Shown: positions 1 to 64,000 of the stretch, in pieces | Position numbering within the stretch: position 1 is the stretch's first letter | Layout: each line of letters starts with the position of its first letter | Assembly: GCA_050633245.1 (NCBI GenBank) | Contig: JBOEGD010000007.1 | Span: forward strand, 320,640-384,639 | Reading direction: 5' to 3' | Origin: Calditrichia bacterium | Lineage (GTDB): Bacteria > Calditrichota > Calditrichia > RBG-13-44-9 > J075 | DNA: 64,000 nucleotides | Program-made: the position numbers and the translations under genes | Notes under the pieces: model-generated | Told to the model about the DNA's origin: nothing | The model's input: the letters and a program-made list of their open reading frames with translations, nothing else | Databases searched by the model: none

Positions 1-325
1 ACATCTCCAGCGCTTCGGCATTACTCATTGCCATCGGTTTTTCACAGAGCACATGTTTTCCGCAACGTGCAGCAGCTAGTGTTAGCTGATAATGCGAAGA
101 AACGGGGGTGGCAATATACACGGCGTCGATGCGCTCATCTTTTAGAAGAGCGCTGACGCTGCGATAAGATTCCTGTAAATTAAATTCACGCGCAAGAGCT
201 TGCGCAGAGGTATGATGTAAAGAGGCGGCACCAAGGACAGTCTCACCACACTCCAGCAAAGCCGGCAGCACCTTGCGGCGAACCACATTGCCACTGCCGA
301 TAATTCCCCAGTTAAAGGTCGACAT
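1..325 (-). CDS. Gfo/Idh/MocA family oxidoreductase (N-terminal part; runs off window edge)
   Basis: Manual translation from ATG at 325: MSTFNWGIIGSGNVV...IDAVYIATP...GKHVLCEKPMA; Rossmann motif plus EKP motif. Confidence 0.85.
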   Translation of the reverse strand, partial: MSTFNWGIIGSGNVVRRKVLPALLECGETVLGAASLHHTSAQALAREFNLQESYRSVSALLKDERIDAVYIATPVSSHYQLTLAAARCGKHVLCEKPMAMSNAEALEM

Positions 326-333
326 CCATCAGC

Positions 334-888
334 CTAGATAGCTGCGATTTCTGCACCAATGCCATTCAGGCGCCAGATTGTCAACGGACCGCTTACGCTG
401 CTGGAATCGAAAGCTTCGCCCTTTTCCTCTGCAAGATGAGCTAAGTATTTAACGGCCTTTTCTTCGGTCAACTCAATCTTTTCGACAATTCCTTCAACGT
501 TGGCTCGATGTCCCTGCGAGCTAAGTGGGAAGACCATATCGCCGTCCTTTACCTTGAAGCGAATGGTATTACCGGCATCAGCTACATCAATCCAGCAGCC
601 ACGCATCGGACAGCTATCTGCTACTTTGCCGCTAACGCGAACGCGCTTTCCGGCATACGCTGCAGGGTCAGCAAGAAGCGTCTCTAAACTCAGGTTTTCT
701 GCCAGTTCCAATGCCGCACCATAGCTACCTGTTGGATCTTCTTTGGCAAGAGCCAACTTTTCTGCAGACGGTGCTTCAACAGGCGTTGTCATCTCAGCTT
801 CGGCAACTTTACCTTCTCCTGAATTTTCAGAAGTACAGCTCATAAGTAATGCAAAAATCGCGATTGAAAACAATGTAACTCGTAACAT
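334..888 (-). CDS. DUF4920-like lipoprotein
   Basis: Lipobox LLMSC; V.GKV...C...GCW and RFKVKDG..VFP pattern. Confidence 0.7.
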   Translation of the reverse strand: MLRVTLFSIAIFALLMSCTSENSGEGKVAEAEMTTPVEAPSAEKLALAKEDPTGSYGAALELAENLSLETLLADPAAYAGKRVRVSGKVADSCPMRGCWIDVADAGNTIRFKVKDGDMVFPLSSQGHRANVEGIVEKIELTEEKAVKYLAHLAEEKGEAFDSSSVSGPLTIWRLNGIGAEIAAI

Positions 889-928
889 ATCCTTACCTCA
901 CAATGATAGTATTTGATTAGGGTCGATA

Positions 929-1348
929 TTAGATTGTCAACGCAGCAACTTCACGGCGGATACGTTGATATATTGCGGCCAATCCCTGCTGGCGATTCAT
1001 TCCAAGAATCGGGGCAAGCCCACTATCATGCAGTGGATTTGTCGGTCCGTCAGCAACTTCCTGTGGTGTGGCACCAGACAGGCCTTTTATTAGCAGAGAG
1101 ATAAAACCCCGCACGGTCGGCGATTCACGCGGCACATCCGCATGTATATACACTTTGCCATCCTGCAGCTCGGTCCATAGCGAAACCGGGGTTAAGCATT
1201 CATGTACTTTATGGTTCGATCGATCATCTGCATCCATAAGATGCTGTGGGACCGGGGGCAATTTTCCAGCGAAGTCGAGTAGTAGTTCCAGTTTGAAATC
1301 GCGATCATCCAACATATTGAAACGGCTTAATTCTTCTGACAAACTCAT
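929..1348 (-). CDS. sufE: SufE family sulfur-acceptor protein
   Basis: KVHECLTPV (acceptor Cys), ADVPRESPTVRGF, R.QGL.A C-terminus. Confidence 0.85.
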   Translation of the reverse strand: MSLSEELSRFNMLDDRDFKLELLLDFAGKLPPVPQHLMDADDRSNHKVHECLTPVSLWTELQDGKVYIHADVPRESPTVRGFISLLIKGLSGATPQEVADGPTNPLHDSGLAPILGMNRQQGLAAIYQRIRREVAALTI

Positions 1349-1362
1349 AGATCCTCAAACAA

Positions 1363-2202
1363 TTATTCAATGGGTGCGCGCACCAGGTTCCCCCACTCTG
1401 TCCACGAACCGTCGTAATTCCGCACATTTTCAAAACCGAGTAAATAGGTCAGTACGAACCAGGTGTGAGACGAACGTTCACCAATTCGACAGTAAGTAAT
1501 TACCTCTTGATCTCTATGCAGTCCCAACTCCACTTCGTAGATCTGGCGCAAATCACCGGAGCTCCGGAACGTTCCGTCATTGTTAACGGCAGTCGACCAC
1601 GGCACATTTTTCGCACCGGGAATATGTCCCGCACGAAGGGCACCTTCCTGCGGGTAATCAGGCATATGAAGCATCTCTCCACTAAATTCCTGCGGAGAAC
1701 GAACATCGACCATCGGCTTGCGCTTATGCATGTGGTGCAACACTTCATCGCGAAATGCTCTGACTTTTTCTTCCTGCAATTTATCGACATGATAGTTTGT
1801 TGGAATCGTGCGAATCTTATCTTTGGTAAGCTCTCGGCCTTCATCTACCCACTTTTTTCGTCCACCATCCATAATAAAACAATGCGCATGGCCATACAAT
1901 CGAAATGCCCAAAAGGCATAACACGCCCACCAGTTATTTTGATCTCCGTAAAAAACCACTTTCGTGTCGTTGGCAATGCCCTTCTCAGACATCAGGTCTG
2001 CAAAATAACGTTCTGAGATATAATCGCGGGTTCTCGAATCCTGCAGATCATTTGTCCAGTCAATCTTCACAGCATTACGGATATGCCCTGTATCATACAA
2101 CAATATATCTTCATTTGCCTCAACAATACGTAAGTCTTTATCGTTCAAATGTTCGGCAACCCACTCGGTGCTTACCAGAACTTCCGGATGTGCGTATGGC
2201 AT
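1363..2202 (-). CDS. Tandem rhodanese thiosulfate sulfurtransferase (SseA/CysA-like)
   Basis: LVSTEWV start, GHIPGA, active loop [17 protein letters not shown]. Confidence 0.92.
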
Positions 2203-2242
2203 AAGGAATTCCTCTTCTGCTTTTAATGCACTTCCCGAGCTA

Positions 2243-3223
2243 TTAAGCTGATTTCCTCAGAGCTGCAAGGCGATCAAAAATCTTAACAGCATGATCATGT
2301 GCATTCTCTATAAACCAGCGGCCTGTATGGAGGCCACCACAAACCACACCAGCCAGGAAGATTCCGCTGCGATTTGTCTCGAAAGTACTATCGTCATAAA
2401 GCGGGGTTTTAAAAGCGTCATCCCGCAAGTCAATTCCAAGCTTTTTCAGAAACGGATAGTCTGGCAGATATCCCGTCATCGCGAGCACAATATCATTTTC
2501 AATTGTGCGAATGCCTTCCGGTGTCTCAATATCTAGTTCGGTTTCGCGTATTTCAGTAATCCTGGAGTTAAAATATGCCGGAAGATTGCCTTCTGCAATA
2601 CGATTTTCAATATCCGGTTTCACCCAGTATTTCACCGATGGTTTTAAGCCGCTACCTCGAACAATGAGAGTAACCTCAGCGCTTCGGCGAAAGGTCTCTA
2701 ACGCAACATCCACAGCGGAGTTGCCGGCACCAACAACCGCAATTTTCCGATAAGCATAGGGATGAGGTTCATCGAAGTAGTGCTTAACCTTCGGCAGGTG
2801 TTCACCAGGCACGTTTAGCAAATTAGGCGTGTCATAAAATCCCGTCGCCACAATTACTGCCCCGGCACGATAGGCAGCAGCTTCCGTTTCTACTTCAAAA
2901 GCGCCGCTGCTGCCATGAACCGTAATCACAGCTTCATTCTGCCTGATGTTTAATTTCCACGAATCACATACCCTTCGGTAATATTCCAGGGCTTCACGCC
3001 GCGTCGGTTTATAACCATGGGAAATAAACGGCACGTCGCCGATCTCCAAGCGTTCGGAAGTCGAAAAGAAGGTCATATTTGTGGGGAAATTGAATATGGA
3101 ATTTACGATACAACCTTTATCAATCATCAAATAAGAGGCGCCGCGACGCGAGGCTTCAATACCACAGGTAAACCCGACAGGACCGGCACCAATTATAACA
3201 ACATCATAATATTGTGAGGGCAC
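2243..3223 (-). CDS. ypdA: YpdA family putative bacillithiol disulfide reductase
   Basis: GAGPVG FAD motif, [32 protein letters not shown]; no CxxC. Confidence 0.85.
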
Positions 3224-3318
3224 TTGCTATCCTTCTACTAAATCGCTTAAATCATACGATCAGGCAGCTCCTGATCGGTCTACAATTAAGCGGCTATCTT
3301 TAATAAAAGCAAGTTTTT

Positions 3319-3975
3319 TTAGCGAGGGATCAGCAGTGCAGCCCATTTACTATTTAACGTCTGCACACCGGGCTCTTCCAGGGATAGTGCGGGTCCTTCC
3401 GGCTTGCCAAAAACGGCAGAAAGCGGATACTCAGCTTCCTTACGGGTTTCATTAAGAGTGTTCTTGTAGTGCCATTTTCCCTCGATATACTCGAAGTTGA
3501 TCCGCACCTGATTTCCTGTTGCCTGCAGATTGCTCTTATAGCAGCTGGTTTTGTGTGCACTTTCTACAGCCTTTTCAGCGCTACTCCAACCCGCCGGCAA
3601 TCCCAGCATTGTAGCACCTTTGGTATCGCCACAGGAGCGATTGGTTTTTTTGGAGAGGCTGAGCGTAATACTGGCGAGAAAAGGGAGTCGCTCATCACCG
3701 GTAGAATTCACCACATAGTGAACTTCTTTACAGGTATACTCTATCACATATGCAGCATATCCCTGCTTGGCTTTTTTTAGCTTGTGTGCATAAAGCAATT
3801 TTTGCTTCGTTTCGAAAAAAGCGGCAAAGTTTTCTACAATGCTTTCAAACTGTGCTTCAACCCGTGCAAGCTGTTGTTTCATCTCGACTGGAATTTCCTC
3901 AACAGCCTCATCCTGCGCAACTGCTGTTGTAGTTGAAAATACGAGAAGACAAACAATATAGAGCAACCATTTCAT
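3319..3975 (-). CDS. Hypothetical exported protein
   Basis: 218 aa ORF with Sec signal peptide ending AVA-Q. Confidence 0.65.
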   Translation of the reverse strand: MKWLLYIVCLLVFSTTTAVAQDEAVEEIPVEMKQQLARVEAQFESIVENFAAFFETKQKLLYAHKLKKAKQGYAAYVIEYTCKEVHYVVNSTGDERLPFLASITLSLSKKTNRSCGDTKGATMLGLPAGWSSAEKAVESAHKTSCYKSNLQATGNQVRINFEYIEGKWHYKNTLNETRKEAEYPLSAVFGKPEGPALSLEEPGVQTLNSKWAALLIPR

Positions 3976-4122
3976 GACAACCTCACCACGTTGGAGTTTG
4001 CGGCACGCTTTTCGGGCGACTTTTGTGCCAGACTCAATATAGATGAGGGTAAGGTTTTAAAACTGTAATTTGTCACATATTCATTGTTAAACTTTAGCGC
4101 CCGAGAAGATAGGCATAACCAA

Positions 4123-5538
4123 TTAGGGAAAAATTCCCAGTTCCAGATAGGTAACTGCAATCCGGTTGATCGAGTTAACAAAAGCAGCGGTTCTAAGCGG
4201 CATGGCCCCACCATGCAGCTCGCGTGTCTCCCGCACTTCGTGATAGGCATTTATCATTGTTTCTTCAAGACCAGAATTTACCAAATCAATTTCATCTCCA
4301 CCTTTTACAATTTCATTGACAATCGATTCCGGTAACTTCTTGCCGCCTATTTCTTCAAGCAACTCGACAATTCGAGTATTCACGTTCTCGGTAAAACGCT
4401 TGTTCATGCGACCAAAGCGAATATGAGAGAGGTTTTTTAGCCATTCGAAATAAGATACTGTTACGCCGCCGGCATTTAGGTACATGTCGGGAAGAATAAC
4501 TTTTCCGGCAGCAATCAACATATCACTGGCATCGGCAGTGATTGGTCCGTTTGCTGCCTCTGCAAGAATTTTTGCTTTAATCCGCGGCGCATTTTCTTTG
4601 GTAATTACATTTTCCAGTGCGGCTGGAACCAGAACATCGCATTCCAGCTCGAGTGCTTCAGCTGAATTCGCCAGGTTCGTTGACCCGGGGAAATCGAGAA
4701 TCGACTCGGATTCCTTGCGATGTTTGACAACAGCATCAACATCGAGTCCCTTGGAGCTGTATATTGCACCTTCGTATTCAGCAACACCGACAATTAGAGC
4801 GCCGCCTTCTTGTAAAAATTTAGCAGCATGATAGCCAACATTACCAAGTCCCTGAACAACAATTCGCTTTCCATCCAATCCTTTTTCCAGACCCAACTTT
4901 TTCATGTCTTCTTCAATGCTCACAGCTTCCCGAATACCGAAGAAAACACCGCGACCAGTTGCTTCCATGCGACCATGTACGCCCCCCTGCGAGATGGGTT
5001 TACCGGTAACACAAGCCATCGCGTCCAGCTTACTTTCGGTCATTGCTGTATAGGTGTCAGCAATCCAAGCCATTTCCTGCGGTCCGGTTCCATAATCCGG
5101 GGCTGGTACATCGATTCCCGGGCCAATAAAGTTCTTTTGAATAAGCTCGTAGGCATATCTGCGAGTCAGGCGTTCGCGTTCGGTTTTGGAATACTTCCAG
5201 GTGGAGATTTTGATACCGCCTTTCGCCCCACCGAACGGAACATCCACAAGCGCACACTTGTAGGTCATCAGTGCTGCAAGCGCCATCACTTCATCTTCAT
5301 TAACATTAGCGGCATAACGAATGCCCCCTTTTACCGGAGTGCTATGATGGCTGTGCTCGGCACGCCAGGCGTCAATCACTTCAATGGTTCCATCATCTTT
5401 AACCAGGGGGAAGGTCATATGATAAACACTATTGCAAATTTTAATCTGATTCAGCAGTCCGGCAGAATGTTTAGTAAAAGAAGCGGCCTTATCAAAATTT
5501 TGATTTACTTGATCAAAGAACTTGATATCATTGGACAT
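4123..5538 (-). CDS. gdhA: Glutamate dehydrogenase (Glu/Leu/Phe/Val dehydrogenase family)
   Basis: KGGIRY, GGAKGG, DVPAPD, GLGNVG, NAGGVTVSYFEW. Confidence 0.93.
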   Translation of the reverse strand: MSNDIKFFDQVNQNFDKAASFTKHSAGLLNQIKICNSVYHMTFPLVKDDGTIEVIDAWRAEHSHHSTPVKGGIRYAANVNEDEVMALAALMTYKCALVDVPFGGAKGGIKISTWKYSKTERERLTRRYAYELIQKNFIGPGIDVPAPDYGTGPQEMAWIADTYTAMTESKLDAMACVTGKPISQGGVHGRMEATGRGVFFGIREAVSIEEDMKKLGLEKGLDGKRIVVQGLGNVGYHAAKFLQEGGALIVGVAEYEGAIYSSKGLDVDAVVKHRKESESILDFPGSTNLANSAEALELECDVLVPAALENVITKENAPRIKAKILAEAANGPITADASDMLIAAGKVILPDMYLNAGGVTVSYFEWLKNLSHIRFGRMNKRFTENVNTRIVELLEEIGGKKLPESIVNEIVKGGDEIDLVNSGLEETMINAYHEVRETRELHGGAMPLRTAAFVNSINRIAVTYLELGIFP

Positions 5539-5613
5539 GTATTGACCTCCGGGTTCTTACAGTAAAATGGGATCTGGAAGTTATTATCGTCAGGAAAATG
5601 ATTAATAATAGCA

Positions 5614-5641
5614 AATTCCCGAAGCCTGGCTCCGGGAATTT
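5614..5641 (-). terminator. Hairpin downstream of sdhB, probable intrinsic terminator
   Basis: aattcccgaagcctggctccgggaatt inverted repeat just after the sdhB stop. Confidence 0.5.
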
Positions 5642-5668
5642 ACAAATAAAGCACTGCGTAGTACTAAT

Positions 5669-6412
5669 TTAGCTGCTAAACATGCTCTTCGCATATTCGC
5701 GACGCATTGTAGCAATATTTTTAATTGAAATACCTTTCGGGCAGACGGCCTCACATTCCCCATGATTTGAACAACTGCCAAACCCTTCAGCATCCATCTG
5801 GTCTACCATGCGTTGCGCGCGACGATTGCGCTCAGGGTCGCCTTGTGGAAGGAAGGTATATTGCGAGACTTTTGCACCAACAAACAAGGCTGCCGATGCG
5901 TTGGGACATGCTGCAACACAGGCACCGCAACCGATACAGACAGCCGCATCCATAGCTTCATCTGCCAGCTCTTTCGAGATGGGCATGGCGTTACCATCCG
6001 GGGCATTACCGGTGTTGACTGAGACATAACCGCCTGCACCAATAATACGATCGAAAGATGAGCGATCGACTACAAGATCTTTAACAATCGGAAAGGCTGT
6101 TGCGCGCCATGGCTCGATAGTAATCGTATCACCATCCTTAAAACTACGCATGTGCAGCTGACATGTTGTGGTGCGTTCATTTGGTCCGTGAGCTGTTCCA
6201 CCGATAACCATACTACACATGCCGCAGATGCCTTCGCGACAGTCATGGTCAAATTCTATTGGCTCTTTACCAGAGTTAATTAACTTTTCATTTAGAAGAT
6301 CTATCATTTCCAGAAACGACATATCTTCCGAAATATCATCGATAGTGTAGTCAACCATCTTTCCAGTGGCGTCAGGGCTTGCTTGTCGCCATACCGATAG
6401 ATTTAGTCGCAT
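5669..6412 (-). CDS. sdhB: Succinate dehydrogenase/fumarate reductase iron-sulfur subunit
   Basis: [20 protein letters not shown] and [12 protein letters not shown] cluster motifs. Confidence 0.95.
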
Positions 6413-6459
6413 AAGATTCTCCTTATATCGCGCGAGGGAATTGAATAATTCCCAAGACG

Positions 6460-8394
6460 CTATTTATAGCTTCTCTGTGTCAATTTCACATTATCGAATT
6501 CCAGTTCTTCACGGTGGCGCTCCGGAGCTTCATTCTCTCCTTTGAATTCCCACGCAGCAACATGAGTAAAGTCTTCATCATTGCGTTTCGCTTCGCCTTC
6601 CGCCGTCTGATACTCCTCGCGGAAGTGTCCGCCACAGGATTCTTCCCTTGTCAGCGCATCACGTGCCATCAGCTCTCCTAATTCAATAAAATCGGCCACG
6701 CGTCCGGCTTCTTCCAGATTCTTATTTAGAATCGTGCCGTGTCCCGGAACATTTACGTTTTTCCAAAATTCCTCTTTCAGAGCAGAAATTGAAGAAATCG
6801 CCTCTTCTAAACCTTTACGGTTGCGAGACATACCAACGTGATCCCACATAATCTGACCAAGTTCACGGTGATACTGTAGAACGCTGCGCTTGCCTTTAAT
6901 GCCAAGCAATCTTTCTACACGCTCATTGGTTTCTTTTTCCGGCTGATCGAAAACGCTGTCTTCAGTGCCGATATCAGGTAAGTCGGTATTACCCAAGTAA
7001 TCTCCAATTGTATAAGGAAGCACAAAATAGCCATCTGCAAGCCCCTGCATCAGGGCACTCGCGCCAAGGCGGTTTGCTCCGTGGTCAGAAAAGTTTGCTT
7101 CACCAAGCACATACAGTCCCGGAATATTGCTCATGAGATTGTAGTCGACCCACAATCCGCCCATTGTATAGTGAACCGCAGGGAAGATGCGCATGGGGCG
7201 CTGATACGGGTTTTCACCGGTAATGCGCTCATACATTTCAAAAAGGTTGCCATAGCGATCGCGAATTGCAGGTTCACCGTCGCGCTTAATCGCGTCGGCA
7301 AAGTCCAGAAAAACGGCTAGTCCGGTATCACCTACGCCACGCCCTTCATCGCATACAGACTTCGCATTGCGAGAAGCAACATCACGCGGTACCAGGTTGC
7401 CAAAAGAAGGATAGCGATTTTCAAGATAATAATCGCGTTCGCTGTCCGGTATATCAGAAGCAAGTCGCTTATCGCCTTTGGCTTTGGGCACCCAAACGCG
7501 TCCGTCATTTCGCAAGCTTTCACTCATCAGCGTAAGTTTGGACTGGAATTCCCCCGAGACCGGAATACAAGTCGGGTGAATTTGCGTATAGCACGGATTG
7601 GCAAATAGCGCACCACGCTTATAAGCACGCCAGGCGGCAGTTACGTTAGAGTTACGGGCATTTGTAGAGAGAAAGTATACATTGCCATATCCACCCGAGC
7701 ACATAACCACTGCATGTCCGCTATAGCGTTCGACCTTGCCATTGATAAGGTTTCGCACGATAATACCACGTGCCTTGCCGTCTGCAAGAACGACATCAAG
7801 CATTTCTCGACGGGTATAAAGCTTTACATTGCCCTTATCTACCTGCCGCATCATAGCGCCATAGGCTCCCAACAGCAGCTGCTGTCCGGTTTGGCCGCGG
7901 GCATAGAACGTTCGCGATACCAGGACACCGCCAAACGAGCGGTTAGCCAACAGACCACCGTAGTCACGGGCAAAGGGAACGCCCTGAGCGACACATTGAT
8001 CAATAATATTTGCACTTGTCTGAGCCAGACGATAGACATTGGCTTCGCGAGCACGAAAATCGCCTCCTTTTACCGTATCATAAAAGAGCCTGTAAACGCT
8101 ATCGTTATCATTTTGATAGTTTTTGGCGGCGTTGATGCCACCCTGCGCGGCAATGCTGTGAGCACGTCGCGGTGAATCCTGAATACAAAAGACGTGGACG
8201 CGATAACCCAGCTCGGCCAGAGATGCAGCAGCAGAAGCACCGGCAAGACCGGTTCCAACCACAATTACATCATACTTACGCTTGTTGTTTGGACTTACAA
8301 CCTTCACGTTCATTTTATGCTGATCCCATTTGGTCTCTATCGGACCTTCCGGGATTTTGCTGTCCAGAAAGCGGTGTTTACCGTTTTCACTCAT
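6460..8394 (-). CDS. sdhA: Succinate dehydrogenase/fumarate reductase flavoprotein subunit
   Basis: [16 protein letters not shown] (FAD-His), QIHPT, HYTMGG, HGANRLG. Confidence 0.95.
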
Positions 8395-8421
8395 ATCATT
8401 AACCTCCGAGAGATGTTATTG

Positions 8422-9099
8422 TCACGAAAAAAAGACATATAGTGGAACGCCGACAAACCCAATGGTTACCAGAATGGCAAAGGCGATTCCGGTCGAGTAA
8501 ATCTGCTTGGAAAATCTGGGATGGTTTGCTCCAAGCGATTGAAATGCGCTCCAAAATCCATGTCTGAGATGCCATCCAAGCAACAACATTATTACAACAT
8601 AGCCAAAGGTATACATCGGATCTTTAAACGTCTCATCTACAAGTTTGAATAAATCACGCATTTCTACGCCATTGACGACGGTGGTGTAGTAGGGTCCCCA
8701 TTTAAACGTAATAAGATGCATAACTAAAAATGCCAACATGAGAATACCAGTATAGATCATACTGGTTGAAGAGCTCGACTTATAGCTGGCTCCACCGGCA
8801 TCACGCACATTTGCATAACCAGAAGGACGCGCATTACGATTGTGAAGCGTTACGGAAATTGCCATATAGGCATGAAAAACGAAAGCCGCGAGTAAGACCA
8901 GTTCAATCGCATAAAGAGCCGGCCCAAGACTTATGAGCGTGTGCGAATACAAATTGAACGCATCAGAGCTAACCAGGAAGGTTAAATTACCCAGCATGTG
9001 GACAAATACAAATCCGGTAATTGCTAAACCGGTAATTGCCGCCACAAACTTCTTACCAATAGTAGAATTCAACGAAGTAAGAATCGATTTAGAAGCCAT
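8422..9099 (-). CDS. sdhC: Succinate dehydrogenase cytochrome b subunit (b558 type)
   Basis: Five TM segments with His ligands (HMLGN, FH, HL, HLRHG); directly upstream of sdhA. Confidence 0.9.
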   Translation of the reverse strand: MASKSILTSLNSTIGKKFVAAITGLAITGFVFVHMLGNLTFLVSSDAFNLYSHTLISLGPALYAIELVLLAAFVFHAYMAISVTLHNRNARPSGYANVRDAGGASYKSSSSTSMIYTGILMLAFLVMHLITFKWGPYYTTVVNGVEMRDLFKLVDETFKDPMYTFGYVVIMLLLGWHLRHGFWSAFQSLGANHPRFSKQIYSTGIAFAILVTIGFVGVPLYVFFS

Positions 9100-9498
9100 A
9101 GTTTATCTATTTATCCCCTCTTTTGATGATTTGATATATAGAGTAGTGCAATAATTGTTTTGGGCTGGCGATCTTAATTCAACATGATATGCTATAAAAT
9201 AGTGGCTTTTCTTGCGGGGTTCGTCGGGCATAGCGGGTAGGGGTTCATTCATTAGAAGATGCCTGTAAACGTTTGGTAAGAGCCGATCGCAGAATGCATA
9301 GATTGCAGAGTAATATGAACTCTTTATCTGTTGATTAATTAACGCTTTGGCCGCACAAAATCAAGGACTTTAGTAAATTTGTGCCAGCAAAATCAAATTA
9401 AAAAACACTTGTTATCTCAGCTCTCGTGCAATAACTTTTGCGACTGTTTAATAATGAGGCATTTTCGACATGTCTCGTGAAAAGTTGAGGTTTATTCT

Positions 9499-9870
9499 AT
9501 GTATGCATTCTTGATGGTACTTTTTGTTCTTGTAGCTATACTTTTGGTTGTGGTTATACTTCTGCAATCCAGTAAAGGTGGATTGGCCGGAACTTTCGGT
9601 GGAGCCGGTGGTGGACCTGGTGGCGTTTTGGGATCACGAGGTGCAGCAAACGCTCTTTCGAAGGCGACTATTGCACTCGGAATTATCTTTGCATTGCTAT
9701 GTTTTGGCATCAATAAGCTTGGCGGAGCCGGTGAAGGCACTCAACAGAGCGTCACACAGGAAGAGTTGAATCAGCAGCCTTCAACACAGTTGCCTTCAAC
9801 AACAATTCCCCAAACAGCTCCCCCTGCCGCAACACCTCCTCCGACAACTCCGGAAAGCGACGATAACTAG
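9499..9870 (+). CDS. secG: Preprotein translocase subunit SecG
   Basis: Two TMs, ILLQSSKGGLAGTFGG loop, followed by tRNA-Leu (common synteny). Confidence 0.93.
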   Translation: MYAFLMVLFVLVAILLVVVILLQSSKGGLAGTFGGAGGGPGGVLGSRGAANALSKATIALGIIFALLCFGINKLGGAGEGTQQSVTQEELNQQPSTQLPSTTIPQTAPPAATPPPTTPESDDN

Positions 9871-9881
9871 ACATCAACTCT

Positions 9882-9965
9882 GCTGAAGTGGTGGAACTGG
9901 TAGACACGCTATCTTGAGGGGGTAGTGGGCTAACGCTCGTGCGGGTTCGAGTCCCGCCTTCAGCA
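9882..9965 (+). tRNA. tRNA-Leu (GAG)
   Basis: GCTGAAG/CTTCAGC acceptor stem, anticodon loop TT-GAG-GG, long variable arm, TTCGAGT T-loop; CCA not encoded. Confidence 0.95.
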
Positions 9966-9968
9966 CAG

Positions 9969-9998
9969 AAATCCCGGCCACGGCCGGGATTTTTATTT
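9969..9998 (+). terminator. Rho-independent terminator after tRNA-Leu
   Basis: aaatcccggcc-ac-ggccgggattttt. Confidence 0.8.
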
Positions 9999-10014
9999 AT
10001 CGGGAAGGAAAACA

Positions 10015-10719
10015 GTGAAGTTTACGACAGCAGTAAATACAATCCGCGAGCGTCTGGAAGACCACGTCCCCAAACGGTTATCTATTGACTCCTTTATTCC
10101 AGCTGCCGTAACCATCCCCATATTCGAGAAAAATGGAAAGCCGCATATGCTACTCACATTGCGGGCCGATACTGTTGAGCATCATAAGGGTCAAGTCTCC
10201 TTTCCCGGTGGTGCATGGGAGCCACACGACACGTCCATAGAACAGACTGCACTCCGGGAAACAGATGAAGAAGTCGGCATTCCTCCTTCCATGACGCGTG
10301 TAATCGGCCAACTGGATGATTTTCCAACCATATCCGATTTTATCATAACGCCATTTGTTACAACAATCCCCTACCCTTTTCCAACAGACGTGAATCCTGA
10401 TGAGGTAGCGAAGTTACTGGAAGTGCCGTTCGATTTATTTTTAACTGACTCGCATTTTGAGGCTAAAATAAAGCGCTATAAGAATACTGAATACCCAGTC
10501 TATTATTACTACTTTGAAGATACCATCATTTGGGGAATTACCGGTTTTATCATCAACCGCTTCGTCGAAATGACGTTTGGGTATAATCCTGCTCCGCAGA
10601 GCATTTCTGCCGATCCGCGTATCCCGGATTATCTGCGTGACAATGTTATTAAACTAGGGATAAGAAATCAGGAGAGTAAAAGAACCGAGAATCACAAAGA
10701 AAGTAAAAAAACTTCTTGA
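10015..10719 (+). CDS. Nudix hydrolase, CoA pyrophosphatase family
   Basis: LLTLRA...H.GQVSFPGG, Nudix box ALRETDEEVG, IWGITG. Confidence 0.88.
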   Translation: MKFTTAVNTIRERLEDHVPKRLSIDSFIPAAVTIPIFEKNGKPHMLLTLRADTVEHHKGQVSFPGGAWEPHDTSIEQTALRETDEEVGIPPSMTRVIGQLDDFPTISDFIITPFVTTIPYPFPTDVNPDEVAKLLEVPFDLFLTDSHFEAKIKRYKNTEYPVYYYYFEDTIIWGITGFIINRFVEMTFGYNPAPQSISADPRIPDYLRDNVIKLGIRNQESKRTENHKESKKTS

Positions 10720-10744
10720 TTCCGCAGACAATGCAGACTATTTT
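10716..10744 (+). promoter_or_regulatory. Candidate sigma70 promoter for tRNA-Ser
   Basis: TTGATT-N17-TATTTT about 25 bp upstream of the tRNA. Confidence 0.45.
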
Positions 10745-10768
10745 TGATGCCTGAAATTATTGACTTCC

Positions 10769-10856
10769 GGAGAGGTGGCCGAGCGGCTGAAGGCGCTCCC
10801 CTGCTAAGGGAGTATGGGTTAATAGCTCATCGAGGGTTCGAATCCCTCCCTCTCCG
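10769..10856 (+). tRNA. tRNA-Ser (GCT)
   Basis: GGAGAGG/CCTCTCC acceptor stem, CTCCC-CTGCTAA-GGGAG anticodon arm, long variable arm, TTCGAAT. Confidence 0.95.
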
Positions 10857-10857
10857 C

Positions 10858-10895
10858 AACGTGGCGTAGGACTATCCTGCGCCACGTTTTTTTTG
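10858..10895 (+). terminator. Rho-independent terminator after tRNA-Ser
   Basis: aacgtggcgtagga-cta-tcctgcgccacgtt followed by a T-run. Confidence 0.8.
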
Positions 10896-11050
10896 CTCCA
10901 AACGCGAGTTTCTAGTCCTGCCATGCCGGTTTGCCTAAACCTATGCTCAATAGCCACTATCAGCGAAACTGATTGCTTTGAAAAGAAATTATTCGCACTA
11001 TTAGTAAATACTATAACTATTAAAACCTTATATAATTTGCTTATACCACT

Positions 11051-11983
11051 ATGACCATTCAACAGCTTGAATACATCGTCGCCGTATACCGTGAGGGAAG
11101 CTTTACCAAAGCCGCCGAGACCTGCTCTGTAACTCAGCCGACACTCAGCATGCAAATTCAAAAGCTGGAAGAAGAACTCAGCGTAATTTTATTCGACAGA
11201 AGTAAAAAGCCATTGCGCGCTACCGAAATCGGTGAAGAAATAATTGCACAGGCCCAAAGCAATATCCGCGGTATGGAACGCATAAGAGAACTGATTGACA
11301 ATAAGAACCAGACCCTCAGCGGTGACCTGCGCATCGGAATTATTCCAACATTAACTCCTTATTTGCTGCCCCTTTTCCTGGGCTCATTCATTAAGAATTA
11401 TCCCAACGTCAACTTGATTATTGAAGAGCAAATTTCCGAGAAGATCATAAGCAATTTACGTCAAGAAAAGCTGGACGTTGGGCTAATGGCATCCATAAAG
11501 ACCCAGCAGCCCATTAAAGAAATTCCGCTCTTTTACGAGTCTTTCGTTGCTTACATCTCGGCGGGACATCCACTAAGTGAACAGAAGTTTCTTAGCGTTA
11601 AAGATTTGAATGTAAACGAGATGTTACTACTGGAGGAAGGTCATTGTTTTCGCGATCAAATGTTGAGAATTTGCTCTGAACAACGTGACAGCAGCCAGAA
11701 ATCGGCGCTCATTTTTGAGAGTGGTAGCTTGGAGACGCTAAAGAACCTTATTGAGAAAGATTTTGGCTACACCCTGCTGCCGGCATTGGCGATCCAAAAC
11801 TTATCCGTTAGGCAAAAGAAGCTGGTACGTGAATTGGGGCACCCACGCCCGGTTCGGCAAATTAGCCTTATTATGCATCGCGATGTGCTAAAGCAACGTA
11901 TGATCACTGCTTTAAGAGAAGAAATATTAGGTAGTATTCCCGAGAGCCTTAAGAAGGCCGCGAACAACAGCATCGTTTACTAA
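11051..11983 (+). CDS. oxyR: LysR family H2O2-sensing regulator OxyR
   Basis: LysR HTH (SFTKAA..C.VTQPTLSMQI), IIPTLTPY, GHCFRDQMLRIC with both redox Cys (C-X8-C). Confidence 0.85.
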   Translation: MTIQQLEYIVAVYREGSFTKAAETCSVTQPTLSMQIQKLEEELSVILFDRSKKPLRATEIGEEIIAQAQSNIRGMERIRELIDNKNQTLSGDLRIGIIPTLTPYLLPLFLGSFIKNYPNVNLIIEEQISEKIISNLRQEKLDVGLMASIKTQQPIKEIPLFYESFVAYISAGHPLSEQKFLSVKDLNVNEMLLLEEGHCFRDQMLRICSEQRDSSQKSALIFESGSLETLKNLIEKDFGYTLLPALAIQNLSVRQKKLVRELGHPRPVRQISLIMHRDVLKQRMITALREEILGSIPESLKKAANNSIVY

Positions 11984-11997
11984 ATTTCTACCTAAAG

Positions 11998-13086
11998 CTA
12001 ATCAAACACGCTAAGAGGAACCGATACAATGAGCCGCTTGGGATAATCAACATAGTACAAGTTAGCTCCCAAAACACGGAGCCCTTCAGTAGAAATGGCT
12101 GGGTGGATACGTGATTCCAGCATCTCTCCCGTGTTTAAGTTAAACCGGTCAATCATATTCACACCATTTAAATCAGTAGATAGGTCGGTAGTATAGAGAA
12201 TCCCGTTATCAGAGATACTCATAAAATACCCTCTTTTGGGATATGGAATTGTTTCCAGAAGATTGCCGTCGTAGTCGAAGCGTCCGATAAAATCTCCACC
12301 ATCCGCCCAGAAAAGTATGAAAAGCGCCCCCTGCCACACGTCCATTCCAAAAACACCCAGATAATTAATGGAACTAAAATCAAAGAGAAGATCTGTTTCA
12401 CCACTGTTGCGAACATAGCGCCGCACCTGCGATCCACCGCCCGGCTCAAAAAAGAGATAGTCGTCCCCAACAGCGATGTGATTCCCTCCATTGTAGCCAA
12501 CCGTTTCTCCAGCTCGTAAATCAGCAAAACGATATTCATACGTACCAAGCGCCCCCGTGGGGTGAAAGAAAACCGACGTTCCGGTAATTTCAAAGTCCTG
12601 TAGTTGCATTTTTAATATCGTGGTGCCATTGGCGAGCTTATCTGCCTCAATATAAATTTCTGCTTCCGGGTAAGGGTAGCTAAGCATATATGCGGATGTA
12701 TCAACCCCTACACGCTCCCCATTGCTTAACTCGTAGAAAATGCGAATCTGTGCGTCCACAACATCATCCGGCACTTTCCCGCTAAGGTCGAAATTCAAAT
12801 AGAACCTGTTGCCGTTTCCAATATATGTCGGTTTAATCGTATCGATGCCCGTATAGTGGCCATTCTTTTCAGCTAACAAATAGACTGTTTCAACCAGCTG
12901 TTGACTCACCACGATTTGGTTTTCACTACGAACATTCACGCTGTCGTAAAAGGTTTGCTCGATAGAAAAGTTATTCCAACGAGTTGTATCTGCAGGCAAG
13001 TCTCCCGAAACGCCGTTTTCAGAGCATGCCCCGATAAGCAGGCATAGAACGCCGGCAAGAATAAAGGAAAGGTGTGTTCCCTGCAT
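11998..13086 (-). CDS. Hypothetical lipoprotein, probable beta-propeller C-terminal domain
   Basis: Lipobox LIGAC; beta-rich repeats in the C-terminal half. Confidence 0.6.
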   Translation of the reverse strand: MQGTHLSFILAGVLCLLIGACSENGVSGDLPADTTRWNNFSIEQTFYDSVNVRSENQIVVSQQLVETVYLLAEKNGHYTGIDTIKPTYIGNGNRFYLNFDLSGKVPDDVVDAQIRIFYELSNGERVGVDTSAYMLSYPYPEAEIYIEADKLANGTTILKMQLQDFEITGTSVFFHPTGALGTYEYRFADLRAGETVGYNGGNHIAVGDDYLFFEPGGGSQVRRYVRNSGETDLLFDFSSINYLGVFGMDVWQGALFILFWADGGDFIGRFDYDGNLLETIPYPKRGYFMSISDNGILYTTDLSTDLNGVNMIDRFNLNTGEMLESRIHPAISTEGLRVLGANLYYVDYPKRLIVSVPLSVFD

Positions 13087-13154
13087 CTTTTGCTCCCTAA
13101 TTATCAGATTTGTTAAAAAGCTATTCGGTAGTCCCGGCGCCTTTCTGAAAAAAT

Positions 13155-13748
13155 CTATTTTTTCTTCAGGAGCTCTTCGATATGAGCAGCAATTTCTTCT
13201 TTGCCAATTCGGGCGGCAGACGAGGTGAGAATAATACGGGGATTCGATTTCAATTCAAGAGACTCGTTTATACGCTTGGTCAGCGTTTTTTTTTCCTGTC
13301 CCTTTAGTTTATCAAGTTTTGTTGCGATTAGAGTGAACGGAATATTCTCATATTCAAGCCACTCCAGCATTTGTTCATCATTTGACTTTACTCCAAAGCG
13401 TCCATCGAGAAGCACAAACAGGCGCTTCAAATTCGGGCTATTCACTAAGTATCCTTCGAGAGCAACTTTCCAGCTATTTTGCTCAGCCTTCGAGGTTTTA
13501 GCAAATCCATAGCCGGGCAGATCAACAAGATAAATCTTTTCGTCAATATCGAAGAAGTTGATTAAGCGGGTTTTGCCGGGGGATTTACTAACGCGGGCGA
13601 AGTTCTTAATATTAACCAGCGAGTTAATAAGTGATGATTTACCTACGTTCGATCGCCCGACAAAGGCAAATTCTGGTCGTGGCACATCCGGACCGTCTTT
13701 CCAGTCCAACGTACTCTTAATAAATTTGGGATTAATAAATCGAAACAC
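13155..13748 (-). CDS. engB: Ribosome biogenesis GTPase EngB/YihA/YsxC
   Basis: GRSNVGKSS, PGKT, DLPGYG, TKLD; start refined to GTG at 13748 behind GGAGAG RBS. Confidence 0.92.
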   Translation of the reverse strand: MFRFINPKFIKSTLDWKDGPDVPRPEFAFVGRSNVGKSSLINSLVNIKNFARVSKSPGKTRLINFFDIDEKIYLVDLPGYGFAKTSKAEQNSWKVALEGYLVNSPNLKRLFVLLDGRFGVKSNDEQMLEWLEYENIPFTLIATKLDKLKGQEKKTLTKRINESLELKSNPRIILTSSAARIGKEEIAAHIEELLKKK

Positions 13749-13824
13749 GTTCTCTCCTTTTGCAACAGTCAACAGTATACGCATATAATGATGCAGATGG
13801 AAGAGTGAAAAAAGCATAGGAGAC

Positions 13825-13860
13825 AAAAAAAGCCGCGCTGATGAGATTACCAGCGCGGCT
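13825..13860 (-). terminator. Rho-independent terminator of trxA
   Basis: agccgcgctg...cagcgcggct stem followed by T7 on the minus strand. Confidence 0.8.
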
Positions 13861-13882
13861 AGAAAGACTTACAAGCTGTGTG

Positions 13883-14209
13883 CTAGACGGCTACGGCGTC
13901 TAACTTTGCTTCAATAACCGGTTTGGGCTGTGCACCCATAATGGTTTCCACCACTTCGCCGCTCTTGAAGATCAGTAGTGTAGGAATACTTCGAATGCTA
14001 TATTTTGCAGCTATATCACGATGTGAATCCACATCAAGTTTACCAATTTTCACTTTGCCTTCATACTTGCCGGCAAGCTCTTCAATTACCGGAGCAATCA
14101 TTTTACACGGTCCGCACCAGGCGGCCCAAAAGTCTACAAGCACCGGCACATCTGCGCCAATCACTTCAGCATCAAAATTATCTTGAGTTATCTCAATTGC
14201 TTTGCCCAT
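13883..14209 (-). CDS. trxA: Thioredoxin
   Basis: DFWAAWCGPC, SIPTL. Confidence 0.97.
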   Translation of the reverse strand: MGKAIEITQDNFDAEVIGADVPVLVDFWAAWCGPCKMIAPVIEELAGKYEGKVKIGKLDVDSHRDIAAKYSIRSIPTLLIFKSGEVVETIMGAQPKPVIEAKLDAVAV

Positions 14210-14317
14210 TTAGGTTCTCCTTATCATAGAAACTTTTTATACACTCACATTAGTCACTAGCGTAATTTGCTAACTGTAATATTAGACTCAATCAAACAAC
14301 AAAAGTTACAATTGACT

Positions 14318-16660
14318 TTATCTTCGCTGCTTTGAATTTCGTTGTTTTCTCCAGGCGACCTTTTCTTCAAAGATGTCTTCGCCTGCCAGCTCAAAATCAA
14401 CTGCACCTGTTGAAACCGTGCTTTCATCGGTATTGGCCTCTTTATCTGCCCCCAGATTATCGGCTGCAGCCACCTGAGAATTATCTGCAAAGGTTAGTGG
14501 CTGTGTCTTTGCACGCGCCATACTTACGTATTCAGAAGCAAGGGGGTAACGATCAATAAGCATTTTGTAAGCATTTAGGGATGAATCGGTTTGTTGAAAG
14601 TCGTATTCAAAAATCCATGCGCGTGCATATTGCGCTTTCGCTGAGACCTCAAGCGACGTATCGACCCGGGCAATTTGCGAATATGTATTGAAGGCCTGTT
14701 GCACAGAGCCATCGAAATAGAGCTTCTCTGCCTCTCTAAACAGTTTCTCTGCCTGCTCTTCCTTCGTTTTCAGAACATCTTTCTGAATAATACCACGGGC
14801 TTGTAAAATATCTCTTGAGAAGAGAGAATTTGGATATTCATTAACCAGGATTTTTTCCAGCGAATCTACGAGCGTCGGATCTTCATATCCTTCCAACTCA
14901 TGAATGTAAATAAGCGAGTAGACGGCCTTAGGAGTTAATACAGAATCATCATAGGTGCTGAGGAACTCCTGATAGTAATGGGATGCAGAGTCTTCATTTT
15001 CAACTTTTAGCAAATAATATTCCGCGAGTGCAAATCGATTATTCATATAGTCAAATTCAATTTGCGGCAGCTTTCGTTTTTCCAGCGGTTTTTTCTTCTT
15101 ATCCGGTTCTTTAGAACGATTGCCGGAAGTGCGATCGGTATCATCCTCATCGTCGTCCAGTCCTTCGCGATCGCGTCCTCTGCCGAAGTCATCACGACGA
15201 CCATCTTCATCGGGTGGTTCGGCACGATTGTCATCGTTTCGTCGCACGTCTTCATTGGCGGCAAATGGATCAGGATTTGTGTTTGAGGCCTGTTTCAAAG
15301 AGTCAGGCACATTCTGCCCATTGGTTTGAGATGTATCTCTTAACGCTGCAGCAATGGGGTCCTCTTCCTCATTTTCATCCTCATCGTCTTCAAGGTCTTC
15401 CGGATCTGCCGTTGGATTTATCAACTTCTCTGCCAGCCGGACAGAGTCATCGAACTGAGCCCGATAAAGAGAATCGCGAAAGGTTTCATCATAGGTCAGT
15501 CGACTGATAAGTTTTTCTTCATTATCAATTTTATCGCGAATTTCTTTAAACTCACCAAGAAAGCGGCTCTTGTTCTGTACTGCTTCCAGGCTATCGTAGC
15601 GCCCAAACAGCGTTTTCACTTTACTGTAATAGGTTACAGCGCTATCGATGTCATTAAAAGTATATTCATAAAGTCGTGCCAGATTCACAGCGGCCTGAGC
15701 CGTGCCGGAACTGGAACGACGATCGCGAACAATCTCGCGATATGTTTCAACGGCATCATCGAGCAGTCCCTGCCTTTGATAGTTTTCGCCGATTGCATTA
15801 CGAATCACCGGAATAAATGTTTGAAATCTGGGAGCTGTAAGCATTTTTCTCAGCAGCTTATTCGCGTCATCATACTGCTCTAGTCTGGCCAGCGTTTTTG
15901 CGCGCTGCAGGCGAGACTGATAATCGGTTGCAACTGAAGGCTGATACTTTTCAACATCTTGATATTGCTTCAGTGCTTCCTTGTATTTTTTTTGGATATA
16001 ATACGATTCACCGAGATTATAGTGAAGCCGGGATCTATCTTCATCACTTATATCTTCTTTTAACGCATCTTCAAGATGGCTGATGGCTTCCTGATAGTCT
16101 TGATTTTCGAAAGCAAAGAGGCCAAGCTCAAGATTTGCCTGAGATCGGATATTACCATCTTTACTTGAAGACAAAACGTTGCGAAACAGGCGATTTGCTT
16201 CATCAACATCGTTTTCGCGTAAGAGTGTTTTAGCGTAAAAGAGGTTTGCTTCGGCGAGAAGGTCACTGCGCGGATACTTTTTTAAAAATTGATCGAGGTG
16301 AAGTTTGGCGCTGGAGTATTTTTGCAGATGGAACTCGCTTTTGGCAATGTAAAGTAACGCATCGTCTGCATACTTATTTTCATCGGAATATATCTCAATG
16401 AGTTTCCAGCACTTCTCGATTGTTGTCTCAAAAAACTTTTTTGAAGAATTGGCAGAATTATTTCGACCCAGGTTTTTCGAATTGGCCGAGTTGCCACCCG
16501 CCTTCTCAAGTTCTTTTATGCCATCGTTATAACTCTGCTTGGCATTAAAAAGCGTATTATAATATGCACAGCTGCTCAGAAAAACGAGCAGGGTGATACA
16601 GCTGGTGAGGCGAATAAAGTGCAGCGGCGTTTCGCTCCATCGAACTGAATACTTCGGCAT
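14318..16660 (-). CDS. Tetratricopeptide-repeat lipoprotein (SprE/PorW-like) with acidic low-complexity insert
   Basis: Lipobox LSSC-AYYNTLFNA, many TPR helices, D/E-rich insert around aa 410-525. Confidence 0.7.
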   Translation of the reverse strand: MPKYSVRWSETPLHFIRLTSCITLLVFLSSCAYYNTLFNAKQSYNDGIKELEKAGGNSANSKNLGRNNSANSSKKFFETTIEKCWKLIEIYSDENKYADDALLYIAKSEFHLQKYSSAKLHLDQFLKKYPRSDLLAEANLFYAKTLLRENDVDEANRLFRNVLSSSKDGNIRSQANLELGLFAFENQDYQEAISHLEDALKEDISDEDRSRLHYNLGESYYIQKKYKEALKQYQDVEKYQPSVATDYQSRLQRAKTLARLEQYDDANKLLRKMLTAPRFQTFIPVIRNAIGENYQRQGLLDDAVETYREIVRDRRSSSGTAQAAVNLARLYEYTFNDIDSAVTYYSKVKTLFGRYDSLEAVQNKSRFLGEFKEIRDKIDNEEKLISRLTYDETFRDSLYRAQFDDSVRLAEKLINPTADPEDLEDDEDENEEEDPIAAALRDTSQTNGQNVPDSLKQASNTNPDPFAANEDVRRNDDNRAEPPDEDGRRDDFGRGRDREGLDDDEDDTDRTSGNRSKEPDKKKKPLEKRKLPQIEFDYMNNRFALAEYYLLKVENEDSASHYYQEFLSTYDDSVLTPKAVYSLIYIHELEGYEDPTLVDSLEKILVNEYPNSLFSRDILQARGIIQKDVLKTKEEQAEKLFREAEKLYFDGSVQQAFNTYSQIARVDTSLEVSAKAQYARAWIFEYDFQQTDSSLNAYKMLIDRYPLASEYVSMARAKTQPLTFADNSQVAAADNLGADKEANTDESTVSTGAVDFELAGEDIFEEKVAWRKQRNSKQRR

Positions 16661-16683
16661 TAAGATCCTCCAGTATGCGATTG

Positions 16684-17451
16684 CTAATGCGATCGCAGTT
16701 TTTTTATTACATTTGCTATGCCGGGCAAAATTTCATCTGCACCAGCTGCAATATGTTCATCGCAAACATCGGTCAATGATGTCTTCTCGGTATTGATTTC
16801 TACCAGATAAGCACCATTTCCTTTAGCCAGAAACGGCAAAGAAGCGGCTGGCTCTACAGTAGAAGATGTTCCGATCGAGAAAAAAACCTCGGCTTGGGAA
16901 GACAGTGTCTGAGCTTTTTCAATCGCATGCTGTGGCAACATTTCACCAAACCAAACCACATCAGGACGAATCAGATTACCGCAGGAAAGACAGGTTGGCA
17001 CTTCACCAGGCTGTTCGTTATCCATTCGAGCTATCGCTTCTTCGTCCGCGGGCTTACTACACTCTATGCAGCGATTGCGGGTTAAGTTCCCGTGAAGTTC
17101 AATGATATTTTCGGTACCGGCACGATAATGCAAATTATCGACGTTTTGAGTAATCACCATAAAGTCTTCAAAATGCTGTTCCAGCTCCGTCAGCGCAAAA
17201 TGAGCCGTATTCGGTTCAACTTGTGCAACCAGCTGAGAACGCCAGCGATACCACTCCCAGACCAACGAGGGATTACCTAAAAATGCTTCGACATTAGCCA
17301 ACTCATGCGGCTTAAATTTTTTCCAAAGGCCACTGGTTCCGCGAAAGGTAGGAACACCGCTTGCTGCGCTAATACCCGCGCCGGTTAAAACCACAACATT
17401 TGTTGCTGTATAGAGACGTTCGAATAACTTCTTTGATACTGCCATGAACAA
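16684..17451 (-). CDS. cobB: NAD-dependent protein deacylase (class III sirtuin)
   Basis: TGAGISAASGVPTFRG, WEWYRWR (Y..R desuccinylase motif), TQNVD, HG, CxxC/CxxC, GTS. Confidence 0.92.
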   Translation of the reverse strand: MFMAVSKKLFERLYTATNVVVLTGAGISAASGVPTFRGTSGLWKKFKPHELANVEAFLGNPSLVWEWYRWRSQLVAQVEPNTAHFALTELEQHFEDFMVITQNVDNLHYRAGTENIIELHGNLTRNRCIECSKPADEEAIARMDNEQPGEVPTCLSCGNLIRPDVVWFGEMLPQHAIEKAQTLSSQAEVFFSIGTSSTVEPAASLPFLAKGNGAYLVEINTEKTSLTDVCDEHIAAGADEILPGIANVIKKLRSH

Positions 17452-17670
17452 AACATCCTTATTATTCGGCGCGCAAAAAACAATCGTTTCTACGCGACTG
17501 TTTACATCCGTAACGGCCGGATGACTGGTCTGGTTTCCATCAGAGGCAAAAAGAGAAAACGCTTTTTTGCTTAGTCAAACCAGTTTCGGCAATTATTTGT
17601 GAACCTTCACACATCCACCAAAAGAAAAAAATGCTCTTCGAGGACAAAGTCGTTTTTAGTTCAGCTGTCT

Positions 17671-17699
17671 AATATAAGAAAACTGCAGGCTGTTATCAA
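17671..17699 (-). promoter_or_regulatory. Candidate sigma70 promoter upstream of the cobB leader
   Basis: Minus strand TTGATA-N17-TATATT. Confidence 0.5.
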
Positions 17700-17723
17700 T
17701 CAGTTGTTCCTCGTGAATGCCGA

Positions 17724-18986
17724 TTAGACAGAGCTGTCTTTTGCCGCATTAGCCGCCCCATATTTTCGAACGAGCCTATTGCGGCGATGCTTCATTGTTT
17801 TCACATACTTAAGTAGCGGTGAACGCGGCGAAAGTTGTCGCAAATTTGTCAGATACATCAGCCCGCTGTCCACTACCGCTATCGCCAGTTCAAAGTCTTT
17901 ATCTTCATGTTCAAGTACCTTCGCCAGCTCTTCAACAACTGTGGGGTGAAATACGTTTTGATCAAACAATTCCTGTAGTTCGCGCTTTGAAGATGGTCGA
18001 TCACCCAGCTTTTTCATTGCCATCGCGGCCAAATATCGCGCTCTGCTAAACCAGCGGGATTCTTGCCCAAATGTTTCGGTAAGATAATTCGCAAGTTCAA
18101 TGGTTTCCGGAAAATACCCGCCCTTAAATAAATATCGTGAGTAGGAATAAAGGTCATCTGCTTCAGCAAGCTCTTGCGATGGCGCTTCACAAATTCGCCC
18201 CATTCTAGCCGTCAGCAGCACCATATTGACGATGTCGTGGAAATTATGCTCAAGCACGTTACGAAGTAAGAACGCCTGTCTTTTGCGCATAAATTCAAAG
18301 TATAGCTGCGGGATAAGATCACCCGGCACATCCTCAATTCGATGTATGTCTAAAATGTGGCGCTCCAGGCTCTGTAAATCGCAGGCAGGCAGGCGCTGCT
18401 TCCACAGCCTGCGTGCAGCATGAAGCACATCGACATGTAGCATATCCTCCAAAATTGTTTCCTGTCGATTTAACACATATCGTGTTTTCAGAAGCGGTAA
18501 ATCGAAGGCCTTGCCGTTAAAGGAAACCGTATACTTATATCCTTGAAAAATCGACTCCAGGTGTTCCAGCATCAACCACTCAGAAGGAAAATCAGGCAAT
18601 AGATACTGCCGCACAACAACATGATCGAGTTCGATATGGCCGATACCAACCAAAAAGGCATAGGTCCCGACACCACCGGAAAGGCCGGTCGTTTCGGTGT
18701 CTATAAAGATCGCGTCTCGCAGGTTGCATCCTCCTGGCGGCATTTCCGGAGAGAGTCGATTAAGATGATTCACTTGAAAGCCTTCTTCCTGCAGGGCTAG
18801 AAAGGAGGGGTCGTTGAAGATCGGATAGCTGTTTTCCTTTAAAAGGAAGAAAGAGCGCTTATCGCGAATTGTGCGTATCTGTAGCTCATGCTCAATTTGG
18901 GTAATCCACTCCTCCCCTACCGGGCGATCGTCTTGTTCGCGAGGGGCAGAGGAATCTAATCGGGAAAGTTTATCGCGTAGGCTCAT
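17724..18986 (-). CDS. mrfB: YprB/MrfB-type RNase H-like exonuclease with C-terminal TPRs
   Basis: FIDTETTGL, SFNGKAFD, HVDVLH, HNFHD (DEDDh) plus TPR-like tail; start refined to MSLRDKL. Confidence 0.8.
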   Translation of the reverse strand: MSLRDKLSRLDSSAPREQDDRPVGEEWITQIEHELQIRTIRDKRSFFLLKENSYPIFNDPSFLALQEEGFQVNHLNRLSPEMPPGGCNLRDAIFIDTETTGLSGGVGTYAFLVGIGHIELDHVVVRQYLLPDFPSEWLMLEHLESIFQGYKYTVSFNGKAFDLPLLKTRYVLNRQETILEDMLHVDVLHAARRLWKQRLPACDLQSLERHILDIHRIEDVPGDLIPQLYFEFMRKRQAFLLRNVLEHNFHDIVNMVLLTARMGRICEAPSQELAEADDLYSYSRYLFKGGYFPETIELANYLTETFGQESRWFSRARYLAAMAMKKLGDRPSSKRELQELFDQNVFHPTVVEELAKVLEHEDKDFELAIAVVDSGLMYLTNLRQLSPRSPLLKYVKTMKHRRNRLVRKYGAANAAKDSSV

Positions 18987-19074
18987 CCTAAAACATAAAC
19001 GTATTTCGTGTCGGAAAAAAGTTCTTTTGCCGAGTATACAGTAATTCTTATGTTTGGGAAAGGAGAAACCAACT

Positions 19075-19962
19075 ATGTCCACTCTTAATATTGCCCAAAT
19101 AGATGCTTTTAGCGATCAGGCCTATGGTGGAAATCCATGCGCCGTTATTTTTGATGCTGATGATTTAACCAGTGAACAAATGCAGGCCATCGCCCTGGAA
19201 ATGAATCTCTCTGAAACAGCATTCCTCATGAAGTCCAAAATAGCGGATTTTCGGGCACGCTACTTCACTCCGGCAGAAGAAATTCCGCTGGCAGGCCATC
19301 CTACAATATCCTGCGGTTATGCTCTTTGGAAATCTGGCTTGGTCGGCAAAGGCACGTTTCGCTTACAGCTTGAAGCCGGCACTGTCGAAGTAACCGTCGA
19401 TACCGCGATTCCGGACAAACCATTAATCTCAATGAAGCAGCTAAAACCACAGTTTCTATCAAAACATGATCCTGCGCGGGTGCTACCGGTATTTGGATTA
19501 ACACCGCATGACTTATTAGAAGACGCGGTGATTCAGACCGTTAGCACCGGAACGCCAATGATGATGATTCCGCTGAGATCACACGACAGTCTGCGCGTTG
19601 CTGCAATGGACTTCGACGCCTACGATGTTCTGAAGGCAGAAGGCGATTTCTTTAGCCCTCACCTGTTCGTGCTGCAGGGGATTTCGGAAGAAGCAACAAC
19701 CTTTGCCCGGCACTTTGGCATTCCGCCAGATACGGTTGAAGATCCATTTACCGGCTCAGCCACTGGCAGCATGTCGGCCTATTTATGGAAGCATGGCCTG
19801 ATAGAAGAACCGCGCTTTATTGCAGAACAAGGTCATTGGATGAAACGTCCGGGAAGGGCGATTGTTGAGGTTATTGGCCCACGGGAAAATATTGAAGCAG
19901 TGAAAATCAGCGGGTATGCGGTTGATATTCTGCGTGGTGAAATAGACGTGCCGCCTATTTAG
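19075..19962 (+). CDS. PhzF family epimerase/isomerase
   Basis: DAF....GGNP, EMNLSET, FTP.EE.PLAGHPT, EDPFTGSA; start at 19075 after AAGGAG. Confidence 0.9.
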   Translation: MSTLNIAQIDAFSDQAYGGNPCAVIFDADDLTSEQMQAIALEMNLSETAFLMKSKIADFRARYFTPAEEIPLAGHPTISCGYALWKSGLVGKGTFRLQLEAGTVEVTVDTAIPDKPLISMKQLKPQFLSKHDPARVLPVFGLTPHDLLEDAVIQTVSTGTPMMMIPLRSHDSLRVAAMDFDAYDVLKAEGDFFSPHLFVLQGISEEATTFARHFGIPPDTVEDPFTGSATGSMSAYLWKHGLIEEPRFIAEQGHWMKRPGRAIVEVIGPRENIEAVKISGYAVDILRGEIDVPPI

Positions 19963-19982
19963 ACATTGAATCGGAGCCACTA

Positions 19983-20008
19983 TAACCCGTGGCTTAAGCC
20001 ACGGGTTA
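19983..20008. repeat. Perfect 26 bp palindrome (REP-like / bidirectional terminator)
   Basis: TAACCCGTGGCTTAAGCCACGGGTTA between convergent genes. Confidence 0.8.
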
Positions 20009-20019
20009 AGAGAACAAAT

Positions 20020-22458
20020 CTATCGACTCAACATCATCTTGCGGACCAGACGCTGAGACTCACTTTGCAGACTATAGAAATACAGTCCTGAAGAAACCTG
20101 CTTTCCGCTACTATCGCGACCATCCCAATTCAGCTCATAATTGCCAGCGGCTAACTCATTATTTACCAACTCGCGAACGGGTTGTCCCAGCACGTTGAAA
20201 ATTGTCAGCGTTACCTGTTCTGCTTTAGGGATGCCAAACGAAATCGTTGTGTTCGGGTTGAACGGGTTCGGATAGTTTGCATTCAGCTCAATTTTTGACG
20301 GCACACCGGTAACCGGCTCAATTCCGGTTACCGGATCGGAATAGGTGATTACAGCAATGTCATCCAAATACCAACCGTCGCCTTCAACACCTCCATCGCT
20401 ACTCAAATTAAAGCGTAGGAAGACCGTACTGCCAATATAGCCGGACAAATCAATTATTTCCTTCACCCAACTCAACTGACTACCATCATAGCCTGGCTCA
20501 CCAGGAGTTTGCACACCCTGTCCACTTCCCTCTTTCGTATAGGAGCCAACCAGAGACGTCCAGCTGCTGCCGTTTGTCGAAATCTGAACACGGGCAAAGT
20601 CGTAGCTACTCTCAATTTCCCAACGCGTCTGAAACTCAAGAAAAGCTGCATTCACACCGCTTAAATCTATTGAATTGCTGTAGCGAAAGGTATTGTTTGC
20701 ATTCGCCGGATAATCCCCTGTCGGAGTATCAGCAAATGAATGGGACGGACTAACAAAGGTATTACTTGTTGTTCCCCAGCTCTGTCCGGTTGTCCAGTTA
20801 TTTGTTCCCTCTTCTGCATCATTACCAAACGCAATTACCGGAGTGCCGACAATAAATAAACGATGGCGTTCTTCGCGCGGAATTCCGTCAACGATAATGG
20901 ACAAGTCGGCAAACACTTCTGTGCCGGCCACTGCATTTGCATCAACCTGAACGGTAAAAACATCGGTTTGTTGCTCTGCCTGTGAAGAGATTGTAAATGG
21001 TCCGCCCCCCGAGCCGCTAATTGTTACGTTCGGATCGGCTGTCGTCAGGGCAAACGTTACGTTGGCAGCTTCACCCTGACCGAGGTTTTTCATATTAAAA
21101 ATAATCTCTGCCTGCTCACCGGGATCTACATATCCGTTGCCATCACCTATTTCTGTTATGTCTAAGGATGTGCCTGAAACAAGCCCTCCGACAATCCACG
21201 CGAGATAGAGATTAGGATAAAGGTTTTCTTCCACCAGTGGAAAGATGCGATTTTGCGACGGCCAGAAGCCATCGGCAAATCCACCAACCTCCGGGGTCAT
21301 GGCCAGAATCTTGTTTTTGGTTGTTTGTTCGCCATACATCCAATCATCTGAATTACCGTTCGCGGTATATCCAACGGTGTTAATGGCAGTTCCGGCAGAG
21401 TAATTATTAAACTGCGTCATATCTGCACCATAGGCATCAAACACCGCAGAATCCGGCGTCAAAACATTCACCTCATAACCAAATGGATAAATCAACAGGT
21501 TCGAGAAGGTATGATAATTTAGTGCGGCCCTGAATTCATGTGTATTACAGAAGTCGCGCATTGCTTGCGTCTCAGGCTCAGAGAAGGCGGACGTTCCGCG
21601 ATAGGTATTGCTGTTCGTATTCGGACTCGAGCCAGAATTGTCATAGCCCCACTGATAGCCATAGTTCCGATTCAAATCGACACCAAAGCTGCCATCCCCA
21701 TTATTCAGGCGATTTTTGCGCCAGTTTCCTCCGCCATTGGGGTTCGTTTGCTGATTGTAAGCGTAGCCATCAGGATTCACTACAGGCACAAAATAGAGTT
21801 CGCGATTATCGACAAGGTATTTCACCTCCGGATCGGCAGGATAGTTTTCCAGCAGATAATACATGAAATAGATTACCGACATCATTCCAGCAGGTTCGCG
21901 GCAGTGGTGGAGTGAACTATATAGCGCTTCCGGTTCGGTTTCATCAATGTCCGGATTGTCCGAGATTTTTACCGACCAGATATCCCGACCTTCATGAGTT
22001 GTGCCTAAAGACTGCTTTGCGGTTATGAGGTTCGGATAGAGAGAACGCATCGTGTCCAGCTCAGCCACAACCTCGTCGAGCGTATAAAAGCCTCCCATAC
22101 TACCGAAATCAAAGCCCCTAACCATACTACTCTGTTCGATAGAAGATCGCTCTGCTTCGCTTAGGGTTGGTCGGGACTCGTATTCTGCCTCTACATCGGC
22201 AATTAAAACATCATATATAGTGCCGGAAGACTGCAGCACCGAATATTCAGCCTCATTGAGCACCGCTATCAGGCTAAACCCTTCCGCGGATTTTTCATGA
22301 TGTGCGTGGCCAAAGATCAGGCCTTGGCGCGCCAAGGCCATTACTTCACTTTTATCACTGAAGTAAATTTTTACCTGCCGATGGGTTTCTGCATGTAGCT
22401 GCAGTGAAAAGGCAAAAAGCAGCATTAGAATTATCATGTAGCGAATGGGACGAAGCAT
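20020..22458 (-). CDS. Secreted M14 zinc carboxypeptidase (carboxypeptidase T-like) with accessory beta domains and FlgD-Ig/T9SS-type CTD
   Basis: HHCREP, VNPDG, WRKNR, GVDLNRN, NYHTFS, TPEVG; C-terminal NYPNPFNP tail. Confidence 0.88.
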   Translation of the reverse strand: MLRPIRYMIILMLLFAFSLQLHAETHRQVKIYFSDKSEVMALARQGLIFGHAHHEKSAEGFSLIAVLNEAEYSVLQSSGTIYDVLIADVEAEYESRPTLSEAERSSIEQSSMVRGFDFGSMGGFYTLDEVVAELDTMRSLYPNLITAKQSLGTTHEGRDIWSVKISDNPDIDETEPEALYSSLHHCREPAGMMSVIYFMYYLLENYPADPEVKYLVDNRELYFVPVVNPDGYAYNQQTNPNGGGNWRKNRLNNGDGSFGVDLNRNYGYQWGYDNSGSSPNTNSNTYRGTSAFSEPETQAMRDFCNTHEFRAALNYHTFSNLLIYPFGYEVNVLTPDSAVFDAYGADMTQFNNYSAGTAINTVGYTANGNSDDWMYGEQTTKNKILAMTPEVGGFADGFWPSQNRIFPLVEENLYPNLYLAWIVGGLVSGTSLDITEIGDGNGYVDPGEQAEIIFNMKNLGQGEAANVTFALTTADPNVTISGSGGGPFTISSQAEQQTDVFTVQVDANAVAGTEVFADLSIIVDGIPREERHRLFIVGTPVIAFGNDAEEGTNNWTTGQSWGTTSNTFVSPSHSFADTPTGDYPANANNTFRYSNSIDLSGVNAAFLEFQTRWEIESSYDFARVQISTNGSSWTSLVGSYTKEGSGQGVQTPGEPGYDGSQLSWVKEIIDLSGYIGSTVFLRFNLSSDGGVEGDGWYLDDIAVITYSDPVTGIEPVTGVPSKIELNANYPNPFNPNTTISFGIPKAEQVTLTIFNVLGQPVRELVNNELAAGNYELNWDGRDSSGKQVSSGLYFYSLQSESQRLVRKMMLSR

Positions 22459-22620
22459 AGCAACCTCTTGATATAAGTGTGACGTATTAGATCAGTCTGA
22501 GCCTGACAACAAAACATAATAAAAAATATCCAGATCAATAGCTGTATTTTGTTTTACAGAACAAGAAAATCAATCTATTAAGAATCGGCACTCTCTCCTT
22601 CGAAGCAATCAGCGATAAAT

Positions 22621-22670
22621 AAAAAGAGCCGATGCGAGCAGGTGCCAATGGCACCCACCCGCTTCGGCTG
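22621..22670 (-). terminator. Probable terminator of the 994 aa gene
   Basis: Long imperfect hairpin (gccga..gcg..ggtgcca/tggcacc..cgc..tcggc) followed by a T-run on the minus strand. Confidence 0.55.
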
Positions 22671-22701
22671 CTGGGGTTCTTAAATCTTATGACAGAAGAT
22701 A

Positions 22702-25686
22702 TTACTTGTTGAACAACATCTTGCGCACCAATCGGTTATTGCCAGTTTCAAGGCTATAGAAATAAACGCCCGTTGCTACTGCAAAACCAGACTGATTCGT
22801 GCCATCCCAGGTAAGCTGATAGCTTCCTGCGGCAAGATTATCATTCACCAGCTCTTTCACAGGCTGCCCGAGCACATTAAAGATCGTCAACTTCACATCA
22901 CTGCCAGCCGGCAGACCAAAAGAGATTGTCGTTGATGGGTTAAATGGGTTCGGATAGTTCTGCGAGAGCTCAAGCGTATTTGGAACAGCTTCGTTCTCAA
23001 TCGGATCGATACTTAGCGGACTATCAGCAAGCTCGATATCCAGAAGCATGGTATTACCTGTTCCGGAGTTATACTGAACGCTGACCGCCTCGCTGGCAAG
23101 GTTTATCTTACTTGCCTGAACCGTATAGTCGCCATCGATCATTCCGCTTAACTGATAACCACCTTGTGCATCAGTAAAGTCGAATCCAATCACGTCGCCT
23201 ACAGAGTTTTTAGCGGTTACAAATACACCGGAAAGTGCACCACCGTTGATGTATTCGATCGTTCCTGTAATCATACCGTTTCCAGCAGGACCGCCGTTAA
23301 CCGATGACAACTGCGCATTAATTCCCGTTACGTCGCCAATTGCGTTAATAGCGTTTGCATTCTCCCAAATCAGTGCATCATCATAGAATTCCGGCACGTG
23401 ACCATCACGAGAGAATAGTACGATATGTGGTGCATTCTCAAGTCCGCCAAGCGTATAGTTTCCGGAAGAGTCGGAGAAAGCAAAAGCCAATCGCCCGCTA
23501 CCCGGAGCAGATCCAACAACAAACGCATTTGCAAGAGCAGCACCCTGATCATTGGTTACGATACCACTGATAGAATTATTGAAGTTGCTGCCATCGGTAT
23601 CGAGCGTAAAATTAACGTCCTGCAGCAGTGAGTCATGAAAAGCAAAGATTGGGTCTGCGGCATACATATCTTCCTGCTCAAACCACCACTCTGTTTTGAA
23701 TCCCTGCTTTTCGGCGGAAGCGATATAGATATTGAAGGGATCTTCAGTAACAATATCTATTAGGTATTCACCCTGAGCATTCGTGGTAGCTCTGAAAACC
23801 GTAGAGTCGCCATGCCACTGACCAAACTGCGAACTCACGGTTACAATTGCATTCTCAAGCGGTAGGCCAACTGCATCCGTCACAACACCGGCAATGGAAA
23901 TTTCCAGATTGCTGCCACCGTTTTCCGGCACACCAAAGTCGATACCGCTGGTGGTTACATTCTCGGTAACCGTTACCGGTGTAGCATTGGCAATCGACAT
24001 AACATCATCATAGTATTCAGTGTAAGGGATTTGAAAGTTTGAATTGTAATAGTGCACAGCAACGATATAATCGCCGGTAGGAACATTGGCAACATAATTT
24101 CCGGCAGAGTCTGTACTGGCCGTATAATTAAAGCCAATTGGGCTGTTGGTAATAAACTCAACGAGTGCCTGCTGAACAGGGGCACCACTACTGTCGAAAC
24201 TTACTGTCCCACTAATAAATCCTGCGTTTGGCAAGCGACCGCCAAAGACAAAGTCCACAATATTCTCACCTGCAACCACGTCTACAGAGTTGTAGGCAAT
24301 CGTTATACCGGTAACCAAACTAACTGCGCAAATATCATATTGTCCGCTCGGCACGGCAGGTATTTCATAAGCCCCGGTTGCCGGATCGCTAATGCCAATC
24401 AAAAATATCGTACTATCGGTCTTGGCTAATTTTATGATTGCATCAACCGGATTTCCGGTAGAAGAATCTGTAACCGTTCCGCGTACAATTGCATCACCAC
24501 TTGAAGCGAGAACAAAATCTACAACTGCAGGGTTGTTTTCATCCGTGACAACACCATTAACTGTCTGCGAGTTAAAAAGATTTCCAAATGCCGTCACATC
24601 GTATGTTCCATCTGGAAGCCCATCGAGCAGATATGCTCCGCTGCTATCGGTATAGGTCGTGTACTGCCCACCGCCGTTCGGGCTACCACCCACAGCAATG
24701 ATTCCTGAATTTACTACCGTGTTTCCGGTTGAGTCGGTTACCGTGCCACTAATTTGGGCATTACCGGTTCCGCGCGGCGTACCACCCAGATACAGCTCTA
24801 ACCAATTCGGGCCATCGAAAACCTGGAAGTTGGGAATAAATGTAGATGTAAACCCTTCTTTGCTTGCGGTGACATCATATGTTCCGGGGCTAATTTGCGG
24901 AAAGGAATAAAAGCCTCCCAAACTATACGTTTCCAATCTGATCGTATCACCGGCAGCACTAATAGCAGTAACCGCGACTAATACAGAATCGAGTGGAATA
25001 AAGTTTGTTGAGTCAAAGACTAGACCTTCAAGAGAGGCGGTTCCACCCTGTCCGGGAGTCAATGCAACATCGACACCGGTAAGTTGACTGGAATCTCCAA
25101 CGGAAATTGCGGTATTGGAAAAATAAGCGAGATAACCATTTGCCCTAACTTCCTGGATATAGTCTCCAGGTGCAATACTCTGAAAGCTATAGCTTCCACT
25201 TGCGGGATCTGTAATAGCTGAGTAAACAAACCCAAACTGCGAAGCGAGGGTTACTCGTGCCATGCCAACCGGATTTCCAGTCGTAGCATCTGTGACAGTT
25301 CCTGCGAGCAGGTTGTTATAATTTCCGCCTGAGTTCCCGACAAGTTGATAGTCCAGAACGAGAATTGCATTTGGGCCAACCGTAATCGGGCCGTTAAAAG
25401 CCGGTTGATAGCTGTCCTTCTCAGCAAGAAAGAAATACTCACCTTCCGGTAGTTGCTCCAGTAAATATGAACCATCTGCACCGGTCACGGCTCTGAAAAC
25501 TATCGAGTCGCCGGTAGCAGGATTAAAACTAAATGCGTTTACCAGTGCTGCCTCAAGCGGGTCACCTGTTGAAGCATCTGTTACTGTGCCGCTAACAGTT
25601 GCACTAAACACGGGTAGTGTCAGTAAGAGAGTGAAAAGAAAAAATAGCTGCATTGCTATTCGTCGAATTGTTTGGGATCCTTGCAT
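22702..25686 (-). CDS. Large secreted protein of about 9 carboxypeptidase-regulatory-like (beta-sandwich) repeats with CTD
   Basis: Repeats of SGTVTD..G.P...A.V....TD..G.Y.L..LP.G.Y.V.A...G; signal peptide; NYPNPFNP tail. Confidence 0.85.
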   Translation of the reverse strand: MQGSQTIRRIAMQLFFLFTLLLTLPVFSATVSGTVTDASTGDPLEAALVNAFSFNPATGDSIVFRAVTGADGSYLLEQLPEGEYFFLAEKDSYQPAFNGPITVGPNAILVLDYQLVGNSGGNYNNLLAGTVTDATTGNPVGMARVTLASQFGFVYSAITDPASGSYSFQSIAPGDYIQEVRANGYLAYFSNTAISVGDSSQLTGVDVALTPGQGGTASLEGLVFDSTNFIPLDSVLVAVTAISAAGDTIRLETYSLGGFYSFPQISPGTYDVTASKEGFTSTFIPNFQVFDGPNWLELYLGGTPRGTGNAQISGTVTDSTGNTVVNSGIIAVGGSPNGGGQYTTYTDSSGAYLLDGLPDGTYDVTAFGNLFNSQTVNGVVTDENNPAVVDFVLASSGDAIVRGTVTDSSTGNPVDAIIKLAKTDSTIFLIGISDPATGAYEIPAVPSGQYDICAVSLVTGITIAYNSVDVVAGENIVDFVFGGRLPNAGFISGTVSFDSSGAPVQQALVEFITNSPIGFNYTASTDSAGNYVANVPTGDYIVAVHYYNSNFQIPYTEYYDDVMSIANATPVTVTENVTTSGIDFGVPENGGSNLEISIAGVVTDAVGLPLENAIVTVSSQFGQWHGDSTVFRATTNAQGEYLIDIVTEDPFNIYIASAEKQGFKTEWWFEQEDMYAADPIFAFHDSLLQDVNFTLDTDGSNFNNSISGIVTNDQGAALANAFVVGSAPGSGRLAFAFSDSSGNYTLGGLENAPHIVLFSRDGHVPEFYDDALIWENANAINAIGDVTGINAQLSSVNGGPAGNGMITGTIEYINGGALSGVFVTAKNSVGDVIGFDFTDAQGGYQLSGMIDGDYTVQASKINLASEAVSVQYNSGTGNTMLLDIELADSPLSIDPIENEAVPNTLELSQNYPNPFNPSTTISFGLPAGSDVKLTIFNVLGQPVKELVNDNLAAGSYQLTWDGTNQSGFAVATGVYFYSLETGNNRLVRKMLFNK

Positions 25687-25795
25687 GGAACCTCCATTCC
25701 TGAAAATTAGTGAGGAAATAAGCGTTTACATTAATTATTTCCCATCAGCCGTTTGCGGATTGAAATCGTATGTTCATGCCCGCGCCTAATCCTAA

Positions 25796-25811
25796 TACAT
25801 ATATCATGCCA
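25796..25811 (-). promoter_or_regulatory. Candidate sigma54 (-24/-12) promoter for the 994 aa gene
   Basis: Minus strand TGGCATGATATATGTA; strong -24 box, correct spacing, imperfect -12 (GT for GC). Confidence 0.5.
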
Positions 25812-25907
25812 TTACATCACTTGTAATCCGGCATACAAAATAAATGATATTTTCGTCGCTAATGCGTCAGGTTATTAAATAAAAAAGGGATTTCACCATC
25901 AGAAGGG

Positions 25908-25942
25908 GCGAAATATTTTCGCACTTTGCGCAAATATTTCAG
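25908..25942. promoter_or_regulatory. Candidate enhancer (UAS) for the GAF sigma54 activator
   Basis: Inverted repeat GCGAAATATTTTCGC plus degenerate copy GCGCAAATATTTCAG about 100-130 bp upstream of the -24 box. Confidence 0.45.
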
Positions 25943-25954
25943 AGAGCGAATTCT

Positions 25955-26794
25955 TTACCAGTTCATCTGCCACAGTAGGCGGAGCGTATTCTCTCTGTCG
26001 ACAACAGGCACTGGAAAATAGCTCAGCGTTTTGGATGAGGAAATGCCGGGCTTTCTCGAGAAATAAAAGAGGTCGACCTGACTGTAAATCCAAAGCGCAG
26101 CAAAGGCGATATAAACGCCATTTCGAATCTGATAAGTTTTGTTAAAAGCATCAAAACGTCCAGAGAAAAGATCAGGATTCGTCTCATTCAGATAGTCATT
26201 TTCGCGCGACTGTGCCTCAAGAGTATAATACGTTCCCATGCCAATCGTACTCATCGAGAGAGCTGTTAACAACCAACCTCGTCGCGTTTCACCATTGTGA
26301 AGATGCCCCCATCCCGGCACCAAAACAGAGCGAATCATCGAACCACGTATATGCGCAAAGGACCGCTGCTGAATAGCAACCTCTAATGAATCGATTTCCT
26401 GTTGCCTTTTGTCGCGATTTTGTGCGGCAATACGCTTCTTATTGAGAAAGTCTGCGCGGATTTCTTCGAAGTAGGAGCGAATTTTTGGAGAGGTTCTAAC
26501 AGGGTCTAACTGATGCTCTGAATGTATGTCAAGAATTGCGATAAAGGAGAATAAGCTGCTCTGTAGATCATCCGCGGCATAAAACACCATTCCCCGGATT
26601 TCGTATAAGCGTAGGAGTTCAGAGTTGGATAGAGAGGTAGATCCTCGGAGAAGCGAATCGCTTATGGATAGTACAGATGAGTACTCCTGCGCACGAAAGT
26701 GCTGCTCGACTAACTGTAGCTTTTCACCAGCCACCTGAGAAAAAAGGGCAGCCTGTAGAGAAAGAAGCCAGAAAAGGATGTGCAGTGATCTCAT
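25955..26794 (-). CDS. Exported TPR protein with DUF5683-like C-terminal region
   Basis: Signal peptide, TPR-like helices, RSVLVPGWGHL motif with hydrophobic segments; ATGA-coupled to the Kelch gene. Confidence 0.65.
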   Translation of the reverse strand: MRSLHILFWLLSLQAALFSQVAGEKLQLVEQHFRAQEYSSVLSISDSLLRGSTSLSNSELLRLYEIRGMVFYAADDLQSSLFSFIAILDIHSEHQLDPVRTSPKIRSYFEEIRADFLNKKRIAAQNRDKRQQEIDSLEVAIQQRSFAHIRGSMIRSVLVPGWGHLHNGETRRGWLLTALSMSTIGMGTYYTLEAQSRENDYLNETNPDLFSGRFDAFNKTYQIRNGVYIAFAALWIYSQVDLFYFSRKPGISSSKTLSYFPVPVVDRENTLRLLWQMNW

Positions 26795-28083
26795 TTTACA
26801 AGAATCATTTTCTCATAATTTACCTGTCGATTTCCCTGCAATTTATAAAAATATATGCCACTTCCAACTACGATTCCATTTTCGTTTCGCCCGTCCCACT
26901 GAATTTCGTGTTGCCCTGCATTCTTGTACCCCTCAAGCAGGGTAACAATCTTCTCACCTGTTGTTGAAAACACCTGAAGTGTAACGGACATTCCTCGATT
27001 TAATTCAAAAGGAATAAGTGTTTGTCCATTAAAAGGGTTAGGGTAGTTTTTTTTAAGCTGAAATTCGGCTACGACACCCGCTTCAAGTCCATCGGCAATT
27101 CCGGTAATAGCCGCATATCGTTCAATTTGTGGTACGATTTGGCCAAAGCTTCCGACCCCGCCAAAAACGTAAATATAATCATCAAGTTTCACGGACATTG
27201 CGCTAAAACGTGCAAAATTCATTGATGGCCCGCTAGACATTCGATATCCGGCCGGATTGGCATGAAAGATTGAAACAGAGTCTACTGCCGGTTCAGTCTC
27301 CGTATACCCGCCAATTAAATAGATATCCCTTTCCCCCATGAGTGTCGCAGAAACTCCGGCTCGTTCGCGCGGCATGTCAAATACCTGCGTATAGCCATGA
27401 TTAATGGTATTGAAGCGATGCACCTCGGAGCGTGTTACAAACCAATTGCCACCAAAGATATAAAGATCAGTATCAACTTGCACCACGGTTTGGTCGTATG
27501 GTAACAGTGATTGGTTGAACAAACTGTCCAGACGGTAGGTTACCGTAGCGCTTGGAATATGATATTCGGTGATATAGGGAATTGGAAGCGTATCACCAAC
27601 ATTGATTGCAAGACCACCTATCAGATATAAATTATCGCCTGAAACGGCTCCTGCAGTCAGGAGGCGGTTGCATTCGGGATGATAATTATAAATGTTCGGA
27701 GGGTCGAGGTAATTCCATGTTTCAATACTAAAAATATTGGGCGGAATCGGTATGCCGAGGCCTGCGCCCCCGGCATAGATTAACATATCGTTCCAGTCTC
27801 CAGCAACAAAACCAGCGCGTGGTGTTTTCATCTGAGCACTTGGAAGCCAAACGTTCTGCACAGGATCATAAGTTTGAATTTCGTCGGTTGGAATAATGTA
27901 GCCCAGAGAATCTCTGTAACCACCCAGAACATGAATCAATCCGTTGCGCGCAATGATCTCCGCGTCTGCAACCGGACGCGGCATCGTGCCAACAATCTCC
28001 CAGTCTTGCTCCTGCGCCAACAAAGGCGTGATAAGAAAAATATATAATAAAATTATTCTATAAAGCTTCATACGTTTCGCCAT
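26791..28083 (-). CDS. Secreted Kelch-repeat beta-propeller with CTD
   Basis: Six I/LY..GG Kelch motifs with M..PR/ER/AR motifs; NYPNPFN tail. Confidence 0.85.
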   Translation of the reverse strand: MAKRMKLYRIILLYIFLITPLLAQEQDWEIVGTMPRPVADAEIIARNGLIHVLGGYRDSLGYIIPTDEIQTYDPVQNVWLPSAQMKTPRAGFVAGDWNDMLIYAGGAGLGIPIPPNIFSIETWNYLDPPNIYNYHPECNRLLTAGAVSGDNLYLIGGLAINVGDTLPIPYITEYHIPSATVTYRLDSLFNQSLLPYDQTVVQVDTDLYIFGGNWFVTRSEVHRFNTINHGYTQVFDMPRERAGVSATLMGERDIYLIGGYTETEPAVDSVSIFHANPAGYRMSSGPSMNFARFSAMSVKLDDYIYVFGGVGSFGQIVPQIERYAAITGIADGLEAGVVAEFQLKKNYPNPFNGQTLIPFELNRGMSVTLQVFSTTGEKIVTLLEGYKNAGQHEIQWDGRNENGIVVGSGIYFYKLQGNRQVNYEKMILVK

Positions 28084-28109
28084 ATCCCAATAGTGTTGTG
28101 CAGTGCTAA

Positions 28110-28125
28110 TGCAAATTTTATACCG
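28110..28125 (-). promoter_or_regulatory. Candidate sigma54 promoter for the Kelch-TPR pair
   Basis: Minus strand CGGTATAAAATTTGCA = GG-N10-GC with a perfect TTGCA -12 box. Confidence 0.5.
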
Positions 28126-28145
28126 GGATTAAATATCATTCACAG

Positions 28146-29753
28146 CTATTGTTGCTCGAAATCGAGCAGTTTTCGTAACGTATCGCGACGAGCAATTGTA
28201 ACCTCATGTTCAACATCCTGAAAAGCAGGGTTGCGGACAGTGACTTTATATTTACCCGGCCATAGCGCAATTGGCCGCTTCAAGGGCGTTTCTCCGCGGT
28301 TTTTGTCGTCTACAAATAGCTGTCCCCAGGGATAGACCCGATAATCTAAAAAGCCAAAAAGCGTATCGAGATTAACCGCAAAGCGCGCCGTACTACCGGC
28401 AAGAATGCTGATTTTCTTCTCAAATGAGGGATAATACGGGTTTTTCAAACGTACTGAATACTCGCCTTCCGGCAATTCAAGCGGATTTTTAAGTGGGGTA
28501 GTATCAGTTTTTTCGTCATTTATATAGACATCCGCCCACGGCTGACAGCGAATTTCCAGTAAACCACGCATATTTTTCGCATCGACCTGCGAATTATTTG
28601 CATCTGTTTTTGAATTTGTTGTCACGCTGGATAAAATCAAATTTTCATTGTCACCTACAGGAGGCGATGGTGCTATGTTTCGTTGTATCTCTCTTGGCTT
28701 CACCTCATCGTTTTCAATCGATCCGGCCAGATCGATTATCAGGCTGTCAGGCGTTATTTCGCTCGAGGTCGCCACGTCCAGCGAGTCGACTTGCTCAACA
28801 GCCTGTTCGGCAATCCCTGGCTGGCTGAGTTGCGAAGAGTCTGAAAAGCTCATCATATATACGGCAAGACCAGCAGTTAAGGCCAAAGCGAATGCCATAC
28901 CCAACCAGCCTGGAAAACGAAAGCCTGTGACATTTTCGGAAACGACTACTCCACTTCTAAGCGTATTCAAAACCTGTTCGCAATCTTTTGGACGCTTGCG
29001 CTTATCCCTTTGTAGAAGGCGCTCGCAAAGCAATGCAATGTCTTGCGGCAGCTTGGTTGCTTCGGCAATTACAGCTGACGCATCAACTTTCAAAATTGCA
29101 TTAATTGTTTTTCCAACATCCCCACCAACCAGGGGGTTTTTTCCCTCAAACAGCTCATAGGTAAGTAAACCTGCCGAGAACAAATCACTTTGAGGCGTTA
29201 GCTCCTCACCCTGAATTTGCTCGGGAGACATGTAGCCGGGCGTTCCCACAATCGTAGACTTATGGGTAAGTGTATCTTCATTTAGCAATAACGCCAGACC
29301 AAAATCGGCAATTTTAAGATGATCAGACTCGTCCACTAAAACGTTTTCCGGCTTAATATCGCGATGAATAACACTGTGGCGGTGAGCGAACTTTAGGCCT
29401 TCGAAAAGCTGTCGCATAAGGTTTCGCGCTTGTTCCGGCAGAATTGAGTTAGCGCGAAGACGCTGTCTAAGGTTCTTGCTCTGAAAATATTCGAAAGAGA
29501 TATAAAAATATTGTTCATACATTCCGAAGTCGAGAACGCGAATAATGTGAGGGTTTTCCAGCTTAGCCAGTATTTTTGCTTCGCGTTGAAAACGTTGCAA
29601 AACGGATTTGTCAGGAAGGTTTGAGGTATCCAGAGTCTTAAGGATAATCTGCTTGCCCAGAAAAACATGATCAGCCAGATACACACTGCTGTGATCATCT
29701 TTTTTCAAACAGGTTATGGGATCAAATTTTTCAAACAGGCGAGCAGTCGTCAT
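28146..29753 (-). CDS. Membrane Hanks-type Ser/Thr protein kinase with two C-terminal PEGA-like domains
   Basis: HRDIKPEN, DFG, GTPGYMSPE, one TM, PWADVYIN..TTPL and PWGQLFVD..GETPL; start likely 29753 (ORF extends to 29777). Confidence 0.9.
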   Translation of the reverse strand: MTTARLFEKFDPITCLKKDDHSSVYLADHVFLGKQIILKTLDTSNLPDKSVLQRFQREAKILAKLENPHIIRVLDFGMYEQYFYISFEYFQSKNLRQRLRANSILPEQARNLMRQLFEGLKFAHRHSVIHRDIKPENVLVDESDHLKIADFGLALLLNEDTLTHKSTIVGTPGYMSPEQIQGEELTPQSDLFSAGLLTYELFEGKNPLVGGDVGKTINAILKVDASAVIAEATKLPQDIALLCERLLQRDKRKRPKDCEQVLNTLRSGVVVSENVTGFRFPGWLGMAFALALTAGLAVYMMSFSDSSQLSQPGIAEQAVEQVDSLDVATSSEITPDSLIIDLAGSIENDEVKPREIQRNIAPSPPVGDNENLILSSVTTNSKTDANNSQVDAKNMRGLLEIRCQPWADVYINDEKTDTTPLKNPLELPEGEYSVRLKNPYYPSFEKKISILAGSTARFAVNLDTLFGFLDYRVYPWGQLFVDDKNRGETPLKRPIALWPGKYKVTVRNPAFQDVEHEVTIARRDTLRKLLDFEQQ

Positions 29754-29757
29754 CGGA

Positions 29758-31263
29758 TCAGGTTTTCCCTTGTCCAATTTCTTTTAACTTTAGCTGCACC
29801 CATCGTACCGATACACCCAGCGATTTTGCTGTCAATGTTCTGTTGCCGTCAAATTGCTCGAGGCGATCTAACAGAAGCTGTCTTTCGAAGTCCTTTAGCG
29901 AGCCCTTAAACAGCTTCGCATTATCATTAACCGCATCATCCAATAGAATTTGATCCGGCATCAGTTTTTCCGTATCGCAAAGTATAAGCGCCCGCTGAAT
30001 GACGTTCTCGAGCTGGCGAACATTGCCGGGCCAGTGATAGTCGCGAAGTTTCTTGAGCGTCTCACGGTGGGCAATAACGGTCTTACTGGCATATTTTTGC
30101 ATAAAGTGCTTTACCAAAAGCGGGATATCTTCTTTTCGTTCGCGCAGCGGCGGAACATAAATCGGAAATACATTCAGGCGATAAAACAAATCTTCCCGAA
30201 AGTCACCTTTCTGCGCCATCTGACGAAGGTTCTTATTGGTAGCAGCGATAATGCGTACATTCACTTTGGTAACTTTGGTATCGCCAATTCGCATAATCTC
30301 CTGATTTTGCAACACCCGTAGTAGCTTGGCCTGTAGTGACAATGGAATATCGCCAATTTCATCAAGGAAGAAAACACCGTTATCAGCCACTTCAAACAAT
30401 CCTTTTTTGTCTCCGGTAGCGCCGGAGAAGGCTCCTTTACGATAACCAAAGAGCTCACTTTCCAGAAGCGTCTCCGGAATAGAGCCGCAGAATTGGGCAA
30501 GATATGGATTGTCCGATCGATCACTAAGAGTATGGATTGCGCGCGCCACCAGATCTTTTCCGGTACCGCTTTCGCCTAATATCAAGGCTGTCGCATCGGT
30601 AGGGGCCACACGGCGAATCATTGTAGCCAGCTGCTGCATTGCTTTCCCCTCGCCCACCATTCCAGGTATGCGCTGTTCATCTGCACCCAGCCGCGTCTTC
30701 AGCTGGCGATATTCGCGCTCCAGCTCCTCAAAGCGGACAATCTTATTCAGCGAAAGTGAAACCAGGTTGGAGAAAAAACGCAGAAACAGCAGATTTTCTT
30801 CGGTAAAGGCCTTTCGGTTTTCCTGACTATCAACAAGAATCACTCCCCAAACCTGCTGTTCGTAGAAAATCGGCACGCCGATTACAGATTTGATGTGATG
30901 AATCATTACGCTTTCAAATTGCGACAGGTTGGGATCGCTTTGCACATCGTGATAAAGACAGGGTTCCCTTTTATCAATTACTTCTTTGAGTATTCCGGAT
31001 GAAAAAGCCGAGAGGTCAATAATCTTCTCGCGATTAACGTTGCGAGCAGCAATAATCGAAAAATTGCTGTCATCGTCGGAATAGCGAACAAATAAACCTC
31101 GTTCGGCATTGACAATAGAGATAACAAGATCGAGTGATTCCTCGATTAAATTTTCTGTGTATTCAGCTCTATTAAGTAGCTGGGTGAGATAGTGCAGTAT
31201 TTCAAGTTGATCTTTGTCAATCTCATGAAATCGGGCAATAGAGTCTGGATTAATTGGCTGCAT
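29758..31263 (-). CDS. GAF-domain sigma54-dependent transcriptional activator (Fis-type HTH)
   Basis: N-terminal GAF, GESGTGK, ESELFGY.KGAFSGA, FLDEIG, FREDLFYRL, WPGNVRQLEN, C-terminal HTH. Confidence 0.93.
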   Translation of the reverse strand: MQPINPDSIARFHEIDKDQLEILHYLTQLLNRAEYTENLIEESLDLVISIVNAERGLFVRYSDDDSNFSIIAARNVNREKIIDLSAFSSGILKEVIDKREPCLYHDVQSDPNLSQFESVMIHHIKSVIGVPIFYEQQVWGVILVDSQENRKAFTEENLLFLRFFSNLVSLSLNKIVRFEELEREYRQLKTRLGADEQRIPGMVGEGKAMQQLATMIRRVAPTDATALILGESGTGKDLVARAIHTLSDRSDNPYLAQFCGSIPETLLESELFGYRKGAFSGATGDKKGLFEVADNGVFFLDEIGDIPLSLQAKLLRVLQNQEIMRIGDTKVTKVNVRIIAATNKNLRQMAQKGDFREDLFYRLNVFPIYVPPLRERKEDIPLLVKHFMQKYASKTVIAHRETLKKLRDYHWPGNVRQLENVIQRALILCDTEKLMPDQILLDDAVNDNAKLFKGSLKDFERQLLLDRLEQFDGNRTLTAKSLGVSVRWVQLKLKEIGQGKT

Positions 31264-31359
31264 GAAAGTCGCTTTGTGGTGGAATACAAGCTAATGGAAC
31301 GCGGAGACCAACTGTCTCGGGACAATAATGATATCCGCGCCCCAGCAGCGAACGGGGGA

Positions 31360-32337
31360 TTAATTTACTTGAAAAGACCCAAACTTGGATCGAGAACGGT
31401 TCTGAAATTCATCGACAACCCATATGGCCCAAATATAAGAGCCAGGCTGTAACACGGTATCGACTGTAACATTCTTAGAGCCACCTGGTAAACCACTTTT
31501 TTCCCAAACAAGTTTCGGAATTTCCTCTGGTAAATTTTGTAAGATTTCCACGCTATAGGTATGCGGAAACCCGGGTGAGAAACTATTCCATACGAGTGTG
31601 GGACGTTCGGTAACGGGTGGATCGGTAATTAGCGGCGAGCTCAGCACCACTTCATCGCTTATAAAGCGGCTAATCTGATTCTTCCCTAAATTAACGGAAT
31701 TGCCGGCTTTGTCCTTTACTGAAATATCGAACTCATAGCCGACAATTTCTTCATTACCAAGATTGTATTGAGCGGGTGCAAAGTTCACTGCATATCGCTC
31801 TGCATCAAGATCGTATTTTAAAACCCCTTTAATATCGAGATCGCGAACCTTCCATGCCACGGAGTCTATATCATTGTCCGCATCATTTATTGCCGCCTCA
31901 ATCGTTATGCTGTATTCCCTTAGAAATGGTGGGCGATTAATAACGACGGTATAAATGCCAAGTGAGTTAAGATGCGGCTTGGCATTCAGATTCATGTCCT
32001 GCACAATCTCTTTTCGTGCCCCCCAGGAAATATAGACCGAATCGGAATGATATCCTTCCTTCTCCACGACTAACCAGCCGTCCTCCGGAAGGATGTTACC
32101 AAGACGAAATCTGCCATCGGCATCTGATATAACCGCAGTAGAGCTGTTTTCCCAAGTAACCTGAGCATTTCGCAATAAGGTTCGAGGTACGCTGATAGAC
32201 TCCAGCGTTCCTCTTAGCACGACGTAAGGGCTATTTGGATTGCCCGGATCGAAAGGATTATTTCGTGGCGCTTCACACTGCATGCCTAAAAGGCACAAGA
32301 GGAATATACTGAACGATATATTTAGAGGACGTTTCAT
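31360..32337 (-). CDS. Lipoprotein with carboxypeptidase-regulatory-like and Ig-like domains
   Basis: Signal ending GMQC-EAPRNNPFDP; SDADGRF..L...GY pattern. Confidence 0.65.
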   Translation of the reverse strand: MKRPLNISFSIFLLCLLGMQCEAPRNNPFDPGNPNSPYVVLRGTLESISVPRTLLRNAQVTWENSSTAVISDADGRFRLGNILPEDGWLVVEKEGYHSDSVYISWGARKEIVQDMNLNAKPHLNSLGIYTVVINRPPFLREYSITIEAAINDADNDIDSVAWKVRDLDIKGVLKYDLDAERYAVNFAPAQYNLGNEEIVGYEFDISVKDKAGNSVNLGKNQISRFISDEVVLSSPLITDPPVTERPTLVWNSFSPGFPHTYSVEILQNLPEEIPKLVWEKSGLPGGSKNVTVDTVLQPGSYIWAIWVVDEFQNRSRSKFGSFQVN

Positions 32338-32409
32338 TTACTTTTCGCTGAAAAAAGTTCGCATTTGTAATGCAGATGACTTTTTTAGCCTCCCAGACCC
32401 AAAATTAAT

Positions 32410-34698
32410 CTAAGTAATTTTTTCTAATTCACCAAGCATAAACCTGAGAATCTGCCGGGCAATCGACCGCGCATTTTCTCCACTCTCCATTACCGGTCCA
32501 ATACATGATGGACATCCCTTTTCGCAGCCACAGCGTTCAAGTCGATCTAATGAGCCTCTAAGTGCAGGCTCAGGGTGATGATGCAGCTTGAAGGACAAGC
32601 CTATCCCACCGGGAAAACTATCGTAGATGTACAGCGATGGCTGCTTGGTAAACGGCGAACGAATCATCGGAACAACTCGAATATCGGAGGTATCGCACAT
32701 TATATAAACCGGGGCAATCGTTTGCAGAAGGTTTGCTACGCCCTGTAGACCCGCGCTGAACTCACTCGCTGTCACGTCCATATCGGCTGCTATGGTACCT
32801 GGCAATTCAAACCAGGCTGCACTTGTCGCCATATCGATCTCCGGCAAATGTACCTTTCCGGCACCAACGTTCTCGTGTGTAAAGAACTTGATTTTCTTAT
32901 AACCCGTTGTGGCGGTACTCACTTTTATATCGCCATAGACTAACTGCATTGTCGCGGACTGCAGCTGCTCGTCGGTGCTTAATATCTTGATGTCGGTTTT
33001 TGTAATCGCATCGGTAAAATAGTCTACAGCCACTTGCCTGACATAAGCCTTTTTGCGCTGCCAATCGAGGTTGTCGACGTGGAACTGCCTGCTTTGATGC
33101 ATATAAATGGCTTCTTTATAAACCAACATTTGCGCGCTAAAGAGATCGACCTCGCCGATTACGCGTTCCTGGTTCGTCGTATCAATAATAACAACATTAT
33201 CCGGAGATGCGCTGCGTAAACTCACCTCTTCAGCAGGATAAATTTCGCTCGTCCAATGATATTTACTTCCAGCCTTTTGCAGAACCTGCTGCTCGGCGAG
33301 ATAATCCAAAACCTCACGTGTTGAAACACCGCTGAACGTTTCATCTTCAGTAAATGGGATTTCAAAGGCTGCACATTTCACATGGCTCATAAGAATCAAC
33401 AGATTGTCCGGATCAACAATGCCATGCTCCGGGGACTGCTCGAAGAAATATTCCGGATGCTCCATTACATATTGATTGCCCGGCGAACTGCTGCCGACCA
33501 GAATTGCTAACGACGTATCGCTACGACGACCGGCACGGCCTGCCTGCTGCCAGCTACTGGCAATACTCCCCGGATATCCGGCCAGCACAGCGACGTCGAG
33601 CTGACCGATGTCAATTCCCAACTCAAGTGCATTGGTACTAATCACGCCCAGAATTTTACCAGAGCGAAGTCCTTCTTCAATCTCACGTCTTTCAAGAGGT
33701 AAATACCCGCCACGGTAGCCGCAAATCCGTTTTTCCGGAATTTTCAGACTGCGCGCCTGTTCTTTTAAATAGCGCGTAAGGATTTCTACGCGCATGCGAC
33801 TGCGTGTAAAGACAATCGTCTGCACCTGAGTTTCAAGCAAAAGCCGGGATACCCGGTTCACTTCACCCACAACTGAGCGGCGAATACCCAGCTCAGCATT
33901 AATAATCGGTGGATTATAAAAGATAAAGTGCTTTCTTCCCCGCGGAGCTCCGTTGCGATCTACCAGCTGAACCGGTTCGCCTATTATTCGTCCTGCCATC
34001 TCTGCCGGGTTTGCAATGGTGGCCGAACAGCAAATAAACTGCGGCTCACTTCCATAGAAACGAGCGATGCGCTTCAGGCGCCGAATGACATTGGCTAAAT
34101 GACTTCCAAAGACCCCGCGATAGGCGTGCACTTCATCGATGACAACATATTTCAGGTTTTCGAACAGCTTTAGCCAGATTGTGTGATGAGGCAATATGCC
34201 AGAATGAAGCATATCCGGGTTTGTCATTACAATATGGCCGGCACGTCGAATGGCTTTGCGAGCCGTTACGGGCGTATCGCCATCAAAAGTGTAGGTTTTA
34301 ATATCAATATCAAGAAAGGAAACGAGTTCATGAAGTCCATTATACTGATCATGTGACAAGGCCTTGGTAGGGAACAAATAAAGAGCACGCGACTCCTCGT
34401 CCTGCAATATCTGATGCAATACAGGAAGGTTATAGCCAAGTGTTTTACCAGACGCGGTTGGTGTGACCAGAACAATATTCTTACCATCAGAGGAATGCTG
34501 AAAGGCTTCAGCCTGATGTGAATACAACCGGTCGATTCCTTGCTCCTGTAGCGCTACAATCAACCGTTTATCCAGCTTAGCCGGAAAGTCGACATAATCG
34601 GCGCGTTTTTCCGGCAACACTTCCCAGTGCATCACATTGTCCATAAAGTCTGAACGCGTTTTCAAATAGTCCAAAAGTTGATCGAGATTCACGGGCAC
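32410..34698 (-). CDS. mrfA: DEAD/DEAH helicase with DUF1998 (MrfA/YprA/Hrq1 family)
   Basis: LYSHQ, TPTASGKT, DEVH, SAT, TNALELGID, QQAGRAGR, C-terminal C..CGC..GCPSC. Confidence 0.88.
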   Translation of the reverse strand: MPVNLDQLLDYLKTRSDFMDNVMHWEVLPEKRADYVDFPAKLDKRLIVALQEQGIDRLYSHQAEAFQHSSDGKNIVLVTPTASGKTLGYNLPVLHQILQDEESRALYLFPTKALSHDQYNGLHELVSFLDIDIKTYTFDGDTPVTARKAIRRAGHIVMTNPDMLHSGILPHHTIWLKLFENLKYVVIDEVHAYRGVFGSHLANVIRRLKRIARFYGSEPQFICCSATIANPAEMAGRIIGEPVQLVDRNGAPRGRKHFIFYNPPIINAELGIRRSVVGEVNRVSRLLLETQVQTIVFTRSRMRVEILTRYLKEQARSLKIPEKRICGYRGGYLPLERREIEEGLRSGKILGVISTNALELGIDIGQLDVAVLAGYPGSIASSWQQAGRAGRRSDTSLAILVGSSSPGNQYVMEHPEYFFEQSPEHGIVDPDNLLILMSHVKCAAFEIPFTEDETFSGVSTREVLDYLAEQQVLQKAGSKYHWTSEIYPAEEVSLRSASPDNVVIIDTTNQERVIGEVDLFSAQMLVYKEAIYMHQSRQFHVDNLDWQRKKAYVRQVAVDYFTDAITKTDIKILSTDEQLQSATMQLVYGDIKVSTATTGYKKIKFFTHENVGAGKVHLPEIDMATSAAWFELPGTIAADMDVTASEFSAGLQGVANLLQTIAPVYIMCDTSDIRVVPMIRSPFTKQPSLYIYDSFPGGIGLSFKLHHHPEPALRGSLDRLERCGCEKGCPSCIGPVMESGENARSIARQILRFMLGELEKIT

Positions 34699-34706
34699 TC
34701 TTACAA

Positions 34707-34783
34707 TTGATGAATTATGATTGATGAATTATGAATACACAGTTCTTAGTTCTAGAAGTGAAAAGTGAAAAGTGAAAAGTGAA
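34707..34783 (+). repeat. Intergenic tandem repeats (TTGATGAATTATGA)x2 and (AAGTGAA)x4
   Basis: Read directly. Confidence 0.85.
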
Positions 34784-34799
34784 AAGGCAATTTACATGA

Positions 34800-34821
34800 G
34801 CCTATGACGTTAGTCGTGGGT
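34800..34821. repeat. REP-like hairpin
   Basis: GCCTATGAC-GTTA-GTCGTGGGT; 19/22 identical to the reverse complement of 56452-56473. Confidence 0.65.
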
Positions 34822-35039
34822 GAATCAGGCAGTTCGACAATTCTCTTTCTCCCTTTCGCCCGCTCTCCCAGTCATTCTTTTATATCCTGACACCTGATGA
34901 AGATAGCGCACAAATGTTCACGTATCAATTAAAAAACTGACCGCGTGGAACTCATTAGCCGTAATTCAAAAAATCCCATTCATTTTATCAATTGAATAGC
35001 TTAATTTACTTCAACCCATTTAAACAAAGCGAGCCAATT

Positions 35040-35357
35040 ATGCAGTATTTCAGCAAAATCGCGGTCGTTCTGATACTTGCTTTTACCCTATTCGACTGTT
35101 CAAATTCTCTCGAGCCTGCAATCGGAACCATTGAATACATATTTATAGTTGATAGCGCAGCTCAAGTACGAATTGAAGTAGAGAATAGCTACGGAGCGCT
35201 TATCACAACACTTGTTGATACAGTCCTCCCGCAAGGAAGGCATTCTATAAGGTGGGAGCCGGATTCTCAGGTTTTATCGGGTATTTATATTATTAAAAGA
35301 TATGAGAATGATGTATTAATTGAATCCGTTCAAACTGCATTTTTCGGGAGGAATTAA
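35040..35357 (+). CDS. Small lipoprotein consisting of a single FlgD-Ig/CTD-like domain
   Basis: Lipobox LFDC; VRIEVENSYGALITTLVD..LPQGRHSIRW...SGIYII; ATG at 35040. Confidence 0.6.
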   Translation: MQYFSKIAVVLILAFTLFDCSNSLEPAIGTIEYIFIVDSAAQVRIEVENSYGALITTLVDTVLPQGRHSIRWEPDSQVLSGIYIIKRYENDVLIESVQTAFFGRN

Positions 35358-35359
35358 TA

Positions 35360-36016
35360 ATGCGACTTCTCCCACTGCTCATAATTTTTTTGCTTTCCGT
35401 ATGTTCACTGCATGCCCAGCAGTATTTTGGCATACAGACCTCCGTGCACCGCTTCTTTACCCATTCTGATAACGATTTGTTGATCACCGAGAATAACGAC
35501 TGGTCTGGTGGTATCGGATTTCAATTGTATTACCAACAGCCTCTCAGCCCGCGAATTCTTGCGCGTATTTCGATTGGGTATAGTCGCAGTGATATTGAAG
35601 AAGCACAGACATTTCAGGTAATTCAGGGCCTCACTCTCGCATATGATCTTGTAGTAGATAATGGTCTAAATCAGTTTCCGGCAGACTTTTCAGTTATGAC
35701 ACAACTATCAGAATGGCTGAATTTGGGCATTGGGCCAAGCTTGGCTTGGTCTGCTCGCAGCACAACATTCTATCAAGACGTCGGGGTAAATAGTCTGAGA
35801 TTAACAGACCGCCTTTCCGGACTTGGGTTTGGAGCACATGGGTTTCTGGAAGCGATGTTTGCTTTTAATGAAGACTCGCCAGTATATGTTTCAACTCAGG
35901 TGCGGCTACGCTATATGAGCGCACTTTGGTATCAGGAAAAAGGTCGCGAGCTGCGCAATTACGAGTTCAACTATCTCGAAGGCAGTTTTTTATTGGGGAT
36001 TGGATGGAAGTTGTAA
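35360..36016 (+). CDS. Outer-membrane beta-barrel protein (about 8 strands)
   Basis: Signal peptide, alternating aromatic strands, C-terminal GIGWKL. Confidence 0.7.
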   Translation: MRLLPLLIIFLLSVCSLHAQQYFGIQTSVHRFFTHSDNDLLITENNDWSGGIGFQLYYQQPLSPRILARISIGYSRSDIEEAQTFQVIQGLTLAYDLVVDNGLNQFPADFSVMTQLSEWLNLGIGPSLAWSARSTTFYQDVGVNSLRLTDRLSGLGFGAHGFLEAMFAFNEDSPVYVSTQVRLRYMSALWYQEKGRELRNYEFNYLEGSFLLGIGWKL

Positions 36017-36546
36017 ACAGACTCATCATTGGCTCAAAAAATCCGGTCAAAATTGAGGCCGTTCGCAGCGGCTTTGTTTCGCTTTTCCCCAACAAAAAAT
36101 GTGTAACTGAGGGAATAGTGGTAACCAGTGGTGTTGCTGATCAGCCGATGAGCGACGAGGAGACACTTCTTGGTGCAGAGAACAGGGCGAAAGCAGCGCA
36201 AAATGCTATTCCCGAAGCCGACTTCTGGTTCGGTGTCGAAGGCGGCATTGCAGAGATGGAAGACGAGCTTAGCGTCTTTGCATGGATAGTTGCCCTTGCT
36301 AAATCTGGTAAAAAAGGCCGTGGGCGAACCGCAACATTTTTTCTTCCACCACCGGTTGCTTCTCTCGTCCGGCGGGGTATTGAACTGGGTGATGCGGATG
36401 ATCAAGTCTACGGAACCAGTAACTCCAAGCAAAACAATGGTGCTGCCGGCTTGTTAAGCGGTAATGTAATTACGCGAACAACCTTATATGAACCGGCCGT
36501 AGTAATGGCACTATTTCCATTTCGAAACGCAAATTTATATCCGTAG
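36004..36546 (+). CDS. yjjX: Inosine/xanthosine triphosphatase
   Basis: GSKNPVK, SGVADQP, ETLLGAENRA, GVEGG, ELG, KQNNGA.G.L; start refined to ATG 36004. Confidence 0.88.
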   Translation: MEVVNRLIIGSKNPVKIEAVRSGFVSLFPNKKCVTEGIVVTSGVADQPMSDEETLLGAENRAKAAQNAIPEADFWFGVEGGIAEMEDELSVFAWIVALAKSGKKGRGRTATFFLPPPVASLVRRGIELGDADDQVYGTSNSKQNNGAAGLLSGNVITRTTLYEPAVVMALFPFRNANLYP

Positions 36547-36612
36547 TAGCAGCCGCAATGCACTGCGTCTCAACAGGCATTGCGGCTAAACAACCCCAAA
36601 TAAGAGCACACA

Positions 36613-37545
36613 ATGAGAAACGTTCAGCATAAGAAAGAAGCCTACTGGTTTTACCGGGTTTTGTCCATTTTTTACGATAAATACGTGAATCCCTTCTTCT
36701 GGACAGAAGGAATGCGCAACGAAGCACTGGCGCTTGGCGACTTTAACTCGCGCGAGTTAACGGTAGCTGATGTCGGTTCAGGTACCGGGTTTACCACTCA
36801 GGGCATTTCTAAATATGTAGATGCGTCAAACATCTCCTGCCTGGATCAAAGCCCCCACCAAATGGCATATGCCAAAGCACGTCCGGAGCTACAACAGTCG
36901 CATTTTCAGGTTGGAGACGCAGAAGATCTGCCATTTGAGACCGATCACTTCGATCGCTACGTTTCTGCCGGCAGTATTGAATACTGGCCTGAGCCACTTC
37001 GTGGAATAGCCGAGTCGTATCGTATAATCAAGCCGGACGGAAAAGCACTAATGATCGGTCCGCTACGCCCACGCAACTGGTTTGCCCGACTAATGGCCGA
37101 CACTTGGATGCTCTTTCCGGAGGAAGAAGAATATATAAAGTGGTATGAAGAGGCCGGATTTGTTGATATTAAAAAAGTGAACACTGCTCCGAAATGGGTG
37201 TTTAAAGAAAAGTATGCCGTTGCGTTGGTCGGCACTAAACCAAAAAGCGGCGATTCACCTGCGAACTTGCCAGAGAAAAAAATTGAAGATGTAGCCGCGA
37301 AGATGACCTTCAACAGACGCATCAGCTTCGTTTGGCATTTACTAATCGGCAATCTTGCCGGATTTATGTTTATCCCAATGGCAGTTGTCGGATATGCAAA
37401 CTATGGCCTTCGCAAACTATTCGGTCGTATTCCCGAGAAGAAAAAAGCAGTACTAAACGATCGGTTGACGGTTCACCAGCGTGTCAGTCTTGCAACCATC
37501 GTTTTAATGGCCGTTGCAGCGGCTTGGTTGGCGATGGCAGCCTAA
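36613..37545 (+). CDS. MPBQ/MSBQ methyltransferase, plant VTE3 type
   Basis: QHKKEAYWFYR.LS..YD, WTE.MR, DVG.GTGFTT, LDQSPHQ, GDAEDLPF, DRYVSAGSIEYWP, WMLFP.EEEYI.W, GDSP; matches recalled plant VTE3 motifs; C-terminal TM. Confidence 0.88.
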   Translation: MRNVQHKKEAYWFYRVLSIFYDKYVNPFFWTEGMRNEALALGDFNSRELTVADVGSGTGFTTQGISKYVDASNISCLDQSPHQMAYAKARPELQQSHFQVGDAEDLPFETDHFDRYVSAGSIEYWPEPLRGIAESYRIIKPDGKALMIGPLRPRNWFARLMADTWMLFPEEEEYIKWYEEAGFVDIKKVNTAPKWVFKEKYAVALVGTKPKSGDSPANLPEKKIEDVAAKMTFNRRISFVWHLLIGNLAGFMFIPMAVVGYANYGLRKLFGRIPEKKKAVLNDRLTVHQRVSLATIVLMAVAAAWLAMAA

Positions 37546-37567
37546 GGCAATGAGGCAATGAGGCAAT
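37545..37567 (+). repeat. (AGGCAATG)x3 tandem repeat
   Basis: Read directly. Confidence 0.8.
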
Positions 37568-37674
37568 TTACTTCCGCTCGCCCGTTCTCCCACTCACCCA
37601 CTCTGTTGTTTCTATGCTCTGTGTTCTGTTGTTAATTCATAAATAATCACTCATAATTCATCAATATAGATTTC

Positions 37675-38514
37675 ATGTCTGAACTTAAAGATAGAATCAA
37701 ACAATTTTACGATGCTTCTACCCCGCTCTGGGAACGCACCTGGGGAGAACATATGCATCACGGCTATTATGGTGCAGACGGCACAGCTAAAAAAGATCAT
37801 CAAGTTGCTCAGGTCGATCTGATTGAAGAGCTGCTTCGCTGGGGAGACATCGGATCGCCAAAAAAGATTCTGGATATCGGCTGTGGCGTGGGTGGAAGCA
37901 GTATTCATCTTGCACAAAAGTATTCTGCCTCAGCAGATGGCATGACGCTAAGCCCGGTGCAGGCGCAACGTGGAAATGCGCGGGCGAAAGAGCTTCATAT
38001 TCAAGATCGAGTAGCTATTCATGTAGCCGATGCACTGAAACCTCCGTTTGCCGATAACAGCTTCGATTTAGCTTGGTCCTGTGAAAGTGGTGAACACATG
38101 CCCGATAAACGCTTGTTCCTACGAGCGGCTTATAACAAGTTAAAACCAGGCGGCCATTTTCTTATGGCAACCTGGTGCCATCGCGTCGAGCCACCGGAGT
38201 TGACGAAGAAAGAACGCCGCTTTCTGCTGGACATGTGCGATGCCTATCATCTTCCCTATATAATCTCGAATCCGGAGTATGCGCGCCTCACCATAGAAGA
38301 AGGATTTGAGGACATCAGAACAGAAGATTGGACAAAAGCCGTAGCGCCTTTTTGGCCTGCTGTGGTAAAATCGGCACTCAGCGTAAACAGCCTAATCGGA
38401 CTCGCGAAAGCAGGTTGGCCGACAATTCGCGGTGCCCTTGCAATGCGTTACATGATGCGTGGTTATAAGTCTGGACTTATTCGCTTTGGCGTGCTGCGGG
38501 CGGTAAAGCCATGA
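37675..38514 (+). CDS. Gamma-tocopherol methyltransferase (VTE4-like)
   Basis: I..FYD.S..LWE..WGEHMHHGYYG, LDIGCGVGGS, TLSPVQ, ESGEHMPDK, ATWCHR, DWT..VAPFWPAV. Confidence 0.88.
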   Translation: MSELKDRIKQFYDASTPLWERTWGEHMHHGYYGADGTAKKDHQVAQVDLIEELLRWGDIGSPKKILDIGCGVGGSSIHLAQKYSASADGMTLSPVQAQRGNARAKELHIQDRVAIHVADALKPPFADNSFDLAWSCESGEHMPDKRLFLRAAYNKLKPGGHFLMATWCHRVEPPELTKKERRFLLDMCDAYHLPYIISNPEYARLTIEEGFEDIRTEDWTKAVAPFWPAVVKSALSVNSLIGLAKAGWPTIRGALAMRYMMRGYKSGLIRFGVLRAVKP

Positions 38515-39407
38515 ACTTTCTAAGCGCACTTTGGCAGTTCGCCCGCCCGCATACAATCGTTGGTACCACATTAAGCGTGAGCGGTTTATTCGTTATTGCA
38601 ATGGCACATGCCAATAGCGGTATTGTCTTATGGCAGGAGTGGTTGATTACCCTTGTCAGCTGCCTTGGAGCAAACGTCTATATCGTTGGCTTAAATCAAC
38701 TTACCGACATCGAGATTGATCGAATAAACAAGCCCAACTTACCACTGGCCTCTGGTGCGATGTCTGAACGCACCGGGTGGAGTGTCATTCTAATATGCCT
38801 GTTCATCTCGCTTCTTGGCGCCTTTATCGGTGGCTACTACCTTCTGCTTACCGTTTTGATAAGTCTTTTTATCGGGACCGCGTACTCGCTGCCACCCATT
38901 CGCCTGAAGCGATTTCACTTTTGGGCGGCGGCCTGCATTTTCACCGTTCGCGGCGTTATCGTAAACCTTTTTCTTTTTCTACACTTTCACTTTCTCTACA
39001 GCAACAACTCTATCATTCCACTTCATGTATGGATTTTAACGGCATTCGTTTTCGGTCTAAGCCTGGTTATTGCCTGGTTTAAAGACATTCCGGATATGGA
39101 AGGTGATAGTCGCTTTCGCATTATCACGCTTAGCCTGCGATTGGGTGCACAGCGCGTTTTTCAGCTTGGCCTCGGCTTGCTTACCGTTTGCTACCTTGGT
39201 ATGGCTCTCACTGGAGCTTTAGGGCTGCCCGGAGTAAACGATACCGTTCTGATCATCTCGCACCTGGCCCTGCTGGCCTCCGCATGGATTGTCGGCAGAA
39301 AAGTTGACCCGACTGATCAGCAGACCATTACCCGCTTCTATCTGTTTGTGTGGGTACTATTTTTCGCAGAGTACCTGGTTTTTCCATTGGCCTGTGTTTT
39401 GGAATAG
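38511..39407 (+). CDS. Homogentisate phytyl/prenyltransferase (VTE2/HPT, UbiA superfamily)
   Basis: F.RPHTIVGT, NVYIVGLNQLTDIEIDRINKP.LPLASG, YSLPP.RLKRF, KDIPDMEGD, FY.F.W.LF..EY; ATGA overlap with upstream gene. Confidence 0.9.
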   Translation: MNFLSALWQFARPHTIVGTTLSVSGLFVIAMAHANSGIVLWQEWLITLVSCLGANVYIVGLNQLTDIEIDRINKPNLPLASGAMSERTGWSVILICLFISLLGAFIGGYYLLLTVLISLFIGTAYSLPPIRLKRFHFWAAACIFTVRGVIVNLFLFLHFHFLYSNNSIIPLHVWILTAFVFGLSLVIAWFKDIPDMEGDSRFRIITLSLRLGAQRVFQLGLGLLTVCYLGMALTGALGLPGVNDTVLIISHLALLASAWIVGRKVDPTDQQTITRFYLFVWVLFFAEYLVFPLACVLE

Positions 39408-39665
39408 TGTTCCAGATTGATTAATGATGATTTATGAGTGATGAGGGGTCATGGCGAATTGAAGGATTTCCCGTCTGTCCTTCAGCAAGAGTTTCATCAA
39501 TTAGCGTTAGTCAACTAGCGGTAACTTATCCAATTCTGTCTCCTGACCTCTTTTTAATCATCAATCACAATTCATTTATGCACATTTCCCCCTTTTTAAC
39601 TGGGAGAAAATGCCCGCCGATTATATATTGGACTTCGATAATCATTCACTTTTTATGAGGGATCT

Positions 39666-42452
39666 ATGGGACGCTGGGATAAGCTCAATATAAAGCCTGA
39701 AGGCACCGGGATAAGCCCCGAACTATCGTCACAAATAAATTTACTTGGCTCTTTGCTTGGCGAGGCAATCACAGAAACACTTGGTGAAGAACGACTAGGC
39801 CAAATAGAAGAACTACGACTGCTCTGCAAAAAAGCTTACAAGAAAGGCAGCGGGAAAAATCGCGATAAGGCGAATGAAATCATTCAGGGTATGAACCTTG
39901 ATGAGCTGCTTTGGCTATTGCGTTCCTACACTGCCTTTTTCCATCTTGTAAACAAGGCCGAGCAGCAGGAGATAATCCGCCAAAACCGCACGCGCGAACA
40001 GGCTTCCTCGGCTCAGAAGCCGCGTGCAGAATCGATTGCCGAAAGCATTGCTCTGTTAAAAAAGCAGGGCTATAGTCTGGAAGCCGTACTAAACGTGCTC
40101 TCCAATTTGCGAATCGAACCAACGCTCACTGCTCATCCCACAGAAGCCAGACGCGAAAGCGTGCTTTTTAAGCAACAAAACATTGCCAATTGCCTCAGCG
40201 AACTACAAAACGACTCGCTGACCGATCGTGAGCGCGAACAGCTTATCAACAACATTTATCAGGAAATCATGCTACTGCTGACCACCGATGAAACGCGTGT
40301 CGAACGGCTTACCGTAACTGATGAAGTTGGACAGGGACTTTTCTTTTTTAGCGGCACCATTTGGGAAATCATTCCTCGCATTTACGAGGATTTACAGCGA
40401 GCAATTGAAACGTATTATGGAGAGACTCCGGACTTACCGGTTGTCTTGCGCTATCGCTCCTGGATAGGTGGCGATCAGGATGGTAATCCATTCGTCACCC
40501 CCGATGTAAATCGCGAAACCCTGCGCAGACATCGCCTGACTGCATTAAATCAATTTCTGGAAGAGATGCATCGTCTGAGACAGGAACTAAGTATTTCCTC
40601 ACGCTTGCTTCCGGCACCTAAACGACTGTTGAAGTCTATCGAGAAGGACGCTGAAACTATTGCGATTGCACCCGACATTCTGCGGCTCTTCTCTTATGAG
40701 CCCTATCGTTTAAAGCTACTCTATATGCGCGAAAAGCTTCGTGAGCTGATTGCCGCAGAAGATGAACAACGTGACCCGAGAATTGGCTATACCAGTAAAA
40801 ACTACATCGCTGAGCTTGAACTAATTCGAGACTGTCTGGTTCAAAACGGACTGCCCAATCTTGCAAAGAACCCGCACCTCAACAACCTATTGCTTCGGGC
40901 AAAGACGTTTGGTTTCCACATTGCTGCACTTGATTTTCGTCAACACAGCAAAGTGCATGAGGAATCGGTAGCAGAGATTCTAAAGCTGGCTGGTGTCTGT
41001 AAAGATTATACCACTCGCCCGGAAGAGGAACGAATCGCACTATTGGAAAAAGAGTTGCGCAATCCACGACCATTAACATTTCCTAACAGTGGTTTGTCTG
41101 AACAAACGGCCACAACGCTGGACACATTAAAGCTGATTAATGGAGCCATTCAAAAAGATCCCGATGCCATTGGCTGCTACATTATCAGCATGACCCACGA
41201 TGTTAGTGACATGCTTGAAGTGATGCTTCTGGCAAAGGAAATGGGACTATGGTCTTATGCTAACGGCCGCGTAAAAACGCAGCTTGAAATCGTGCCATTG
41301 CTCGAAACAATTGATGATCTGAGTCGAATTGCACCATTAATGGAAACGATTTTCGAGCATCCGATTTGCCGGGCACAGATTAAACGCCACAAAGATTTTC
41401 AGGAAATCATGCTCGGTTATTCAGACAGCAATAAAGACGGTGGCTACTGGATGGCCAATTGGGCGCTTTATAAGGGGCAGGATGACCTTGCAAAAGTTTG
41501 TCGTGCTCACAATATCGACTTCCGAATGTTTCATGGTCGTGGTGGTAGCGTTGGCCGTGGTGGTGGACGCGCTAATCGCGCGATTCTCTCATTACCGGCA
41601 GTCAGCTACACCGGTGGTATTCGATTTACCGAGCAGGGCGAAGTCATTACATTTCGCTACGCGCTTCCGGATATCGCCCATCGCCATTTGGAACAGATTA
41701 TTAATGCGATGATTCAAGCTGAAGCACGCGGAACAGAAGCACCCAAGCTGGTGCGCAAAAGCCCGCAGGCGGTGTTCGATTTGCTGACAGAAATTGCAGA
41801 CACTTCCATGGAAGCTTATTTAAAGCTGATTAAGGATCTGGAATTCTGGAAGTGGTATATTGAAATTACACCGATTGAGCATATTAGCAGACTTCCCATT
41901 GCCTCTCGACCGGTATCACGTAAGGCCGCAGACAGCGTAGACTTTGAAGGTCTGCGCGCTATTCCCTGGGTCTTTGCCTGGACGCAAACCCGTTATAATC
42001 TACCAGGTTGGTACGGCACTGGCATCGCGCTTGAAAAAGCCGTTAAAGATGAAAAAAAGCTTAAAATGCTAAAGAAGCTGTATAAAGACTGGGCCTTCTT
42101 CCAAACCGTAGTAGACAATGCTCAGCTTGAAATGCGGCGCGTACATTTAATTGCCGCAAAATACTACGACAGTCTTTCCAAAAACAGCTACCATAAAACA
42201 GTCGTAAAAGATTTCAATAAGGCCACCACCGCCCTGCTTCTGATTACTGGTCAGAATGACATTCTTGATAATGCGCCGGTTTTGCAAAAATCCATTGATT
42301 TGCGCAACCCATATACCGACGTACTGAATTTGCTGCAGGTTGAACTGCTGCGTCGTTGGCATTCGGCGCGCCCGGCACAGAAGGAAAAACTTGGACAAGC
42401 GCTGTTTCTGAGTATTAATGGTGTTTCGGCAGCGATGCAGTCAACCGGCTAG
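39666..42452 (+). CDS. ppc: Phosphoenolpyruvate carboxylase
   Basis: LTAHPTE, SWIGGD.DGNP, MLGYSDSNKDGG, FHGRGGSVGRGGG, LRAIPWVFAWTQ, MQSTG end. Confidence 0.97.
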   Translation: MGRWDKLNIKPEGTGISPELSSQINLLGSLLGEAITETLGEERLGQIEELRLLCKKAYKKGSGKNRDKANEIIQGMNLDELLWLLRSYTAFFHLVNKAEQQEIIRQNRTREQASSAQKPRAESIAESIALLKKQGYSLEAVLNVLSNLRIEPTLTAHPTEARRESVLFKQQNIANCLSELQNDSLTDREREQLINNIYQEIMLLLTTDETRVERLTVTDEVGQGLFFFSGTIWEIIPRIYEDLQRAIETYYGETPDLPVVLRYRSWIGGDQDGNPFVTPDVNRETLRRHRLTALNQFLEEMHRLRQELSISSRLLPAPKRLLKSIEKDAETIAIAPDILRLFSYEPYRLKLLYMREKLRELIAAEDEQRDPRIGYTSKNYIAELELIRDCLVQNGLPNLAKNPHLNNLLLRAKTFGFHIAALDFRQHSKVHEESVAEILKLAGVCKDYTTRPEEERIALLEKELRNPRPLTFPNSGLSEQTATTLDTLKLINGAIQKDPDAIGCYIISMTHDVSDMLEVMLLAKEMGLWSYANGRVKTQLEIVPLLETIDDLSRIAPLMETIFEHPICRAQIKRHKDFQEIMLGYSDSNKDGGYWMANWALYKGQDDLAKVCRAHNIDFRMFHGRGGSVGRGGGRANRAILSLPAVSYTGGIRFTEQGEVITFRYALPDIAHRHLEQIINAMIQAEARGTEAPKLVRKSPQAVFDLLTEIADTSMEAYLKLIKDLEFWKWYIEITPIEHISRLPIASRPVSRKAADSVDFEGLRAIPWVFAWTQTRYNLPGWYGTGIALEKAVKDEKKLKMLKKLYKDWAFFQTVVDNAQLEMRRVHLIAAKYYDSLSKNSYHKTVVKDFNKATTALLLITGQNDILDNAPVLQKSIDLRNPYTDVLNLLQVELLRRWHSARPAQKEKLGQALFLSINGVSAAMQSTG

Positions 42453-42502
42453 AACATGGATAACTGATGATGAAAAACGATTGATGAACAGACACGAATG
42501 TG

Positions 42503-42525
42503 CGGTGAACGGTGAACGGTGAACG
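42503..42525 (+). repeat. (CGGTGAA)x3 tandem repeat
   Basis: Read directly. Confidence 0.8.
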
Positions 42526-42712
42526 AACGCGACTCTTGACATCGGGCAATTCCAGAATAAATTGCCCGATGCCCGATGCTCCCTCGGCTTCCTTTCCATC
42601 ACTCTTCAATAAATACATACTTTCCCCTGTGATTTCTGCACAGCAGGTATTGCATTAGCTTGCCAAACTATAAGCCCCACTAAATTTTTATATCGGAGTT
42701 AAGGAGAGGATT

Positions 42713-45700
42713 ATGCGATTCATTATCGGCCTATTTATTGTTACATCATTTGCTTTTGCACAAGGTAGCTCACAGAACGTCACGTTGAAGCGAACCTTTA
42801 CCAGTCATGAATTCGGTGGTATGGTCGCTTTCGGTGATTTTGTAGTTGCAGATGCACAAAATGAAGTTTACGGCGATGATTTGAAAGCTGCCCGCGGCTA
42901 TAAGGTTCATCCGTTGTCCAATGCATACGAGGTTAGCCCACGGATCTACTGGAGCGAGAGCAGCTGGTATGGCGCAATAGGGTATGTCGATAATAGTTTA
43001 TTTTATATTGCAAACTCGCGTATTCCCGGCTCAGAAACGACACTCGAAATTTTTACTGTCAGCGATAATGGTGTATCCTCTCTAGGGCGGAGCAATATTG
43101 GATCCTATGCATTCCCAGACTATATCGGAGCGGCCCCAGACCTAAATGCCCTTTTTCTGTCTAAGGGACAGACAACAATTTATGTATATGATATCACGAG
43201 CAGAACAAATCCGGTATATCTTGATTTAACAGTTCCAACGGGTAATCCAATTTATGAAACAACCACATATAATGGACACATTTTTTGCAGTACCACGAAC
43301 GGCATCGGTGTGTTCGAGATAAATCCAGCTGATCCAACACAGCTCACCGCTAAAACTCCAATTTCAATCACCGGAAGTCAACCTAAAATAGCCCGGGTAA
43401 ACGAAAAGCTCTATGTGGCATCACTGAATCAACTGAGGGTTTTCGACATATCCAACCCGGAGATGGTAGCATTAATCGGGTCATGGTCTTCATCGACATC
43501 AAACATTAATGATCTGGCTGTCAATGATGTGAACGAGCTTCTGCACGTTCAGCTTGGAAATCGTATAACCGTATTGGATGTTGCAGATCCGAATGCAATC
43601 AACGAGATAGGGCACTATCAATTTTCGACACCGCCATTTCAGATTGAAGCTTCCGGAGATGCTATTTATGCTCTTCATAACACGACGCTCAGTATATTGG
43701 AGTACACTGGCAATCAAGATGTCGTTCTTGCTCTGACTCCGACAAACCTTATCTTTGAGCAAATGGTTGGAGGAATCCCAATTAAAAAATCCGTTGTTAT
43801 TCGCAACAATGGAACCTCCCAGGCAGACATCCTCAGCTTGACAAGTTCATCTCAAACATTTTCTGTAAACGATACAACCCTAACGTTGAATCCTGGTGAG
43901 AGCGTGGTCAGAGAGGTGACATTTTATCCTGGACCATCGGTTAGCGGTCATACGGGACGGATAAATATCTATCACAACGGGGTTACATCTTCAGAGATTC
44001 TTCAATTACAAGCCCAAACCTTTCCAGACGAGTTTTCAATCTCTGTGTCTTCTCTCTGGTTAGAAGCTGCCCCAATCGGAGGATCTACCCAATCGTTCTT
44101 TTCTCTCTTTAACTCATCCTTGCAATATTCCATGCAGGTTGATAGCTATACACGAACTCATCCTTACTACTCTGGCCCATCTCTGTCAAATTATCCACTT
44201 GCTCCAAATGAAAATACGCTGCTTGACTTTACTTTTGCTCCGCTAACACCCGGTTATCACACTGATACTGTTACGGTACATTATCACGGGAAGACGAAAG
44301 CTATTCAAGTTACCGGGCATGCATATGGCCCATATGTTGAGCTTGCAACCGATACGCTGAAAATAGAGAGAACACAGCTTGGAAGCGTAGGGGAAAAAAC
44401 AGCCTTCCTGAAAAACACCGGTACGCAAGATGTAAACATAACGTTTATCGGGCAACCGGATGCACCTTTCAACGTTAGTTTGGACTCTATGAATATTCGT
44501 CCCGGAGACTCCCTGAGGATTCAGGTCAGCTTCTCCCCAACCCAAACAGGTTTTTATCATGATACTATGCTTCTCAGACATAATGCATTCACTTCTCCGA
44601 ACATTATTCATTTGACCGGCGAGGGTGTCTTTGGCAACGCGTCCAATATGGTATTGCTGGGCGGACGGGATACGCCCGGAAGTACGGAAGGGTTGACGCT
44701 GAACGATCGGATGGTTTTTTTAGCCGACAGCGGTAACGGTATTGTCGCGATGAACATAGCTGATCCACAAAACATTAGCGTAACCAGTGAGCTGCCGATT
44801 TTAGAGCGGTTACATCGAATTGAAACTATCGGCAACGTTGGTTACGCTGTAGCAGAAAACGGGTTCTTTTATACGCTAAACCTGGCAGACACTGCAGCAA
44901 TAGCACTGTATGACGATCTACCTCTTCCCGGCACGCCGAATGATATTGCACTACAGGGTCTATATGCGTACGTCTCTGCTGGCACTGAAGGTCTACGCAT
45001 CGTCAATATTGCTGATCCGGGCAATCCGTTTCAGCTTTCCTTTCTCAATTTACCTGGCTTTGCTTCCGGTGTAGCCGTTGAGGGTAATTATGCCTTCGTT
45101 GCATGCGGAGATAGCGGTTTGCAGGTAGTCGATGTTTCAAACCTGTTTAGTCCATTTGTAGCAGCAAGCTTGCCGGTCACCGGCAGCGCGAATGAGCTAC
45201 TTCTTGAGGGTGATCGTCTTTTTGTTTCGCTGACAAATGCAGGCGTGCAGGAAGTCAATGTAACTGACCCGCTGCAGCCACAGGCACAGCGTTTGATTGA
45301 TTCAGTTGGAGAATCTGTTGACCTCGCTACAAGCGGAGACACGCTTTATGTGGCCGCACTGGCAGACGGTGTGCGCGTTCACGATCTGTCGCAGAGCAAT
45401 GCCCCTGAGATCGCCTTCTACGAACTACCCGGAGACGTCTACTCAATTGAAGCTCGCTCAGACACTGTTTACGTGGCTGCCGGTAATTCCGGGCTCTTCG
45501 TATTACGCTTAGGTGTTGGGCCTGTCGGAACCGGAGAAGAGACACCGATAACAATCAACCAATTTGCATTACAGCAGAATTATCCGAATCCGTTCAATCC
45601 GGAAACGCGCATTACCTTCGACCTGCCGCAGCGCAGTAATGTTGAGCTGATCGTGTATGATTTACTGGGAAGAGAAGTTCAGACGCTAAAAAGCGAATCC

Positions 45701-45850
45701 CTTCCTGCCGGACACCATCAGGCAACCTGGAACGGACGCGACAACTCCGGCAAGCCACAAAGCAGCGGAGTGTATGTCTATCAGCTACAGTATGAAACGG
45801 CCGATGGTCAGCGGGGCATGCTTAGCGAGAAGATGATCATGATCAAATGA
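42713..45850 (+). CDS. Secreted protein: two LVIVD-repeat propellers flanking three ASH/choice-of-anchor-D-like Ig domains, plus CTD
   Basis: GL.IV(N/D)I.DP..P and YAYV repeats, I.N.GT..L Ig motifs, NYPNPFNP tail. Confidence 0.8.
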   Translation: MRFIIGLFIVTSFAFAQGSSQNVTLKRTFTSHEFGGMVAFGDFVVADAQNEVYGDDLKAARGYKVHPLSNAYEVSPRIYWSESSWYGAIGYVDNSLFYIANSRIPGSETTLEIFTVSDNGVSSLGRSNIGSYAFPDYIGAAPDLNALFLSKGQTTIYVYDITSRTNPVYLDLTVPTGNPIYETTTYNGHIFCSTTNGIGVFEINPADPTQLTAKTPISITGSQPKIARVNEKLYVASLNQLRVFDISNPEMVALIGSWSSSTSNINDLAVNDVNELLHVQLGNRITVLDVADPNAINEIGHYQFSTPPFQIEASGDAIYALHNTTLSILEYTGNQDVVLALTPTNLIFEQMVGGIPIKKSVVIRNNGTSQADILSLTSSSQTFSVNDTTLTLNPGESVVREVTFYPGPSVSGHTGRINIYHNGVTSSEILQLQAQTFPDEFSISVSSLWLEAAPIGGSTQSFFSLFNSSLQYSMQVDSYTRTHPYYSGPSLSNYPLAPNENTLLDFTFAPLTPGYHTDTVTVHYHGKTKAIQVTGHAYGPYVELATDTLKIERTQLGSVGEKTAFLKNTGTQDVNITFIGQPDAPFNVSLDSMNIRPGDSLRIQVSFSPTQTGFYHDTMLLRHNAFTSPNIIHLTGEGVFGNASNMVLLGGRDTPGSTEGLTLNDRMVFLADSGNGIVAMNIADPQNISVTSELPILERLHRIETIGNVGYAVAENGFFYTLNLADTAAIALYDDLPLPGTPNDIALQGLYAYVSAGTEGLRIVNIADPGNPFQLSFLNLPGFASGVAVEGNYAFVACGDSGLQVVDVSNLFSPFVAASLPVTGSANELLLEGDRLFVSLTNAGVQEVNVTDPLQPQAQRLIDSVGESVDLATSGDTLYVAALADGVRVHDLSQSNAPEIAFYELPGDVYSIEARSDTVYVAAGNSGLFVLRLGVGPVGTGEETPITINQFALQQNYPNPFNPETRITFDLPQRSNVELIVYDLLGREVQTLKSESLPAGHHQATWNGRDNSGKPQSSGVYVYQLQYETADGQRGMLSEKMIMIK

Positions 45851-45884
45851 TGTATTATGAGTGATGAGTTATGATTTATGATTT

Positions 45885-45912
45885 AACGGTGAACGGTGAA
45901 CGGTGAACGGTG
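45885..45912 (+). repeat. (AACGGTG)x4 tandem repeat
   Basis: Read directly. Confidence 0.85.
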
Positions 45913-45962
45913 AATAATTTAGCTCAAACTCTGACCGTTTCTCACTTTCTTTTCTCACTAAA

Positions 45963-46011
45963 TTGCCCGTTGCCCGTTGCCCGTTGCCCGTTGCCCGTTG
46001 CCCGTTGCCCG
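45963..46011 (+). repeat. (TTGCCCG)x7 tandem repeat
   Basis: Read directly. Confidence 0.9.
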
Positions 46012-46029
46012 TTGCCGACTCACGTCTTG

Positions 46030-47148
46030 CTACTCTCTACTCACCCCTGCATCTACCCAATCCTCAATTATTCCGGCCAGCTGCTCAAACTCAATCAAAA
46101 AGGCATCATGCCCATGAATCGAATCTATTTCTGCATAGTGTGCTCCGGGAATCGATTCGACAATGTCTCGCTGCTCTTCCGGTGGATAAAGTACATCTGA
46201 CGATATGCCAATGCACAGTGCTTCGCAGGAAATGGGTAAGACGCCATTCACATTGCGATCGCGTTTCAGATCATGCGCATCCATTGCCCGGGTAATTGTC
46301 AGATAGGTATTCGCGTCAAAACGCTTAACCAACTTCCTGCCCTGATAACGCAGATAATTTTCTACCTTAAAACGATATTTTGCTTCTCCCCCATTCTCTT
46401 CACGACCAAAACGCTTTTCATAGGCAGGATGACTACGATAGGTAACCATGGCAATCATCCGAGCCAGAGAAAGTCCGCTTTCAGGCTGATCGGTATAATC
46501 ACCTTTTAACCAGGCCGGATCATTTTGAATAGCCAGTCGTGCGGTTTCATTGAGTCCTATTGCCCATGCAGAATGTCGCGCCGAGGTGGCAATAGGTACA
46601 ATTTTGTTAATGATGTCTCCATGCATGGCTCCCCATTCCAATACCTGCATTCCACCAAGTGACGCCCCAATCACGGTATCTAATCGCCTTACCCCGAGCT
46701 GTTGCAACAGGCGATACTGAACCGCAACCATATCGCGTACCGTAATCGTTGGAAAGTCTGTTCCATAGCGTTCCCCCGTATTCGGATCAATACTTCGCGG
46801 TCCGGTCGTGCCATAACAGCCCCCCAGAACATTCGAGCAAATTATAAAATGCTCAGACGGATCAAAAATCTTGCCTTTACCTATTAGTCCATTCCACCAG
46901 CCCCTTGGCTGTCCGTCAGCTGTTAGACTGGGTTGCCCGTCAATATCCAGATCTGCAACATGAGCATTACCGGTCAGGGCATGACAAACAAGCACGGCAT
47001 TGTCTGCCTGTGCATTCAGCTTACCATACGTTTCATAAGCAACTATTACTTCCTCAAGCTGCCGACCAAACTGTAATATCAACGGATTCTCTGTCGATGC
47101 GACAAAGCGATATTGAGTATTCGAATGTATCTCGGCAGTAATGCTCAT
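46030..47148 (-). CDS. metX: Homoserine O-acetyltransferase
   Basis: CHALTG, GASLGGMQ nucleophile, SSD.LYP, HGHDAFL; start likely MSITAE overlapping the upstream stop. Confidence 0.92.
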   Translation of the reverse strand: MSITAEIHSNTQYRFVASTENPLILQFGRQLEEVIVAYETYGKLNAQADNAVLVCHALTGNAHVADLDIDGQPSLTADGQPRGWWNGLIGKGKIFDPSEHFIICSNVLGGCYGTTGPRSIDPNTGERYGTDFPTITVRDMVAVQYRLLQQLGVRRLDTVIGASLGGMQVLEWGAMHGDIINKIVPIATSARHSAWAIGLNETARLAIQNDPAWLKGDYTDQPESGLSLARMIAMVTYRSHPAYEKRFGREENGGEAKYRFKVENYLRYQGRKLVKRFDANTYLTITRAMDAHDLKRDRNVNGVLPISCEALCIGISSDVLYPPEEQRDIVESIPGAHYAEIDSIHGHDAFLIEFEQLAGIIEDWVDAGVSRE

Positions 47149-48575
47149 CCCGCACTCCTTGCACACACAATACCGACAGGTGCAGATTCACGATCTCTTT
47201 CATCCGCAATTAGCGCCTCATGTAGAAGCGGAATTAGTCGGTTGACAGATAATTCCGGTACAATCAGCGAAAAAGTATTTAGATTTGATTGAGTCACCTG
47301 CAGCGGCCTTTCTTCCAGATGTTCCAACACTTCAATTAGTGAAGCAGCATGCCGAAACGGTAACTGACTGGATACGATGCTAATGCGCGCAAGATTATCT
47401 GTTCGTTCAACAGCCAATGAATGTAATCCGGGCTGCCTGTTAACGAGCTCGTTCTCGATGCCGTGCATTACAAGAGTCGCCTCATCGGTGTGGAGCAGAA
47501 GGCGTAGAATTGCGCTATTACGATCCGTTTCGCAATGCAAGACAAGGCTTCCATTCCTTACCAAAAACGCATAAACCTCAGCAAGCATACCGGGAAATGC
47601 GTCGATCTCGAATCCAGAAATCGTTATTAAACTCAAATCGACCTGCGAAGCAATCGCGTCAAAATGCTTCGTATCAGCAGCATAACTGGAAATTCGAGTT
47701 CCACTTTCATCAGGTTTGAAAGTATTACGAATCTGCAGCGGTATACTGTTCTCGATGAGTGGTGTAATCGTTTTGGGATGCAGAACCTTTGCCCCAAGAC
47801 GGGACAAGTTCTCAGCATCGCTATAGCTGAGTTCCTTAATTATTTCAGCAGAATGCAATGCCTGGGGATCGACATTCATCACCCCATCCACATCTGTCCA
47901 TATTTCAAGTCGCTCCGCAGCCAATGCAGAGGCAATTATTGCCGCAGAATAATCAGAACCTCCTCTGCCAAGAGTAGTCGTTACTCCGGCATTCGTGCCA
48001 CCAATAAAACCGCCGACAATGGCAACTGTCTTCTCGGGCAGCTCACACATCAAGCTGCGGATTCGTCTGGCACTCTCGGAGAAGTCGATACTTGCTTTGC
48101 CATGACGAGCATCTGTTCGAATAAGTTCGACCGGATTGAATACGATTGCCGCCTGGCCACGGCTGCGTAACGCAGCACCAACCAACTCCGCAGATAAATG
48201 CTCTCCTTTGCTCAGTACCGAATCACGGATTTTAGCGGACGCTTCCCGCAAAAGTCGTACTCCGCTCAACTGCTGAACCAGCTGAAAACAGATGCGATCA
48301 AGCAAGCTGTTTAGTCGATTTTGCTCAGTCTCATTCAAATATGCTGTAATGATCCCTATATGACGGCAGCGCAGCTTCTCGATACTTCCTTGCCAATCAC
48401 TTCCACCAATTGCAGCATTTGTCAGTGCAGCATCAAGCTGGTTGGTTACGCCGCTCAGGGCTGAGGCCACCACGCAGAGTCGCGTGGTCTCATTTTTGTT
48501 CTTTATGATAGTTAACGCGTGTTCAAACGCCTCGGCGGCCCCCAATGAAGTGCCACCAAACTTTATAACCTGCAT
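47145..48575 (-). CDS. Aspartate kinase (AK plus degenerate ACT domains, no HSDH)
   Basis: KFGGTS, ASALSGVTN, TTTLGRGGSDYSA, WTDVDGV, GAKVLHP. Confidence 0.9.
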   Translation of the reverse strand: MQVIKFGGTSLGAAEAFEHALTIIKNKNETTRLCVVASALSGVTNQLDAALTNAAIGGSDWQGSIEKLRCRHIGIITAYLNETEQNRLNSLLDRICFQLVQQLSGVRLLREASAKIRDSVLSKGEHLSAELVGAALRSRGQAAIVFNPVELIRTDARHGKASIDFSESARRIRSLMCELPEKTVAIVGGFIGGTNAGVTTTLGRGGSDYSAAIIASALAAERLEIWTDVDGVMNVDPQALHSAEIIKELSYSDAENLSRLGAKVLHPKTITPLIENSIPLQIRNTFKPDESGTRISSYAADTKHFDAIASQVDLSLITISGFEIDAFPGMLAEVYAFLVRNGSLVLHCETDRNSAILRLLLHTDEATLVMHGIENELVNRQPGLHSLAVERTDNLARISIVSSQLPFRHAASLIEVLEHLEERPLQVTQSNLNTFSLIVPELSVNRLIPLLHEALIADERDRESAPVGIVCARSAG

Positions 48576-48595
48576 GGTCTTTTTCTCCTGTTACG

Positions 48596-49960
<1,365 letters not shown>

Positions 49961-50002
49961 TCAGTCTGGTGGTGGATTCAAGTCCGGTAATTCGAGGGAA
50001 TG

Positions 50003-50039
50003 AAAAAACCCTCTTCTACCGGAGAGTAGAAGAGGGTTT
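50003..50039 (-). terminator. Riboswitch expression-platform terminator
   Basis: Minus strand AAACCCTCTTCTAC-TCTCCG-GTAGAAGAGGGTTTTTT; 5' arm complementary to GAGAAGAG at the aptamer 3' end (antiterminator). Confidence 0.85.
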
Positions 50040-50058
50040 GATTTTATATCGTTCTCTT

Positions 50059-50166
50059 CTCATCTCTCCCTGCGATTCTACATCGCGGGCAGGAATTAGC
50101 ACCTTGTCAGAATTGACAGGTTGCCAAGGCATCAACGGGCCTGAACCCTACACCTTTCTTGATGAG
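50059..50166 (-). ncRNA. SAM-I (S-box) riboswitch
   Basis: Minus strand CTCATCAAGA.AGG..AGGG..CAGGCCC..TGA..CC..GGCAACC...GGTGCTAATTCC...AGATGAG, upstream of the met genes. Confidence 0.93.
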
Positions 50167-50441
50167 CAATATGTTTAATTTATCTTACAAACAGGTTCCT
50201 CAATTTCGCTCTCAGTTACAAATTTGGTGAGCGTTTGATAATTGATTTTTGTCTTTCCTTCTGACTGGACGAAACCTAGTCAACGAATTTATATTTGTCA
50301 ATCCTAAAATGTATTTTCATAAAAAAACCGCAAACCCAACGCCTTTCGGCGTGAGATTTCACGGTTTTCAACAATCTGTTTTTATTGACTATACAAAAAA
50401 CAATTCGCAGTCAAAGAAAGTTGTAAAAAAAGCTTACCTGC

Positions 50442-52184
50442 CTAGCGAATCAGCATCATTTTCTTAGCAGAGACTTCACTTCCAGCCGTCAGGCGATAGA
50501 GATAAACACCACTGGTTACAGCCTTTCCAAGGTTGTTTTTTCCATTCCATGAAACGGTATGATTTCCTGCTTCAACCGTTCCGGAAACCAGGGTCCGAAC
50601 AGTCTGACCGAGCATATTGTGAACAGTCAATGTAACCTCTGCGGAACGCGGAGTCGCGAAGCGAATTTCGGTGGTCGGGTTGAACGGATTCGGATAATTC
50701 TGCTGCAGTTGATAGCCGGTTGGCAATGCGGAAAGAGCATCGTCTTCAATGCCAACCAGGGTGCCGGTTGCATCGACACGGTCGCCGTAAATATCCCAGT
50801 TGCCACTGCGATTATCTTCCCAAGCAATATAAGCACCGCCGGCACCGTCTGAAGCAATGGTTGGGTTAGGTTCATCATGGAAGCCCTGGGAGATAAAGAT
50901 ACCTCTTGAACCACCCGAGGTAGACCATTGAGGGACTCCTGAAGAATTGATGTGCTGAGCCCACACATCTCGATCGGTTGCATTAAACTCGCGTTCGTAA
51001 GTAATTATCACACCGTCGGCTCCGTCCGAAACAATCTGCGGTTTGGCAAATGGGTCTCCCAACGTCGTGTCGCTAACTAATACTGGAGTACTTCCCCAAA
51101 GAGGAAACTGCCCATCCAGTGAGGCCTTTTGTGCATATATTCGTTTATCACCACCAACTTTGTTTGCTTCCCAAACGAAAATCGTACCATCTGCAACTTG
51201 AAGTAGTTGAATATTGTCATCAAAGGCAAGTGCTGCATCAGTAAAAACACCCCAAACTTTTGTCCCGTCTAACGCACGGCCAACACTTTCAATATTCCAG
51301 TCTGTTGCAGAAATTTCTTGTGACCATGAAAATACGATATTGCCATTCGCGTCTAGCGCCATTGATGGCCGCAATTGCGGTATCATTCCGCCAGCCGGCG
51401 AAACAGCTGTATCAGCCAGCGTCCACATTAATGCACCGTTTGGATCGAGTCGATTGGCATAAACATCAGTGGTATCGTTTCGGCTGTCTTCCCAGCACAC
51501 AATCGCGCCACCAACACCATCGCCGATGACCTTAGGAAAACGCTCATCATCCGAGGCAGAGGTAACCACTACACCTTCCGTTCCCCAGAGTTGATTTCCA
51601 CTTGCATCGATTCGTTGTGCATACACATCATGGTCTGTTGTAGAGAACTCTAATTCCCATACGATGATAGCACCGCCGGCACCGTCTGAAGCGATACCGA
51701 TTGGTACATCAGGCCCCGTCAAGGCAGTCGTTGCAACCAGAACACCATTCGCCGTCCATAATGCAGCTCCGGAGGCATCCATGCGCATAGCGTATACCTG
51801 CCAGCCACCACTGCGATCATCGGCGAAAGCACTGATCATGCCACCAGCTCCATCACCTACGGCTACTGGACTTTGCTGGTTTGCAGCATCATTGGAAACG
51901 TTAACCCCGGCCGGATCCCAGGCAATATTAGCGTTTGCTTCCATTAGCTGTGCAGCCAAATCGAAGCCGGTTGCGGTCTTTTGCTGATCCCATACTGCTA
52001 TCGCTTGCCCATTGCCATCGGCAACGATAAATGGATTAAGGTTATCGTCTGCATCATTCGTTAACGGACGAACCGTTAGTGAATTCATTTCTCCAGTTGC
52101 ACCAGCTTTTTTATCGCCATTAGCAAATAAAAGACCGGGCATTAAAAAGAAAAACATCCCTATTAGTGTATAGATTAACTTCAT
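50442..52184 (-). CDS. Secreted repeat protein (probable beta-propeller) with CTD
   Basis: About 8 repeats of DG.GGA...WE......D.YAQR.D.SG...W; signal peptide; NYPNPFNP tail. Confidence 0.75.
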   Translation of the reverse strand: MKLIYTLIGMFFFLMPGLLFANGDKKAGATGEMNSLTVRPLTNDADDNLNPFIVADGNGQAIAVWDQQKTATGFDLAAQLMEANANIAWDPAGVNVSNDAANQQSPVAVGDGAGGMISAFADDRSGGWQVYAMRMDASGAALWTANGVLVATTALTGPDVPIGIASDGAGGAIIVWELEFSTTDHDVYAQRIDASGNQLWGTEGVVVTSASDDERFPKVIGDGVGGAIVCWEDSRNDTTDVYANRLDPNGALMWTLADTAVSPAGGMIPQLRPSMALDANGNIVFSWSQEISATDWNIESVGRALDGTKVWGVFTDAALAFDDNIQLLQVADGTIFVWEANKVGGDKRIYAQKASLDGQFPLWGSTPVLVSDTTLGDPFAKPQIVSDGADGVIITYEREFNATDRDVWAQHINSSGVPQWSTSGGSRGIFISQGFHDEPNPTIASDGAGGAYIAWEDNRSGNWDIYGDRVDATGTLVGIEDDALSALPTGYQLQQNYPNPFNPTTEIRFATPRSAEVTLTVHNMLGQTVRTLVSGTVEAGNHTVSWNGKNNLGKAVTSGVYLYRLTAGSEVSAKKMMLIR

Positions 52185-52534
52185 ACTACTACCTCCTTGA
52201 TATGTGAAGTGTGGGTAAATTTAGTCCATTAGCTAATCCTTCGCTTATCATTTTTTCGCGGAGAAATGCTTGGTCTAAATGTGAATTGTAAGATCGGTTG
52301 AGCTTTTGAGGAGACACATTACGAACATAGCTGAACTGTAATGTAGATTACATTATAAGGCGCTACTGAGGAACGCTTTGGTGATTGGAAGCACCGTCGC
52401 CACGGTTGGCTTTAAATAAATGACAGCGGGTAGCTGTGGCAAGACAGTAAACAACTTTGAACTCTGAACTTTGAACCTTATTCCAGCTGACGTGTATAGC
52501 AGAAGAAACCAACAATAATTAGTAGAGGTAAAAC

Positions 52535-53704
52535 GTGAGAACATACAGCCCAACTTTAAGATCATTAATAACTTATGTCCTGCTTGGCTTTATCCTCTCT
52601 CCCCTTTCTGCCCAAGAGGCAGAGAATATTCGATATATCCGCGAAACGGGTTATTTAGGCACCGATTATTATGCCCAACAATCGATACTCTGGAAAGAAC
52701 GAGCTCAAAAAAATAATGCGCCCGTAATTGCCTGGTTCAACTATTTCATGGCAACAGAGTATAGTTTTATTGGTGGCTCCCTTTCATCAGATGATAAAAA
52801 CAAAGCACTCAAAGACATTCTGAAGCAGGTAAAGCAGAATCACGACAATACATTCGAATATTTACAGCTTAAAGCGCGCGTTGAACCAGACAATATGGCC
52901 GCGATTTTGAAAGCGCAACAACTGATTCCTGAAGACCCGGAACCGTATACCTCGCTAATTCGACATGCGGCTATAAATGGAGAGAAGCAGAAATTTTCAG
53001 AGTATACCAAAGCCCTTTACGAAACGGCTAGCATTCATCCGGTGCTATTGGACTATAATTATAACATGTTAATGAGCACAGCTGAAAATGCGGTATTGTT
53101 GACCAATGGCGACAACGATACCTACCCAACCTGGCTACTTCAGGAGGTAAAATCTATTCGCACAGACGTTACCGTAATCAATATTTATCTCGCGAAAGGA
53201 TATCCCGGCTACCTGGCGCTGCAGCTGAATACTGCCGGACTTAAACGGTTCAAGGCCGATCCCGAAAAAATGAGTCATGCGGAATTTCTGAAGTCACTTT
53301 GTGAACACATCTTTGAACAAAAGCGACCGATCTATCTGGCAGCAACAGTTTTTGCGGGTACATATGAAGAAATAAAAGATCGTCTTTTTACCACAGGGCT
53401 GACGTTTCGCTATAGCAAAGAACGTTTTGACAATGTTGCTGAAATTGACAAATATTGGAAACAAAATTACCGTCTCGATAGTCTAACAAAGAGTTGGTAT
53501 ACCGAGCAGCATATTTCAGACAACCTTGTTAATCAGCTGAACATGAACTACATCTCCCCTGCCCTTGCTCTGGCTGATAAAGCAGAAGAGACCAACGACC
53601 AGAGGGAAGCGGACAGGCTCATAAAAATAATTAAGATGCTGGCAGAGCGCGCAGACCAACTGGCAGAAATCAATGACTATCTAAATAAAAAATTCGACGA
53701 GTAA
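52535..53704 (+). CDS. Exported helical protein with DUF2723/TMEM260-like NGDNDTYP domain
   Basis: Signal peptide; YNYNML....[27 protein letters not shown]. Confidence 0.6.
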
Positions 53705-53708
53705 GCTC

Positions 53709-54320
53709 TTGCGAAATGTAATAAATTTGCAGCTATCTGATGAACAGCTTATGGAGCGCGTAAAAGCGATTCGCGACACGCCAGCCTTCGAGGAGCTCTA
53801 TGGACGCTATTCGAAAAGACTGCTAATTTACTTTTTGAGAATGCTTGGTGGGGACGAGGCAAAAGCGCAGGATTTTTTGCAAGACCTCTTTATTAAGATT
53901 ATTGAGAAGCGACACCAGTATCAAGATGGAGCAAAGTTTTCCAGCTGGCTATATACCATTGCCGGCAATATGTGCAAGAATGAATATCGTTCGCTTAAGG
54001 TGCGGAGAATAATTGATCGCGAAGCAAATCCGGACAGCTACACAACTGAGGATGTCAGAACCAAAATTGAGTCTTCTCTCGATGGCCTGAAACTGCAGAC
54101 TAAAGTTCTGCGTAAGTTGGAAGACTTCGACGTCTATCAACGCAGCGCATTTTTACTGCGGTTCCAGGAGCAGCTCTCTATTCGTGAAATTAGCACCATT
54201 ATGAATTGCGCTGAAGGCACAACAAAATCAAGACTATTTTATGTAACAAGAAAACTGGCCAAGGCTTTACAAGCCTGGCATTCAGTTACTAATGAGGTGA
54301 ATACAAATGAGTCCGAATAA
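53709..54320 (+). CDS. ECF RNA polymerase sigma factor
   Basis: SDEQLM, AFEELY.RY, AQDFLQD.F, FSSWLYTIA.N, EIS.IM....GTTKSRL. Confidence 0.92.
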   Translation: MRNVINLQLSDEQLMERVKAIRDTPAFEELYGRYSKRLLIYFLRMLGGDEAKAQDFLQDLFIKIIEKRHQYQDGAKFSSWLYTIAGNMCKNEYRSLKVRRIIDREANPDSYTTEDVRTKIESSLDGLKLQTKVLRKLEDFDVYQRSAFLLRFQEQLSIREISTIMNCAEGTTKSRLFYVTRKLAKALQAWHSVTNEVNTNESE

Positions 54321-54807
54321 CAAGAAGTTGGAAGGAAAGCGCCTGGAATACTTGCTCAACAAACCACTTGGCGAACTAACGGATGCGGAACAACTAGAAC
54401 TCGAAACGCTGCTGGACGCCTCGCATCATGACGTTTGGGAAAATGCTCTGTCTCAGTTGATGAGCGTAGAAACCGAAGCAATTTCTCCTGAACCGGGAAT
54501 ACAGCTGCGCCTGGTGAAAGAACTGGAAAACGACACGGTTCAGCGTGGGTTCCAGACACGCCTTGGCAGTTTTTTATCTGCGCGTGTTCCCGCATATCAG
54601 GCAGCCGCTGCCGTAGCAATATTATTAATAATGATTATGATTGGCGGAGGCAACACAGAATTGCCCGAAGTAAATCCGTCAGCACGCGCTGTCTCTATTC
54701 AATATGCAGATACCACACAGCGAGACAGTCTTAAATTCGATAGTCATACCGGGCGAACGCTGCATGAGGACAGTTTACTCGCTCGCTTTCGCCGCGCGGT
54801 AATGTAG
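54307..54807 (+). CDS. Putative single-TM anti-sigma factor
   Basis: Overlaps the sigma gene; N-terminal helices, then TM AAAAVAILLIMIMIGG, short periplasmic tail. Confidence 0.65.
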   Translation: MSPNNKKLEGKRLEYLLNKPLGELTDAEQLELETLLDASHHDVWENALSQLMSVETEAISPEPGIQLRLVKELENDTVQRGFQTRLGSFLSARVPAYQAAAAVAILLIMIMIGGGNTELPEVNPSARAVSIQYADTTQRDSLKFDSHTGRTLHEDSLLARFRRAVM

Positions 54808-54856
54808 CAAGTAACTCAAAATCATTGCATTTTGCACCCCGAAGTCCTATTTTAAA

Positions 54857-54891
54857 GGCAGCTGTGGTCTTAAAGGCCATAGCTGTTTTTG
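54857..54891 (+). terminator. Probable terminator of the ECF operon
   Basis: ggcagctgtggtc-ttaaa-ggccatagctgtttttg. Confidence 0.6.
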
Positions 54892-54931
54892 TTTCAACAC
54901 CAATCACCGCCAGTATGTAGTATCTGATGAA

Positions 54932-56299
54932 ATGGAGAAGCCTATGAAAACCGGCGTCCTCACATTAATTTTTGCAATCGTTGTTATCGGTCTTATTTTG
55001 ACCCGCTTTGGCACAGTTGAAGAGCAGCATCTCGTTGTAGCGACAAAAACAACTGAAGCTGAAGCCATCGAATTTGCCAAAGAACTTCGCAAAGGCAAAT
55101 ATGCCAGTGAAGTTTATTTGAATAAGCGCGACCTCTATATTGTTACTCTTGGAAAGTTTCCGGCTTCTGAAATCTCTCAGGTAAAAGAAAAGGCTATCCG
55201 CCAGGGTTATGCCGACCTCAATGCGACACCAAACGATGGTGACAGTTTTAAAACACGTATTTTCCCGGAAGACCAAAAAGAAGTTTTTCTGGTTACGTTT
55301 GAAAGTCCGGTGCAACAGCGGGCAATAGATGAAGCAAAGAAATTGCGCCAGAATTACTCAAATAGCAAGGTCTACCAAAAGCCCGACGGAACTTATGCGG
55401 TAACAATTGGTAAATTTCCAAAAGATCAAGCCGACATCCTTGCAGAAAAGTTTGACAAGGAATCTTATGAGACAGATGGTAAGGATCTCTACACTTTAAT
55501 CTACCCGCGCCCGGAAGACAACTATTACGTGGTGGTTAAACGCTTCCAGCGAAAAAATGATGGGTTAAAATGGGCAAGAACATTGCGCGACTCAACTGCC
55601 TACGATACGCGAATGTATTTTACTACACTCGGCGAATATGTTGTTACCATTGGCTACGCCGGTGAAAGTCAGGCAAAGCGTTTACAGCAGCGGGCAATAG
55701 AATCCGGCCTTGCCAATCGCGACTCTTATCTGGCAACCGAAGATGATCTTGGTGGACGCGTCAATCTGGATTCCGGTGAGGTCATCTCATTTGTTGATGA
55801 TACAGCAGACAAGGTAGAAGAACCCGTTGGCGTGGTATCGCCTATTAAGCCGGTGGTCGGCAATCGCAAAAAGGTCTTTCCCGGAGATCCACGTCCGATA
55901 GAAGAACGCACCGGTGCTGCTCCCCAACGCGATCCGGAATTATTGAACCCGGATCTACTAAAGGATGCTCCCGTCAACGCTCCCACCAAAAGTCCTTCCG
56001 CACCCGCCAGTAAGCCGGTTGTAAAGGAAAAACCTGTTTCGGTTAATAGTGACTTTTACATTGTCGCAATTACCAGCAGCTCAATGGAAGAAGCTCTTCA
56101 GCTAACGAAGATTTATCGCGAGGAAGGATTTGAAGGTCAACTATTTAGCACGAAGTCCGGGAAATATAGCGTTACTCTGGGTCATTATCCACAGGCTAAG
56201 GCAGAACGCATGCGACAGTTGGCGATATCCAGCGGTTCGGCAAAAGAAGATGCCTACCTGGCATCCGGTAGTGAGTTTAAGGGAAGGATATACCCATAA
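54932..56299 (+). CDS. Membrane-anchored protein with four SPOR-like domains
   Basis: N-terminal TM; four repeats of A....K.LR......Y.VT(L/I)G.(F/Y)...A; Pro-rich linker. Confidence 0.7.
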   Translation: MEKPMKTGVLTLIFAIVVIGLILTRFGTVEEQHLVVATKTTEAEAIEFAKELRKGKYASEVYLNKRDLYIVTLGKFPASEISQVKEKAIRQGYADLNATPNDGDSFKTRIFPEDQKEVFLVTFESPVQQRAIDEAKKLRQNYSNSKVYQKPDGTYAVTIGKFPKDQADILAEKFDKESYETDGKDLYTLIYPRPEDNYYVVVKRFQRKNDGLKWARTLRDSTAYDTRMYFTTLGEYVVTIGYAGESQAKRLQQRAIESGLANRDSYLATEDDLGGRVNLDSGEVISFVDDTADKVEEPVGVVSPIKPVVGNRKKVFPGDPRPIEERTGAAPQRDPELLNPDLLKDAPVNAPTKSPSAPASKPVVKEKPVSVNSDFYIVAITSSSMEEALQLTKIYREEGFEGQLFSTKSGKYSVTLGHYPQAKAERMRQLAISSGSAKEDAYLASGSEFKGRIYP

Positions 56300-56451
56300 C
56301 CTACAGGGATCGGAAGTCAGACCGCTTCACTGACAGAGCACAGAAAAGAATGAGTGGAAGAATGCAAGACTAACAACATTGCCTTATTGCCTTATTCACT
56401 CTGAACTCCGAACATAAGAAAGCAAGTTGCCTTAGTGCCTTATTGCCATAC

Positions 56452-56473
56452 ACCCACGACTAAAGCCATGGGC
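56452..56473. repeat. REP-like hairpin
   Basis: ACCCACGAC-TAAA-GCCATGGGC; related to copies at 34800 and 19985. Confidence 0.65.
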
Positions 56474-56479
56474 CATATA

Positions 56480-56563
56480 TTCACTGTTCACTTTTCACTG
56501 TTTACTTTTCACTGTTCACTTTTCACTTTTCACTTTTCACTTTTCACTTTTCACTTTTCACTT
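56480..56563 (+). repeat. Heptamer tandem array TTCACT(T/G) x12
   Basis: Read directly; reverse complement of the AAGTGAA unit. Confidence 0.9.
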
Positions 56564-56586
56564 CGAAGCTAATCACACGCCCCTTT

Positions 56587-57063
56587 CTAAGCGATAGCTC
56601 CCCTAATCTTATTGCCCGCGGCCTTTACCGCTTTCAATCGAACCATCTGATCGCGATCGACATATGCTCCCGTTACTTTGATAAAGTCTGAATCCTTCAG
56701 CGTATTCATAAATCGAGCCTCCTCCTCGGCCATTTCAAGCAGGCGAGCCTTTATCCACGAGTTTTCTTGCTTCGACAGTGCTAACGTGTTCAGAGATGCC
56801 ACCGCCCTGGCAACGACATCCTTATTTCTATCGCTCAGCAGACTAAATAGCAGCTTCTTTTGAGCCGGATGCTTCAGCTTTGCCAATTCAGAGGCTACAG
56901 CAGAGCGTGCATGATAATTACCTCGTTCAAGGGAAAATTTTAGCATTTCGATGTTTTGGGATTTTCGCCAATGGCGCACATAAAATTGCCGTGGCTTTAG
57001 AATGGTAAAACGTACAAGCAGATTTAGAAGCATCATAGCCTCTCCTCCTAAGTTAGTCTCCAC
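56587..57063 (-). CDS. Small HEAT-repeat-like protein
   Basis: ARSAVASELAK...LLSDRNKDVVARAVASL; true start probably at MMLLN behind GGAGG. Confidence 0.55.
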   Translation of the reverse strand: METNLGGEAMMLLNLLVRFTILKPRQFYVRHWRKSQNIEMLKFSLERGNYHARSAVASELAKLKHPAQKKLLFSLLSDRNKDVVARAVASLNTLALSKQENSWIKARLLEMAEEEARFMNTLKDSDFIKVTGAYVDRDQMVRLKAVKAAGNKIRGAIA

Positions 57064-57127
57064 TCGTATTTACGACATATTTAGGGAATTGTTACTTTAG
57101 GTAATCTGGCTTCCCACGTCTCACATC

Positions 57128-57439
57128 TTACACTTTCCAACCATACTCTCGCAGACTCACCTTTTCGCTTTTAAAAACTATGCCTTCTGCCTCCAGTAAA
57201 CTCTTCTGTAAAAAATAGCGTCCGTCTTCTTTGGACAAAGAGATTTGACCCTTCGAGTTTATGACGCGCTGCCAGGGCAAATCTAATTCAGACGGAGAGC
57301 TGTGTAAGGCATAACCAACCAATCTGGCATGGCCTTCCAAACCAGCAACACGTGCAACCTGGCCATAGGTGGCCACACGGCCTTTCGGGATTTGCTTTAC
57401 TACGTTAAAAATAAGGCGATGCTTCTCGGAAATATTCAT
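57128..57439 (-). CDS. Alkyltransferase-like protein (ATL/YbaZ)
   Basis: IP.G.VATYGQVA, ARLVG, PWQRV (Trp in place of the MGMT catalytic Cys), LLEAEG. Confidence 0.88.
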   Translation of the reverse strand: MNISEKHRLIFNVVKQIPKGRVATYGQVARVAGLEGHARLVGYALHSSPSELDLPWQRVINSKGQISLSKEDGRYFLQKSLLEAEGIVFKSEKVSLREYGWKV

Positions 57440-57864
57440 CCAGGAAATTACTGCATCGTTGGGGATCAGACAAGCCTTTCAAGAACTTAGCCTAAAAAGT
57501 ACCATATTGGAATCGATCCGGTTAAAGTTTTGCTAATTTCAAACGTTCTTAAACTTCGATTACCGAAATCGGCGGGCAGGGGTCTTTTTTCTATATAAAA
57601 TCTAACAGTGGGAGTAAAAGTTCTTGTCAAACGGAGCCTTTTTTGCGCCTCGCCTGACACTGCCTGGACTGTATTTTATGAGGAATTGCTTGGGGCTTAG
57701 AACAAACGAGTTATTCTTTTTCAGACATAAGATGGCGCTGGACAGAAAATCTGGTAGGTTTCACGCGCGAATAGGAATTGAATCAGATGCAGATCATCAT
57801 ACTGAGTTTTAGATTATCTAATCCCGGAAGAAATGCTTCGCAGATAGCTGCGAAGCATAATATT

Positions 57865-59004
57865 TCACTGATTGAGAAAACGTTCGAATGACGGTTTGGG
57901 AGTGCGATCCTCGAAGAAGACTCCCCAATGTTTTTCCACCTCATTAGGGCCGGATGCCTCTCCGCCTCCCTTCCAGGGCTCGTCAAACGCTTCGAACAGG
58001 AACGTCGTTACCTGATTCTCCTCGATCCACTTATCCAGCGCAATTAAAAATTCTCCCTGTGCCCGAACACTCACCTCGCCCTTGATAAGAGTTCCCTGTT
58101 CGTCCGGTCCGGTTTTCTCAGCATTATAGATCGTCGCCCAACCAGTTTCTCCCAGAACAATTGCATGCTCCGGATAAGCCAACCGAATAGCACGATAAGT
58201 CGAATCTGTCCACACTATGGCGTTATCGAGCGTTTTACCATTCCACATTGCATACATATGACATACGATCAGATCAACTTCGGCAGCAAGCGCCTTACTT
58301 TCCGGTTTATTCCAAAAGTTGTAATCATCCGCAACAGTAACCGGCAATAATGTGTGTTTACGCACTGCCCGAACGTAGCGAATAAGATCCTCCCCCAGCA
58401 TTCTATGTCCAGACCAGAAGACCTGCGTTTCGTTACCGACGTTTATCGCTGCAAGCAACTCCGGGTATTCATTTGCCAATTCAATGCCACGCAGTACTTG
58501 CTTGATGTTTTGCTCCCGCCGAGCTGGTTTATCAGTTTCATTTTCAAGCCAAACACCAAGCATTACTTTAATTGGTAACTCATTGTCGCGAAGCACTTTC
58601 AATACGCGTTCGCTATCGTCATCCGAGGCGTAAACACGAATAAGATTCCAGTGCCGCGAAATTAACTGTAAATCTTCAAGAATTTCAGCTTCACTCGGTC
58701 CATTCACGCCGGGGGCCTGACCTTTTCGATATGGCCCGTAGGAAACAGCGTTACCGATCCACTCGCCATTTAAATAAGGAATAAACTCACGCTTTGTAAA
58801 TTCCACATCAGCCGGATAGCCTTTGCCGGCCAGCAGTTGTACTGTCAGCTGTTCCAATGTTAAACCATCGTTGCCGCTGCACGAGACCAGCAGCAAGAGC
58901 AAGGTAATTAATCCAGCTAATGAATATGGTGGACGTGCTAGCCGACCAGCTTTGGGGCTTTCAGAAATTTCTAACTTTTCTAATCCAGAATTTAAAACAT
59001 TCAT
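57865..59004 (-). CDS. GH17-family beta-1,3-glucan-active lipoprotein
   Basis: SYGPYR.GQ.P, IRVY, NVGNE acid/base, LGETGW nucleophile, FEAFDEPWK; lipobox LVSC; start uncertain (59004 or 59124). Confidence 0.82.
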   Translation of the reverse strand: MNVLNSGLEKLEISESPKAGRLARPPYSLAGLITLLLLLVSCSGNDGLTLEQLTVQLLAGKGYPADVEFTKREFIPYLNGEWIGNAVSYGPYRKGQAPGVNGPSEAEILEDLQLISRHWNLIRVYASDDDSERVLKVLRDNELPIKVMLGVWLENETDKPARREQNIKQVLRGIELANEYPELLAAINVGNETQVFWSGHRMLGEDLIRYVRAVRKHTLLPVTVADDYNFWNKPESKALAAEVDLIVCHMYAMWNGKTLDNAIVWTDSTYRAIRLAYPEHAIVLGETGWATIYNAEKTGPDEQGTLIKGEVSVRAQGEFLIALDKWIEENQVTTFLFEAFDEPWKGGGEASGPNEVEKHWGVFFEDRTPKPSFERFLNQ

Positions 59005-59216
59005 CCTCCCCCTACGTTCGGCAGCAAACAAATTATGGTCAAAGGCTGTAGGGCCACCTGTCTGCTTTTTATGAAAAGGAATACAATCCTCTAGTGCCGT
59101 TTTATAGTGCCTGGCATTGCTCATGCGGGCTCCTTTTTGTGAATACGTGAATCCGGAGGAAGCTATCCCCCAAGTTTGCGGGAGATAGCGGGTTAGTAGA
59201 GAATTATCGAATCGAA

Positions 59217-60038
59217 TTAAGATGATTCTGAATAGACACGAACCCAATCGATAATCATTGTCTGAGGAAATACGGTGCTTGAATTAGGCGGACCAACATA
59301 GCCTCCACCGACGGCAAGGTTCAGAATAATAAAAAAGGGCTGATTAAAAACCCATGTTCCATTTAAATCAGCGGGAGTAACCCTGTGATACAGTTTGTCA
59401 TCTACATACCAGTCGATATAATTCTCGCCCCACTCAATTGCAAACACATGAAAATCCGTATCGAAACGACTGTTCGCCAAATCGTATCGCTTTGTTACGC
59501 CACCCCCGGCGAAATTTCCCGGACCATGGACGGTTCCATGAATGGTGCTGGGCTCCTGACCGCGATATTCCATTATATCTATCTCGCCACACTGCGGCCA
59601 GCCGACAGTGTCGAAGTTCGATCCAAGAAGCCAGAATGCGGGCCAGATGCCCTGTCCCCAGGGAAGTTGAATGCGCGCTTCAAAGCGGCCGTATTTTTTG
59701 GCATATTTATTTGCAGTCGTTATTCTGCCGGATGTATAATTGCTTCCCTGATAGGACTCCTCACGAGCGATGATCAGCAGATTACCCTGGCCATCAACCG
59801 AAACATTGGTTGGACGATCGGTATCGTATTCGAGCTGATTATTACCCCAGTCCGTTCCGATGTCAAACACCCAATTTGAAGTGTCGGGAATTTGTCCGGC
59901 GGGGCCATCAAAATTATCTTCCCAGACCAATTGCCATGTAGTATCTGTACTCTCCGAAGAGCTGCTGCAAGCAGAAGTGAGAACCAAAACAACTATGATG
60001 AATACTGCACATGCGCAGCGCATAAATAATTTTGTCAT
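59217..60038 (-). CDS. GH16 endo-beta-1,3-glucanase (laminarinase) lipoprotein
   Basis: Lipobox TSAC, YGRFEAR, GIWPAFWLLG, WPQCGEIDIME (ExDxxE), LNLAVGG. Confidence 0.92.
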   Translation of the reverse strand: MTKLFMRCACAVFIIVVLVLTSACSSSSESTDTTWQLVWEDNFDGPAGQIPDTSNWVFDIGTDWGNNQLEYDTDRPTNVSVDGQGNLLIIAREESYQGSNYTSGRITTANKYAKKYGRFEARIQLPWGQGIWPAFWLLGSNFDTVGWPQCGEIDIMEYRGQEPSTIHGTVHGPGNFAGGGVTKRYDLANSRFDTDFHVFAIEWGENYIDWYVDDKLYHRVTPADLNGTWVFNQPFFIILNLAVGGGYVGPPNSSTVFPQTMIIDWVRVYSESS

Positions 60039-60203
60039 AATTTGTTTTCCTATACTTCATTATATATTTAAAAAACGAGTTCATTGAACTCTTTATTAAG
60101 TACAAATGTTGTCGTACCTGCTGTTATCGTTCTTTCACACAAATCGCTCCTGCACATTTTAGCCTTCACTGCAAAGAAACGGTGTTCCGCTTTTTATGGT
60201 TTC

Positions 60204-60218
60204 CCGAATCGATTCCAG
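60204..60218. promoter_or_regulatory. Candidate LacI-family operator upstream of the GH16 gene
   Basis: Palindromic core GAATCGATTC (minus strand CTGGAATCGATTCGG). Confidence 0.35.
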
Positions 60219-60537
60219 TAGCATCAAAAGCAATCTATACATTGCTCCAGCCACATAAAAATACACATTTCTCCAGAGTTCGATACATGCAAAATGAGCC
60301 AATGCGAGTAATAGCAGGGGATGCCAGAGTGGCCCAAACAACTTTGTTCGCTTACCGAACAATTTAACAGTGCATGTCGAAATTGTCAAGAAAAAAATAG
60401 CGGGTAAGTGTCAACGCGGGATTAAATCAGTAACAGGAGTTCTCAAGAGCGAAGCGACCAGCAGAAAATTTCCAGAAACGAACATCCTTGTTCTGTGCTC
60501 CAGAAGCGAGCGATCTGAAGCCTGTCCTTTGTCTACT

Positions 60538-61290
60538 CTACTTCACGCTGTTCAGTTTCCAGTCATACCCTCGGTATTCAATTTTACGGGAATCATCCAG
60601 AACAGCTTCACGCTTGTCTTCAGAAACGTACTTTGCCAAATAGGCTCGCACCGAACCAGAGGTTTCCTTAAAGTCATCCTTAAACCAATCGAACAGCTTT
60701 GTCAGCTCAAGCTTATTGTCGCTGATCTTTACCCAACGCGTATCGTTTAAGGCAGCCTTGCTGGCGGCATCGAGCTGAGCATCCAGCGTCTCGGCCACAT
60801 AAGCGCGATTGGCCAATGGCGGACAACCAACAGAAGCACAGTTGACAGCAAAGTGAAGACGGGCATCCTTATACGTGGGACGAAGTATATCGTGTTCAAT
60901 ATTATCCAGCGTCAGTTCCTTACCGGCAACGGTCACGACTTTTCTCTTCCAGGGAGACTTAAAAATCCCGCCAATATCTTTGATGCTTTTTAACGGATAA
61001 TTTTGAATCACCAGCTCAAGCGTTGCAGCATTGTATAAATTTATCCAGTATGCGAAGGCCTCATTGCGGCTCATATTATCAGGCTTTAAGCCTTCAAGTT
61101 TGTTCACATACGCACTAAGAGCATCCATATCAGCTTTGTTCTTTGACAATGCGGCGTAATCAAAGCTATTCCCTTTTACATACGTTTGTAGCAGGACGTC
61201 GTAATCAGCGTGTAAATCGCCTGAACTCCCTGCAAAGGATGGCATGACAAGGCCAATTGCGACAAGCAGGGAAATCAATATGTTCTTCAT
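60538..61290 (-). CDS. DUF547 domain exported protein
   Basis: AYWINLYNA.T, LDNIEH..LR, D.R.HFAVNCAS.GCP.L, YDW.LN; start refined to MKNILIS. Confidence 0.85.
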   Translation of the reverse strand: MKNILISLLVAIGLVMPSFAGSSGDLHADYDVLLQTYVKGNSFDYAALSKNKADMDALSAYVNKLEGLKPDNMSRNEAFAYWINLYNAATLELVIQNYPLKSIKDIGGIFKSPWKRKVVTVAGKELTLDNIEHDILRPTYKDARLHFAVNCASVGCPPLANRAYVAETLDAQLDAASKAALNDTRWVKISDNKLELTKLFDWFKDDFKETSGSVRAYLAKYVSEDKREAVLDDSRKIEYRGYDWKLNSVK

Positions 61291-61461
61291 TCGGTATTCT
61301 CTCGTTAAATTGTTCATTCTGAACCTCAATAATTTTATGACCAACTCGCTTTTTCGTTTCATTCAAAATAACATTTATAATAAACGTAATTTTCTATTTT
61401 GGTGCATAACAAAACAATCACGAATGTGTCAAATCATAATGCGGCCCGGGTTTCATGGTTA

Positions 61462-61558
61462 AAAACGTGAAGAGTGAAAAGTGAAAAAAGGCAATGAGGC
61501 ATTAGTTAATTTTCCATTCACCGTTCACCGTTCGCCGTTCACCGTTCAACGTTCAACG
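61462..61558 (+). repeat. Composite heptamer/octamer repeat tract (AAGTGAA-like, AGGCAATG, TTCACCG x6 degenerate)
   Basis: Read directly; overlaps the 3' end of the GT-C gene. Confidence 0.75.
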
Positions 61559-63000
61559 ATTACCGTTTTCACACAACCCAGCTCTACTTCGCCGTCGGTA
61601 AAGGGATGGGAAATTTTTCCTAATGCTTCAAACCCTTCCTGCCTGCCGGTTAATTTTTTCAGCGATGCCTGACTTCCCACCAGTGCTGCACCATCGGGAA
61701 TTATCAGCTTTCCTTCACTTGAATACTGCATATGCTGATAGAACAGTTTGTCACCGGGAATTATAAGTTTTATGTCTCTGCGACCCCATACAAAAAGTAA
61801 CTGTGCTGCAAGGCCGTAATCATCGCAAACCAGCCAGCGCTTTTTATCGATATCAATTTTGCCTTTAATCTCTGCTGCGAAGTCTGCGTAGCTACGATAC
61901 TCCTTTACCCGTTCGCTCCAGCTCCGCGTTGGTGATACACGGGTTTCACGGGTTCCGGCCTGCAAACTATACGTCTTCGCCAAAGCGGGTAACTTCTGCT
62001 CCAGCTGCTGCATTTTAACCGGAAAGGCGAAAAAGAGAATCAAAACTGCGCTTATTATAGCGCTGAGTGCGAGACCAAGCCAGAATTGCTTACGATAAAA
62101 TATTTGCCGGGGCCACATAAGCACAATCGCCGGAAGCAGCCAATTCCCCTTGACCTGATGTGTGACAATCATGGCAAATCCAAAAGCTAAAACCACAGAA
62201 AATGTAATAATAAGCGCAATGAGACGCTCTCTGGTGACAACAGAGTTTTTCCTTCTGAGAAGGCATTCTTTTAAACCAAAGACAAATCCCAGAATCAATG
62301 CCGGGCCACCAAGCAAAATGATTTGACCCAACTGAATCGAAATTGCATGCAGAAAGCCAATATTGGAATCCATTTTACCAAATTCAGATATTGCCATCAG
62401 CAGATCCAAACTCAGTTGCAAAGCAATTGGTAGAATGAATACCAGCACAACAACAAGCCCAATAAAGGCATGGCGTCGATTTTCGCGATATTTCCAGAAG
62501 ATGAGTATAGCAGCGGCGGGTAGTAATACCAGCCCGGAGAGCTTTGCCCAAAAGGCCAGCCCGACAAAGAGGCATGCGCTAACAAAATGATCGCGCATTA
62601 CTGCAAGCATAAAGGCCAAAATACAAAAAAGCAACAGCATGTCGGGGTGAAGAATACTGCCGGAATAAATTAACCATGGACTAAGCGCCAATGCAAGGAC
62701 ACCAACATATCGACTTTCATCCGAAACACCACTGCGCTTCAAAAACATATCAAAAAGCACGATGCATACGGTAGACATAGCAATCGACGTCATGCGCAGC
62801 TGTAGCAAATCGGGAAGCGGAATGATGTGAAACAGCCGTACAAAAATTTGCAATAACGGTGAATAAGCGGCTTCAGGATGAAATGCCCAATAGGCGTAGG
62901 TTGCCTCATCGCGGCCGGCGGCAGGCAGGGTTATTAGTGGAATTCGGGCAATCAGCGATAGAGTTAAGGCAAGCATTAAACGTAAATCTGGTATTCTCAT
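61546..63000 (-). CDS. GT-C membrane glycosyltransferase (ArnT/GT39/PMT-like)
   Basis: DEATYAYWA, PD..L, GLAFWAK, many TMs, C-terminal periplasmic domain. Confidence 0.75.
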   Translation of the reverse strand: MRIPDLRLMLALTLSLIARIPLITLPAAGRDEATYAYWAFHPEAAYSPLLQIFVRLFHIIPLPDLLQLRMTSIAMSTVCIVLFDMFLKRSGVSDESRYVGVLALALSPWLIYSGSILHPDMLLLFCILAFMLAVMRDHFVSACLFVGLAFWAKLSGLVLLPAAAILIFWKYRENRRHAFIGLVVVLVFILPIALQLSLDLLMAISEFGKMDSNIGFLHAISIQLGQIILLGGPALILGFVFGLKECLLRRKNSVVTRERLIALIITFSVVLAFGFAMIVTHQVKGNWLLPAIVLMWPRQIFYRKQFWLGLALSAIISAVLILFFAFPVKMQQLEQKLPALAKTYSLQAGTRETRVSPTRSWSERVKEYRSYADFAAEIKGKIDIDKKRWLVCDDYGLAAQLLFVWGRRDIKLIIPGDKLFYQHMQYSSEGKLIIPDGAALVGSQASLKKLTGRQEGFEALGKISHPFTDGEVELGCVKTVIVER

Positions 63001-63061
63001 ATCTCACAATCATAATCGTACGAATAGGTAAAACAATATACGGCCTCAAACTCAAATTAGA

Positions 63062-63883
63062 TTACCGCTGCTGGCAATTAGGACAATAACAGTATTTACG
63101 GCCACCCGATATCTCTTTTATTATCGTCGCGCCGCAGGTGTAGCAGGACAATCCATGGCGAACAAAAACAAAATGCCGATATTCGCGGCGCGTATAGCCT
63201 TCCGATTTTAATCTTTCTACACGCTTCAGGTCGTTTGTTATTCCTTTGGTTTGATACGACTGTCTGCTAAGATTCAGACAGGCATGAGCAAGTAGGTCAA
63301 TTTGTTGCTCACTACAGTCCTTCGGGCGCATTGAGGGGTGCACACCGGCGACAAACAGAACCTCGCTTCGCAGATAGTTTCCCAATCCAGCCAGAAATTT
63401 TTGATCCAACAAAAGCGAAAGCAGTCCACGACGAAAAAAACGTTCATCCAGAAAACGTGCTTTAACCTGCTCAAACACAACGCGCTCAGAAAGCAGGTCT
63501 GGTCCAATCCGCGAAATAAATGGATGCGCAGCAACTTCTTCATCGGGAAGCACTTCAATATCGGAAGCACTGTAGAGAAGAGCTGATTTGTCGAGGACGT
63601 GGATTGCTAACCGAAGTTGTCTATTGGTCTCGAGAGTTTCTCCACGCTTCACCACTTCCCACTTGCCATATAGCTGATTATGGCTGTAAATGTTCCAACC
63701 ATTTGAGAAGCGCGTCAGCATTGCCTTACCGTAGGTTTCGACTTGCTCTACCGTCTTACCGCAGAATAACTCCTCAAATTGCTTCAAATATTCAAATGCA
63801 AAAAACACTTCTTCTACGGACTTGCCGACAATTGCCCTGGCAATCTTGTCGGCTGCGATTCGTATTTCTGGTCCTTCGGGCAT
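63062..63883 (-). CDS. nei: Endonuclease VIII
   Basis: N-terminal PEGPE, GKAM, HNQLYG, H2TH LDQ..LAGLGNYL.SE, C4 zinc finger. Confidence 0.93.
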   Translation of the reverse strand: MPEGPEIRIAADKIARAIVGKSVEEVFFAFEYLKQFEELFCGKTVEQVETYGKAMLTRFSNGWNIYSHNQLYGKWEVVKRGETLETNRQLRLAIHVLDKSALLYSASDIEVLPDEEVAAHPFISRIGPDLLSERVVFEQVKARFLDERFFRRGLLSLLLDQKFLAGLGNYLRSEVLFVAGVHPSMRPKDCSEQQIDLLAHACLNLSRQSYQTKGITNDLKRVERLKSEGYTRREYRHFVFVRHGLSCYTCGATIIKEISGGRKYCYCPNCQQR

Positions 63884-63894
63884 AATGCACTACC

Positions 63895-64000
63895 GTTCTG
63901 TGTTCTCAAAGTGAAAGGTAAAAAGTGAAAAGTGAAAAAAGACTATTAGGCAATGGGGCAATCTCCCGTTCATTGTATTGTGTTCTGTGTTCTGTGTTCT
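63895..64000 (+). repeat. Composite intergenic repeat tract (AAGTGAA-like, GGGCAATG, TGTGTTC)
   Basis: Read directly; continues to the window edge. Confidence 0.7.

What the first reader, a model, noticed from the sequence alone, without database searches (positions are those of the whole stretch)
36613..39407. Vitamin E (tocochromanol)-type biosynthesis cluster in an apparently non-photosynthetic bacterium
Seen: three co-oriented genes, the last two ATGA-coupled, carrying family-specific motifs of MPBQ/MSBQ methyltransferase (VTE3), gamma-tocopherol methyltransferase (VTE4; WGEHMHHGYY, ESGEHMPDK) and homogentisate phytyltransferase (VTE2; RPHT.VGT, NQxxDxxID, KDIPDxEGD). Known: these are three of the four committed steps from homogentisate to alpha-tocopherol, a pathway generally regarded as specific to plants, algae and cyanobacteria, where the genes are mostly dispersed. 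The surrounding DNA looks like a heterotrophic FCB/Calditrichota-type chromosome with no photosynthesis genes. Inference: this organism makes tocopherols, tocotrienols or related methylated prenylquinols from an operon-like cluster.
Basis: partly seen in the sequence, partly recalled or inferred. Interest (0 to 1): 0.93.

Follow-up and report, generated by a model that had tools for sequence, protein, structure and literature searches.

The report
Vitamin E-type operon in non-phototrophic bacterium
A non-photosynthetic Calditrichota bacterium carries three adjacent genes, plus three more elsewhere in its genome, that together match the whole plant and cyanobacterial route to vitamin E, which textbooks restrict to photosynthetic organisms.

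Summary
Window 36613-39407 has three co-oriented genes:
- a plant-type MPBQ/MSBQ methyltransferase (VTE3-like);
- a gamma-tocopherol-methyltransferase-type enzyme;
- a homogentisate phytyltransferase, 402 bits against a curated cut-off of 226.
The last two overlap by ATGA.

The 97%-complete genome has no reaction-centre or chlorophyll-synthase gene. It lies in a Calditrichota family. It also encodes HPPD, one tocopherol-cyclase-family protein and a geranylgeranyl-reductase-family protein.

In relatives these six genes cluster, and all six are contiguous in a Latescibacterota genome. VTE3-TMT-HPT synteny holds in 28 of 35 non-cyanobacterial loci from Calditrichota, Bacteroidota, Rhodothermota and Latescibacterota.

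Most likely product: a tocochromanol, probably alpha-tocopherol, serving as membrane antioxidant in an aerobe.

Weak points:
- The cyclase is only 22-29% identical to cyanobacterial cyclases.
- It is unlinked in this genome.
- There is no chemical or expression evidence.

Ten searches of open-access papers and preprints found no description of this. Database pipelines already auto-name these genes.

Verdict: real, and a new variant of a known pathway. It is testable in the cultured Flavilitoribacter nigricans.

The parts
36613..37545 (+). VTE3-type MPBQ/MSBQ (2-methyl-6-prenyl-1,4-benzoquinol) C-methyltransferase, 310 aa, with a hydrophobic C-terminal tail
   Evidence: ORF. Pfam Methyltransf_11, 65.5 bits. 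It is 50-53% identical to land-plant VTE3 from Riccia, Adiantum and Musa, and 52%/47% to Rhododendron and Trifolium. JGI names its close relatives 'MPBQ/MSBQ methyltransferase'. It groups with eukaryotic VTE3 against other methyltransferases. The hydrophobic tail is my reading of the sequence only.
37546..37674 (.). 129-nt spacer between genes 1 and 2
   Evidence: Coordinates. It holds the only sigma-70-like match of the region (37629-37657). One match was found against 5.7 expected from shuffles, so it is no evidence of a promoter.
37675..38514 (+). gamma-tocopherol methyltransferase (VTE4/tocopherol O-methyltransferase)-type enzyme, 279 aa
   Evidence: ORF. Pfam Methyltransf_11 (67.6 bits) and CMAS (56.6 bits). 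It is 55-58% identical to cyanobacterial homologues. One is named gamma-tocopherol methyltransferase (Calothrix parasitica), and many are named 'tocopherol O-methyltransferase' by JGI. No NCBIfam equivalog is passed.
38511..38514 (+). ATGA overlap: start of gene 3 on the stop of gene 2 (translational coupling is inferred)
   Evidence: Sequence read.
38511..39407 (+). homogentisate phytyl/prenyltransferase (VTE2/HPT type), 298 aa, UbiA superfamily
   Evidence: NCBIfam NF009525, 402.3 bits against cut-off 226. Pfam UbiA, 139.3 bits. Both Asp-rich motifs are present. NCBI names close relatives 'homogentisate phytyltransferase' in MAGs of several non-phototrophic phyla. It falls in a non-cyanobacterial clade (SH-aLRT 98) beside a cyanobacterial clade (98).

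Best explanation
The three genes are the core of a complete six-gene tocochromanol (vitamin E-type) pathway in an aerobic, non-phototrophic Calditrichota bacterium.

Proposed steps:
1. HPPD (contig C7, about 260 kb upstream of the window) makes homogentisate.
2. A geranylgeranyl-reductase-family flavoprotein (C11:49863-51008) reduces geranylgeranyl diphosphate to phytyl diphosphate. With no chlorophyll there is no recycled phytol, so this step is needed.
3. The window's HPT joins the two into 2-methyl-6-phytyl-benzoquinol.
4. The VTE3-type enzyme adds the second ring methyl.
5. The single tocopherol-cyclase-family protein (C11:105634-106734) closes the chromanol ring.
6. The TMT-type enzyme adds the last methyl, giving alpha-tocopherol, perhaps with gamma- and delta-forms.

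The product would serve as a chain-breaking lipid antioxidant in the membrane.

Shown: gene identities, pathway completeness, absence of photosynthesis genes, and conserved clustering in relatives. Inferred: every substrate, the phytyl rather than geranylgeranyl tail, ring closure in this organism, and the physiological role.
For: Gene identities:
- HPT passes a curated equivalog model, 402 bits against 226.
- Gene 1 is plant-VTE3-like at 50-53% identity.
- Gene 2 is gamma-TMT-like at 55-58% identity.

Rest of the pathway in the own genome:
- HPPD, 441 bits against cut-off 277.
- One PF14249 protein, 75.8 bits against cut-off 26.6.
- A GG-red-SF protein, 213.7 bits against cut-off 158.8, 64-68% identical to the reductase that sits beside the cluster elsewhere.
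- Two polyprenyl synthases.

Synteny among 35 non-cyanobacterial loci:
- 28 show VTE3-TMT-HPT.
- 22 have the reductase within the flank.
- 9 have the cyclase within the flank.
- Locus L011 (Latescibacterota) carries reductase-HPPD-cyclase-VTE3-TMT-HPT as six contiguous co-oriented genes.

Co-occurrence in the phylum:
- 14 of 86 genomes have TMT plus HPT, and 13 of these also have VTE3.
- 13 of those 14 have a cyclase-family gene, against 13 of the other 72.
- Kin are not independent, so this is descriptive only.
- 5 of 5 other cluster-bearing genomes from Bacteroidota, Rhodothermota and Latescibacterota have exactly one cyclase gene, and it is unlinked in 4.

Cyclase features:
- 24 columns are invariant across 12 non-cyanobacterial and 8 cyanobacterial cyclases.
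- These include Y-x-E-K-x-W-G and F-P-x4-W-x3-N-x-F, the region proposed as catalytic in PMC4963081 (passages read).

Physiology and placement:
- Two haem-copper oxidase subunit I genes indicate an aerobic lifestyle.
- Three SQS/PSY-family genes point to isoprenoid lipid synthesis.
- The flanking gene is related to same-family genomes about as closely as the cluster genes are, 55-58% against 56-62%. This argues for a resident gene set rather than an assembly artefact.
Against: - I found no chemical, enzymatic or expression data; no RNA holder was listed.
- The cyclase is only 22-29% identical to cyanobacterial cyclases, and only over its C-terminal half. A very long branch separates the two groups.
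- Pfam matches only profile positions 131-335 of the cyclase.
- The cyclase belongs to a large bacterial family of unknown function, found in many heterotrophic phyla (PMC4963081).
- In this genome the cyclase is on another contig.
- It branches at the base of an 11-row clade (support 99/96). Nine of the ten other members sit beside a MenA-like prenyltransferase instead of an HPT cluster; the tenth lies at a contig end.
- The reductase is not a ChlP orthologue: 67 bits against cut-off 505.
- HPPD sits beside a divergent homogentisate-dioxygenase-like gene, so it looks catabolic.
- No curated model separates gene 2 from the cyanobacterial Sll0418-type MPBQ methyltransferase.
- Four genomes of a sister family have an HPT without VTE3 or TMT. 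An HPT alone therefore does not imply tocopherol.
Confidence: 0.62

Rival explanations
1. The end product is an uncyclised methylated prenyl-benzoquinol/quinone: di- or trimethyl-phytylbenzoquinone, or a plastoquinone-like molecule if the tail is long. It would act as a redox carrier or antioxidant. On this reading the cyclase-family protein in this genome serves another pathway.
For: - The cyclase is unlinked here and sits in a clade dominated by MenA-like-partnered genes.
- VTE3 in plants also serves plastoquinone synthesis (recalled; title seen in the reference list of PMC12998194).
- Some Calditrichota carry an HPT with no cyclase gene found: G073, G074 and G084.
- The cluster-bearing genome G055 has no cyclase found.
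Against: - The cyclase lies directly upstream of VTE3-TMT-HPT in 8 related loci and nearby in a ninth.
- 13 of 14 cluster genomes in the phylum, and 5 of 5 elsewhere, have a cyclase gene.
- The own genome lacks the MenA-like partner. HPT is therefore the only evident prenyltransferase for the cyclase to follow.
- The clustered reductase points to a C20 phytyl tail, not a long polyprenyl one.
- The named relatives of gene 2 act on chromanols.
- G055 is only 88% complete.
Confidence: 0.18
2. The pathway makes tocotrienols, or chromanols with another unsaturated tail. On this reading the reductase-family enzyme acts on other lipids.
For: - The reductase is not a ChlP orthologue. Its best named matches are archaeal lipid reductases, all below cut-off.
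- It is unlinked in the own genome.
- JGI names the HPT relatives 'homogentisate phytyltransferase/homogentisate geranylgeranyltransferase'.
Against: - The same reductase sits within the flank of the cluster in 22 of 35 related loci, and in 0 of 45 cyanobacterial loci at E <= 1e-30.
- That is hard to explain unless it serves the pathway.
- The own genome keeps a 64-68% identical orthologue.
Confidence: 0.12
3. The prenyltransferase uses an aromatic acceptor other than homogentisate, and the cluster makes an unrelated methylated meroterpenoid.
For: - UbiA enzymes change acceptor easily (general knowledge, recalled).
- The non-cyanobacterial HPTs form their own clade apart from the proven cyanobacterial lineage.
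- No plant HPT, HST or HGGT reference sequences were available for the tree.
Against: - The score on the curated equivalog model is far above cut-off.
- Identity to cyanobacterial HPT is 50-56%.
- HPPD is contiguous with the cluster in L011.
- All four other enzymes match the tocopherol route.
Confidence: 0.06
4. Artefact: the contig is chimeric, or the genome bin is contaminated by a cyanobacterium or alga.
For: The genome is a 59-contig assembly, and coverage could not be inspected.
Against: - The contig is at least 385 kb long (row P0001).
- GC is even across the window.
- Estimated contamination is 0.09%.
- The flanking gene matches same-family genomes at 55-58%.
- 13 of 16 genomes of the family, this one included, carry TMT plus HPT, and 12 of them VTE3 as well (G058's contig ends).
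- The HPT lies outside the cyanobacterial clade.
- The VTE3-type gene was not found in 5 of 5 cyanobacterial genomes searched.
Confidence: 0.02

Closest known systems
Cyanobacterial tocopherol pathway (Synechocystis slr1736 HPT, slr0089 gamma-TMT, slr1737 cyclase, slr0090 HPPD, sll0418 MPBQ-MT; gene names recalled, not from a call)
   Same: - HPT is 48-56% identical and TMT 48-58% identical to cyanobacterial genes.
- The TMT-type gene lies near the HPT in 23 of 45 cyanobacterial loci.
- The chemical logic is the same: homogentisate plus a C20 prenyl diphosphate.
   Different: - The MPBQ methyltransferase here is the plant VTE3 type. It was not found in 5 of 5 cyanobacterial genomes; the best match was 40 bits.
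- The cyclase is only 22-29% identical.
- The prenyl reductase is not ChlP.
- The host has no photosynthesis genes.
- The HPTs form a separate clade beside the cyanobacterial one, not inside it.
Plant/algal plastid tocopherol pathway (VTE1-VTE4, HPPD, GGR, VTE5/6)
   Same: - The VTE3-type methyltransferase is 50-53% identical to land-plant enzymes.
- Eukaryotic VTE3 forms one clade (support 96/92) in an unresolved polytomy with the bacterial lineages described here.
   Different: - Plant genes are dispersed nuclear genes with transit peptides. The plant proteins carry about 70-100 extra N-terminal residues.
- Plants obtain much of their phytyl diphosphate from chlorophyll-derived phytol (abstract of PMC9191347, seen in the listing). 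This bacterium has no chlorophyll pathway, and its relatives cluster a reductase instead.
Bacterial 'tocopherol cyclase-like' proteins of heterotrophs (PMC4963081)
   Same: - The own cyclase belongs to this broad bacterial PF14249 family.
- It keeps the YxEK(N/D)WG and FPxxWxW.QxNxF region that the paper highlights.
   Different: - The paper left their function open and did not report linkage to HPT or methyltransferase genes (abstract and passages read; its supplements were not seen).
- Here a subset is physically clustered with a full tocopherol gene set.
- Another subset is clustered with a MenA-like prenyltransferase.

Membership tests
Homogentisate phytyltransferase (VTE2/HPT; NCBIfam NF009525) | Full-length score above the curated equivalog cut-off | tested here: met
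   402.3 bits against cut-off 226; residues 2-297 on profile positions 12-309 of 310.
Homogentisate phytyltransferase (VTE2/HPT; NCBIfam NF009525) | UbiA fold with two Asp-rich motifs (NQxxDxxxD and KDxxDxxGD) | tested here: met
   Pfam UbiA, 139.3 bits. NQLTDIEID and KDIPDMEGD were read in the translation. The motif definitions are recalled.
Homogentisate phytyltransferase (VTE2/HPT; NCBIfam NF009525) | Placement with proven HPTs rather than HST/HGGT or other UbiA enzymes | tested here: inconclusive
   It lies in a 38-row non-cyanobacterial clade (SH-aLRT 98) next to a 45-row cyanobacterial clade (98). No plant HPT, HST or HGGT references were available.
Homogentisate phytyltransferase (VTE2/HPT; NCBIfam NF009525) | Uses homogentisate and phytyl (or geranylgeranyl) diphosphate | not testable with these tools
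   Needs an enzyme assay.
VTE3-type MPBQ/MSBQ methyltransferase | Closest named relatives are plant VTE3, and it groups with them against other class I methyltransferases | tested here: met
   - 50-53% identical to the Riccia, Adiantum and Musa proteins. The Musa protein is named 2-methyl-6-phytyl-1,4-hydroquinone methyltransferase.
- The ingroup of bacterial and eukaryotic sequences separates from four more distant methyltransferases at support 83/81.
- In a library of 1.84 billion representatives only 79 proteins reach E <= 1e-30, and many of the listed ones are short.
VTE3-type MPBQ/MSBQ methyltransferase | Methylates C3 of 2-methyl-6-prenyl-benzoquinol | not testable with these tools
   Needs an enzyme assay.
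Gamma-tocopherol methyltransferase (VTE4) | Closest named relatives are gamma-TMT / tocopherol O-methyltransferase | tested here: met
   55-58% identical to cyanobacterial proteins so named by NCBI (Calothrix parasitica) and JGI. These names are annotation transfers, not assays.
Gamma-tocopherol methyltransferase (VTE4) | Distinct from the paralogous cyanobacterial MPBQ methyltransferase (Sll0418 type) | not tested
   No labelled Sll0418-type reference was at hand. No NCBIfam equivalog is passed.
Tocopherol cyclase (VTE1; Pfam PF14249) | Pfam score above the gathering cut-off | tested here: met
   75.8 bits against cut-off 26.6, but only profile positions 131-335 of 335 are matched.
Tocopherol cyclase (VTE1; Pfam PF14249) | Conserved proposed catalytic region (YxEKNWG and neighbouring FP..W.W.Q.N.F) | tested here: met
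   The own protein reads GYIEKDWGRAFPSSYVWLQCNHF. 24 columns are invariant over 20 sequences, 12 non-cyanobacterial and 8 cyanobacterial. The motif comes from PMC4963081.
Tocopherol cyclase (VTE1; Pfam PF14249) | Orthology with proven cyanobacterial or plant cyclases | tested here: not met
   22-29% identity over the C-terminal half in 5 of 5 cyanobacterial genomes. The two groups are separated by a branch several changes per site long. It is filed as a family member only, not as a VTE1 orthologue.
Tocopherol cyclase (VTE1; Pfam PF14249) | Genomic linkage with the rest of the pathway | tested here: inconclusive
   Linked or near in 9 of 35 related loci. In the own genome it is unlinked, on contig C11 against C7.
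Geranylgeranyl diphosphate reductase (ChlP/BchP) | Score above the ChlP equivalog or BchP-ChlP subfamily cut-off | tested here: not met
   67.4 bits against cut-off 505.3, and 120.8 against 343.3. It passes only the broad GG-red-SF model, 213.7 against 158.8.

The most novel reading that the evidence does not exclude
Vitamin E synthesis is not a by-product of oxygenic photosynthesis. It is an old, self-contained operon of aerobic FCB-group heterotrophs: Calditrichota, Saprospiria and other Bacteroidota, Rhodothermota and Latescibacterota. That operon, or its ancestor, is where photosynthetic eukaryotes obtained their VTE3 methyltransferase, which cyanobacteria lack. These bacteria would then be an unrecognised environmental source of tocopherols. 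They might also be a source of chroman and pristane-type sedimentary biomarkers; that last point rests on my recollection of the geochemical literature, not on a call.
Probability: 0.25. Interest if true: 0.88.

Novelty: new variant of a known kind. Interest (0 to 1): 0.74.

Why it matters
[quoted passage not shown] A complete, operon-organised gene set in non-phototrophic bacteria would overturn that.

If confirmed, it would:
- give a compact bacterial gene cassette for vitamin E production, six contiguous genes in locus L011;
- open the question of what a chromanol antioxidant does in a chlorophyll-free aerobe;
- bear on the origin of the plant VTE3 gene.

It is directly testable. Flavilitoribacter nigricans DSM 23189, a cultured strain, carries reductase-VTE3-TMT-HPT (L058) and one cyclase gene (L150).

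Tried and rejected
- **Taxonomy by the flanking 928-aa gene.** Only 9 loci from assorted phyla came back, at 34-50% identity, which was uninformative. Taxonomy came instead from identical HPT genes shared between same-family handles and titled records.
- **Promoter and terminator scan.** 1 promoter-like site against 5.7 expected, and 6 terminator-like sites against 4.2. No signal.
- **Protection of polyunsaturated lipids.** No PfaD-family gene was found, so there is no support from that marker. Desaturases were not searched.
- **Expression.** No RNA holder was listed. The four listed runs hold at most 0.08 of the sampled words. I did not lay reads.
- **Rhodopsin.** No match, but the control rang nowhere, so this says nothing.
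- **Nesting of eukaryotic VTE3 inside the bacterial lineages.** The forks are unresolved, and I ran no AU test. Four long-branch representatives (P0376, P0469, P0494, P0496) were dropped between because their placement inside Bacteroidota looked like a long-branch artefact.
- **Tools and papers not available.** Cheng et al. 2003 (PMC197300) is not held, so what I say about it beyond its title is recalled. Supplements of PMC4963081, which list its 19 bacterial cyclase-like sequences, were not seen.
- **Rows dropped before trees.** Seven duplicate loci (L085, L110-L114, L116) were removed. HPT or VTE3 rows with under about 240-250 aligned residues were also removed. That first dropped the window's own VTE3; it was added back.
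- **Literature.** Ten searches found no paper on tocopherol genes or tocopherols in Calditrichota, Saprospiraceae or other non-phototrophic bacteria. Subscription journals are not covered.


Full report
**1. What is in the window**

One search lists three co-oriented ORFs:
- 36613-37545, 310 aa;
- 37675-38514, 279 aa;
- 38511-39407, 298 aa.

Genes 2 and 3 overlap by ATGA. A 129-nt spacer separates genes 1 and 2.

The neighbours are unrelated:
- a 206-aa ORF ends 66 nt upstream;
- a 928-aa ORF starts 259 nt downstream;
- a 762-aa helicase-like ORF lies on the other strand further upstream (functions are my reading of the sequences, not tested).

GC is even across the window, 0.42-0.51 in 2-kb windows and 0.47-0.48 at the cluster.

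**2. Gene identities**

- *Gene 3.* It scores 402.3 bits on NCBIfam NF009525, 'homogentisate phytyltransferase' (equivalog, cut-off 226), over its whole length. The next family scores 67.5 bits. It has both UbiA Asp-rich motifs.
- *Gene 1.* It is a class I methyltransferase.
  - Among 1.84 billion representative proteins, its closest full-length relatives outside its own bacterial cluster are eukaryotic proteins, 341-371 aa long with N-terminal extensions, at 50-53% identity.
  - A look-up names these as Riccia, Adiantum and Musa proteins. The Musa protein is '2-methyl-6-phytyl-1,4-hydroquinone methyltransferase 1, chloroplastic'.
  - JGI calls the close bacterial relatives 'MPBQ/MSBQ methyltransferase'.
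- *Gene 2.* It is 55-58% identical to cyanobacterial proteins. NCBI names one gamma-tocopherol methyltransferase, and JGI names many tocopherol O-methyltransferase. These names are transferred annotations.

I could not separate gene 2 from the paralogous cyanobacterial MPBQ methyltransferase, because I had no labelled reference for it.

**3. The organism**

- The window is C7:320640-384639 of a 6.35-Mb, 59-contig genome, rated 97.1% complete and 0.09% contaminated.
- The phylum holds 86 genomes in the library.
- Several same-family handles carry HPT genes identical to those of public records titled Calditrichaceae or Calditrichia. Examples are G059 = L004, G064 = L009 and G065 = L012.
- The genome has no Photo_RC match and no PsaA/PsaB match. 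Both searches rang in the Synechococcus control.
- Its best chlorophyll-synthase match is 89 bits against a cut-off of 212.
- It has two haem-copper oxidase subunit I genes and three SQS/PSY-family genes.
- It therefore reads as an aerobic or facultatively aerobic, chlorophyll-free heterotroph.
- The rhodopsin search was uninformative because its control was silent.

**4. The rest of the pathway in the same genome**

- *HPPD.* 441 bits against cut-off 277, at C7:59716-60780. It lies beside a divergent homogentisate-dioxygenase-like gene. It probably serves tyrosine breakdown as well, but it does provide homogentisate.
- *Cyclase.* One tocopherol-cyclase-family gene lies at C11:105634-106734, minus strand. 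It scores 75.8 bits on PF14249 against cut-off 26.6, and only profile positions 131-335 are matched.
- *Reductase.* Two geranylgeranyl-reductase-family genes pass TIGR02032. The one at C11:49863-51008 is 64-68% identical to a reductase that sits beside the cluster in other genomes. It is not a ChlP orthologue.
- *Prenyl supply.* Two polyprenyl synthases are present.

**5. Conservation elsewhere: the strongest evidence**

A scan of one genome per species found 464 HPT relatives, and the best 80 loci were fetched. By the HPT tree, 35 of these loci are non-cyanobacterial and 45 fall in the cyanobacterial clade.

The 35 non-cyanobacterial loci comprise:
- 22 Bacteroidota loci, mostly Saprospiria;
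- 13 loci from Calditrichota, Rhodothermota, Latescibacterota, one further Bacteroidota genome and mislabelled bins.

Among these 35 loci:
- 28 show VTE3-TMT-HPT in the window's order. The other 7 are partial or cut by contig ends: L007, L038, L049, L055, L060, L076 and L079.
- 22 have the reductase within the 6-kb flank.
- 9 have the cyclase within the flank, directly upstream of VTE3 in 8.
- L011, a Latescibacterota chromosome, carries reductase, HPPD, cyclase, VTE3, TMT and HPT as six contiguous co-oriented genes.

Among the 45 loci of the cyanobacterial clade:
- 23 have the TMT-type gene near the HPT, within the fetched flanks;
- none has a VTE3-type gene or this reductase.

A search of five named cyanobacterial genomes found no VTE3-type gene; the best match was 40 bits.

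**6. Distribution**

In the phylum:
- HPT passes its cut-off in 18 of 86 genomes.
- TMT is found in 14 and VTE3 in 13, at E <= 1e-40.
- The full set sits in 13 of the 16 genomes of the window's family, and in one genome of another family.
- Four genomes of a sister family have an HPT but neither methyltransferase. In the three loci examined, a different ~265-aa putative methyltransferase lies next to it.

Elsewhere, in the order that holds Flavilitoribacter, 17 of 301 sampled genomes have an HPT over cut-off. The trait is therefore patchy.

In both the HPT and VTE3 trees a Rhodothermota sequence and a Bacteroidota sequence pair tightly. This suggests the cluster moves between phyla as a unit.

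**7. The cyclase question**

Arguments against a simple reading:
- The own protein is 22-29% identical to cyanobacterial cyclases.
- A very long branch separates it from them.
- It belongs to a large bacterial family found in many heterotrophic phyla. The function of this family was left open in PMC4963081 (abstract and passages read).

Arguments for a role in this pathway:
- 24 columns are invariant across 12 non-cyanobacterial and 8 cyanobacterial sequences. They include the Y-x-E-K-x-W-G / F-P..W...N.F block that the paper proposes as catalytic.
- In the phylum, 13 of the 14 cluster-bearing genomes have a cyclase gene, against 13 of the other 72.
- In 11 of those other 13 genomes, the cyclase sits next to a MenA-like UbiA prenyltransferase.
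- In every case where its neighbour could be seen, the bacterial cyclase was paired with an aromatic prenyltransferase. That fits an enzyme that cyclises a prenylated quinol.
- The own genome lacks the MenA-like partner; the best match is 24-32% identical. HPT is therefore the only evident upstream enzyme.

Placement in the finished tree:
- The own cyclase is the earliest branch of an 11-row clade (support 99/96). Nine of its ten other members are MenA-like-partnered; the tenth sits at a contig end.
- That clade is sister (85/98) to the cyclases of cluster-bearing Bacteroidota.
- This is compatible with the own gene still being of the HPT-serving kind, but it does not prove it.

Unlinked cyclases are normal. 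In 4 of 5 other cluster-bearing genomes the single cyclase gene lies far from the cluster.

**8. Mechanism proposed**

HPPD supplies homogentisate, and the reductase supplies phytyl diphosphate. The reductase step is needed because there is no chlorophyll to recycle phytol from, which would explain why a reductase travels with the cluster. The remaining steps are:
1. HPT condenses the two.
2. VTE3 methylates the ring.
3. The cyclase closes the ring.
4. TMT methylates again, giving alpha-tocopherol.

All substrates and the final product are inferred. I put 0.62 on a tocochromanol product, and about 0.85 on some homogentisate-derived methylated prenyl-quinol or chromanol. The rivals are:
- an uncyclised quinol or quinone;
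- a tocotrienol-type tail;
- another aromatic acceptor;
- an assembly artefact.

The artefact reading is very unlikely, given family-wide conservation and the flanking-gene identity of 55-58% to same-family genomes.

**9. Relation to known systems**

The gene set is a mosaic:
- HPT and TMT resemble the cyanobacterial enzymes, but the HPTs form their own clade beside the cyanobacterial one, not inside it. This is not a recent transfer from a cyanobacterium.
- The MPBQ methyltransferase is the plant type.
- The cyclase is a distant family member.
- The reductase is closer to archaeal lipid reductases than to ChlP.

Eukaryotic VTE3 forms one clade (support 96/92) in an unresolved polytomy with the bacterial lineages. 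Whether the eukaryotic gene arose within them stays open.

**10. Novelty**

Annotation pipelines already label these genes in MAGs. However, ten searches of open-access papers and preprints (PubMed Central and bioRxiv) found no paper describing tocopherol genes or tocopherols in these bacteria. Reviews state that only photosynthetic organisms make vitamin E (abstracts of PMC5745509 and PMC9893489, seen in search listings).

I rate it a new variant of a known pathway: high interest, unproven chemistry, and directly testable in a cultured carrier.

Noticed in passing
Loci L120, L121, L122, L124, L125, L126, L127, L128, L129, L130, L135 (Calditrichota genomes G072, G080, G082, G001, G002, G004, G026, G038, G039, G043, G081): A second two-gene module: a MenA-like UbiA prenyltransferase (310-343 aa) next to a tocopherol-cyclase-family gene. 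The prenyltransferase's best NCBIfam matches are DHNA polyprenyl/phytyl-transferases, all below cut-off. The module occurs in genomes without the VTE3-TMT-HPT cluster. It may make a chromanol-type ring on a different prenylquinol.
   Followed up: partly
L107 (G073), L109 (G074), L118 (G081): These genomes of a sister family have an HPT well over cut-off (378-405 bits) but no VTE3 or TMT. The HPT is flanked by a ~265-aa putative methyltransferase of another kind on the opposite strand. In two of the three loci a LarC-like gene is also adjacent. G073 and G074 have no cyclase gene found.
   Followed up: partly
L039 and L007: Two public records look mislabelled. The 2.6-kb 'Sericytochromatia' contig L039 has an HPT nearly identical to that of Leptolyngbya L048. 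The 'Deltaproteobacteria bacterium PRO9' contig L007 has an HPT identical to that of G058, a member of the window's Calditrichota family.
   Followed up: no
Own genome C7:59716-61872 (locus L002): HPPD lies next to a 386-aa protein that matches homogentisate 1,2-dioxygenase only weakly, 60 bits against cut-off 511. This may be a divergent dioxygenase of a tyrosine-degradation pair.
   Followed up: no
window 42713-45850 (+): A 1045-aa ORF whose C-terminal end reads like a T9SS-type sorting/secretion tail. This is my reading of the translation, not tested. A T9SS sorting domain was confirmed only for another gene of the genome, L091:3061-3615.
   Followed up: no
Loci L053, L054, L063, L073 (cyanobacteria): In these cyanobacterial loci a cyclase gene lies within a few kb of the HPT (weak tblastn matches). 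HPT-cyclase adjacency therefore also occurs in some cyanobacteria.
   Followed up: no

Follow-up and report, generated by a model that had tools for sequence, protein, structure and literature searches.

An open reading frame at 36613..37545 on the plus strand of the window (the whole stretch of 64,000 nucleotides that was analysed, from a Calditrichia bacterium) probably encodes a membrane-anchored C-methyltransferase of the VTE3 family, which would belong to a tocochromanol operon of a non-photosynthetic bacterium and to a widespread bacterial branch of the family. Judged from sequence, its likeliest role would be the C-3 methylation of a prenyl-methyl-benzoquinol en route to a tocochromanol. 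VTE3 is to our knowledge the sole enzyme of the plant pathway that has not been traced to cyanobacteria. Cheng et al. are said to have found VTE3-like genes outside the eukaryotes in only two archaea in 2003. That two-archaea view is superseded by the large bacterial sister family predicted here.

Sequence features and family assignment

The ORF starts with ATG and its predicted product of 310 aa is a VTE3-type (MPBQ/MSBQ-type) SAM-dependent C-methyltransferase. Generic class I SAM-methyltransferase domains of Pfam are found at residues 47–150. SAM-binding motif I, VADVGSGTGF, is located at residues 51–60 (36763..36792, plus strand), and V54, G55, G57, T58, G59 and F60 are invariant in an alignment of 11 bacterial, eukaryotic and archaeal-type homologues. 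The motifs QHKKEAYWFYR, LDQSPHQ, DRYVSAGSIEYWP, WMLFPEEEEYIKW and GTKPKSGDSP can all be found and match VTE3 of plants, glaucophytes and red and green algae in the alignment. At the N-terminus there is no space for a transit peptide, since the stop-to-stop frame comprises only 313 codons; in the alignment residue 69 of Musa VTE3 pairs with residue 2 of the bacterial protein. A Kyte-Doolittle scan called two hydrophobic segments towards the C-terminus. The first one, residues 240–262 (37330..37398, plus strand), aligns with the single anchor of plant, red-algal and glaucophyte VTE3 and is the predicted counterpart of the plant membrane anchor. The second, terminal one, residues 289–310 (37477..37542, plus strand; mean hydropathy 2.24), occurs only in bacterial homologues of the type found in the Fibrobacterota-Chlorobiota-Bacteroidota (FCB) group. 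It was seen in loci L004, L005 and L013 and is missing in L016, L051, L075, L045 and the eukaryotic proteins; Calditrichaceae, Rhodothermales and Bacteroidota homologues have it in common, while actinomycete, cyanobacterial and eukaryotic ones lack it. An earlier note on this DNA had claimed the VTE3 motifs, the missing transit peptide, the C-terminal anchor and an extra terminal helix, and all four were borne out.

Searches with the predicted protein pointed to the same family. The Musa protein named '2-methyl-6-phytyl-1,4-hydroquinone methyltransferase 1, chloroplastic' (P0123) is identical at 126 of 262 positions (48%, E 9e-80), and phmmer gave 50–53% identity to representatives from Riccia, Adiantum and Musa. 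Of 1.84 billion library representatives just 79 were matched at E<=1e-30 versus 6518 at E<=1e-3. By these measures the likeness to plant VTE3 far exceeds chance. Two plant proteins are among the 120 best matches, the JGI name 'MPBQ/MSBQ methyltransferase' is carried by 14 of the 120 bacterial relatives listed, and the UniRef names of the plant relatives follow the PROSITE profile for MPBQ/MBSQ SAM-binding methyltransferases. Neither Pfam nor NCBIfam holds a VTE3-specific model, and the ORF matches generic methyltransferase models only. A sequence search of the PDB returned no close solved relative, the top match being the generic methyltransferase 3l8d (E 4.7e-12).

We assign the predicted protein to the plant-type VTE3 or MPBQ-MSBQ methyltransferase family, whose features of full-length similarity, placement in the VTE3 clade and C-terminal anchor were all found. 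Features of the eukaryotic (plastid) subclade, namely a transit peptide and an insertion with the motif HGL[IV][MI]G, are absent. With plant and algal VTE3 (Arabidopsis At3g63410; Musa, Oryza, Lolium, Gracilariopsis, Porphyridium) the protein shares 48–53% identity over the catalytic domain, the signature motifs and the aligned anchor, and the bacterium also encodes its usual partners in the pathway (HPT, gamma-TMT, cyclase and HPPD). It differs from them by the lack of the transit peptide and of the five-residue insertion, by its second terminal helix and by being encoded in an operon.

Operon partners and proposed pathway

In the window the VTE3-type gene is followed by a gene for a gamma-tocopherol-methyltransferase-like (gamma-TMT-like) protein and by one for a homogentisate phytyltransferase (HPT). 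The former (37675..38514, plus strand) encodes a predicted SAM methyltransferase of 279 aa with Pfam methyltransferase and CMAS domains, which is 55–58% identical to cyanobacterial proteins. Among its 120 listed matches the JGI name 'tocopherol O-methyltransferase' occurs 19 times and 'MPBQ/MSBQ' not once; one is named 'gamma-tocopherol methyltransferase [Calothrix parasitica]'. The closest clusters in the Atlas bear the name Tocopherol O-methyltransferase, which we take as a lead only. The Sll0418-type enzyme is the cyanobacterial MPBQ/MSBQ methyltransferase and a paralogue of gamma-TMT. It presumably catalyzes the same reaction at the same position of the pathway as the VTE3-type protein, although it belongs to a different methyltransferase lineage; the operon's own member of that lineage is the product of 37675–38514, whose relatives are named gamma-TMT. 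Gamma-TMT is preferred over the Sll0418 type by database names, and we call the protein gamma-TMT-like. The third gene (38511..39407, plus strand) encodes a predicted UbiA prenyltransferase of 298 aa with several hydrophobic segments, scoring 402.3 bits against the homogentisate phytyltransferase equivalog model NF009525 (cut-off 226) and 139 bits against Pfam UbiA. Its start at 38511 overlaps by four bases with the stop of the gamma-TMT-like gene at 38514. The mixture of one plant-type and two cyanobacterial/plant-type enzymes that the earlier note had described is thus seen again in these scores and identities. The three genes form a predicted operon and would be co-transcribed. A promoter and terminator scan of 34600–39800 was uninformative, with 7 and 6 sites compared to 8.6 and 5.5 expected. 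A look-up of sequencing runs for this stretch listed no RNA run, and four runs contained just 0.06–0.08 of the sampled words.

Further genes of the pathway are located elsewhere in the genome. HPPD was detected with 441 bits (cut-off 277). Its gene adjoins one with a homogentisate-dioxygenase N-terminal domain, a catabolic context, and so the supply of homogentisate to a tocochromanol pathway is something we infer. An unlinked ORF of the tocopherol cyclase family scored 69–76 bits (cut-off 26.6) and contains the motif GYIEKDWG, its match covering only profile positions 131–335 of the Pfam model. Cyclase-like proteins of no known function have already been described in heterotrophic bacteria, according to the cited portion of PMC4963081. 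Two genes of the geranylgeranyl reductase family lie above the cut-off. All five tocochromanol-pathway families (HPPD, HPT, the VTE3-type ORF, the cyclase family and the gamma-TMT-like protein) are encoded in the genome. Photo_RC and PsaA/PsaB gave no match in this genome, which is 97% complete, and the host bacterium is predicted to be non-photosynthetic.

By analogy with the pathway known from plants and cyanobacteria, the following steps may be proposed. Homogentisate would be formed by HPPD, and HPT would couple it to phytyl- or geranylgeranyl-diphosphate to produce 2-methyl-6-prenyl-1,4-benzoquinol, whose prenyl chain may be phytyl, geranylgeranyl or longer. The VTE3-type protein would add the C-3 methyl group to yield the 2,3-dimethyl form, and the unlinked cyclase-family protein would close the chromanol ring. 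The last methyl group would come from the gamma-TMT-like enzyme, leading to an alpha-type tocopherol or tocotrienol as a membrane antioxidant.

Distribution among bacteria and nature of the product

Syntenic relatives were found in Calditrichaceae, Rhodothermales, Bacteroidota, Latescibacterota, Myxococcaceae and Actinomycetota. VTE3-type genes appear to form a widespread but patchily distributed bacterial branch in at least six non-cyanobacterial groups. The suggestion that this particular lineage is a special candidate for the donor of plant VTE3 is not upheld by so broad a bacterial family. That cyanobacteria lack the VTE3 type, as the earlier note had presupposed, applies to most sampled genomes, yet 4 of 401 carry such a gene. 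At 80 related bacterial loci, many of them cut by contig ends, HPT is a same-locus partner in 64, a gamma-TMT-like gene in 48 and a cyclase in 6. These six loci, with the cyclase within or beside the operon, come from four bacterial groups. In Latescibacterota (L016) all five genes are consecutive in the order HPPD-cyclase-VTE3-gTMT-HPT, and in Myxococcaceae (L024) the order is HPT-gTMT-cyclase-VTE3. In the other carrier genomes tested both cyclase and HPPD were above their cut-offs in five out of five, including those of two cultured bacteria, Neolewinella lacunae KCTC 42187 and Phaeodactylibacter luteus KCTC 42180, and one Solirubrobacteraceae MAG; the cyclase model was above its cut-off in none of 14 control genomes. 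In both cultured strains VTE3, gTMT and HPT are consecutive in the order VTE3-gTMT-HPT.

The same C-3 methylation could also serve a product that is never cyclized, i.e. a dimethyl-prenyl-benzoquinol or quinone acting as electron carrier or antioxidant, with no tocochromanol being made. We regard such a plastoquinone-like product as unlikely. Plant VTE3 also yields plastoquinol from MSBQ, as stated in the cited part of PMC5789312. In Actinomycetota all 25 loci are without a gamma-TMT-like gene and 24 of them consist of the bare VTE3->HPT pair. In the Calditrichia genome the cyclase lies outside the operon, and tblastn at E<=1 across the window revealed no cyclase remnant. Against this, the gamma-TMT-type enzyme is here predicted to be translationally coupled to HPT, and known gamma-TMT substrates are chromanols. 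The cyclase accompanies the operon in the six loci above and occurs in every tested carrier, the Solirubrobacteraceae MAG included, and HPT scores well above the phytyltransferase equivalog cut-off. A tocochromanol product is the reading we prefer.

Reviews, in the parts cited here, limit tocochromanol synthesis to photosynthetic organisms with the exception of Plasmodium and colourless algae (PMC5745509; PMC5789312). A search of the main texts of the open-access literature returned no published account of a bacterial VTE3 branch or of tocochromanols in these taxa. The conserved operon together with unlinked cyclase and HPPD genes occurs in heterotrophs, some of them cultured; if the proposed pathway is true, vitamin E synthesis would extend to non-phototrophs and be open to a simple lipid test. 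The bacterial enzymes may also serve microbial vitamin E production, since they are operon-encoded and come without a transit peptide.

Phylogeny and relation to eukaryotic and archaeal-type homologues

Maximum-likelihood trees had been suggested as a check in the earlier note. After a quick tree, P0160 (a very long row, 5.81), P0143 (a fusion), P0304 (a duplicate) and P0002 (near-identical) were dropped from the careful trees, and 16 more rows were pruned for speed to obtain a 61-row tree. The frameshifted high-GC representatives P0136, P0152, P0187, P0229, P0254, P0256 and P0257 were left out of the trees. In both careful trees a branch with support of 100/99 separates bacterial and eukaryotic VTE3 from five outgroup rows of short archaeal-type homologues. 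The eukaryotic proteins form a single clade (96/93 to 100/100), and the ORF at 36613..37545 is located inside the VTE3 clade and outside the eukaryotic one. Of all relatives known so far, the bacterial branch is predicted to stand nearest to the one clade of eukaryotic VTE3. A five-residue insertion carrying the HGL[IV][MI]G motif is present in 31/31 eukaryotic rows and in 0/41 bacterial rows, 0/5 outgroup rows and 0/80 bacterial loci; as it is missing in both bacteria and outgroup, the bacteria share the outgroup state.

The deeper order is less clear. The 61-row tree shows the bacteria as clades paraphyletic to the eukaryotes and groups the latter with the FCB clade at 91/54, whereas in one tree the bacteria form one clade that is sister to the eukaryotes (67/34). 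Constraining eukaryotes and FCB to a clade cost 0.05 lnL (p-AU 0.499), and no constrained topology fell below p 0.05 in the AU tests. An AU test with LG+F+G4 on '-fast' constrained trees gave p values of 0.148–0.46, which are weak evidence because the fast unconstrained tree lies 29.6 lnL below that of the full search. For the order among the eukaryotes, the FCB clade and the clade of Actinomycetota, cyanobacteria and Myxococcota, and likewise for the direction of the ancient transfer, several alternatives are compatible with the AU tests (all p > 0.05).

The earlier note had offered two roles for this lineage, a relative of the donor of plant VTE3 or a recipient from an alga. In the second case the bacterial genes would derive from algal VTE3 by transfer from eukaryote to bacterium, which appears improbable. 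The eukaryotes form one clade, the insertion is shared by all of their rows and by none of the 80 bacterial loci, the 61-row tree has the bacteria paraphyletic to them, and the genes are located in bacterial operons, the chromosomes that carry them reaching 8.9 Mb. While this disfavours algal receipt, it falls short of rejection: forcing the bacteria inside the eukaryotes together with glaucophytes and reds cost 16.1 lnL (p-AU 0.071), forcing them there together with greens and chromists 26.7 lnL (p-AU 0.115), and the corresponding fast LG+F+G4 trees gave p values of 0.148 and 0.168. A stem alga as donor would likewise be consistent with the single bacterial clade at 67/34.

On the donor side a wider reading is possible, although we hold it only tentatively. 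Heterotrophs of at least six phyla would make vitamin E (alpha-type tocopherol or tocotrienol) by an operon with the plant configuration, i.e. a VTE3-type methyltransferase with HPT, cyclase and gamma-TMT of cyanobacterial type, and the ancestor of the Archaeplastida would have taken VTE3 from such a non-cyanobacterial bacterium, replacing the Sll0418-type enzyme of the endosymbiont. If this is true, the grouping of eukaryotes with FCB that one tree showed at 91/54 would indicate a donor from the FCB group. With a large bacterial sister family to compare, the origin of VTE3 becomes a tractable phylogenetic problem for plastid evolution.

A relation to menaquinone methylation was weighed as well. 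The protein could be a MenG-like demethylmenaquinone methyltransferase, whose likeness to VTE3 would then be uninformative on tocopherol. Haloferax HVO_0309 is 44% identical to Arabidopsis VTE3 and is listed as menG in the cited part of PMC8305020, and so annotation does not limit the VTE3 family to benzoquinol substrates. JGI names one cluster of 228-aa homologues demethylmenaquinone methyltransferase, and the ORF has a weak match of 34 bits to Pfam Ubie_methyltran. The short archaeal-type homologues (HVO_0309; P0170, P0172 and P0188, 205–228 aa), the latter three inferred to be archaeal from Atlas cluster taxa and composition rather than from their names, share 40–44% identity and the motifs xxKxxAxxFYR and SAGSIEYWP with the protein. 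However, they are about 100 residues shorter, lack the C-terminal part with the anchor, are annotated as menaquinone methyltransferases and are set apart by the 100/99 branch. With UbiE/MenG the protein shares the fold of class I SAM-dependent quinone C-methyltransferases, but it scores only 49.7–52.3 bits against the MenG_MenH_UbiE model TIGR01934 (cut-off 158.35) and 40.7 bits against NF001244 (cut-off 216). The genome has a separate true MenG at G000:C11:367831-368508 with 254.9 bits against TIGR01934, and the HPT synteny at 64 of the 80 loci likewise argues against a MenG function, which we consider very improbable. The protein groups with VTE3 and not with UbiE/MenG or a generic archaeal group; a grouping with either of the latter was the outcome that the earlier note had named as speaking against its VTE3 affinity.

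Contamination by algal or plant DNA or a chimeric assembly, which the high identity to plant proteins and the two plant proteins among the 120 best matches might suggest, has a negligible chance of being the explanation, given that the GC content of the 2-kb bin 36001–38000, which holds most of the gene, is 0.477 compared to 0.433–0.479 in adjacent bins, that transit peptide and eukaryotic insertion are both missing, that bacterial genes flank it and the two genes downstream share a 4-bp overlap, that the identical gene order recurs in dozens of independent bacterial assemblies, and that 11 of 15 further genomes of the family carry the gene.

A VTE3-type protein and its neighbours

For the protein encoded by the ORF at 36613-37545 (+ strand, 310 aa, ATG start) Pfam reports generic class I SAM-methyltransferase domains only, and no NCBIfam model reached its cut-off (MenG_MenH_UbiE 52.3 bits vs 158.35). 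Alignment with VTE3 of Musa, named '2-methyl-6-phytyl-1,4-hydroquinone methyltransferase 1, chloroplastic', gave 126 identical residues out of 262 (48%, E 9e-80); bacterial residue 2 pairs with plant residue 69, and the alignment extends into the C-terminal hydrophobic region. We then aligned 11 sequences: the ORF and liverwort, red-algal, glaucophyte, green-algal, other algal, bacterial and short archaeal-type homologues. Forty-one columns are invariant. The earlier note had recognized a plant-type VTE3 from its motifs, and every motif it quoted is present in this alignment; the observation was borne out in all particulars. As it had also stated, there is no transit peptide, because the stop-to-stop frame comprises only 313 codons. 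Hydropathy confirmed the C-terminal anchor and the extra terminal helix as segments at residues 240-262 and 289-310. The first is the counterpart of the plant VTE3 anchor, whereas the second is an addition of the bacterial protein, common to the homologues from Calditrichaceae, Rhodothermales and Bacteroidota only. Eukaryotic VTE3 is marked by a transit peptide and a 5-residue insertion, and the ORF has neither. Since it agrees with the VTE3 family in all sequence-based tests but lacks both defining features of the eukaryotic subclade, it is, judged by its sequence, a bacterial member of the family rather than a plant gene residing in a bacterium.

A gamma-tocopherol methyltransferase (gamma-TMT)-like ORF (37675-38514, +, 279 aa) starts 129 bp after the VTE3-type ORF and overlaps by 4 bases with an ORF of the homogentisate phytyltransferase (HPT) type (38511-39407, +, 298 aa). 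The proposed cluster with cyanobacterial/plant-type partners was thereby substantiated: the HPT-type ORF scores 402.3 bits with the equivalog model NF009525 (cut-off 226), and the gamma-TMT-like ORF shows 55-58% identity with proteins from many cyanobacteria. Among the best 120 relatives listed for the latter, 19 carry the JGI label 'tocopherol O-methyltransferase' and none the label MPBQ/MSBQ methyltransferase; one of the matches listed is labelled 'gamma-tocopherol methyltransferase [Calothrix parasitica]'. Atlas look-alikes point the same way, as a lead only. GC content of the cluster region is in line with that of neighbouring stretches.

An inosine/xanthosine triphosphatase gene (35926-36546, +; NF003459 178.6 bits, Pfam NTPase_I-T) lies 67 bp 5' of the VTE3-type gene. 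It was not found by tblastn beside the operon in related loci and is therefore probably not an operon member. Downstream, a 928-aa ORF (39666-42452) follows 259 bp after the HPT-type ORF. A further protein (42713-45850, +, 1045 aa) has LVIVD repeats, HYDIN/ASH-type Ig-like domains and a C-terminal FlgD_ig-like domain; its tail is presumably akin to the C-terminal sorting domains known from the type IX secretion system of the Fibrobacterota-Chlorobiota-Bacteroidota (FCB) group. Inspected by eye, the translations of two ORFs upstream of the cluster on the opposite strand suggest a sigma-54-dependent response regulator (29758-31263, -, 501 aa) and a DEAD/DEAH-box helicase (32410-34698, -, 762 aa).

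Bacterial relatives and pathway complement

A large protein search with the VTE3-type ORF returned 2067 matches. The best 120 are nearly all bacterial with 50-62% identity, plus one at 85%, and include two plant proteins; named among them are Calditrichaeota, Rhodothermales and Bacteroidota (Saprospiraceae, Lewinellaceae, Phaeodactylibacter, Chitinophagales). Database labels already exist: 14 of these 120 carry the automatic JGI label 'MPBQ/MSBQ methyltransferase', and an Atlas cluster, mostly Actinomycetota, is called '2-methyl-6-solanyl-1,4-benzoquinone methyltransferase family'. A scan of species genomes yielded 98 relatives; we retained 80 loci, from Calditrichaceae, Rhodothermales, many Bacteroidota, Latescibacterota, Myxococcaceae, Actinomycetota (25 loci; Solirubrobacterales, Thermoleophilaceae and others) and one 'Cyanobacteria bacterium'. 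Three stem from isolates, not MAGs: Neolewinella lacunae KCTC 42187, Phaeodactylibacter luteus KCTC 42180 and Lewinellaceae bacterium SD302. In the phylum to which the window belongs, the gene is unevenly distributed, with 13 carriers among 86 species genomes: it is found in the window's own genome, in 11 of 15 others of its family, in 1 of 10 of a second family and in 0 of 60 elsewhere.

Gene order around the VTE3-type gene is conserved. Partners in the same locus are HPT in 64, a gamma-TMT-like gene in 48, tocopherol cyclase in 6 and HPPD in 1 of the 80 loci, many of which stop at contig borders. The order is HPPD-cyclase-VTE3-gTMT-HPT in a Latescibacterota locus (L016) and HPT-gTMT-cyclase-VTE3 in a Myxococcaceae locus (L024). 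In actinomycete loci VTE3 is directly followed by HPT (24 of 25), and a gamma-TMT-like gene occurs in none of the 25. The VTE3-type proteins of Actinomycetota loci L051, L053 and L055-L083 are shorter (265-279 aa) with a single anchor.

The window's genome (6.35 Mb, 59 contigs, 97% complete) encodes HPPD (441 bits, cut-off 277), two genes of the geranylgeranyl-reductase family above cut-off, a separate canonical MenG (254.9 bits) and, on another contig, a tocopherol-cyclase-family ORF (69-76 bits, cut-off 26.6). The latter reads GYIEKDWG at the site of the motif YxEKNWG, which phototroph cyclases carry according to passages of a 2016 note (PMC4963081). Neither Photo_RC nor PsaA/PsaB was found in this genome. 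As the pathway families are present and these reaction-centre proteins were not found, the organism is very probably non-phototrophic and equipped with all five tocochromanol-pathway enzyme families. The ORF immediately 3' of HPPD (386 aa) matches the N-terminal domain of homogentisate 1,2-dioxygenase (45 bits; locus L002, G000:C7:58216-62280). Through this tyrosine-catabolic arrangement, breakdown of homogentisate would compete with its use by the prenyltransferase.

Cyclase-family and HPPD genes both exceeded the cut-off in 5 of 5 other carrier genomes, including the type strains of Neolewinella lacunae and Phaeodactylibacter luteus and a Solirubrobacteraceae MAG, which has both elsewhere in its genome despite a bare VTE3-HPT locus. 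The cyclase cut-off was passed by 0 of 14 control genomes. Heterotrophic bacteria of many phyla carry complete, often operon-encoded sets of predicted tocochromanol genes.

Proposed role and prior knowledge

The VTE3-type ORF would act as a membrane-anchored C-3 methyltransferase on the HPT product 2-methyl-6-prenyl-benzoquinol; the methylated product would pass through cyclase and gamma-TMT to an alpha-type tocochromanol. Family membership, operon partners and the pathway complement of the genome make this the most likely role. Every catalytic step is modelled on the plant and cyanobacterial pathway as outlined in sections of PMC5789312. A phytyl chain is possible, since two geranylgeranyl-reductase genes are present. 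A rival reading, in which the end product is plastoquinone-like and non-cyclised, draws on the actinomycete loci where VTE3 and HPT stand as a bare pair, and on the unlinked cyclase in the window's genome. The separate MenG and the synteny of the VTE3-type gene with HPT speak against a MenG-like role, which the annotation of the haloarchaeal relative HVO_0309 suggests (44% identical to At3g63410 in an excerpt of PMC8305020). Contamination as the source of the ORF is excluded for practical purposes.

Among prokaryotes, VTE3-like genes were reportedly known from two archaea only at the time of Cheng et al. 2003. A full-text search covering main texts and few subscription journals found no paper describing a VTE3-type gene or a tocopherol operon from any of these heterotrophs. 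The nearest works, each as far as the retrieved portions go, are the 2016 note, which mentions functionally uncharacterized cyclase-like proteins of heterotrophs (PMC4963081), a preprint that sought plastoquinone genes, VTE3 included, in Heimdallarchaeota, and a study of colourless algae (PMC11528492); in those of a 2026 vitamin E review non-photosynthetic bacteria appear only as engineered hosts (PMC13084219). Beyond the single gene, the part worth following is the pattern of tocochromanol gene sets across heterotrophs with cultured representatives.

Phylogeny and the eukaryotic insertion

Eukaryotic sequences were named by looking up clusters and by a second search with a red-algal-type protein as query, and comprise land plants, Chara, Closterium, ten chlorophytes, four red algae, two glaucophyte-type and several algal-type sequences. 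In the main tree (LG+C20 PMSF, 75 rows) the ORF falls with VTE3 and not with short archaeal-type homologues, as the earlier note had expected: a 100/99 branch joins all bacterial and eukaryotic VTE3-type sequences against five short or distant homologues. A single clade (96/93) holds eukaryotic VTE3. The protein from the window clusters with Rhodothermales, Calditrichaceae and Latescibacterota (85/90), adjoining Bacteroidota (100/98), and a third group unites Myxococcaceae, a cyanobacterial sequence and Actinomycetota (88/89). A grouping of all bacteria reaches only 67/34, and a tree that forces eukaryotes and the FCB clade together is 0.05 lnL worse (p-AU 0.499). These sequences allow more than one branching order of the three groups.

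The rule that cyanobacteria use another, Sll0418-type enzyme holds for nearly all of them, though not absolutely, because 4 of 401 sampled genomes of the phylum carry the VTE3 type (67-71% mutual identity). These copies are L045 776-1594 (= L102), L103, L104 and L105, the last with two in-frame stops. The L045 MAG (G086) encodes PsaA (1300 bits), PsaB (1154 bits) and HPT (490 bits); a Photo_RC search of it gave no match. In a second tree (61 rows, two cyanobacterial sequences added) eukaryotes are supported at 100/100, eukaryotes plus FCB at 91/54, and the three cyanobacteria cluster together (100/98), with Actinomycetota as their sister group (94/87). The rare cyanobacterial copies thus stand beside Actinomycetota and not with eukaryotes in the best tree. 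Forcing eukaryotes with cyanobacteria (dlnL 16.5, p-AU 0.070), bacteria with glaucophytes/reds (16.1, 0.071) or bacteria with greens/chromists (26.7, 0.115) was worse than the best tree in each case, and none of the three was rejected at 0.05. An LG+F+G4 AU test on fast constrained trees is uninformative because the fast free tree itself lies 29.6 lnL below the best.

All 31 eukaryotic rows have the insertion (motif [HF]GL[IV][MI]G), as do 118 of 118 scanned relatives of the red-algal-type query among 120 matches listed. The remaining two, plant proteins P0003 and P0025, have it too; they were counted with the bacterial query, among whose listed matches they alone carry it. It is absent from all 41 bacterial rows, 5 outgroup rows and 80 bacterial loci, so the bacteria are like the outgroup in this character. 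None of the bacterial sequences has the appearance of a recent acquisition from algae. The earlier note had considered such lineages as possible relatives of the donor of plant VTE3 or as recipients from an alga. This interpretation stood in part: true family membership and a plant-configured pathway are supported, but the window's lineage has no privileged relation to plant VTE3, and transfer between bacteria and eukaryotes may have run in either direction.

Two algal-type fusions examined with Pfam, P0129 (680 aa) and P0139 (750 aa), each join a VTE3-type and a gamma-TMT-like methyltransferase. Another algal-type protein, P0143 (1197 aa), combines VTE3-type methyltransferase, UbiA prenyltransferase and polyprenyl synthetase domains in one chain.
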